A stretch of 32,705 nucleotides of DNA, counting the filler, from an uncultured virus (IMG/VR IMGVR_UViG_2061766007_002310) (lineage: Duplodnaviria > Heunggongvirae > Uroviricota > Caudoviricetes). It is 5 parts of one record of this genome, joined end to end, with 100 filler letters (N's around TTAATTAATTAA, not from the genome) between each part and the next. Parts side by side here need not be neighbours in the genome. Positions count along the whole stretch, not along the records: positions 21,133 to 28,595 come from IMGVR_UViG_2061766007_002310; 4 more parts are not named here. One strand, 5' to 3'. Positions 1 through 32,705 of the stretch are shown here, one piece after another. How positions within the stretch are numbered: position 1 is the stretch's first letter; every line of letters starts with the position of its first letter. The position numbers and the translations under genes were made by a program. Under the pieces are notes generated by a model. The model did no database searches. It had not been told where the DNA came from and was given only the letters and a program-made list of their open reading frames with translations.

Positions 1-149
1 CAGCGAGCCAGCTCGATATCGTAGTCTTCCTTGCTACGGAAGTATCCGCAGAACCATTCCTTGCCTCCCGGATAGATACGGTACAGCTCGTAACAGCGTT
101 CTGATGCATGTAAAAGTGATCCAGTGTGCTTTATTAAAGTTACCGACAT
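1..149 (-). CDS. hypothetical protein, 3' partial (MSVTLIKHTGSLLHASERCYELYRIYPGG...)
   Basis: ATG at 149, 2 nt after the stop of the upstream gene; frame open to the window edge. Confidence 0.55.
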   Translation of the reverse strand, partial: MSVTLIKHTGSLLHASERCYELYRIYPGGKEWFCGYFRSKEDYDIELAR

Positions 150-151
150 GA

Positions 152-529
152 TTACCCCAAATAAGTTGTCTGTCCAGTTACTGTGTCAACGATCTGCAGA
201 TCTCCCCAGCTTCGAGTAGTCTCTTTCTTTGCATACGCCTTGTTATCGCTCATTGCTTTGTAGTATCGCTGATACCAGCTGAAATATCGGTCTGCAGCAT
301 GCTTGGCATTGTACGCCTTGCAGAAATGTTCCCTCGAAAAGAAAGGAGGCCCGAACAGGTCATCCGACTCGGACACCTTGTACGTGTGCATTCCCGGCAA
401 GTCTTTACGGTAGTGGTTCATTACCCTACGGCGGAACCATGCGGTATTCGTCACCACGGCAACCATAATCGGAACGAGTACGACCAGAAACGCCAGTCCG
501 ATCAATATGTAGCCAGTCGTTGCCGTCAT
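152..529 (-). CDS. hypothetical protein with N-terminal membrane anchor
   Basis: 125-aa ORF; hydrophobic stretch YILIGLAFLVVLVPIMVAVV; ATGA overlap with the upstream gene. Confidence 0.7.
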   Translation of the reverse strand: MTATTGYILIGLAFLVVLVPIMVAVVTNTAWFRRRVMNHYRKDLPGMHTYKVSESDDLFGPPFFSREHFCKAYNAKHAADRYFSWYQRYYKAMSDNKAYAKKETTRSWGDLQIVDTVTGQTTYLG

Positions 530-792
530 AGATCAACCTTTGTCTTTGTCAAGAACCACTTCGTGAACTTGGATAGCGGGTTACGCAAGTCCTCGCCCGG
601 TTTACATTTCGGGCCAAGGTAATCGTATATACACAAGATTAACCACTTGAACAGCTCGGCTAACGCCATGAAAACTACGGCGACCACAATTACGATAACC
701 AATAACAGCCATGACAGTCCGTACAGAAGGACGACCGACATGGACATAAGAGAAATAAGCAAGCCCCAAACGTATTTCAGTACAAATTTCAT
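526..792 (-). CDS. small membrane protein, predicted leaderless
   Basis: 88 aa with a long hydrophobic N-terminal half; ATG 6 nt downstream of the TATATT -10 box. Confidence 0.7.
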   Translation of the reverse strand: MKFVLKYVWGLLISLMSMSVVLLYGLSWLLLVIVIVVAVVFMALAELFKWLILCIYDYLGPKCKPGEDLRNPLSKFTKWFLTKTKVDL

Positions 793-798
793 ACCCTA

Positions 799-842
799 AA
801 TATAGCAAATGCCGTTACGAAAGTCAATTTATTTGCTATATT
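799..842. promoter_or_regulatory. overlapping divergent sigma70-type promoters
   Basis: Minus strand: TTGACT(827-822)-N17-TATATT(804-799). Plus strand: TGCTATATT(834-842) with a weak -35. Confidence 0.75.
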
Positions 843-849
843 GGATTAC

Positions 850-1244
850 ATGCTCAATACGATCAAGAAAATCTTCAAGGAACGCATCGACTGTGTCAAG
901 TATACGTGGGCTCACCACAAGGCACTGAACCGTCTTGCCTTGTACAAGGGCTTCTACTTCCCGTTCCATGACCTAGACAAGATCATCTTATATCCACTTC
1001 TAGGCAAGAAGCTCACCCACAAGATCCACCGCGCATGGTCTGGACACCACTACCACAACGGCGACATCAAGAACAAGTTCGAAGCCGCACTCGACTGGGA
1101 ATGCGCNNNNNNNNNNNNNNNNNNNNNNNNNNNNNNNNNNNAAAGTATTATCCGGACGTGGACATGGAAGAAACCCTGCGCTGGCTGCGATTGTACCACG
1201 GAGACGAAGGTTACGAAAACCCGTATGAAATCCACGAGGATTAA
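850..1244 (+). CDS. HD-like His-rich phosphohydrolase (DUF5662-like), spans a gap
   Basis: HHK...FHDLDK...HRAWSGHH...DWEC motifs; after the gap continues in another frame as KYYPDVDMEETLRWLRL...HED*. Confidence 0.55.
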
Positions 1245-1245
1245 A

Positions 1246-1863
1246 ATGGAAACACCACTCAACCTAATGTCATATGACGTCATCGTCGCGCTGGACGCTT
1301 TCGAGCGACTGTACCGCCAGTTCAAGGACAATATAAGATGCACGTTCAGTTGCGAAAAGAGAGACCTTCTTGAACGGCTGTCGGCATTTCCGTCGCCGTC
1401 GGCAGCGATGTGTACGCTGATGAAGGAACTCCGCGAAGAACAAAAAGAATCACTTGTCGAGCCGGAAGATATCAAGAGTAAGTTGGAACAAAGTGTACAG
1501 CCGATCCTTCAAACGATCAGCGGAGACCTTCTGCAGCACTGGATTGCTGTGAATGAAGGCATCGTCCGCACGGCATATTACGTGAAAGCGGTCGAGATAG
1601 ACCCGTACAACGCACTGCTCTACATTTCTGGGCCGTCAGTGGTACTGTCCGGATTGCTTGCGCCAAACGTGGCGACTTGCCGCGAGTACCACAAGGTCAA
1701 ACTGGCATCGTTGACAACAATGAGCGAACTGAAGGCCGACGTCCTCGAAGAAGATGATGTCGTGGCGATACTAAATGATAAGGTTTCCGCCTACACTCGC
1801 TATATTATGGACGCAGTCAAGTTCGTACATGAAAGCACGGCAAAACGGCAAATAAATCGCTAG
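1246..1863 (+). CDS. hypothetical protein (METPLNLMSY..., 205 aa)
   Basis: GAGG RBS then ATG 1246 directly after the previous stop; the ORF track fused it to the upstream gene across the gap. Confidence 0.7.
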   Translation: METPLNLMSYDVIVALDAFERLYRQFKDNIRCTFSCEKRDLLERLSAFPSPSAAMCTLMKELREEQKESLVEPEDIKSKLEQSVQPILQTISGDLLQHWIAVNEGIVRTAYYVKAVEIDPYNALLYISGPSVVLSGLLAPNVATCREYHKVKLASLTTMSELKADVLEEDDVVAILNDKVSAYTRYIMDAVKFVHESTAKRQINR

Positions 1864-2270
1864 CGGCGACGGTGTTTCCTGGATAACGAACGGACGAACG
1901 ACATCATGTTGTTCGCCGTTTTTTGATGGAATGAATCTATTGCATCGTCTATCTTCATATCAGCGAACATCGCTGGCCATCTCTTACGCACTCTGGGCAA
2001 AGGAAACGGAGCAAACATTGTCTTACGTTCAAGTTCTTCCTCACGGTCTTGTTGTTCCCATATGGCGACCAAGTCCGGGTAAAGAGTAGCCGGTTCAGTT
2101 TCTACACGGAACTCTACACGGTGACCGATTTCAAGCTCGTGGCAACGTAGATAGTTGATTTCCTTGTTGGCCAGCGATTCAGACTTGAAATAGCCGACAA
2201 GGTGAGAATGAACACCTAGTCTGCAGTGATAGTCCTTGTAGACCTTATATACTGTTTGGTACGTATTCAT
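1860..2270 (-). CDS. hypothetical protein
   Basis: 136-aa ORF, last gene of a tightly packed minus-strand run. Confidence 0.65.
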   Translation of the reverse strand: MNTYQTVYKVYKDYHCRLGVHSHLVGYFKSESLANKEINYLRCHELEIGHRVEFRVETEPATLYPDLVAIWEQQDREEELERKTMFAPFPLPRVRKRWPAMFADMKIDDAIDSFHQKTANNMMSFVRSLSRKHRRR

Positions 2271-2273
2271 CTT

Positions 2274-2549
2274 CTAACACTGATCCGACAAAATAAATGA
2301 TTTCATTTTCTGTGCGGCCATAAGAGCCATTAGTTCGTCCGACGTGATGTTGCATACGTGGAAGTCGTACTTCGTCCACCAGTCGTTTGCCGTCTTGATA
2401 TACGACTTTGCCTCGTCCTCGCTAGTAAAAAACCTAGCGTCAAGCAGATTATTGGTTCCGTCGTAATGTTCACCGCCATAGTCGCCGCCGTTGCGGAAAT
2501 ACTTGTGGTTAGGCGTTTTAACACTGTTCACCAGATAATATAGTAGCAT
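2274..2549 (-). CDS. hypothetical protein (MLLYYLVNSVK...)
   Basis: AGAGGA RBS upstream of ATG 2549, just after the stop at 2561-2563. Confidence 0.65.
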   Translation of the reverse strand: MLLYYLVNSVKTPNHKYFRNGGDYGGEHYDGTNNLLDARFFTSEDEAKSYIKTANDWWTKYDFHVCNITSDELMALMAAQKMKSFILSDQC

Positions 2550-2560
2550 AGTCATCCTCT

Positions 2561-3310
2561 CTAGTCTTGCCAGAAACAGTAAAGGCATCCATGTGGGCAG
2601 CGTCTTGGGAACGTGCCGAGGATCTGGCGCTTCGCCAGACACATGCAGTCGTCACGCTGCTTGTTTACCGGCTGACCGTACGAGTCGCCGTTGACGTGCA
2701 GAAGGATCAAGTCCTTGTAACTCACACAGCCCAGCTTGTCGATGAAGTCTGCCGTCAATTCTGTCTCCGCACAGCTTTCGAAGTGGAACCACTCAGTATA
2801 CTTGCCGAGGATTTCCTCTGTACGGCGGAACACGGACTTGGGAGCCTTGAAGGTCTTCCACAGAAGGGGAACGCCCTTGTTCCTCATGCGAAGCACCGCA
2901 TGAGGATACAAGTCGACGACCGATACTCGGCATCGGAACACAATCCCATGCTCCTTTGCGTAGCCGCTCCACATATCAAGAACCTTGTATATGTTGTCCT
3001 GGCATTCCTTGTTCAGCAGAACGACCGGATCCAGACGGAGGACATAGTGAGTGGTGTCGAACCCACGGTCGACAAGTTTCACGAACTGTTCGAACTCGTG
3101 TTCTGGCGTCTTGACACGAGGTTCCAAGTCAGTACCGCCCTGACCGGTCACGGTATGATGGAAGATCACTCGGTCTTGTACGATAAGGAGCTTCTCGACC
3201 ATCTCGTCCGACAGCTCCTTGGATATGACGACGTTGGCTTCGAGCAGATGGGTCTCCCAGTCCGGAACGAAGCACGGGTCATAAGTCTCTGTAATGCCGA
3301 CGTATTTCAT
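2561..3310 (-). CDS. DUF1848-like protein (radical-SAM-related, C-terminal Cys motif)
   Basis: TVTG..LEP.V, LRLDPV, ESCAE, QRDDCMC and terminal CPHGCLYCFW motifs. Confidence 0.75.
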   Translation of the reverse strand: MKYVGITETYDPCFVPDWETHLLEANVVISKELSDEMVEKLLIVQDRVIFHHTVTGQGGTDLEPRVKTPEHEFEQFVKLVDRGFDTTHYVLRLDPVVLLNKECQDNIYKVLDMWSGYAKEHGIVFRCRVSVVDLYPHAVLRMRNKGVPLLWKTFKAPKSVFRRTEEILGKYTEWFHFESCAETELTADFIDKLGCVSYKDLILLHVNGDSYGQPVNKQRDDCMCLAKRQILGTFPRRCPHGCLYCFWQD

Positions 3311-3426
3311 TACGTCACCTCGTTGTAGTGGAAGCAGTTCGAGTCGTGGGCAAGCTTCAACAGACGAAGTAACTCGGTGTCCTCATGCATCGAATAAGTT
3401 TCGCCACTGAACGAATAGCTGTAGTC
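3310..3426 (-). CDS. 3' end of the gene beginning at 6348 (mis-oriented contig)
   Basis: Reverse complement of 3388-3426 equals 6606-6644 (DYSYSFSGETYSM), then continues HEDTELLRLL...NEVT*; TAATG coupling to the DUF1848-like gene. Confidence 0.8.
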   Translation of the reverse strand, partial: DYSYSFSGETYSMHEDTELLRLLKLAHDSNCFHYNEVT

Positions 3427-3874
3427 NNNNNNNNNNNNNNNNNNNNNNNNNNNNNNNNNNNNNNNNNNNNNNNNNNNNNNNNNNNNNNNNNNNNNNNNNN
3501 NNNNNNNNNNNNNNNNNNNNNNNNNNNNNNNNNNNNNNNNNNNNNNNNNNNNNNNNNNNNNNNNNNNNNNNNNNNNNNNNNNNNNNNNNNNNNNNNNNNN
3601 NNNNNNNNNNNNNNNNNNNNNNNNNNNNNNNNNNNNNNNNNNNNNNNNNNNNNNNNNNNNNNNNNNNNNNNNNNNNNNNNNNNNNNNNNNNNNNNNNNNN
3701 NNNNNNNNNNNNNNNNNNNNNNNNNNNNNNNNNNNNNNNNNNNNNNNNNNNNNNNNNNNNNNNNNNNNNNNNNNNNNNNNNNNNNNNNNNNNNNNNNNNN
3801 NNNNNNNNNNNNNNNNNNNNNNNNNNNNNNNNNNNNNNNNNNNNNNNNNNNNNNNNNNNNNNNNNNNNNATCTG

Positions 3875-3903
3875 ATGACGTTATGTCAATTAATTGCTAT
3901 ATT
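3875..3903 (+). promoter_or_regulatory. sigma70-type promoter
   Basis: ATGACG-N17-TATATT with TGC before the -10; a minus-strand TTGACA at 3884-3889 suggests a divergent partner. Confidence 0.55.
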
Positions 3904-3936
3904 ATTGGCAAACCATCTATCGACACGAGGTACTCA

Positions 3937-4587
3937 ATGTCCAAGACCCATTATCTAGTCGTCTGGGGATTCTTCCCCGTCTATGAAGAATACATTCCAG
4001 ACTTGGTTGATCCGATTCTCGTCGATGCAGAGACACTTGATGAAGCTATTGCTCGATATCCGCATAAAACCGAACGTGGTCACGCACACGTTATCGGTAC
4101 AGTCCCAGACGCTATCGTGAACGGAGAACCACGACTTGCATCGGAAGCCATTCCGATGGCAGCATATCCTCAGTTGTGTGACTGGACGGACGAATCTTTC
4201 GGAAAACTAAACAGCCAGTACAAGACCCTCGTCAACACTCTGTACCAACAATGGCTAGGAAACGCCCGTATAGAGCCAGTTCATGTAATTGGCTACTTGC
4301 TCAAACCGGATTCGGCAGAACTTCGGAAAGAAATCGAACAGCTCCGCACGTTCAAGAAGAATGTAGAACGGTGCCTGGAGACCGAATACCAGAAACTGTA
4401 CCAAGCTGGCTTCGTAAAGGCGATGATGGCAAGTCACGAAGACGGAACATTCAAGTTCGACCTCAACTTGGACTCTCCGTTACGTGAAGAGCTTGCTAAA
4501 GCCAACTACTGGAAACGGTACTACGAGGACAAGTACCTCGCATTGCTTCCGGACGAGGAACGAAATCCTCCGCCGCAAGCCAAATAA
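3937..4587 (+). CDS. hypothetical protein (MSKTHYLVVWGFFP...)
   Basis: GAGG RBS; 216 aa; allelic N-terminus repeated at 4810-4920 on the minus strand. Confidence 0.75.
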   Translation: MSKTHYLVVWGFFPVYEEYIPDLVDPILVDAETLDEAIARYPHKTERGHAHVIGTVPDAIVNGEPRLASEAIPMAAYPQLCDWTDESFGKLNSQYKTLVNTLYQQWLGNARIEPVHVIGYLLKPDSAELRKEIEQLRTFKKNVERCLETEYQKLYQAGFVKAMMASHEDGTFKFDLNLDSPLREELAKANYWKRYYEDKYLALLPDEERNPPPQAK

Positions 4588-4617
4588 GAAAAAAGCCAGC
4601 TTTAAGCTGGCTTTTCT
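4588..4617. terminator. bidirectional intrinsic terminator
   Basis: AAAAGCCAGC-TTTAA-GCTGGCTTTT between convergent genes. Confidence 0.8.
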
Positions 4618-4799
4618 GTTCTAGGAATCACGTTGCTACACATCGGAAGCAATGTCACCCAAGAGGCGCATATGTCCTTCAACGTGACAAGTCCATCGTA
4701 CTTGACCGTCCTCTTGTAGACAAAATCAAGTACATGTACGATCGGATCTGGATGCGCCTTGATGATTTCGTAGATGAACGGAACTGCAGCTTCGTCCAT
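4602..4799 (-). CDS. C-terminal fragment of a hypothetical protein
   Basis: Open frame MDEAAVPFIY...EKPA* from the gap to the terminator; may be the end of the 6655-7694 gene (unconfirmed). Confidence 0.5.
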   Translation of the reverse strand: MDEAAVPFIYEIIKAHPDPIVHVLDFVYKRTVKYDGLVTLKDICASWVTLLPMCSNVIPRTEKPA

Positions 4800-4919
4800 N
4801 NNNNNNNNNGGCTTCATCAAGTGTCTCTGCATCGACGAGAATCGGATCAACCAGGTCCGGAATTTCTTCTTCATAGACGGGGAAGAATCCCCATACGACT
4901 AGATAATGGGTCTTGGACA

Positions 4920-5774
4920 TTATTTCGCCTCTTTTGTATTGGTATGTTCGTCCAGCCATGCGCTCAAGTCATTGGCGTCGGCGGCATTGTCTTTATGGTA
5001 TGCGATAACATACTTGGTCATTTGTTCGTACAGTTCTTCCTCGAACTTGAGCACGTCGTCGCAGATTGAAGCCATCCACACGTTGATCAGCGTCATGGAC
5101 TTGTCTGGAATGTCGAGGGCTAGTCCGCCGAAATAACTGGGTTCCTTCTCGCCTTCCCTGGTGAACACGATATACGGGTCTACTCGAAGTCCGTGGATGG
5201 TAGGGAAGAATACCTTGGCGATTGCGCCTTGGTGGATCTTTGAATGCAGCGTGATTTCGAACGTAGCGTCGCAGATTCCTTCGAGTTCGCCCTTGTACAT
5301 AGAATTCGGATTGTTTGCGATACGTTCTTTGGTTTTTACGTGGGCGTCGCTTACTTGCATGTGTACCGTGTAGTAGTCTGCCTGGATTTTCAATAGCTTT
5401 TTGCGTGACCGGAACGGATGCCGCCAATTGAACGGCCTTTTCGCTACGACTGTGGTTCCATACAAGTAGTCATACTCTTCCTTGCCTTCAATGGCGGTAT
5501 CGAACAGCTTTCTGGCGTCGTCATCTATCGGAACGAGTCCGGTATTGTAGAAGATGTCGGCGAGACGCTGCATCAAGCAAGAATCACCCATGCGAGTGAT
5601 GAACGGATTGGTTCTACGGAACAGCTGTTGGTTTTCATTCACCAACTTGAATATGCATGTCCTCGTTCGAGACGGATTCCACAGCTTCTGGTGCCAGATG
5701 GTGGACGCCTTGTCGTGGACGTCGGCGTATTCGCCCTTGCAGCATTCTTCGTAGTATCGTTGTAATTCTGTCAT
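4920..5774 (-). CDS. hypothetical protein (MTELQRYYEECC..., 284 aa)
   Basis: GAGG RBS at 5780-5783; TAATG-coupled to the MSKTHY allele. Confidence 0.75.
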   Translation of the reverse strand: MTELQRYYEECCKGEYADVHDKASTIWHQKLWNPSRTRTCIFKLVNENQQLFRRTNPFITRMGDSCLMQRLADIFYNTGLVPIDDDARKLFDTAIEGKEEYDYLYGTTVVAKRPFNWRHPFRSRKKLLKIQADYYTVHMQVSDAHVKTKERIANNPNSMYKGELEGICDATFEITLHSKIHQGAIAKVFFPTIHGLRVDPYIVFTREGEKEPSYFGGLALDIPDKSMTLINVWMASICDDVLKFEEELYEQMTKYVIAYHKDNAADANDLSAWLDEHTNTKEAK

Positions 5775-5796
5775 TTCTACCTCATATGATGAGTTT

Positions 5797-5871
5797 AATA
5801 TAACTTTTGCTTTGACGGCTGTCAAGTGGTTTTATGAAATTATTGACAGTTTATTGTCGAAATGCTATATT
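5797..5871. promoter_or_regulatory. divergent sigma70-type promoter pair
   Basis: Minus strand: TTGACA(5825-5820)-N17-TATATT(5802-5797). Plus strand: TTGACA(5843-5848)-N17-TATATT(5866-5871). Confidence 0.85.
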
Positions 5872-5877
5872 CTGTAC

Positions 5878-6351
5878 ATGCAAAAGACTGAAATTAAGCT
5901 ATTTTCCGACTCAAACCTGACCGCACTGGAGAGCTCGGTCAACCGGTTCTTGGAGACTCTGGACAAGGACGACGTGGTTTCCGTAGTGGTCAACAGCAGC
6001 GACCATTGCCTAAAGGGCACCCATCTGCGAGCAAGCGACTACTGTACGGTCTATACGGCCACGGTCACCTACAGATACAACTATACCGACAGACAGATCA
6101 CATATGAGCTGAACTTGCTGGACAAGCAGATATACGAGCTGATTAACAACGTCGACCAATACGACGTCAACACAATTTATCTGGGCAAGTATGAACGTAC
6201 TCTTCCGGTCAATCGTATTTGGGGAATGTCCGTAAATGACGTTCTGGCCAAAGTCAAGGAGTCCAAGGAATACAAGAAGCTTGAGCAAGAGATCGTAGAC
6301 AAGTGGTGGGCTCAAGATACTGAATGGAAATCTGAACTGGGGATTGAATGA
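5878..6351 (+). CDS. hypothetical protein with Cse60/DUF2758-like N-terminal domain, predicted leaderless
   Basis: IKLFSDSNLTALESSVNRFL...VVSV...YTATVTY pattern; ATG 6 nt after the -10. Confidence 0.6.
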   Translation: MQKTEIKLFSDSNLTALESSVNRFLETLDKDDVVSVVVNSSDHCLKGTHLRASDYCTVYTATVTYRYNYTDRQITYELNLLDKQIYELINNVDQYDVNTIYLGKYERTLPVNRIWGMSVNDVLAKVKESKEYKKLEQEIVDKWWAQDTEWKSELGIE

Positions 6352-6644
6352 TGACGTTTGAACAATTCAAGATATGCGTTCGCGCTTACTTTCCTAACGT
6401 CCGCTTCTATGACAAGCTGGTGTACTTGTTCCCCAATGATCTGAATCTGAAATGGAATAAGAGCCGTCATAACCCATACGCAACGGTTCAACTGTGCAAG
6501 GAATTTCATCTTCCATATGACCGCATTGTGCTTAAGAACTTCTGGAAAGCCGAGAACTTGGTTATCGGGTTCAATGATTATCCTAGCATAGACAAAGGAT
6601 ATGCGGACTACAGCTATTCGTTCAGTGGCGAAACTTATTCGATG
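6348..6644 (+). CDS. hypothetical protein, 5' part (completed by the reverse complement of 3310-3426)
   Basis: ATGA overlap with the upstream gene; exact sequence overlap with 3388-3426. Confidence 0.7.
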
Positions 6645-6654
6645 NNNNNNNNNN

Positions 6655-7694
6655 CTTCACCAAGGCATCGAAATCTGGATCGCCCTCGAACTTCTGGGTA
6701 GCCTTGACCGCATAGCGGTCATGCCATGCGTGGTAGTGCTTGAAGAACTTGTCCTTCAAGCTGGTATCTGACATACGCCTAATCAAGTGGTTAGCCCACA
6801 CCGGGCGCTTGAGAGCGTCACGGAGAATCTTCCAGCCGCTCCAGTACAACGTATCGCTATACGCATGCTTCTTTACGTCGAAGTCATGGAACTCGGCAAG
6901 CATCATGGACTGGTGGACAGTCTTGATGAAACGGTCTACTGCCTCGTTCGTACGGATAAGTAGCCAACCAATGTTGCCCTTCTTCCATTGACGCGGATAG
7001 CAGTGATTTTCCTTATGACCCAGGACGAGTTCCATTCCGTACCAGTAGTACATATCGAAGATCTGCTGGCTGGTTATTCCGGTGCAAACCTTGTCGTTCT
7101 TGGTCGGATCGAATCCATGGAACGTACCACGGATTCGGTTCAGCCTAGTCAGNNNNNNNNNNGTGTTGCCCTTCTTCCAGTTTTCCGGATAGCAGTGATT
7201 TTCATTATGACCCAGGACGAGCTCCATGCCGTACCAGTAGTACATATCGAAGATTTGCTGACTGGTTATTCCGGTGCAGACCTTGTCGTTCTTGGTCGGA
7301 TCGAATCCATGGAACGTACCACGGATGCGGTTCAGCTTCGTCAGCATAACGCTCTTGTCGCCCCAAGTGGCGATTTCTGCAATGAGGAACCCATGATAGC
7401 GGAATTCGTGGAACGTAACTTCGGTTGCCTTTNNNNNNNNNNCATAACGCTCTTGTCGCCCCACGTGGCGATTTCTGCAATGAGGAACCCATGATAAAGG
7501 AATTCGTTGAACGTGACCTCGGTTGCCTTTTCTCCGCAGTATTCAATACGCTTTTTCACTGTAAGCTTGTACTGGATAAGCTGCAGACGGTACAGCCAGT
7601 CCTCGATAGACCAGTTCTGCGTCAGCCGGAACAGAGTCCACTTGCGCTTAAAGCTACGGCTAACCTTGTGCCCATTAATCAGCAGTTTCGGCAT
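6655..7694 (-). CDS. hypothetical protein split over three overlapping allelic fragments
   Basis: MPKLLINGHK... start with GGAG RBS; fragments share KATEVTF and LNRIRGTFHGFD segments. Confidence 0.65.
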
Positions 7695-7696
7695 TG

Positions 7697-8236
7697 CTAC
7701 TCCTCGTCTTCTGGCTTTAATGCTTCGGCAAGCTCGGAACTAAATTTCTCGAAGTCGGCATCGGTCTCTTCGTTCGTTTTCTCATTCTCTTCGGTTCTCC
7801 ACCGAACGTATCCGTATTGGAGAATGTCAGTCTTGTCTCGGAACTTATTGCACATTTCAATCACGTCACAAGTGAACACGTCGTCGGTAATCTTGTCGAT
7901 AATATCCCAGATATCGTCCGGGTGCTTATAGAAATACGAGTTTACCATCTTGGTAATGAACTTGATGACAGTCGCCTTGTTCCGGTCAGCATATGTATGC
8001 TTCTTCAGCAGATGGCGGAAACGCCACTTGTACGACGTATAGTAGCCGTTCTGCTCTGGCGAATACAATGTAGCTTCCGTCGTCAAGTTCTTACGGACAT
8101 GCAGCTTTGCAACCAGTCTGTCATGGTAAAAGCATTTGACGTGAATTTCCATCGACATGCAAGTTTCTGTCTTAATATCGCAATCGTCATTAAACAGTTT
8201 GCGACAATAGTTCTCAAAGTATTGCTGTGTAATCAT
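7697..8236 (-). CDS. hypothetical protein
   Basis: 179 aa; ATGA overlap with the radical SAM gene; acidic C-terminus. Confidence 0.7.
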   Translation of the reverse strand: MITQQYFENYCRKLFNDDCDIKTETCMSMEIHVKCFYHDRLVAKLHVRKNLTTEATLYSPEQNGYYTSYKWRFRHLLKKHTYADRNKATVIKFITKMVNSYFYKHPDDIWDIIDKITDDVFTCDVIEMCNKFRDKTDILQYGYVRWRTEENEKTNEETDADFEKFSSELAEALKPEDEE

Positions 8237-10023
8237 ACATCCTTCCTATCGTAGACATACTTCAATGGCAAGAACCCTTCTTCGCCATAGTTGAGCACCG
8301 GCATAGTGCAAGCGGCGTCGTGGAAGATCTTTCCGTCAGCACGGATGAGTACGGACACGCCGAGAGAAGTCTGGGTAGCGTCTTCTACTCCGTCCAGCAA
8401 GTAGACCAGGTGGGATCCGTTGCGAGCGAAGATAGCATAGGAACTGTCCTTGGCTTCTTCGTATACGACAAGCTTGTAAGACGGATGGTCGGCAAGCTTC
8501 TCGGCAAATTCCTTAAGTCCGACCTTGTTCTTCTCGAACACGTTGGAACGCCAGCGAGTAGACACCAAGCCGTGCATTTCGCACCACTTATTTGTCTCGT
8601 CGAACTTATCCAACTCCATAGAGAAGTCGTCAACGACGAATACGCCGGACATATCGATGCCGTATCCGGCGGCATCGTTAGTCAGCTTGACAATTTCCTC
8701 GTCGTTAGGAATGCACCGTGTACCGAAAATCTTAGTGCGTTCCTCGAAGTCGGTCGAGTGCAAGGACAAGTTGACGTACTTGGTGGTTCCATGCAACGAA
8801 TACAATGCATGACCGAGCTGGTATCCGTTAGACGTAAGCGTAATACGCTTGATCTGGTCATGCGTCGGTATGCCGTACTTCATGAGGGCAGTGGTAAACT
8901 GTTCCAGCTCAACAAGTTCGGCAGTAGGCTCTCCGCCAGTGATCTCGATACTGATCGGGCGACCAGCGGCAATACGCATCACCTTGAATATGGAATTACA
9001 AATAGTGTCGTAGTCAAGACACTTCCAGCTCATACGGCATACCTGGTTTCCGTACTCGCCGTGCTTGTTGTAGCAGAAGGCACACTTCGCTTGGCACGAG
9101 TACGGAAGGACNNNNNNNNNNCCACAAATAGTGTCGTAGTCAAGACCCTTCCAGCTCATATGGCATACCTGGTTTCCGTACTCGCCATGCTTGTTGTAGC
9201 AGAAGGCACACTTCGCTTGGCACGAGTACGGAAGGACTACTTTGACCGACAGAACGCTATACCAGGGGTCTCTCACCGTATATTTATGAGCCAGTTCATT
9301 CAATTCAATCAGACGGTTCATAACTTTGTTATCACGATACGGATTAACGTCGCTATACGGATAGTCGGCGATCATGCGGTTCAGCGTATCCTCGTCGAAA
9401 TACTTCGGCAAGTTGGCGTATAGGTCGGACAACAGTCTGTAGCCGACCGGATTGTCAAGCGAACCGTAGATTCGNNNNNNNNNNCAGACGGCCTTCATTG
9501 ACCGTTTCAGTCTGTTTTTCAGCTTCATGTCTTCCTTGTAAACATCGATCCATTTGTTCTTCTCGTCGGGACAGCCAGCACTGCGGTCTAGGATCATCAT
9601 CTTACGATGCTCATCAGCCTCGTCAAATGCTACGATTTCGGTCACGCTGCCGTCATAGCAGTGAAATTCTCTGTAAATCATTATCTACTCGGTAGGTAAA
9701 ATTGTTTCTTCTTGGCAAACCACGCNNNNNNNNNNGTACGGATTAACGTCGCTATACGGATAGTCGGCGATCATGCGATTCAGCGTATTCTCGTCGAAAT
9801 ACTTCGGAAAGTTAGTGTAGAGATCGGACAACAGTCTGTAGCCGACCGGATTGTCAAGCGAACCGTAGATTCGTTCACGGATTGTCTCCCAAGGGAGCAC
9901 TTCGGATTCTATCTTGGACATATTCTCTCCAAACAGATTCATCTGTTGCTGCATATGTTCAACGTCACGAGCGTCGATGTGATGCACGTTTCCGTTATTG
10001 TCGTAAAACTCTCGTTCAATCAT
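8233..10023 (-). CDS. radical SAM enzyme (two allelic N-termini, starts at 9681 and 10023)
   Basis: CQAKCAFC (CxxxCxxC), ITGGEPT, LTSNG and VNLSLH motifs; no SPASM Cys array seen. Confidence 0.85.
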
Positions 10024-10235
10024 TATCTGCTCGGTAGGTAAAATTGTTTCTTCTTGGCAAACCACGCCTTGATGCGTACGATTAACGGAAACTTCTTGTC
10101 CTTGGCAATCTGTTCGAGAGATCCTTGGCAGCAACCGTTCTTCTCCACGCATCCATAGTTTGTACGGATCGGACAATAGCCGCTGGTGTCCCAGCAGCAT
10201 CCCTTGCAATGGTGATAATAGTACCTATCTGACAT
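10023..10235 (-). CDS. Cys-rich small protein (70 aa, 7 Cys)
   Basis: GAGG RBS; TAATG coupling to the radical SAM gene in both alleles (9681 and 10023). Confidence 0.7.
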   Translation of the reverse strand: MSDRYYYHHCKGCCWDTSGYCPIRTNYGCVEKNGCCQGSLEQIAKDKKFPLIVRIKAWFAKKKQFYLPSR

Positions 10236-10242
10236 ATCTACC

Positions 10243-10797
10243 TCACAAAAACTCGGCGCATTCTAAGCTCACCCGCTGCATCACGGTCACAAGGTCATAC
10301 GTCTTCACACCGACAGTAAACGTCTTGCCGTCGAACTGTACGCCGTTCATTGTCAGCATCTCGTTCATCGGGATACGGAGCCAGCACCAGTGCCTTTCTT
10401 CCTTGTACTCGTACTTGTATCGACATTCACGATATCTGCCAGTATCATCGCCCCAGTTGTTAACTGCTCGCCAGGGGAACTTGTCTGCATAGTACTGGTT
10501 TTTGTAGTCGATCTGGCGCAGACAGAGGAACGCCACCACTTCGATGATGTCCTCCGGAGTAGGATACTTCCACTCGTCGATTTCCTTCTGGGTCTCGATG
10601 GACATGCCCCACGCATCTTCGTCGTAGATAGGCTTGCCGTCGGCATCCAGCTTCAACTCAATCTTTCGACGATACCGTTCAGCCCAGAAACGACTATGGA
10701 ATTGTCTCCATTGCCACAAGGCTTGCCGAGAAGTACGTTCGTATTCGTACTCGTCATCGTCACCGCAATATACTACGCCACACAATGCATTGTTCAT
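10243..10797 (-). CDS. hypothetical protein (MNNALCGVVY...), predicted leaderless
   Basis: ATG 7 nt downstream of TATATT(10810-10805). Confidence 0.7.
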   Translation of the reverse strand: MNNALCGVVYCGDDDEYEYERTSRQALWQWRQFHSRFWAERYRRKIELKLDADGKPIYDEDAWGMSIETQKEIDEWKYPTPEDIIEVVAFLCLRQIDYKNQYYADKFPWRAVNNWGDDTGRYRECRYKYEYKEERHWCWLRIPMNEMLTMNGVQFDGKTFTVGVKTYDLVTVMQRVSLECAEFL

Positions 10798-10804
10798 GCT
10801 TACC

Positions 10805-10862
10805 AATATAGCAAAATACGCCGATGCGGTCAATAGACAAGTTAACGCCTATTTGCTATATT
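10805..10862. promoter_or_regulatory. back-to-back divergent promoters (allelic copy at 10985-11042)
   Basis: Minus strand: TTGACC-N17-TATATT. Plus strand: TAGACA-N17-TATATT. The two -35 boxes abut. Confidence 0.85.
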
Positions 10863-11049
10863 AGCTAGCATGACGGCATATGACATACTTACCACAGAAA
10901 TAGAGCGTTTCGACGTTAAAGATATTATCGANNNNNNNNNNGCCGCAATATACTACGCCACATAATGCACTATTCATGTTTACCAATATAGCAAAATACG
11001 CCGATGCAGTCAATAGACAAGTTAACGCCTATTTGCTATATTAGATAGC

Positions 11050-11700
11050 ATGACGGCATACGACATACTTACCACAGAAATAGAGCGTTTCGACGTTAAA
11101 GATATTATCGAAAAGTACCGACTGACGCCAGTTTTCGAGACTTGGGTGAACGCCAAAGTCAAGTACAATTACATTTTCACCTACACACCTATCGCCGACG
11201 GCGGTATCAGGCTGTACATAGAAGGATCAGACGTGTGCGTTGGAATACTCCACTCAATGACGAATACATTGAGGACAACGGAGTACATCACGGACACATT
11301 CGGCAGAAAAGTCCTCGGAAAGTTCCCTTGGCAGACCAAGACATGCGAGACCAAGGAAGAGTTCGACAAGAACATCGGAAAGCTCATCGAAGAACACCGG
11401 CAGAAATTGATCGATGAAGGGTCGTTCAAGCTGTTCAAGGTCGAACTGTCCGACGGTGGTTACGACAGCTACGACTCCGCAATTATCGCTTGCGCAGACA
11501 AGGTGACATTGGAAGAGTTGTGCAAGGACAAGTTCAACAAGTATCGCTGGCATGACGACCCAGACGTAATCTTTGAGCAAAGCTTCAATATCCACGAAGA
11601 CCAGAAGGTCGACTCTATCGTCGAGATTGGTGTATACACTGGCGAAATGTACCGTGACACCAAGGCGAAAGTAATCTGTTCATCATTCAATGCGGGGTAA
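11050..11700 (+). CDS. phage hypothetical protein, predicted leaderless
   Basis: 216 aa; C-terminal YDSYDSAII...IG...VICSSFNAG module; 5' end duplicated at 10870. Confidence 0.75.
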   Translation: MTAYDILTTEIERFDVKDIIEKYRLTPVFETWVNAKVKYNYIFTYTPIADGGIRLYIEGSDVCVGILHSMTNTLRTTEYITDTFGRKVLGKFPWQTKTCETKEEFDKNIGKLIEEHRQKLIDEGSFKLFKVELSDGGYDSYDSAIIACADKVTLEELCKDKFNKYRWHDDPDVIFEQSFNIHEDQKVDSIVEIGVYTGEMYRDTKAKVICSSFNAG

Positions 11701-11702
11701 CC

Positions 11703-12152
11703 ATGCTCATCTGGCACCACATCAACTTAGATCCACGTCAATGTACCTCTATTCACACTGCGATGACCTTGTTCAAGGCATGCCGCTGTGAAATATTCAC
11801 CGACATCAGCGACGATACCGTACGCCTACTTGAAAAGACGCATGGCTGCCTCCATATTATCCAAGTGACATACACCGACACCTATCTCAAAGGTATGCCG
11901 GAACATAACCAGGAAAAGCTGGATAAGTTCATTGATGCAGTGAAAACAACATATAAGAACACGGAAAATGAATTGATGACCAAGGAAGACGCAAAGGTCA
12001 AAGACCTTCCGGTAACTGCGTATATCTGCCTATTCGAGACCGACATTTCATCGACCAAGTCAGCTACCAAATATAGCCGTCAAGACATTATCTGTCGAGC
12101 CGAGAAGTTCATTAATGATGGCACCGAGGTGTCCGCATGCGGAGTGTCGTAG
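11703..12152 (+). CDS. hypothetical protein
   Basis: 149-aa ORF in operon arrangement. Confidence 0.65.
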   Translation: MLIWHHINLDPRQCTSIHTAMTLFKACRCEIFTDISDDTVRLLEKTHGCLHIIQVTYTDTYLKGMPEHNQEKLDKFIDAVKTTYKNTENELMTKEDAKVKDLPVTAYICLFETDISSTKSATKYSRQDIICRAEKFINDGTEVSACGVS

Positions 12153-12541
12153 CTGCGTTCGTTGGCTATGCGCCAAACTTCGAATTACCATGGGCGGTAG
12201 GAACCGACCACGGTGAAGCGTCGTTCACGTTAGACTCAGACAAGGAACGGTGCGAGTGGAAATCCAACAACCAGCCTACATGGTACGGATTCGTCGTGAA
12301 GGACGATGACGGCAACTACTCATATGCCGACAGAAAGACCGCCTACATTATCGCCAAGGAATCTGACCAGATGAATGATAGGAAAGGACTTCCAAACCGT
12401 CTGGACTCATTCCAGATAGCTTCATATGACAGCAAGGAACTGCTCCATCTTTCCAATATGTCCTGGGATACAAACGAGGCGTTCAAGAACAAAGTATTCG
12501 ATTGCGAAGAAGATCCACGATTGACTGCGTCGGACATTTAG
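12137..12541 (+). CDS. hypothetical protein
   Basis: GAGGTG RBS; GF...DRKTAYIIA..Q pattern reminiscent of small phage proteins. Confidence 0.65.
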   Translation: MRSVVAAFVGYAPNFELPWAVGTDHGEASFTLDSDKERCEWKSNNQPTWYGFVVKDDDGNYSYADRKTAYIIAKESDQMNDRKGLPNRLDSFQIASYDSKELLHLSNMSWDTNEAFKNKVFDCEEDPRLTASDI

Positions 12542-12658
12542 CTAGCAACAGCAGATACCAATTATACATAGCACTGCATAGACAATACAGAATGGTGGCC
12601 AAATGACCACCAATTCTAGTATTATAGCCATTATACACAAGAATCCGAGAAGCCTCAT
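12542..12658 (-). CDS. 38-aa hydrophobic peptide MRLLGFLCIMAIILELVVIWPPFCIVYAVLCIIGICCC (not in ORF track)
   Basis: Translated by hand; ATGA overlap with the upstream stop, AAGGA RBS, fills the intergenic gap exactly. Confidence 0.6.
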   Translation of the reverse strand: MRLLGFLCIMAIILELVVIWPPFCIVYAVLCIIGICCC

Positions 12659-13263
12659 CTTTCCTTCCAGTTCTTGACATGCGTGTCGATATAGCTAACC
12701 AATGAATTTACGTCGTACGCTGTCATCTCGCACACGTAGACCTTTGGTTTGTCTGGCTTGACAGTGGAGTACTTGGGAGTCTTATCGGCAGTGGAATCCA
12801 CATACATCAAGTCTGGCGTATCGTAGTAGATCTCGATACCGAACTTCAATCCAGGAATCGAGTCGAACGTCATTTCTATGGACTCGCAGCAGAATACGAA
12901 CTTTGCATTATGCATTTCGGTACCACGGTCGAACAGCAAGGCAGCCATTTTCAAGAAGCCGTCGTTGATATCTTTAGGCGTGGGGACAGCAATGTATTTC
13001 TCGAAGTTGTATTCGCCTTCATGACTACTATTAATGAGCTCAAGCATCTTTTCATACCGAGCGAACCCATCTTTCATCAACGAACGGGCCTTATCAAGTC
13101 CAGAGAACACGTCGGACTCTGGATCGACCGTACCACTCATACGCACAGACAGACGGTCTATAAGCCGATGACGTTCGTTCTCTAGCGCAAACCCAGATAG
13201 TCCAGTTGTCGCCAGATATTCGTCGATTTGCTTGATTGTATAAAAGTTGGTATCACCTTGCAT
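12655..13263 (-). CDS. hypothetical protein
   Basis: 202-aa ORF with GGAG upstream. Confidence 0.7.
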   Translation of the reverse strand: MQGDTNFYTIKQIDEYLATTGLSGFALENERHRLIDRLSVRMSGTVDPESDVFSGLDKARSLMKDGFARYEKMLELINSSHEGEYNFEKYIAVPTPKDINDGFLKMAALLFDRGTEMHNAKFVFCCESIEMTFDSIPGLKFGIEIYYDTPDLMYVDSTADKTPKYSTVKPDKPKVYVCEMTAYDVNSLVSYIDTHVKNWKER

Positions 13264-13265
13264 AG

Positions 13266-13575
13266 CTACTTCTCCGGCAGTAAATTGGCAATCTTCCAGA
13301 TCTCGATATCGTCAATTTTGATATGCGTCGGAAGATAGTGTCCGTCAGTATTGTCCACTATGACTTTCTCGATATGGAACTGGCCGTTATCNNNNNNNNN
13401 NNNNNNNNNNNNNNNNNNNNNNNNNNNNNNNNNNNNNNNNNNNNNNNNNNNNNNNNNNNNNNNNNNNNNNATTGAATTCCAATCGTTCAATCTGGTTACG
13501 TAGCTTGGTTTCTTCGTCAAGCCAGCCAGACAGCAACATGTTAGCATCCTTGAGCTCTCGCACGAAGCGTTCTCG
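13266..13575 (-). CDS. hypothetical protein, 5' partial, spans a gap
   Basis: RERFVRELKDANMLL...LEFN before the gap and DNGQFHIEK...LLPEK* after it. Confidence 0.45.
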
Positions 13576-13675
13576 NNNNNNNNNNNNNNNNNNNNNNNNN
13601 NNNNNNNNNNNNNNNNNNNTTAATTAATTAANNNNNNNNNNNNNNNNNNNNNNNNNNNNNNNNNNNNNNNNNNNN
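13576..13675. other. artificial contig linker N44-TTAATTAATTAA-N44 (12-mers also at 20582, 21077, 28640)
   Basis: Identical 12-mer with stops in all six frames embedded in N runs. Confidence 0.95.
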
Positions 13676-14058
13676 CAGAGTATTAACCATGGCATCGTCA
13701 ATGTCGAGAATCCACTTCTTGGTTTCAGAGTCCTCGGTACAAGTCTTTCCAAGCGCACTGCTGTAGAACTTCTGTGCGGACTGAAGCTTCGGAAATTTGT
13801 ATGTCGTCTTGCCGGTACGGATCATCTTGCGCATGATACGGTTGACTTCGAGCTGTGCGACCAGGCACTCGATCTGTGTCTGGATATTCGCATCCAGCGT
13901 GTTTCGCTGATTCAGACGGATCATCGCACGTGCGCCNNNNNNNNNNTTCGGTCTTTAACGAACCCGTCCTTGGCTCGCTGCATGACTTGGACGTAGTAGA
14001 CGTCTCCTTCAATCTCGAAATGCATCAAGCTCTTTATTTTTTCATAGTTGTTAACCAT
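13676..14058 (-). CDS. AEP (archaeo-eukaryotic primase)-fold-like phage protein, N-terminal and central fragments
   Basis: MVNNYEKIKSLMHF..YYVQVMQRAKD start at 14058; ARAMIRLNQRN; KWILDIDD (hhDhD motif); other pieces lie at 16745-17705. Confidence 0.55.
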
Positions 14059-14059
14059 A

Positions 14060-14266
14060 TTAGACTTCCTTTATGAGTTCGTCGGATTCGATTTTCCACG
14101 ACATTCCGTCATCATCCTTCATATGTTCAAGACGCCAATCAATTTCCTTGTCGACCGTAGAATCACTGTCCACGACTACCTTGTAGACTTCGTCGCCAAA
14201 TTCATTGCCGCCCCGTCTGAAGCTGACGGTAACCTTTCTTACTTGTTTCTTTTTTGCTTCTGACAT
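14060..14266 (-). CDS. hypothetical protein (MSEAKKKQVRK...), predicted leaderless
   Basis: ATG 6 nt after TATATT. Confidence 0.7.
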   Translation of the reverse strand: MSEAKKKQVRKVTVSFRRGGNEFGDEVYKVVVDSDSTVDKEIDWRLEHMKDDDGMSWKIESDELIKEV

Positions 14267-14272
14267 GTCCAA

Positions 14273-14301
14273 AATATAGCAAAGAGTAGGTGTGTCGTCA
14301 A
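14273..14301 (-). promoter_or_regulatory. sigma70-type promoter
   Basis: TTGACG-N17-TATATT with TGC before the -10. Confidence 0.85.
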
Positions 14302-14313
14302 TAAACTGTGTGT

Positions 14314-14520
14314 ATGGTACACTGTTACGCAGTCATATATACAGACAAGAGAACTGGCGCTGTCGGCAGTTCTCCTGAATTATACACGTCGATGGACAAC
14401 CAGATCGATATAATCAACTGGTACGAGAAGCGTCATTCCTACGCTAAAGTCCAAGCAATCGTCGAGCGACACGAACTAGAGGATTCGCCTTCCGATCAAG
14501 TGCCCAGCGGACAAACTTGA
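14314..14520 (+). CDS. hypothetical protein (MVHCYAVIYTDK...)
   Basis: 68 aa; overlaps the 3' end of the convergent nucleotidyltransferase by 77 nt. Confidence 0.45.
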   Translation: MVHCYAVIYTDKRTGAVGSSPELYTSMDNQIDIINWYEKRHSYAKVQAIVERHELEDSPSDQVPSGQT

Positions 14521-16080
14521 TCGTGTAGTCGTCGATTTCCCTCGTCGTGTACTCGGTCTCCCTTAGACCGGAGCAAGCGAAGAGCTTCGTGACTTCGTTA
14601 ACCAGATTTTCCGAATACTCCAGAATGTCGTCNNNNNNNNNNAGCCCAGCGGACAAACTTGATCGTGTAGTCGTCGATTTCCTTCGTCGTGTACTCGGTC
14701 TCCCTTAGACCGGAGCAAGCGAACAGCTTCGTGACTTCGTTAACCAGATTTTCCGAATACTCCAGAATGTCGTCGTACTTCCAGCCGCCTTGCTTGATGT
14801 TCAGCAAGAACTCACGCTGTTCCGTACGGTCGACGACCACACGGTGCATCGTTGCGATATCCCTTGCGGTGAACAGCAATCTGACGCAGTGCATCATGTT
14901 CTTGGCGTCGTATCCTTGACCGTGCTGGATAGTCGTGTTGTACCTTTCCGGATTTCTTTTGGCAACCCATTCCTTGTACTCCGCACGTTCCTTGAACTCC
15001 TTGGAATAGGCGTTACGGTTGAACACCATGTAGCCAAGCACAGGCTTTCCCTTCGGAATTGAATTCAGCTGGACATCGCCACTGGTTTCCTCGTTACGGA
15101 CGATACCGTAAGCCCAGCGCCATTCGTGCTCGTTCTGTCCGGGAATGTCACGTTCGGCCTTCGGCTGTCCGTAGATGGCAAAACCGTTGTCGATATGGTC
15201 GATGGCAGCTATGGCATACCACTTCTGGTCTGAACCGTAGTCGTCGTCCATATGCGTCTTCAACCATTCCTTGACCGGAATAGCGCCGCCGTTAGGCATA
15301 NNNNNNNNNNATGCTCGTTCTGTCCTGGAATGTCACGTTCGGACTTCGGCTGTCCGTAGATGGCAAAACCGTTGTCGATATGGTCGATGGCCGCAATAGC
15401 GTACCATTTCTGGTCTGAACCGTAGTCGTCGTCCTTATGCGTCTTCAACCATTCCTTGACCGGAATAGCGCCGCCGTTAGGCATANNNNNNNNNNAGCAA
15501 AACCGTTGTCGATATGGTCGATGGCCGCAATGGCATACCATTTCTGGTCTGAACCGTAGTCGTCGTCCTTATGCGTCTTCAACAATTCCTTGACCGGAAT
15601 AGCGCCGCCGTTAGGCATAGGCACATAGCAGTAGTCGAGAACTTGAGGCGGTTCCTCCGGCTTCGGCTTGAATACCTTCTTGTTCATTCCACGCGCACGA
15701 GAGATCTGCCCCTTCGCGTATTCGACGAAGGTCTTCTCACAACGGCGTGTGACGAAGTCCATTTCCTCACGGATCTTCTCAAGGAATTCCTTTCCCTCGA
15801 TGATACAGCGATCCGGAGAATACAGCATTTCGAGAGCTTGCGGATTCGCCCTAGAAAGCTCACGGAAAAACTTGGTTATTTCCCAGTAGGTCTCGTCGTT
15901 GGTCGTGTCGGCAATCTGGTCGCCGATATCTTGTCTAAGACGAGATTCCCATGGCAAGATGTAGACACCACGGATATCCTGGTCGGACGTAGGCGTGTTA
16001 AGTCCAAACGAAGTGGAGCCAGATATTACCTTGAATATTAAGGTTCCGGTTTCACGAACCTTCTTTTCTGTTTCCGTCAT
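14444..16080 (-). CDS. predicted nucleotidyltransferase (PF10127 / T4 NrdC.11-like), in overlapping allelic fragments
   Basis: VISGSTSFGLNTPTSDQDIRGVY (GS...DxD), NPQALEML, GYDAKNMMHCVRLL, LLNIKQG; true start MTETEKK at 16080. Confidence 0.85.
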
Positions 16081-16238
16081 CAATCGTCCCCTTTGTCGCA
16101 CCAGTACGCATTGTCGCAGCCTTCTTCCGGTTCCGGACACTTCCAGAATGCGTTGGATTCACAAGAGCCAGCGAGCAATGCGCTTTCGGACGGCATCGCC
16201 ATAATTTCCATTGTCGGCTTAACATATTTTTTAGTCAT
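16080..16238 (-). CDS. 52-aa RiPP-like precursor peptide MTKKYVKPTMEIMAMPSESALLAGSCESNAFWKCPEPEEGCDNAYWCDKGDD (not in ORF track)
   Basis: Translated by hand; own promoter and GAGG RBS; TGATG coupling to the nucleotidyltransferase; second allele start MKKKYVKPT at 20664-20638. Confidence 0.8.
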   Translation of the reverse strand: MTKKYVKPTMEIMAMPSESALLAGSCESNAFWKCPEPEEGCDNAYWCDKGDD

Positions 16239-16243
16239 AATAA

Positions 16244-16286
16244 AAACCTCGTTCGCAAATATAGCAAACGAGGTTTATCATGTCAA
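16244..16286 (-). promoter_or_regulatory. promoter embedded in a terminator hairpin
   Basis: TTGACA-N17-TATATT; stem AAACCTCGTTTGC/GCGAACGAGGTTT with the -10 in the loop, followed by a T tract. Confidence 0.8.
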
Positions 16287-16295
16287 TTAGACTTG

Positions 16296-16354
16296 TTACT
16301 TCAAGCGGTCAAGGAACTCGTCGAGAGTGTCCGGCGTGTACACCTTGATATTGT
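16296..16354 (-). CDS. probable DNA ligase C-terminus (allele of 20973-21032)
   Basis: NIKVYTPDTLDEFLDRLK*, resembling the end of a BRCT domain; linkage to ligA inferred from position. Confidence 0.5.
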
Positions 16355-16973
16355 NNNNNNNNNNGTTCATGAAGAAAGTCGAACAAAAAGATAAGTTCCT
16401 GACTAGTCTTTCCGCTGTTCTCTTCGTCAGACATGTANNNNNNNNNNATCATTTTCAACATCAAATTCCGGTGCAAGTACAATTCTCGGACGGAACGCCG
16501 CACCGCTTGGATATTCAAGTGCAGTATCAATATACGCCACCGCAAACGCAGCTCTCGGCTGAAGGGATGGATACGAAGACTTCATTTCGGTGATAAAGTC
16601 TTCGATCATCTCTGGTTTGGTTTCGGCATCACTCGTAATGTCGGAAATCTTCTCCAGTCTGTATTTCTGCTTCACGTCCGGATACTTCTCGTGGTCGACT
16701 TCGGACAAGAACATNNNNNNNNNNAATCGTTCTGTCCATACTAATTAGTCCGGAATGTAGAGGTTGGTGTTCGCATCGTGCATGATGTACTCGTCTTGGT
16801 TGGACGGCTTTCCGAAACGGTTGTAGAAGACGTCCTTGCGGAAAGGGGACGTAACCAAGTGGATGCCGTGCTTGGAAGGAAGACGACAGTAGATCTTCGG
16901 TACGTTGTTACGCTCGGCGCACTCGCCGACAATGAACTTCTCGAACAAGTCGGCAATGGCATCNNNNNNNNNN

Positions 16974-17147
16974 GTCCTTCGGACGTGCGTACGTGCCGTC
17001 CGTGTGGTTGGTCTTGCCCTCGTTGCCGGAGCATTCATAGATAACAAGTTCCTCGCCAGTCTCCGAGTGCTTTGCCACGGTGATTACCTTGGCCGTAGTA
17101 CCCTTGAAGTGACGCCATACGCTGCCGGGAGTTATAGTTCTGTCCAT
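16974..17147 (-). CDS. DUF1653 domain, N-terminal part
   Basis: WRHFKG...[13 protein letters not shown]...YARP; continues as MFLSEVDHEKYP (20537 and 16714). Confidence 0.85.
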
Positions 17148-17152
17148 ACTAA

Positions 17153-17475
17153 TTAGTCCGGAATGTAGAGGTTGGTATTCGCATCGGGCATGATGTACTC
17201 GTCTTGGTTGGACGGCTTTCCGAAACGGTTGTAGAAAACGTCCTTGCGGAACGGAGAAGTAACCAAGTGGAGGCCGTGTTTGGAAGGAAGACGACAGTAG
17301 ATCTTCGGTACGTTTTTACGATCGGCGCACTCGCCGACAATGAACTTCTCGAACAAGTCGGCAATGGCATCGACATTCTGGAAACACGGATCAAGAGTAT
17401 TAATCATGTCCGAGTCAATGTCGATAATCCACTTCTTGGTTTCAGAGTCCTCGGTACAAGTCTTTCCAAGCGCAC
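17153..17475 (-). CDS. AEP-fold-like protein, C-terminal fragment (allele at 16745-16963; internal piece at 17626-17705)
   Basis: KWIIDID and [13 protein letters not shown] (SxxGxH motif); overlaps the sequence at 13700-13757. Confidence 0.55.
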
Positions 17476-17794
17476 NNNNNNNNNNNNNNNNNNNNNNNNN
17501 NNNNNNNNNNNNNNNNNNNNNNNNNNNNNNNNNNNNNNNNNNNNNNNNNNNNNNNNNNNNNNNNNNNNNNNNNNNNNNNNNNNNNNNNNNNNNNNNNNNN
17601 NNNNNNNNNNNNNNNNNNNNNNNNNCCAGCTATTGCACATCTCTACCATGTCCTTGAAGTCTCGTTCAAACTGGTCGAAGTTATGGATATGGTAGTCACG
17701 TATGANNNNNNNNNNGATCGTTCTGTCCATACTAATTAGTCCGGAATGTAGAGGTTGGTGTTCGCANNNNNNNNNNGGTGATATATAGAGTTTA

Positions 17795-19836
17795 TCAGAT
17801 CTGATACTCCTTCGATGCGGACTTCCTATTCTTTCCGATGAACTTGATCGCATACAGCAAGTCACGCACGCCGTAAGTACAGTTGACGCATTCCTTGTTG
17901 CGGTGAGTCTTCATGATGGCATATATGTTGCCGATATCGGCAAGCGTAATGACCTTTCTGCGCATGTACCAGTAGATCGGACGGAACTTCAACGCGTCGA
18001 AATCAGTAATGTCCCCGGAATCCTTGATCATGTTCAGACGCTTTCCGTAAATGAACGGCTGCGGCAACCCAATCTCGATAACCTCGTCGAATCGTTCGGA
18101 ACGCTTTATGATGGCGTTCGCCAGAGTCTTAGGATTGTTCATCGTAGCAACCAGCGTGAATGTCTTCCTCGGATTGCCGTCCTTGTCGACGCCGCCTGGA
18201 CAGTTTTCGTGAAGAAAGTCAAACAAGAAGATAAGTTCCTGGCTAGTCTTTCCGCTGTTCTCTTCGTCAGACATGTACTTGTCGAAGTCGTCCAGCATGA
18301 TATAGATATGCAAGTTCGAGATTGCCTTGATGATGTTCTGCAGATAGTTTCGATAGTCCCAGGTAAGCCCATGCTCCGGCATGTACGGCATGAGCACGGC
18401 GGCGTCCTTGTTGTCCTTCACTATCTTGTTCATGATGAACGACTTTCCGGTGCCGGGTATGCCAACCAGCGCATAGGATCGAGAGCATCCCATCTTGTCA
18501 GCGTTTACTATTCGATGTACGAGTTCTTCGCTCTTCTTGTCGAAGATTTCCTTGTCGGTCTTCTGCTCAATTAGCGAACGCTTGTATACGCCAACGCCAC
18601 CGTCACCTACACTGCATACATACTTGCTGAAGTCAACCATAGAGAACGGCAACGCACGGCACCACGCCATTGAATTACTGTTGTAGTCAACTTCCTTACG
18701 GTACAGACCGTATACCGGCATGGTACCCGGATAGATACGGCGGATAGTCAAGTCATGTCTGTCGTTAGTGGTATTAACAAACAAAAAGACGTACATGTTA
18801 TATTCAAGCACTTCGGCGATCGCCACAAAATGGGATGCGGTCGACGAATGGATGATATAGCCGTACTTGTCCTCCTCGATCATAGCGGTTCGGTACACTA
18901 GCTTGCAATGGATCGTATCGGACTCGTCTCCGTTACGGTTGAAAAGATTCGAGTGCAGTTCGACTACCGTCCCTACAGAATATGCGGCTATCGACACGAG
19001 GAACATTCCNNNNNNNNNNCTCGATCATAGCGGTTCGGTACACTAGCTTGCAATGGATCGTCTCGGGCTCGTCTCCGTTACGGTTGAAAAGCTTCGAGTG
19101 CAGCTCGACTACCGTCCCTACAGAATATGCGGCTATCGACACGAGGAACATTCCACCCATCGGAACGTCCGTGTTTAAATCGATATAGTAGTCGCTCAGC
19201 TTGATTGGGCAGTCCTTGATCCCCTTGATGACACTGGAGAGAACATTGTAACTTTCCAGACCGTTGCTGCGCTCGATCTTTCCGGTGATATCGTCGACAA
19301 GAGAATCCAGCAGCGTGAAATTGCGTAAGGTGTTGGACACTTTACTCATCGGCGTATTAGGAGCAAGCAACGAGAGNNNNNNNNNNCAGAGTGAAATTGC
19401 GTAATGTGTTGGACACTTTACTCATCGGCGTATTAGGAGCAAGCAAAGAGAGCACCGTGTCTGCGGTATAGATATATTCCCGTGCACGGTTAGGCAATAC
19501 GGTATCGATAAGCGATTTCATACCGTAGTCGTGTATACGGGCCTTCAAATTATCCAATCCGAACATTTCAGTCAGCAACGACTTGANNNNNNNNNNTACG
19601 GTATCGATAAGCGATTTCAGACCGTAGTCGTGTACACGGGCCTTCAAATTATCCAATCCGAACATTTCAGTCAGCAACGACTTGATTGTCGGCTTTTCCA
19701 GCCACAATTCAGGCAGCTTCCTGATTTCGTCCTTTACCTTCTGTATGGTATCGGAGTCCGTCTTCTTTTCGGATGGAAGCTCCGCTGGCTGATCCTCGTC
19801 GACCGTATCCAGTTTCCTTGCGTCAAGCTTAGACAT
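17795..19836 (-). CDS. AAA+ ATPase with long N-terminal region (overlapping allelic fragments)
   Basis: Walker A GIPGTGKS, Walker B IMLDDFD, sensor TMN, Arg finger AIIKRSERFD. Confidence 0.85.
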
Positions 19837-20020
19837 TCTTGCTCTTAACCTTGATATAAATTGCAATCAGTATACGGGCTACCATGAAGGCGTATACGCA
19901 GTTCTTGAAAGTCTTCACCAAAGACTTCCACTTGCTGGTACCCTTCTTCTCGGCTTCCTTGAGGAGCAGAAGCAACACCTGTTCCAATGCACGTAGTTTA
20001 ACCAATTTCGATACGGTCAT
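19829..20020 (-). CDS. small basic protein with C-terminal hydrophobic helix
   Basis: 63 aa; overlaps both neighbours and fills the gap between them. Confidence 0.5.
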   Translation of the reverse strand: MTVSKLVKLRALEQVLLLLLKEAEKKGTSKWKSLVKTFKNCVYAFMVARILIAIYIKVKSKNV

Positions 20021-20537
20021 ACTTCATCGCCTCGTTAATCATGTATCCGACCATTTGCTTTCCATCGACATACTTCGTGTTCTTGCCAAGGGATTCGTCA
20101 TTTACGAAGAATGACCCATTGTCCAATTGCCAGAATTGACCTCTGGCAAACACGACAAGTTGACTATCTTTCGTATACAGTCCCTTCTCTGGTTCCGAAT
20201 CCATCTGGTTTCGGTAAGCTTCGGTAACAGACTCGGCAGAAATACCGTCAATGTACCGTTTGAATTGGTCTTCAGTTTCAACATCAAATTCCGGTGCAAG
20301 GACAATTCTCGGACGCAACGCCGCACCGCTTGGATATTCAAGTGCAGTATCAATATACGCCACAGCAAACGCAGCTCTCGGCTGAAGGGATGGATACGAA
20401 GACCTCATTTCGGTGATAAAGTCTTCGATCATCTCTGGTTCGGTTTCGGCATCAATCGTAATGTCGGAAATCTTCTCCAGCCTGTACTTCTGCTTCACGT
20501 CCGGATACTTCTCGTGGTCGACTTCGGACAAGAACAT
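19998..20537 (-). CDS. C-terminal part of the DUF1653 fusion protein (allele at 16448-16714)
   Basis: MFLSEVDHEKYPDVKQKYR is the typical DUF1653 end, followed by about 155 further residues. Confidence 0.75.
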   Translation of the reverse strand: MFLSEVDHEKYPDVKQKYRLEKISDITIDAETEPEMIEDFITEMRSSYPSLQPRAAFAVAYIDTALEYPSGAALRPRIVLAPEFDVETEDQFKRYIDGISAESVTEAYRNQMDSEPEKGLYTKDSQLVVFARGQFWQLDNGSFFVNDESLGKNTKYVDGKQMVGYMINEAMKYDRIEIG

Positions 20538-20660
20538 NNNNNNNNNNNNNNNNNNNNNNNNNNNNNNNNNNNNNNNNNNNNTTAATTAATTAANNNNNNN
20601 NNNNNNNNNNNNNNNNNNNNNNNNNNNNNNNNNNNNNGGTCGGCTTAACATACTTTTTCT

Positions 20661-20915
20661 TCATTTTTTCCTCTTCGTTTTGTTAGGGTCTTCTCGGTGA
20701 ATACATAGATACTTGCGGTTCGTCTTGTTGCCGCCATCTTTGTAGACCGAGGTATAACCGTTTATCGAATTGAAATTTTCCAAAATCTGCTCACCAGCAG
20801 ATTTGCACTGCTCTTCGGTATGGAACTCGATGTGGTCAAGCGCAATTCCGCCACCTCCGCCCTGACGATAGCCACCAGTATTAAAAGCAAAGTACAAAAC
20901 AAGTATCCATTCCAT
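20661..20915 (-). CDS. small exported/membrane protein (MEWILVLYF..., 84 aa), strain-variable
   Basis: GAGG RBS; hydrophobic N-terminus; FxTxExC...C pattern; ATGA-coupled to the peptide gene. Confidence 0.7.
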   Translation of the reverse strand: MEWILVLYFAFNTGGYRQGGGGGIALDHIEFHTEEQCKSAGEQILENFNSINGYTSVYKDGGNKTNRKYLCIHREDPNKTKRKK

Positions 20916-20922
20916 AATAAAA

Positions 20923-20963
20923 ACCTCGCTCGCAAATATAGCAAGCGAGGTCAATTCTGTCAA
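20923..20963 (-). promoter_or_regulatory. allelic promoter/terminator hairpin
   Basis: TTGACA-N17-TATATT; stem ACCTCGCTTGC/GCGAGCGAGGT. Confidence 0.8.
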
Positions 20964-20972
20964 CTGGAACCG

Positions 20973-21847
20973 TTATTTCAAGCGGTCAAGGAACTCGTCG
21001 AGAGTGTCCGGCGTGTACACCTTGATGTTGTANNNNNNNNNNNNNNNNNNNNNNNNNNNNNNNNNNNNNNNNNNNNTTAATTAATTAANNNNNNNNNNNN
21101 NNNNNNNNNNNNNNNNNNNNNNNNNNNNNNNNAGGAGTAGTCAGCTTAAGAGAGCCAGCTGCGCCGTTACGTGGGTTGGTCATCGGCTTCTTACCAAGGT
21201 CTTCGAGCTGTTCGTTGAACGCATCGAAGTCGTCGTACTTCCAGAGGACTTCGCCACGCACCTCACAAATGCCAGCTGCAGCTACCTTCTGGTGGACGCC
21301 TTGGATCTTCACGGCGTTCTGGATAACGGAATCACCGACATTGTTCTTGCCACGAGTAACAGCGTCGTCGATCATCTTGTCCTTGTATTCAAGGGCAAGC
21401 GATGCACCGTCCAGCTTGTACTCAAGTTCGAACTTGCGTGCGCCGTACTTCTTGTACGTATCCTCGACCCATGCGCAAGCTTCCTCGATGCCGTTGGCGT
21501 TGGTGATGGAAACCATCGGAACGACGTGGGTNNNNNNNNNNTCTTGCGCCGTACTTCTTGTACGTATCCTCGACCCATGCGCAAGCCTCCTCGATGCCGT
21601 TTGCGTTGGTGATCGACACCATCGGAACGACGTGGGTGACTTTCTTGAAACCGTCCGACAAGTCTTCCGACGCATGCTGCGTGGGAGACTCCGGAAGGAT
21701 CACGTCTGGGTTGTTCAGCTCGTACTCCTTGAGCTGACGGTACTTGGCGTCGTACGTCGCGTCGGAAATCGGCGAATCGCCGTTTGAATATGCGGCGGCG
21801 AACTTGTTCAGTTCGTCCACCAGTTCACAGTATTCACCGTAAGTCAT
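20973..21847 (-). CDS. ligA: NAD-dependent DNA ligase, partial (middle missing at a linker)
   Basis: AYSNGDSPISDATYD, EYKLDG, AVTRG, EVRGEV, NPRNGAAGSL; start MTYGEY at 21847. Confidence 0.92.
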
Positions 21848-22944
21848 TGTTCGGCCTCTTTCTTGGTAAACATCATGTCCTTGATGTGCGGATGGCGGCC
21901 ACAGCACTGCGTTTCGAGGCAGAAGCATGCGTCCGGATTCATGAACTTATACTGTTCGCAAGTGGGCACGAACAGATTGTCGCAAATCCACTTCCATTCG
22001 TCATCAACTTCGGACAGAAGCTTCTTGAGTTCGTTGGCAAAGTCACGGATTTCCTTGAGAGCACGTGTGCATAGGCGCTTATTCATGAAGTTGATCAGCG
22101 TACGGACATTGATCTTCCACACCATCTTGGATTCCATGCCGAGAGGAAGCTGGTTGGCNNNNNNNNNNACGTACGGACATTGATCTTCCACACCATTTTG
22201 GATTCCATGCCGAGAGGAAGCTGGTTGGCGGCATCTTCCTTCGGAATGCCAAGGTCTAATAGCTTCCCATAGGTTTCCGCAATACGATCCATCCCATCAT
22301 TATATACTGCGTTTGCCGATTCATTGGCAACTACCTTCGGCGGTACATAATAATGGAAATCGTTCGCATCAACATATCGGGTGGACGACTGCACACGAGT
22401 CGGCGCACCGCCAATATGAGTATAGAGCTCACGCATCATCCTTGCAGAGTAGCCGTCAAGAACCATAGTGATGTCAGGGAACTCGATTACACGGCCATGG
22501 CCGGACTTGATACACGAAATAGCACGCTTNNNNNNNNNNAGCGTCCTCTTTAGCGACACCAAGCTTCATCAAGTAATCATATGTAGTAGCTTGATGCGCC
22601 ATTGCCTCATCGTAGATAGCCTTTGCCAAAGTGGTATTCGCTACCTTAGGCGGCGTATAATACTTGAAATTATCCGCTTCCACATATCGGGTGGACGACT
22701 GAACACGAGTCGGCGCACCGCCAATATGAGTATAGAGCTCACGCATCATTCTTGCTGAATAGCCGTCAAGAACCATAGTGATGTCAGGAAACTCGATTAC
22801 ACGGCCATGGCCGGACTTGATACACGAAATAGCACGCTTTCGGTTCTTCTCGGCATCGTCGATGGGTGCATTCCAGCACACACCGGCGCACTTACCGATG
22901 AACTGCAGCGGATTCTTGGTAATGTTCAGAAATTCGATTGACAT
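21844..22944 (-). CDS. thyX: flavin-dependent thymidylate synthase (overlapping allelic fragments)
   Basis: SGHGRVIEF, SARMMRELYTH...QSSTRY, PKEDAANQLP, NVRTL..F..KRLC.RA..EIR. Confidence 0.88.
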
Positions 22945-22951
22945 AAAAACC

Positions 22952-23131
22952 TTAGTAATTAGTTACTACGTACCAGATGGTCTTGTAGGCGACATAGAGC
23001 CAGCCGAGGAAGCCATGGAGGATGCACCACCCTACAGAATGGTTGAAGACCCACGACATGCACACGGCAATCGTTGTGCCTATTAAGGGGAAGGTGCATG
23101 ACACATTGGAGCCAGATTTGCTAGAAGACAT
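22952..23131 (-). CDS. 59-aa membrane protein MSSSKSGSNVSCTFPLIGTTIAVCMSWVFNHSVGWCILHGFLGWLYVAYKTIWYVVTNY (not in ORF track)
   Basis: Translated by hand; GAGG RBS; SW..N.S..W..LHG..GW.YV.Y pattern. Confidence 0.7.
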   Translation of the reverse strand: MSSSKSGSNVSCTFPLIGTTIAVCMSWVFNHSVGWCILHGFLGWLYVAYKTIWYVVTNY

Positions 23132-23177
23132 AATACCCTCTTATTCATTTTATGNNNNNNNNNNACAAGGTACACTA

Positions 23178-24642
23178 ATGCCTAAGACATCCAAGAAGCT
23201 TTCCCATGTGATCGGAAGGCCATCCAACACCGAGTCGAAGCAGTTCGGCAAGAATCTCGGTATCGCAAACCTCCTCATGCACTTCAACTTCGACAAGGCA
23301 CGTGTGGAAGCCTATCTGCACGAACTCATCGAGGCTGGCTGGCTCGCTCCGAACACGAAACCGTCCAAGTTCAAGGAAAACATCGAGGAAACTTGCAAGT
23401 TCATCACCACCCCGGTCTCCGAGGTTGGCACAGTAAAGCCGCTCAAGAACCCAAGGGAACGCCTCTCGCCAGATGACGAGCCGGAAGTCCAGGTTTTCGA
23501 GGATCATCCGATGTTCGACTACAGCGAAGAAGAGCGCCAAGGCGCAGAGGAACGCTACAAGTTCGAGATGAAGAAGACCGAGCGTTCCTTGAGGAAGCTC
23601 CGTCAAGAGGCATTCATCGGCAAGCAGAAGGTCAACCGCATGGCTATCGCCGCTGCGTCCGTCAAGCCAGCCGAAATCAAGCTCAACCTTGTCGATGCCA
23701 AGGTAAAAGGCTCCAACTACTGTGTGATGCCCATTTCCGACTTGCACTTCGGCGAAGTCGTACAGCCAAACGCTACCTACTGCTACAACAAGTACAATCC
23801 GGAAATCGCCCAGAAGCGTCTCGTGCGCCTCTTCGAGGAAACCTACCGTCACGCCAAGGCAGAAGGTTGCGACAAGCTCCATATCTTGTTGCTAGGTGAC
23901 TTAATATCCGGCGAAATCCACGACGAACTCCGTGAATCAAACGCATTCACCGCACCCAAGTGCGTGAGCGTGCTCAACTCGATCCTCATCGGCATCATCC
24001 TCGAATATGCGAAGCTGTTCAAGTCCGTGAGCATCGCTTGCGTGGTCGGTAACCATTCCCGTACCGGAAAGAAGCTCCAGGCCCACAACCGTTCTCTGGA
24101 CAACTACGAGCACATCATTTACAGCACCATCAAGGATCGCTGCGAGGCCGAAGCCAAGAACATTACAGTTGAATTTGACGAGGAAGCCCCGTTCGCAATC
24201 ACGACCATCGGCAATCAGCGCTGGATGATCGAGCACGGCGACCGCTANNNNNNNNNNCGAATTCGACGAAGAAGCCCCGTTCGCCATCACGACCATCGGC
24301 AATCAGCGCTGGATGATCGAGCACGGCGACCGCTACAAGGGCTCCACCGCCGCAGCTGGCGCTATCAACACCGTGCTGCGCAACATCGGCAACGACATCC
24401 GTCACAACCACGCAGACGTGGCCATCATGGGTCACTGGCACGTGGGCGCAGCTGGCGCAGTCGACGCACGTGAGGACGGTCGCATGACTAAGGTGTTCAT
24501 CAACCCCAGCATGGTCGGCCCCGACCCGTTCGCAGTGACTACGCTGCATGCCTTCTACCCTGCGGAATCCAACGTGTTCATCACGGACGGCAACAAGATC
24601 AAGTCCAAGATCGAGATCGACCTGTCCGAAATCCAGGGATAA
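23178..24642 (+). CDS. calcineurin-like metallophosphoesterase with N-terminal extension
   Basis: SDLH, GD, GNH, HGD and GHWH motifs in canonical order; short duplication at the 24248 gap. Confidence 0.88.
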
Positions 24643-24643
24643 T

Positions 24644-25358
24644 ATGTTTACAATCGAAAACTACAATCCGTTCGTCTTCGCAGACGTGGAGACCATGCTC
24701 CGTGCCAAATTCGCCAACACGGCTGGCATGGACAACACGGTGGTCGTCCTTGGTTCCAGCATTTCGAAGCTTACCCCGGAACAGTTCAAGCAGCAGCATC
24801 TGGGCATGCGTCTTGTCGTGTATAACTTGGAACAGCTCTTCAAGGGCAGTCCTTGGCTCAACAACAAGACCATGGCATGGCTCGCCGCCGCAGATGAAGT
24901 GTGNNNNNNNNNNCAACCTCGAACAGCTCTTCAAGGGCAGTCCCTGGCTCAACAACAAGACCATGGCATGGCTCGCCGCCGCAGATGAAGTGTGGGACTA
25001 CGATATCGAGAACATCAACTTCCTCTACGCCAACGGAATCCGTGCAAGCTACGTTCCGATGGAATACACCGAGGAACTGAAGTTCACTTCTACCTTCACT
25101 GGCCAGAAGGACATCGACGTCCTCTTCTACGGTGCGCCTACCGACCGCCGTCTGAAGATTCTGCAGAGCTGGATGGGCATGAGCCAGCATCACGCAGTAA
25201 CCATGATCGCCACCGGCATCAGCGGTAAGCTTCTGGAACACTACATCTACCGNNNNNNNNNNAATTCTGCAGAGCTGGATGGGCATGAGCCAGCACCACG
25301 CAGTCACAATGATCGCCACCGGCATCAGCGGTAAGCTTCTGGAACACTACATCTACCG
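24644..25358 (+). CDS. GT-B glycosyltransferase-like protein, 5' part
   Basis: YNLEQL, VWDYDIENI, KDIDVLFYG...RR..IL; starts 1 nt after the phosphoesterase stop. Confidence 0.65.
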
Positions 25359-25784
25359 NNNNNNNNNNNNNNNNNNNNNNNNNNNNNNNNNNNNNNNNNN
25401 NNNNNNNNNNNNNNNNNNNNNNNNNNNNNNNNNNNNNNNNNNNNNNNNNNNNNNNNNNNNNNNNNNNNNNNNNNNNNNNNNNNNNNNNNNNNNNNNNNNN
25501 NNNNNNNNNNNNNNNNNNNNNNNNNNNNNNNNNNNNNNNNNNNNNNNNNNNNNNNNNNNNNNNNNNNNNNNNNNNNNNNNNNNNNNNNNNNNNNNNNNNN
25601 NNNNNNNNNNNNNNNNNNNNNNNNNNNNNNNNNNNNNNNNNNNNNNNNNNNNNNNNNNNNNNNNNNNNNNNNNNNNNNNNNNNNNNNNNNNNNNNNNNNN
25701 NNNNNNNNNNNNNNNNNNNNNNNNNNNNNNNNNNNNNNNNNNNNNNNNNNNNNNNNNNNNNNNNNNNNNNNNNNNNNNNNNNNN

Positions 25785-25838
25785 GTAGATATAAAAACGG
25801 TAGGGGACCTGGTCAAACTGGTAGACTCGCTCATTTAA
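25785..25838 (+). CDS. allelic 3' end of the ACP-like gene
   Basis: VDIKTVGDLVKLVDSLI* matches 28470-28523. Confidence 0.8.
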   Translation, partial: VDIKTVGDLVKLVDSLI

Positions 25839-25841
25839 ATT

Positions 25842-25868
25842 AAAGGCCACCAAAACGGTGGCCTTTTT
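25842..25868 (+). terminator. intrinsic terminator after ACP (allele at 28527-28551)
   Basis: AAAGGCCACC-AAAAC-GGTGGCCTTTTT. Confidence 0.85.
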
Positions 25869-25903
25869 GATAAACTGTACGCAAATACACCGTACGGTAT
25901 TAT

Positions 25904-26818
25904 ATGCAATCAATCGAGTTCTACAAGGATGTCAAGGCCGTGTGCGACATCGCCGGACAACCAGCTCTCGCCGAATCAATCATCAATCTCCACAAGGCAT
26001 GCAACGAGTCTATTGACATCGATGAAATATCACCTACCGAAGAAGAGCTCAATGCCGCAGCCCCGGTAACTGAATCGGTCGGCAGTTCCGACAACGCCAT
26101 GTACACCATCGAGCCAGCCGACGACGAAGACGGCCCAAACGACTTGTACATCGAACTTCCGGCAAGCAAGGGCTGGACGCTCGACGACGCTGAAGCATTC
26201 GCCGAAATTCTGAAGGATAGCGCACCGAACAGCGCAGACGTGTTCTACATGGGAAGCTATGCAGAAGGCGGAACCTTCTTCCAGATCTACATAGACCAGA
26301 AGGAAGTACGCCCGATGACCATCGAAGAATGGGCAGCTCCCATCAAGGAAGTGATCAACGAAATCTACGGAGATAACAGCGAATCTGGCGACATCGAACG
26401 CAGCGTAGGAAACTCCATCGACACTGCTATGATGGATCACTATGACATGATGAACGGCGACATCGGAGACATCTTCGAATCGTCCGTCCAGACTCTCTGC
26501 GACAAGGCCGGAAAGCCAGCTCTAGCAGAAGCCGTCATTAAGTTGTTCAACGTGTACAAGCCAGTGATGGAAGCTGGCGAAGCCAAGCGTCACCGCATTC
26601 CTCGATACGTTGCAGATGAAGCTAACAACATCATCGCAAAGAACTTCGGATGGTCAGATGAGTTAAAGGCGAAAGAATTTGAAGAGACTTGGGACTGGAT
26701 GGAACGATACGCCGACGCATTTATCCCGGCATGGAATAAGACCGATAGTGTCGAAGCTGGTATCGAAGCCATTTACGATGCCGAAGAACATCAACAATGC
26801 ATGTTCGACGGAATCTAA
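25904..26818 (+). CDS. acidic protein with an internal repeated helix motif, possible virion internal protein
   Basis: 304 aa; VCDIAGQPALAESIINL and LCDKAGKPALAEAVIKL repeats. Confidence 0.75.
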   Translation: MQSIEFYKDVKAVCDIAGQPALAESIINLHKACNESIDIDEISPTEEELNAAAPVTESVGSSDNAMYTIEPADDEDGPNDLYIELPASKGWTLDDAEAFAEILKDSAPNSADVFYMGSYAEGGTFFQIYIDQKEVRPMTIEEWAAPIKEVINEIYGDNSESGDIERSVGNSIDTAMMDHYDMMNGDIGDIFESSVQTLCDKAGKPALAEAVIKLFNVYKPVMEAGEAKRHRIPRYVADEANNIIAKNFGWSDELKAKEFEETWDWMERYADAFIPAWNKTDSVEAGIEAIYDAEEHQQCMFDGI

Positions 26819-26833
26819 GTTCAGATCCGATTT

Positions 26834-26864
26834 AAAAATGGCTTGCTCAATGAGCAAGCCTTTC
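26834..26864. terminator. terminator between convergent genes
   Basis: GGCTTGCTC-AAT-GAGCAAGCC flanked by A and T tracts. Confidence 0.75.
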
Positions 26865-26866
26865 TT

Positions 26867-27953
26867 CTATTGTTCGATAGGTTCAAGTCCGGTTCCCTTG
26901 CAGTACTTGCAGACTTCTCCGTCATCGTCGACTCCGGTGCCTCCGCAAGCCTTGCAGAGTTCATCCTCATCATCGTCTTCAGTCGGCTCGAAGTCGTAGC
27001 CCTCACGGTCACGTTCCCAAGTATGGGACGGCACCTTGCTGAAGTCGTCCTCGTGGATAGAGGTGTTCGGCTTGTAGCCGGGAACTTCGTAGCGCAAGAT
27101 GATTTCCTTGATGAGCTTATGACGCACGATGTCGTCGATACCGAGCGTGACATATCCGATACGTGGAACGCCTCTCAAGAGATTCTGTGCGTGCATGAAG
27201 CCGGACGTGACCTTCGGAGGCAAGNNNNNNNNNNCTATGACGCACGATGTCGTCGATACCGAGCGTGACGTAGCCGATACGAGGCACGCCTTTCAAGAGA
27301 TTCTGTGCGTGCATGAAGCCGGACGTGACCTTCGGAGGCAAGTCAGTCTGGTTTGAGTCGCCGCATATAATCATCTTGGAATCCTTTCCTAGACGGGTCA
27401 GCATCATCTTCATCTGTGCGATGGTGGTGTTCTGGAACTCGTCGCAGACAATGAAGCTCTTCGCAAGCGTGGAGCCACGGATGTATGCGAGTGGGCACAC
27501 CTGTACACGCGAGTAGAAGTCGTTATTGGAGAAAGACTCCTCGACGTTCTTCTTCGCCTTCTTCTTGGAACGCTTTTCTTTGTCCGTAAGGACAGGCATC
27601 TTCTTGATGGTGTCCTCAGGCTTCTCACGGCGTCCCTTGATGAGGGAAATCGCATCGTACAGAGGTTGCATGTAAGGCGCTATCTTCTCGTCGAGACTGC
27701 CCGGCAAGAAACCGAGTTCCTCGCCGCCAGTAACGACTGGGCGTGTCAAGACAAGACGTTCGTATTCGCCGTCGTCGAGTCCGGCAATGCCGACCCACGT
27801 AGCGATAGCGGTCTTTCCAGTACCGGAAGGCCCGTTCACGAAGATAATGTCATTGGAGTTGATAGCATCGACGAGGCGCTGCTGGCCTTCAGTCTTAGTA
27901 TATATGGGTTTGTCGTGTCGATCACGAATGATCTCGGTTCCGCAAAAACTCAT
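26867..27953 (-). CDS. phoH: PhoH-family ATPase with C-terminal zinc-finger extension
   Basis: GPSGTGKT, LTRP, LGFLPG, PLAYIRGSTL, DEFQN, MLTRLG, GDSNQTD, DIVRH; start MSFCG supported by the allele at 28696-28758, where the upstream frame is broken. Confidence 0.93.
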
Positions 27954-28016
27954 GTAGAATCCTTGTATGGGAAGCTTCATTGCTTATAATATACGTTTAT
28001 CTCTTTNNNNNNNNNN

Positions 28017-28290
28017 TTCCAAGATCATCTTGAATCTCCATGCGTTCGAGAACGCATACCGTCAGGAACAGGTCAGAATGTTCGTCCCGGTCATCAACGG
28101 CAGCTGCGTAGTGTCCGAGCAGAGCACTCGAAACGAGTTCTCCACGGCAATCGTGGAATCCACCACTAGGAACCTCAACAGCACTTTGAAGACGCTGTTG
28201 AAGTCAGGTGACTGGGAACGTGTCGGTATGAATGCACCGGATACCTACAAGATCCACTGCAGCAACCGCTTCCGTAGCGGACTGAGGTAG
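28017..28290 (+). CDS. glycosyltransferase-like protein, 3' part
   Basis: SKIILNLH...EQVR...VVSEQS continues ...HYIYR from 25358. Confidence 0.65.
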
Positions 28291-28292
28291 TC

Positions 28293-28523
28293 ATGGATAC
28301 ATTCGAGAAAGTGCAAGAAATCATTGCGAACTTGTTCCAGATCCATCCGAATCAGATCACCATGGAATCCGACCTCAGCGACGACTTGCTCGCTGACGAG
28401 CTGGACAACGTGGAAATCATCATGGCAGTCGAGGACGAGTTCAACATCACTATCCATGACGAGGACGCTATCGATATAAAAACGGTAGGGGACCTGGTCA
28501 AACTGGTAGACTCGCTGATTTAA
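28293..28523 (+). CDS. acpP: acyl carrier protein homolog lacking the Ppant serine (S36E)
   Basis: DLLADELDNVEIIMAVEDEFNITIHDEDAIDIKTVGD aligns without gaps to the ACP consensus DLGADSLDxVELxMAxEEEF; GAGG RBS. Confidence 0.9.
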   Translation: MDTFEKVQEIIANLFQIHPNQITMESDLSDDLLADELDNVEIIMAVEDEFNITIHDEDAIDIKTVGDLVKLVDSLI

Positions 28524-28793
28524 ATCAAAGGCCACCGTTTTGGTGGCCTTTCTGATAAACTGCTCACAAATACCCAATCAGGTGTACAATGTTCTNNNNN
28601 NNNNNNNNNNNNNNNNNNNNNNNNNNNNNNNNNNNNNNNTTAATTAATTAANNNNNNNNNNNNNNNNNNNNNNNNNNNNNNNNNNNNNNNNNNNNCGTCT
28701 TGGTATAAATAGGTCTGTCGTGTCGATCACGAATGATCTCGGTTCCGCAAAAACTCATTCAAGAATCCTTGTATGGGTGGCATCATTGCCACT

Positions 28794-28822
28794 AATATAC
28801 GTTTATCGGATTTGAAATGCAA
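28794..28822 (-). promoter_or_regulatory. phoH promoter (allelic -10 at 27988-27993)
   Basis: TTGCAT-N17-TATATT with GATAAAC in the spacer. Confidence 0.6.
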
Positions 28823-28823
28823 G

Positions 28824-28849
28824 AAATGCCGTTTCGTAAACGGCATTTT
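28824..28849 (-). terminator. intrinsic terminator
   Basis: AAATGCCGTTT-CGT-AAACGGCATTT just after the stop at 28852. Confidence 0.8.
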
Positions 28850-28851
28850 AC

Positions 28852-29346
28852 TTATTTTTCGAACAAGGCGTCGTATATCTGCGTAACCGCTTCCATCATG
28901 GGAGTCTGCGGCTGNNNNNNNNNNCAGTCACGGTTTGCCATCCATTCCCTTATGATGGCGTACATGTCCGGGCTGTTCCTCACGTCGTTCTCGACCTCGT
29001 CTGAACTCTTGGTTCCGATGTCATGCGCCACGTTCTGCCCGATGTCCCAGATGTGCGTATTCAGCGCGTTTTCGTACGCCTTGCGAGAACCGTCGCCCAG
29101 TAGCAGCTCNNNNNNNNNNTATCGTATGCGCCCTTCGCAACGTCGTGGAAACCGAGCGCAGACACGCTCTCCAGCACTGCGCAGAANNNNNNNNNNCATC
29201 TGCTGCAGATGATCATCGGCTGCGGACTTGGACTTGTGAGATGAGAGAACAGTTCCCTTCGCTGTCTTTCCGTCACCGCATGAAACGATTACCCAAGGAG
29301 CAGATTCGCCCTTGGAATTCTTGTGACCCTTCCTATACTGCACCAT
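28852..29346 (-). CDS. fragmented hypothetical protein(s): MVQYRKGHKNSKGESAPW... and ...PMMEAVTQIYDALFEK*
   Basis: GGAGG RBS before ATG 29346; several gaps, so joining is uncertain; 29120-29186 is a duplicate of the upstream gene. Confidence 0.5.
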   Translation of the reverse strand: MVQYRKGHKNSKGESAPWVIVSCGDGKTAKGTVLSSHKSKSAADDHLQQMXXXXLRSAGERVCARFPRRCEGRIRXXXXELLLGDGSRKAYENALNTHIWDIGQNVAHDIGTKSSDEVENDVRNSPDMYAIIREWMANRDXXXXQPQTPMMEAVTQIYDALFEK

Positions 29347-29896
29347 AGATGCCTCCCTTGCGGATGATCTCCGCATAGTGCTTCGCCATGCGGTAGTTGC
29401 TGGACTTGAGGTACTTTTCCCAAGCGGCCTTGCCGTGCTTGAATATATAGCGTGCGATGATAGGCATTACGGTCGTGTTAAGGATTTCGTTGGCCTTCGA
29501 TTCACGTTCCTTCTCTTCCGGAGTATGAGCCATCTCCATGAGAGCCTCGGAGTCGTTGAACGCCGACTCGAACATGAACTTGGTAGGAATGCCCATATTG
29601 GCTTCGGTAATCATGTAAGCATCGTATGCGCCCTTAGCAACGTCGTGGAAACCGAGCGCAGACACGCTCTCCAGCACTGCGCAGAACTGCATCGCACGGT
29701 TGACGGCTTCCAGAACCGGGTTGGGAATACCGGCCTTCTGGCGGATGTTGTCGATATAGCCGCCACGGCGGATAGCCTTGTCGAAATCGGGCTTCATGAT
29801 GTAGTTGATGTACTCGGTATCGCCGAACTGCGACAGATAGGAGTTGAGCCAAGTGAGCGCCTTGTGGAATATGCGGTAGTCCTTGTCAAATGACGC
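29333..29896 (-). CDS. hypothetical protein, 5' partial, possible virion internal protein
   Basis: Frame open to the gap; VLEA, VLES, ITEA, MFES motifs. Confidence 0.65.
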   Translation of the reverse strand, partial: ASFDKDYRIFHKALTWLNSYLSQFGDTEYINYIMKPDFDKAIRRGGYIDNIRQKAGIPNPVLEAVNRAMQFCAVLESVSALGFHDVAKGAYDAYMITEANMGIPTKFMFESAFNDSEALMEMAHTPEEKERESKANEILNTTVMPIIARYIFKHGKAAWEKYLKSSNYRMAKHYAEIIRKGGIYGAV

Positions 29897-29907
29897 CNNN
29901 NNNNNNN

Positions 29908-30250
29908 GAAATCGTATATTGCTGGATTAAGTTGCCTTGGCGGGGATCCCATGGAACCTGAGAACCAAGCCGCCTTGCTTCCGTTGCTTACTCGTTTCAA
30001 GGAAATGTATCCTGAAAAGACCTTATGGATCTACACCGGCTACATTCTGGAGAGAGACTTGCTTCCTGGCCAGAGAAAGCACGTAGAAGTGGTCACAGAC
30101 CGCATTCTTGACTTGGTGGATACTTTGGTCGACGGGCCGTTTGTACAAGACAAGAGAGATCTTTCGTTACGGTTCCGTGGTAGTTCTAACCAGCGGCTGC
30201 TGTCGAGGGCGGAAATCGCTGAAATTAGAAGTGAACTACGCACAGCCTAA
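29908..30250 (+). CDS. nrdG: NrdG activase, 3' part (allele carrying the IS insertion)
   Basis: [27 protein letters not shown]. Confidence 0.9.
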
Positions 30251-30441
30251 AGGATGTGAGCTTCGCGTTGCGTATCGTTGTTTCCCGCGCATTTAACCGC
30301 AGTCCCTGCGGCGAATAATCTTTTCCCTTCGGTAAGGATGTTGATGGCGGCATTGACGTCACGGTCGTGTGACGTGCCGCACTGCGGACAAGTCCACGAC
30401 CTTACGTTCAAGTCCTTTGTCAACGTATTCTTGAACCCACA
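30231..30441 (-). mobile_element. tnpB: IS200/IS605-family tnpB 3' end (stop at 30247) with right end / omegaRNA region
   Basis: [32 protein letters not shown]; end sequence GAAGCTCACATCC-TTTA-GGCTGTGCGTAGTTCAC. Confidence 0.9.
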
Positions 30442-30451
30442 NNNNNNNNNN

Positions 30452-32127
30452 GCAGATCATGTCGGTCGCTCGTGACTACATGGCTGGTGAAGTGTCCAAG
30501 GACATTTCGATGCGCTATTTAATACCGTCAGACATCTACAAGGCGCATAAAGATGGTATCATTCATTTCCACGACTTGGATTACTTCGCCATGCTGGAAC
30601 ACAACTGCGACTTGTGGAACCTTGAGGACATGCTCACTAATGGCACGGTTATTAACAATAAGCAGATTGATCCTCCGCATACGTTCTTGACAGCGTGTAC
30701 TATCACATCGCAGATTTCGGCAGTTATCTCGTCGTCCCAGTATGGTGGACAGACATTTACACTGTCTCACCTAGCACCATTTGTTGAAAAGACTCGTCAG
30801 TATTTCCGTGACCACGATCGTGAAGAGCCTCAGTTCAAGAAGATGACTGACGAAGAGTTCGAGGCTTACGTAGAGTATAACACTCGTCGTAACATCCGTG
30901 ACGGTATTCAGACGCTTAACTATCAGCTCAATACGATCAGCGGTACAAACGGTCAGACGCCGTTCGTATCGATCTGCATGTACCTTGGCGAAGTTGAAGA
31001 TCCTCATACGAAGAATGACCTTGCCTTGGTGATCGAAGAGGTTCTTAAGCAGCGTATTTCTGGCATGAAGAATGACCGTGGTGAAGCTATTTCGCAAGCA
31101 TTCCCTAAGCTGCTCTATATCTTGGAAGAAGACAATATCGAACGTGACGGTAAGTANNNNNNNNNNTACGATGGGTTGTCGTTCTATTTTGTCTGTATGG
31201 ACTGATCCAAAGACGAAGAAGGCTAAGTTCTACGGTCGTTTCAATAAGGGTGTAGTTTCTATCAACTTGCCTTATGCCGCATTGCTGTCTGGTGGTGATA
31301 TGGAAAAGTTCTGGTTTATCCTTGACCAGAAACTTGAACTTTGCCACCGTGCATTGAGACTCCGTCATGAACATCTGGTAGGCGTGAAGTCTGATGTAGC
31401 TCCTATCTTGTGGCAGCACGGCGCATTGGCTCGCCTTAAACCGGGTGAAACTATTGACAAGCTCCTTGTTGGCGGTTATTCTACTATTTCATTGGGCTAT
31501 GTCGGCCTTTGGGAAACTGTTAAGTACATGACTGGCGAGAATACTTGGGATGAAAAGGGTCACGAATTTGCTGTGGCTGTCATGAAACACCTCAAGGAAA
31601 TGTGTGAACTGTGGGATAGCGTCGAACACATTGGCTACAGCTTGTACGGTACACCGGAAGAGTCATTGACACANNNNNNNNNNNNNNNNNNNNNNNNNNN
31701 NNNNNNNNNNNNNNNNNNNNNNNNNNNNNNNNNNNNNNNNNNNNNNNNNNNNNNNNNNNNNNNNNNNNNNNNNNNNNNNNNNNNNNNNNNNNNNNNNNNN
31801 NNNNNNNNNNNNNNNNNNNNNNNNNNNNNACCGATTACTCAGAACAAGGAAGCTGTTCTCGCTATTATCCGCTACATCTACGACAATATCGTGTATTGCG
31901 AAATCAATAACATGGGTTCGTGTCATTGCTCCAAGTGCAATACTGATGGACATGTGGTCTTGGTACCGGATGAACACGGCAAGTTGCACTGGCATTGTAA
32001 CAACTGCGGCAACGAGGACTTGTCCTTGCTTACTTGCGTTGTGCGTGTTTGTGGCTATCTGTCATCTGGTAATGCAGTGAACCAAGGTCGTCTCGAAGAC
32101 ATCATGCACCGTAAACCCCATATCTAG
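30452..32127 (+). CDS. nrdD: anaerobic (class III) ribonucleoside-triphosphate reductase, partial with gaps
   Basis: HFHDLDY, SSQYGGQT, GQTPF, FPKL, MGCRS, GRFNKGVVSINL, YGTPEESL, C-terminal Zn-site Cys and RVCGYL. Confidence 0.95.
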
Positions 32128-32130
32128 TCT

Positions 32131-32522
32131 ATGAAGTACGGTGACATTAAGATGTGTGATTCCGCTAATGGCGACGGCGTTCGTGTATCGCTGTTCGTCA
32201 GCGGATGTCGTAACCATTGTCCCGGTTGTTTCAACGAAGCGACTTGGGATTTTGACTACGGTAAGGAATTTACTGAGATAGAAGCAAATGAAATACTGGA
32301 AGGATGCGGTAGATCGTATATTTCTGGATTAAGTTGCCTGGGCGGGGATCCGCTTGAACAAGAGAACCAAGCCGCATTGCTTCCATTGCTCAATCGGTTC
32401 AAGGAAATGTATCCGGAAAAGACCTTGTGGATCTATACAGGCTACATTCTGGAGAGAGACTTGCTTCCTGGTCAGAGAAAACACGTAGAAGTGGTCACAG
32501 ACCGCATTCTCGACTTGGTGGA
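32131..32522 (+). CDS. nrdG: anaerobic RNR activating radical SAM protein, 3' partial
   Basis: ANGDGVRVSLFVSGCRNHCPGCFN; directly follows nrdD. Confidence 0.95.
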
Positions 32523-32705
32523 NNNNNNNNNNCGGTCTGTACGGAGAAGCATCTTGTCGTTCGGACTCAGCGGAATATCTTGCNNNNNNNNNNTGCATCT
32601 TCCTTCGGAATGCCAAGGTCTAATAGCTTCCCATAGGTTTCCGCNNNNNNNNNNAGAAGTCGTTATAGATTAGCGATTCGTGCAGAGAGCACTTGGTGTA
32701 TTCTG

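Follow-up and report, generated by a model that had tools for sequence, protein, structure and literature searches.

The open reading frame at positions 28293–28523 (+ strand) of the window, the whole 32,705-nt stretch of viral DNA analysed here, was confirmed to encode an AcpP-type, AcpP-derived protein of 76 aa that lacks the canonical attachment Ser of acyl carrier proteins (ACPs). The frame is intact, stops with TAA at 28521–28523 and carries a Glu at the position of the missing Ser. We infer that this protein, referred to below as the look-alike, is unloadable and binds ACP clients, and that it targets a host protein. The best explanation, to which we give somewhat less than an even chance, is an ACP mimic, unloadable at the canonical site, that would occupy the docking sites of the host's ACP-dependent enzymes.

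Few proteins of the bacterial cell are as highly connected as ACP. A natural phage protein that has the ACP docking surface but is unloadable would offer a ready tool for probing, and perhaps for inhibiting, ACP-dependent enzymes, and would add a new route by which phages take over host metabolism.

Family and predicted fold of the look-alike

The 76-aa protein matched PF00550 (PP-binding; Pfam) with 32.6 bits against a cut-off of 20.8, and scored above the curated NCBIfam cut-offs for AcpP (NF002148, 78.1 vs 71; NF002150, 73.6 vs 66; TIGR00517, 71.8 vs 70.45). Because these cut-offs are passed, annotation pipelines would still give the name "acyl carrier protein" to viral genes of this kind that have lost the Ser, and virome studies that infer metabolism by taking phage ACPs for fatty-acid genes may consequently be wrong about them. 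The solved structures that it matched were bacterial and plastid ACPs, comprising 109 distinct PDB chains at E up to 0.01, the best of which was 1x3o (E 3.3e-16).

Three alignments with solved ACPs placed DLLADELDNVEIIMAVEDEF of the look-alike onto DLGADSLDxVELIMxxEDEF, with DELD over DSLD, indicating that Glu36 occupies the position of the phosphopantetheine Ser. Residues D35, L37, D38, V40, E41, M44, E47, E49 and F50 were identical to those of the solved ACPs in these alignments, which confirms the correspondence with helix II of AcpP described in the sequence-only reading. The AlphaFold model of the protein (68 sequences) had a pLDDT of 91.3 and helices at residues 3–15, 36–50, 56–59 and 65–75. 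As helix II is predicted at 36–50, residue 36 would open it, as it does in real ACPs. Compared with predicted models of phage ACPs, the model gave TM values of 0.85–0.92. Among the traits of the ACP family, the curated profile score and, in the model, the four-helix fold were thus present, and the phosphopantetheine Ser was absent.

Bacterial AcpP (TIGR00517/PF00550; PDB 1x3o, 2fq0, 2ehs and 1l0h) shares with the look-alike its length, the four-helix fold and the acidic helix II motif except for one residue. The look-alike differs from it by Glu in place of Ser, by Leu in place of the Gly of DLGxDS in most members, and by lying in a phage, where neither fab nor acpS genes surround it (window and contig L003). 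Phage ACPs in the databases are, like the look-alike, small ACP-fold genes whose role is unassigned and which often stand alone, but all 16 GenBank entries that were checked keep the Ser in DS(L/I/F)(D/E) where the look-alike has Glu (GAP32, fHe-Yen9-03, helene 12B3, ICP1, BCSR5, Motura, R6L, Bajun, phiRSL1, RP13, P018-4, ctuI7215, P-HM1, Harreka_1 and two "Bacteriophage sp.").

Conservation of Glu36 and structure of the locus

Codon 36 is GAG (28398–28400, + strand), which by the genetic code is at least two base changes away from every Ser codon. The same codon was found in all four DNA copies (the window, L002, L003 and L004), and no difference was listed at 28398–28400 in contigs of four independent runs, two of DNA (sheep gut and pig gut) and two of metatranscriptome libraries; contigs of both metatranscriptome libraries thus contain the gene, but contigs are unable to show transcription. 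Glu36 was also found in 31/31 homologues with 67–98% identity that were retrieved by a search among 5.8 billion proteins. Across the 32 aligned sequences, down to 67% identity, 26 columns were invariant, and those in helix II and the next loop were D35, E36, L37, D38, V40, E41, I43, A45, E47, E49, F50, I52, T53, I54, H55 and E57. A more distant homologue (45% identical) on an unrelated AT-rich, phage-like contig, L005, retained DLLADELD. Comparison of the DNA copies gave dN/dS values of 0.07–0.14 (L003 and L004 were identical, and the remaining pairs were counted), and the reading frame was unbroken in all copies.

These data support the conclusions that Glu36 is not a sequencing error and that the look-alike is under purifying selection. 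The earlier reading of DELD for DSLD and its judgement that a base-call error was unlikely both stood, and the check that it had proposed, for Ser36 or relaxed selection among homologues, turned up neither. Loss of the catalytic Ser and dispensability of the gene in close relatives could also be expected if a host acpP had been captured and its remnant were now decaying or neutral; this reading, already disfavoured, is barely credible given the low dN/dS, the 26 invariant columns in 32 sequences, the intact frame of every copy and the confident model (pLDDT 91.3).

Some carrier proteins, such as LysW, work through a Glu carboxylate. The invariance of Glu36, which was never replaced by Ala, Thr or Gln in the 31 homologues and L005, was also counted for a look-alike that is still a carrier, with its load attached non-canonically to the Glu carboxylate or to a different residue. 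We regard this as very improbable, since no ligase, ATP-grasp or transferase gene was linked, no other Ser was conserved throughout the family (31 homologues and L005), and related viral families accept Asp, Pro or Ala at the site. The Ser residues elsewhere in the protein were variable: positions 26 and 29 were Thr and Lys in P0028/P0029, position 74 was Thr in P0003, and position 29 was Thr in L005. His55 was considered as a special partner of Glu36 and rejected, since this position is Pro in L005, Arg in P0127 and Ser in P0222, and a canonical AcpP also has ITIHDEDA.

The signals around the gene agreed with the earlier description of a ribosome-binding site, a terminator and an allelic 3′ end. 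By sequence reading, a Shine–Dalgarno-like GAGG (28284–28287, + strand) is located 5 nt before the ATG, within the end of the upstream gene. A terminator-like hairpin follows the stop codon (28524–28556, + strand), with a core stem at 28527–28550 and then UUUCUGAU; folding gave −18.7 kcal/mol and a z-score of −5.8. The post-stop hairpin was not called by a consensus terminator scan on L003, although folding did detect it. Upstream, the 3′ part of a gene encoding a 263-aa GT-B-fold protein (28017–28290, + strand) ends with TAG at 28288–28290, 2 nt before the ATG of the look-alike, and its 5′ part is lost in a 10-N gap (28007–28016). The 5′ part of a second copy of this GT-B-fold gene (24644–25358, + strand) is broken by 10-N gaps and ends at a 426-N gap, after which the 3′ end of a second look-alike allele, VDIKTVGDLVKLVDSLI followed by a stop codon, was found (25785–25838, + strand) together with a similar hairpin (25842–25866, + strand; −17.3 kcal/mol, z-score −4.75).

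The window is a scaffold patchwork of metagenomic assembly, so the copy at 25785–25838 was taken as a strain allele. It contains 53 runs of N, most of which are 10-N gaps with mutually repeating flanks, as well as four gaps of 150–443 N and several 44N-TTAATTAATTAA-44N linkers. The exonuclease–GT–ACP locus occurs twice in it, as two strain alleles (23022–25838 and 28017–28556).

Phage setting and the upstream GT-B-fold gene

The gene order was read on the 10.4-kb contig L003, where ThyX (− strand), a phrog_284 exonuclease of 458 aa and the 263-aa protein precede the look-alike, whose ATG again lies 2 nt after the stop codon of the 263-aa protein gene. Downstream are the hairpin, two proteins without assigned function, PhoH (− strand) and, farther away, a Dda-like helicase. 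Further genes in the window encode NrdD/NrdG, an NAD-dependent ligase, a radical-SAM protein, DUF1848 and RlaP. The DUF1848, radical-SAM and RlaP-type nucleotidyltransferase genes (2561–3310, 8233–9681 and 15445–16140, all − strand) share a phage region with ThyX, an NAD-dependent ligase fragment and NrdD/NrdG.

Two genes downstream of the look-alike, L003 4483–5793 encodes a 437-aa protein with a long coiled-coil part that weakly matched the SbcC-like phrog_77, and no ATPase domain was found in it. Its PADLOC matches to LmuB/JetC (MukB-like) models were weak and confined to the coiled-coil part, and no conclusion was drawn from them; they are of note because E. coli ACP binds MukB.

Contigs with cluster members reached 412–470 kb, and a related IMG/VR record of 105.7 kb was rated 26% complete, indicating a very large phage. 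Most of the runs containing the stretch were metagenomes from bioreactors or from the gut of ruminants or pigs, and blastn of the region against GenBank phages gave no match. The 33 window ORFs, 10 L003 proteins and 11 L005 proteins included no member of a phosphopantetheinyl transferase (PPTase) or fatty-acid-synthesis family, and PADLOC gave no match for the look-alike or the GT-B-fold protein. Five related viral records, including one of 355 kb that is 93% complete, lack PF00550. Large gut phages carry the look-alike as an accessory gene, and it may be best described as an "add-on" gene that would be co-transcribed in a clade of very large ones.

The 263-aa neighbour was modelled by AlphaFold with a pLDDT of 95.2 as a GT-B fold with two Rossmann domains. 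Its top Foldseek matches were GT4-type and other GT-B enzymes (E 8e-7 to 3e-5, TM 0.4–0.6), and the earlier naming of an adjacent glycosyltransferase (GT) therefore holds at the level of the fold. The protein has no Pfam match of its own; PF13524 was present in 16/43 aligned homologues, and the NCBIfam WaaS/CpsH match reached 19.1 bits against a cut-off of 60. The family (L003 2305–3093), for which Pfam has no model of its own, has many members on viral contigs of 100–355 kb.

The sequence-only reading had suggested that the look-alike might serve as a subunit of this GT, and such a role lost ground. The GT family was confirmed in 183 IMG/VR stretches, of which 78 loci were kept, and no ACP-type ORF was detected at any of these 78 loci in flanks of up to 4 kb on each side with an ACP profile that does detect ordinary ACPs. 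At L006 the GT is 87% identical and the ACP gene is missing; ~15 nt after the GT stop comes a hairpin unlike that of L003, and then the TTTCTGATAAACTG flank that both contigs share (L006 4790–4865 compared with L003 3094–3395). L007, whose GT is 81% identical, is likewise without the ACP gene. Presence or absence at one exact spot among close relatives shows that a small accessory gene was added where an existing transcription unit ends. No GT lies next to the L005 homologue, whose neighbours are a sliding-clamp fragment, a DNA methylase and a deoxyribosyltransferase-like gene. The look-alike is probably not an obligate GT subunit, as the 78 loci without an ACP-type gene argue.

A broader form of this reading, in which the look-alike would regulate a phage protein or form a subunit of one, the foremost candidate being the GT-B-fold enzyme whose gene ends 2 nt before it within one transcription unit, also appears unlikely. 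The 2-nt spacing between GT stop and ACP start, the one common terminator, the constant GT–ACP arrangement in L002, L003, L004 and the window, and the well-modelled GT-B fold of the neighbour (pLDDT 95.2; Foldseek E about 1e-6 to GT4-type enzymes) would be in keeping with it, but they are countered by the 78/78 GT loci without an ACP-type ORF in their flanks, by the 87%- and 81%-identical GTs in phages that have no look-alike, and by the lack of a GT neighbour at L005 and at 12 other Glu-type loci.

Serine-less ACPs in other viruses and a candidate mode of action

The motif DLxADE(L/F)Dx(V/I/M)E was back-translated and scanned over IMG/VR, with variants carrying other codons at the Ser site. 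The Glu scan gave 41 stretches, 25 of them with confirmed ACP-like ORFs; the Asp/Asn scan gave 24 stretches and 23 confirmed ORFs, all with Asp; the Ala/Thr/Pro scan gave 29 stretches and 19 confirmed ORFs (14 Pro, 3 Ala and 2 Thr); and the Gly/Cys/Trp scan gave 3 stretches, none of which was confirmed. Two Ser scans gave at least 120 stretches each, with at least 228 confirmed ACP-like ORFs. The Ser was thus lost at no fewer than 67 viral loci under one narrow motif, and the serine-less look-alike is no one-off. These other loci resemble it in belonging to the same fold family, in having lost the Ser and in having no fab or PPTase neighbours, but their identity to the look-alike family does not exceed about 50%, and they lie in different genome contexts.

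The 29 Glu-type sequences (the 25 together with those of the window, L002, L003 and L005) formed 15 clusters at 90% and 11 clusters at 50% identity. When column 36 was omitted from the tree, the 12 Glu rows were scattered and required 10 changes (shuffles, mean 11.6; 31/500 as low), and a single Glu clade was compatible with the data (p-AU 0.37). Neighbours at 12 Glu-type loci were varied (dUTPase, PhoH, GH108 lysozyme, DnaJ, peptide deformylase, T4 gp15-like, NUDIX and methylases), and none of their 86 neighbour proteins belonged to a fatty-acid or phosphopantetheinyl-transferase family.

One large, probably marine, viral ACP-like family (MEKVVKAIAEHLDVD...DLGADxFDI...; L094, L096, L100, L106, L111–L117, L121, L124, L133, L381–L397 and L403–L428) has Glu, Asp, Pro or Ala at the Ser site and a less acidic helix II, which suggests that the Ser was simply lost there and that Glu as such is not required. 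Members at L100 and L133 lie near genes for GH108 lysozyme, DnaJ and peptide deformylase, and L133 also has PhoH.

Other searches returned little. The family alignment recovered one weak IMG/VR stretch (L001), which was not confirmed by the ACP profile, and the L005 homologue used as query recovered only L005. Neither of two family motifs was found in species-representative genomes, where the sole match was a canonical Planctomycetota AcpP with Ser, which by ORF reading sits in a fabH-fabD-fabG-acpP-fabF cluster. No description of serine-less phage ACPs was found in the full-text literature, of which few subscription journals were covered. Neither a phage form with a conserved Glu in place of Ser nor so broad a range of serine-less viral ACPs seems to have been described so far, and the family and fold themselves are ordinary.

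The look-alike is AcpP-derived and predicted to fold into four helices. Since Glu stands in for Ser where helix II begins, established ACP biochemistry would bar 4′-phosphopantetheine from the canonical site. The loss of Ser in a well-conserved copy suggests that it probably works by binding other proteins, so that its action would proceed through protein–protein contacts of the fully conserved acidic helix II and not through acyl carriage. Helix II is the surface read by ACP partners, and its exact retention argues for docking on something built for ACP. The absence of linked PPTase or fatty-acid genes, together with contexts that differ between loci, fits a partner that is not encoded next door. 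The most likely mode would be that of a permanently "apo" ACP mimic filling the ACP-docking site of host enzymes (lipid/membrane synthesis), and host ACP-dependent enzymes may in this way be blocked or redirected during infection.

Known ACP states without the prosthetic group offer comparisons. Falekun et al. 2021 (PMC8547962) describe a Plasmodium mACP from which the phosphopantetheine (Ppant) group is absent and which still binds and stabilises Isd11–Nfs1. Like that protein, which lost its prosthetic group and was kept as a binding subunit, the look-alike has been retained under selection without the Ppant Ser; unlike it, the look-alike is phage-encoded and has no conserved neighbour that was found, whereas mACP is eukaryotic and organellar and has the LYR protein Isd11, with Nfs1, as its partner. 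According to PMC3340395, ACP(S36T) is not modified and is non-functional, and a review (PMC3896788) presents apo-ACP as a strong inhibitor of glycerol-3-phosphate acyltransferase that arrests growth. E. coli apo-ACP and ACP(S36T) are unloadable like the look-alike and may serve as a model for a dominant-negative mimic, but they are laboratory states or host-protein mutants, whereas the look-alike is a naturally selected phage gene with Glu. The inhibition of an acyltransferase by apo-ACP and the Ppant-free Plasmodium mACP favour a dominant-negative ACP mimic.

Several observations run against docking on host ACP-dependent enzymes. According to the same review, apo-ACP is reportedly not bound by SpoT, and the earlier suggestion that the look-alike titrates SpoT is weakened to that extent. 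The marine family with Glu, Asp, Pro or Ala at the site likewise counts against it; a specific role of Glu as a phosphate mimic is not general, and the proposal that Glu mimics the phosphodiester was weakened as a general rule. Alternatively, the acidic helix II may be conserved for a phage-encoded partner or for nucleic-acid mimicry.

A small, very acidic nucleic-acid mimic or anti-defence protein would have a target that is no ACP client and would use the ACP fold as a mere scaffold. The counted net charge of about −17 over 76 aa suits such a protein, as do the neighbours from DNA and nucleotide metabolism both in the first context (ThyX, exonuclease, PhoH, Dda helicase and NrdD/G) and in that of L005 (sliding clamp, deoxyribosyltransferase-like protein and DNA methylase), and the presence or absence of the gene between relatives was also counted for it. 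Canonical viral ACPs are, however, equally acidic over the aligned part (Ser-type mean −13.0 vs Glu-type mean −12.6), no PADLOC match supports an anti-defence role, and the exact retention of AcpP-specific helix II residues would be superfluous for a generic acidic mimic, so we consider this reading improbable.

If the dominant-negative ACP mimic is extended beyond the window family, serine-less ACP look-alikes, mostly acidic at the old site, could form a widespread and undescribed class of phage host-takeover proteins, jamming the docking sites of host lipid or envelope enzymes or of other ACP-binding machines, with Glu36 replacing the phosphate of the prosthetic arm in the window family; this wider proposal is speculative and in our view rather doubtful.

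Glu-type domains were also found in multi-domain proteins when 1.84 billion representatives were searched with the profile. In the 200 domains of the best 150 representatives, the Ser site held Ser in 164, Glu in 14 and other residues in 22, counts that are biased to Glu by the query profile and do not represent frequencies. Four bacterial proteins (P0151, P0106, P0182 and, from Alistipes, P0252; 216–425 aa) have two or three ACP-like domains, at least one of which in each protein carries Glu or another non-Ser residue, and their N-termini resemble signal peptides or lipoproteins by eye. P0242 and P0129 have TPR repeats, with a thioredoxin in P0129, fused to C-terminal ACP-like domains with DELD or DDLD.
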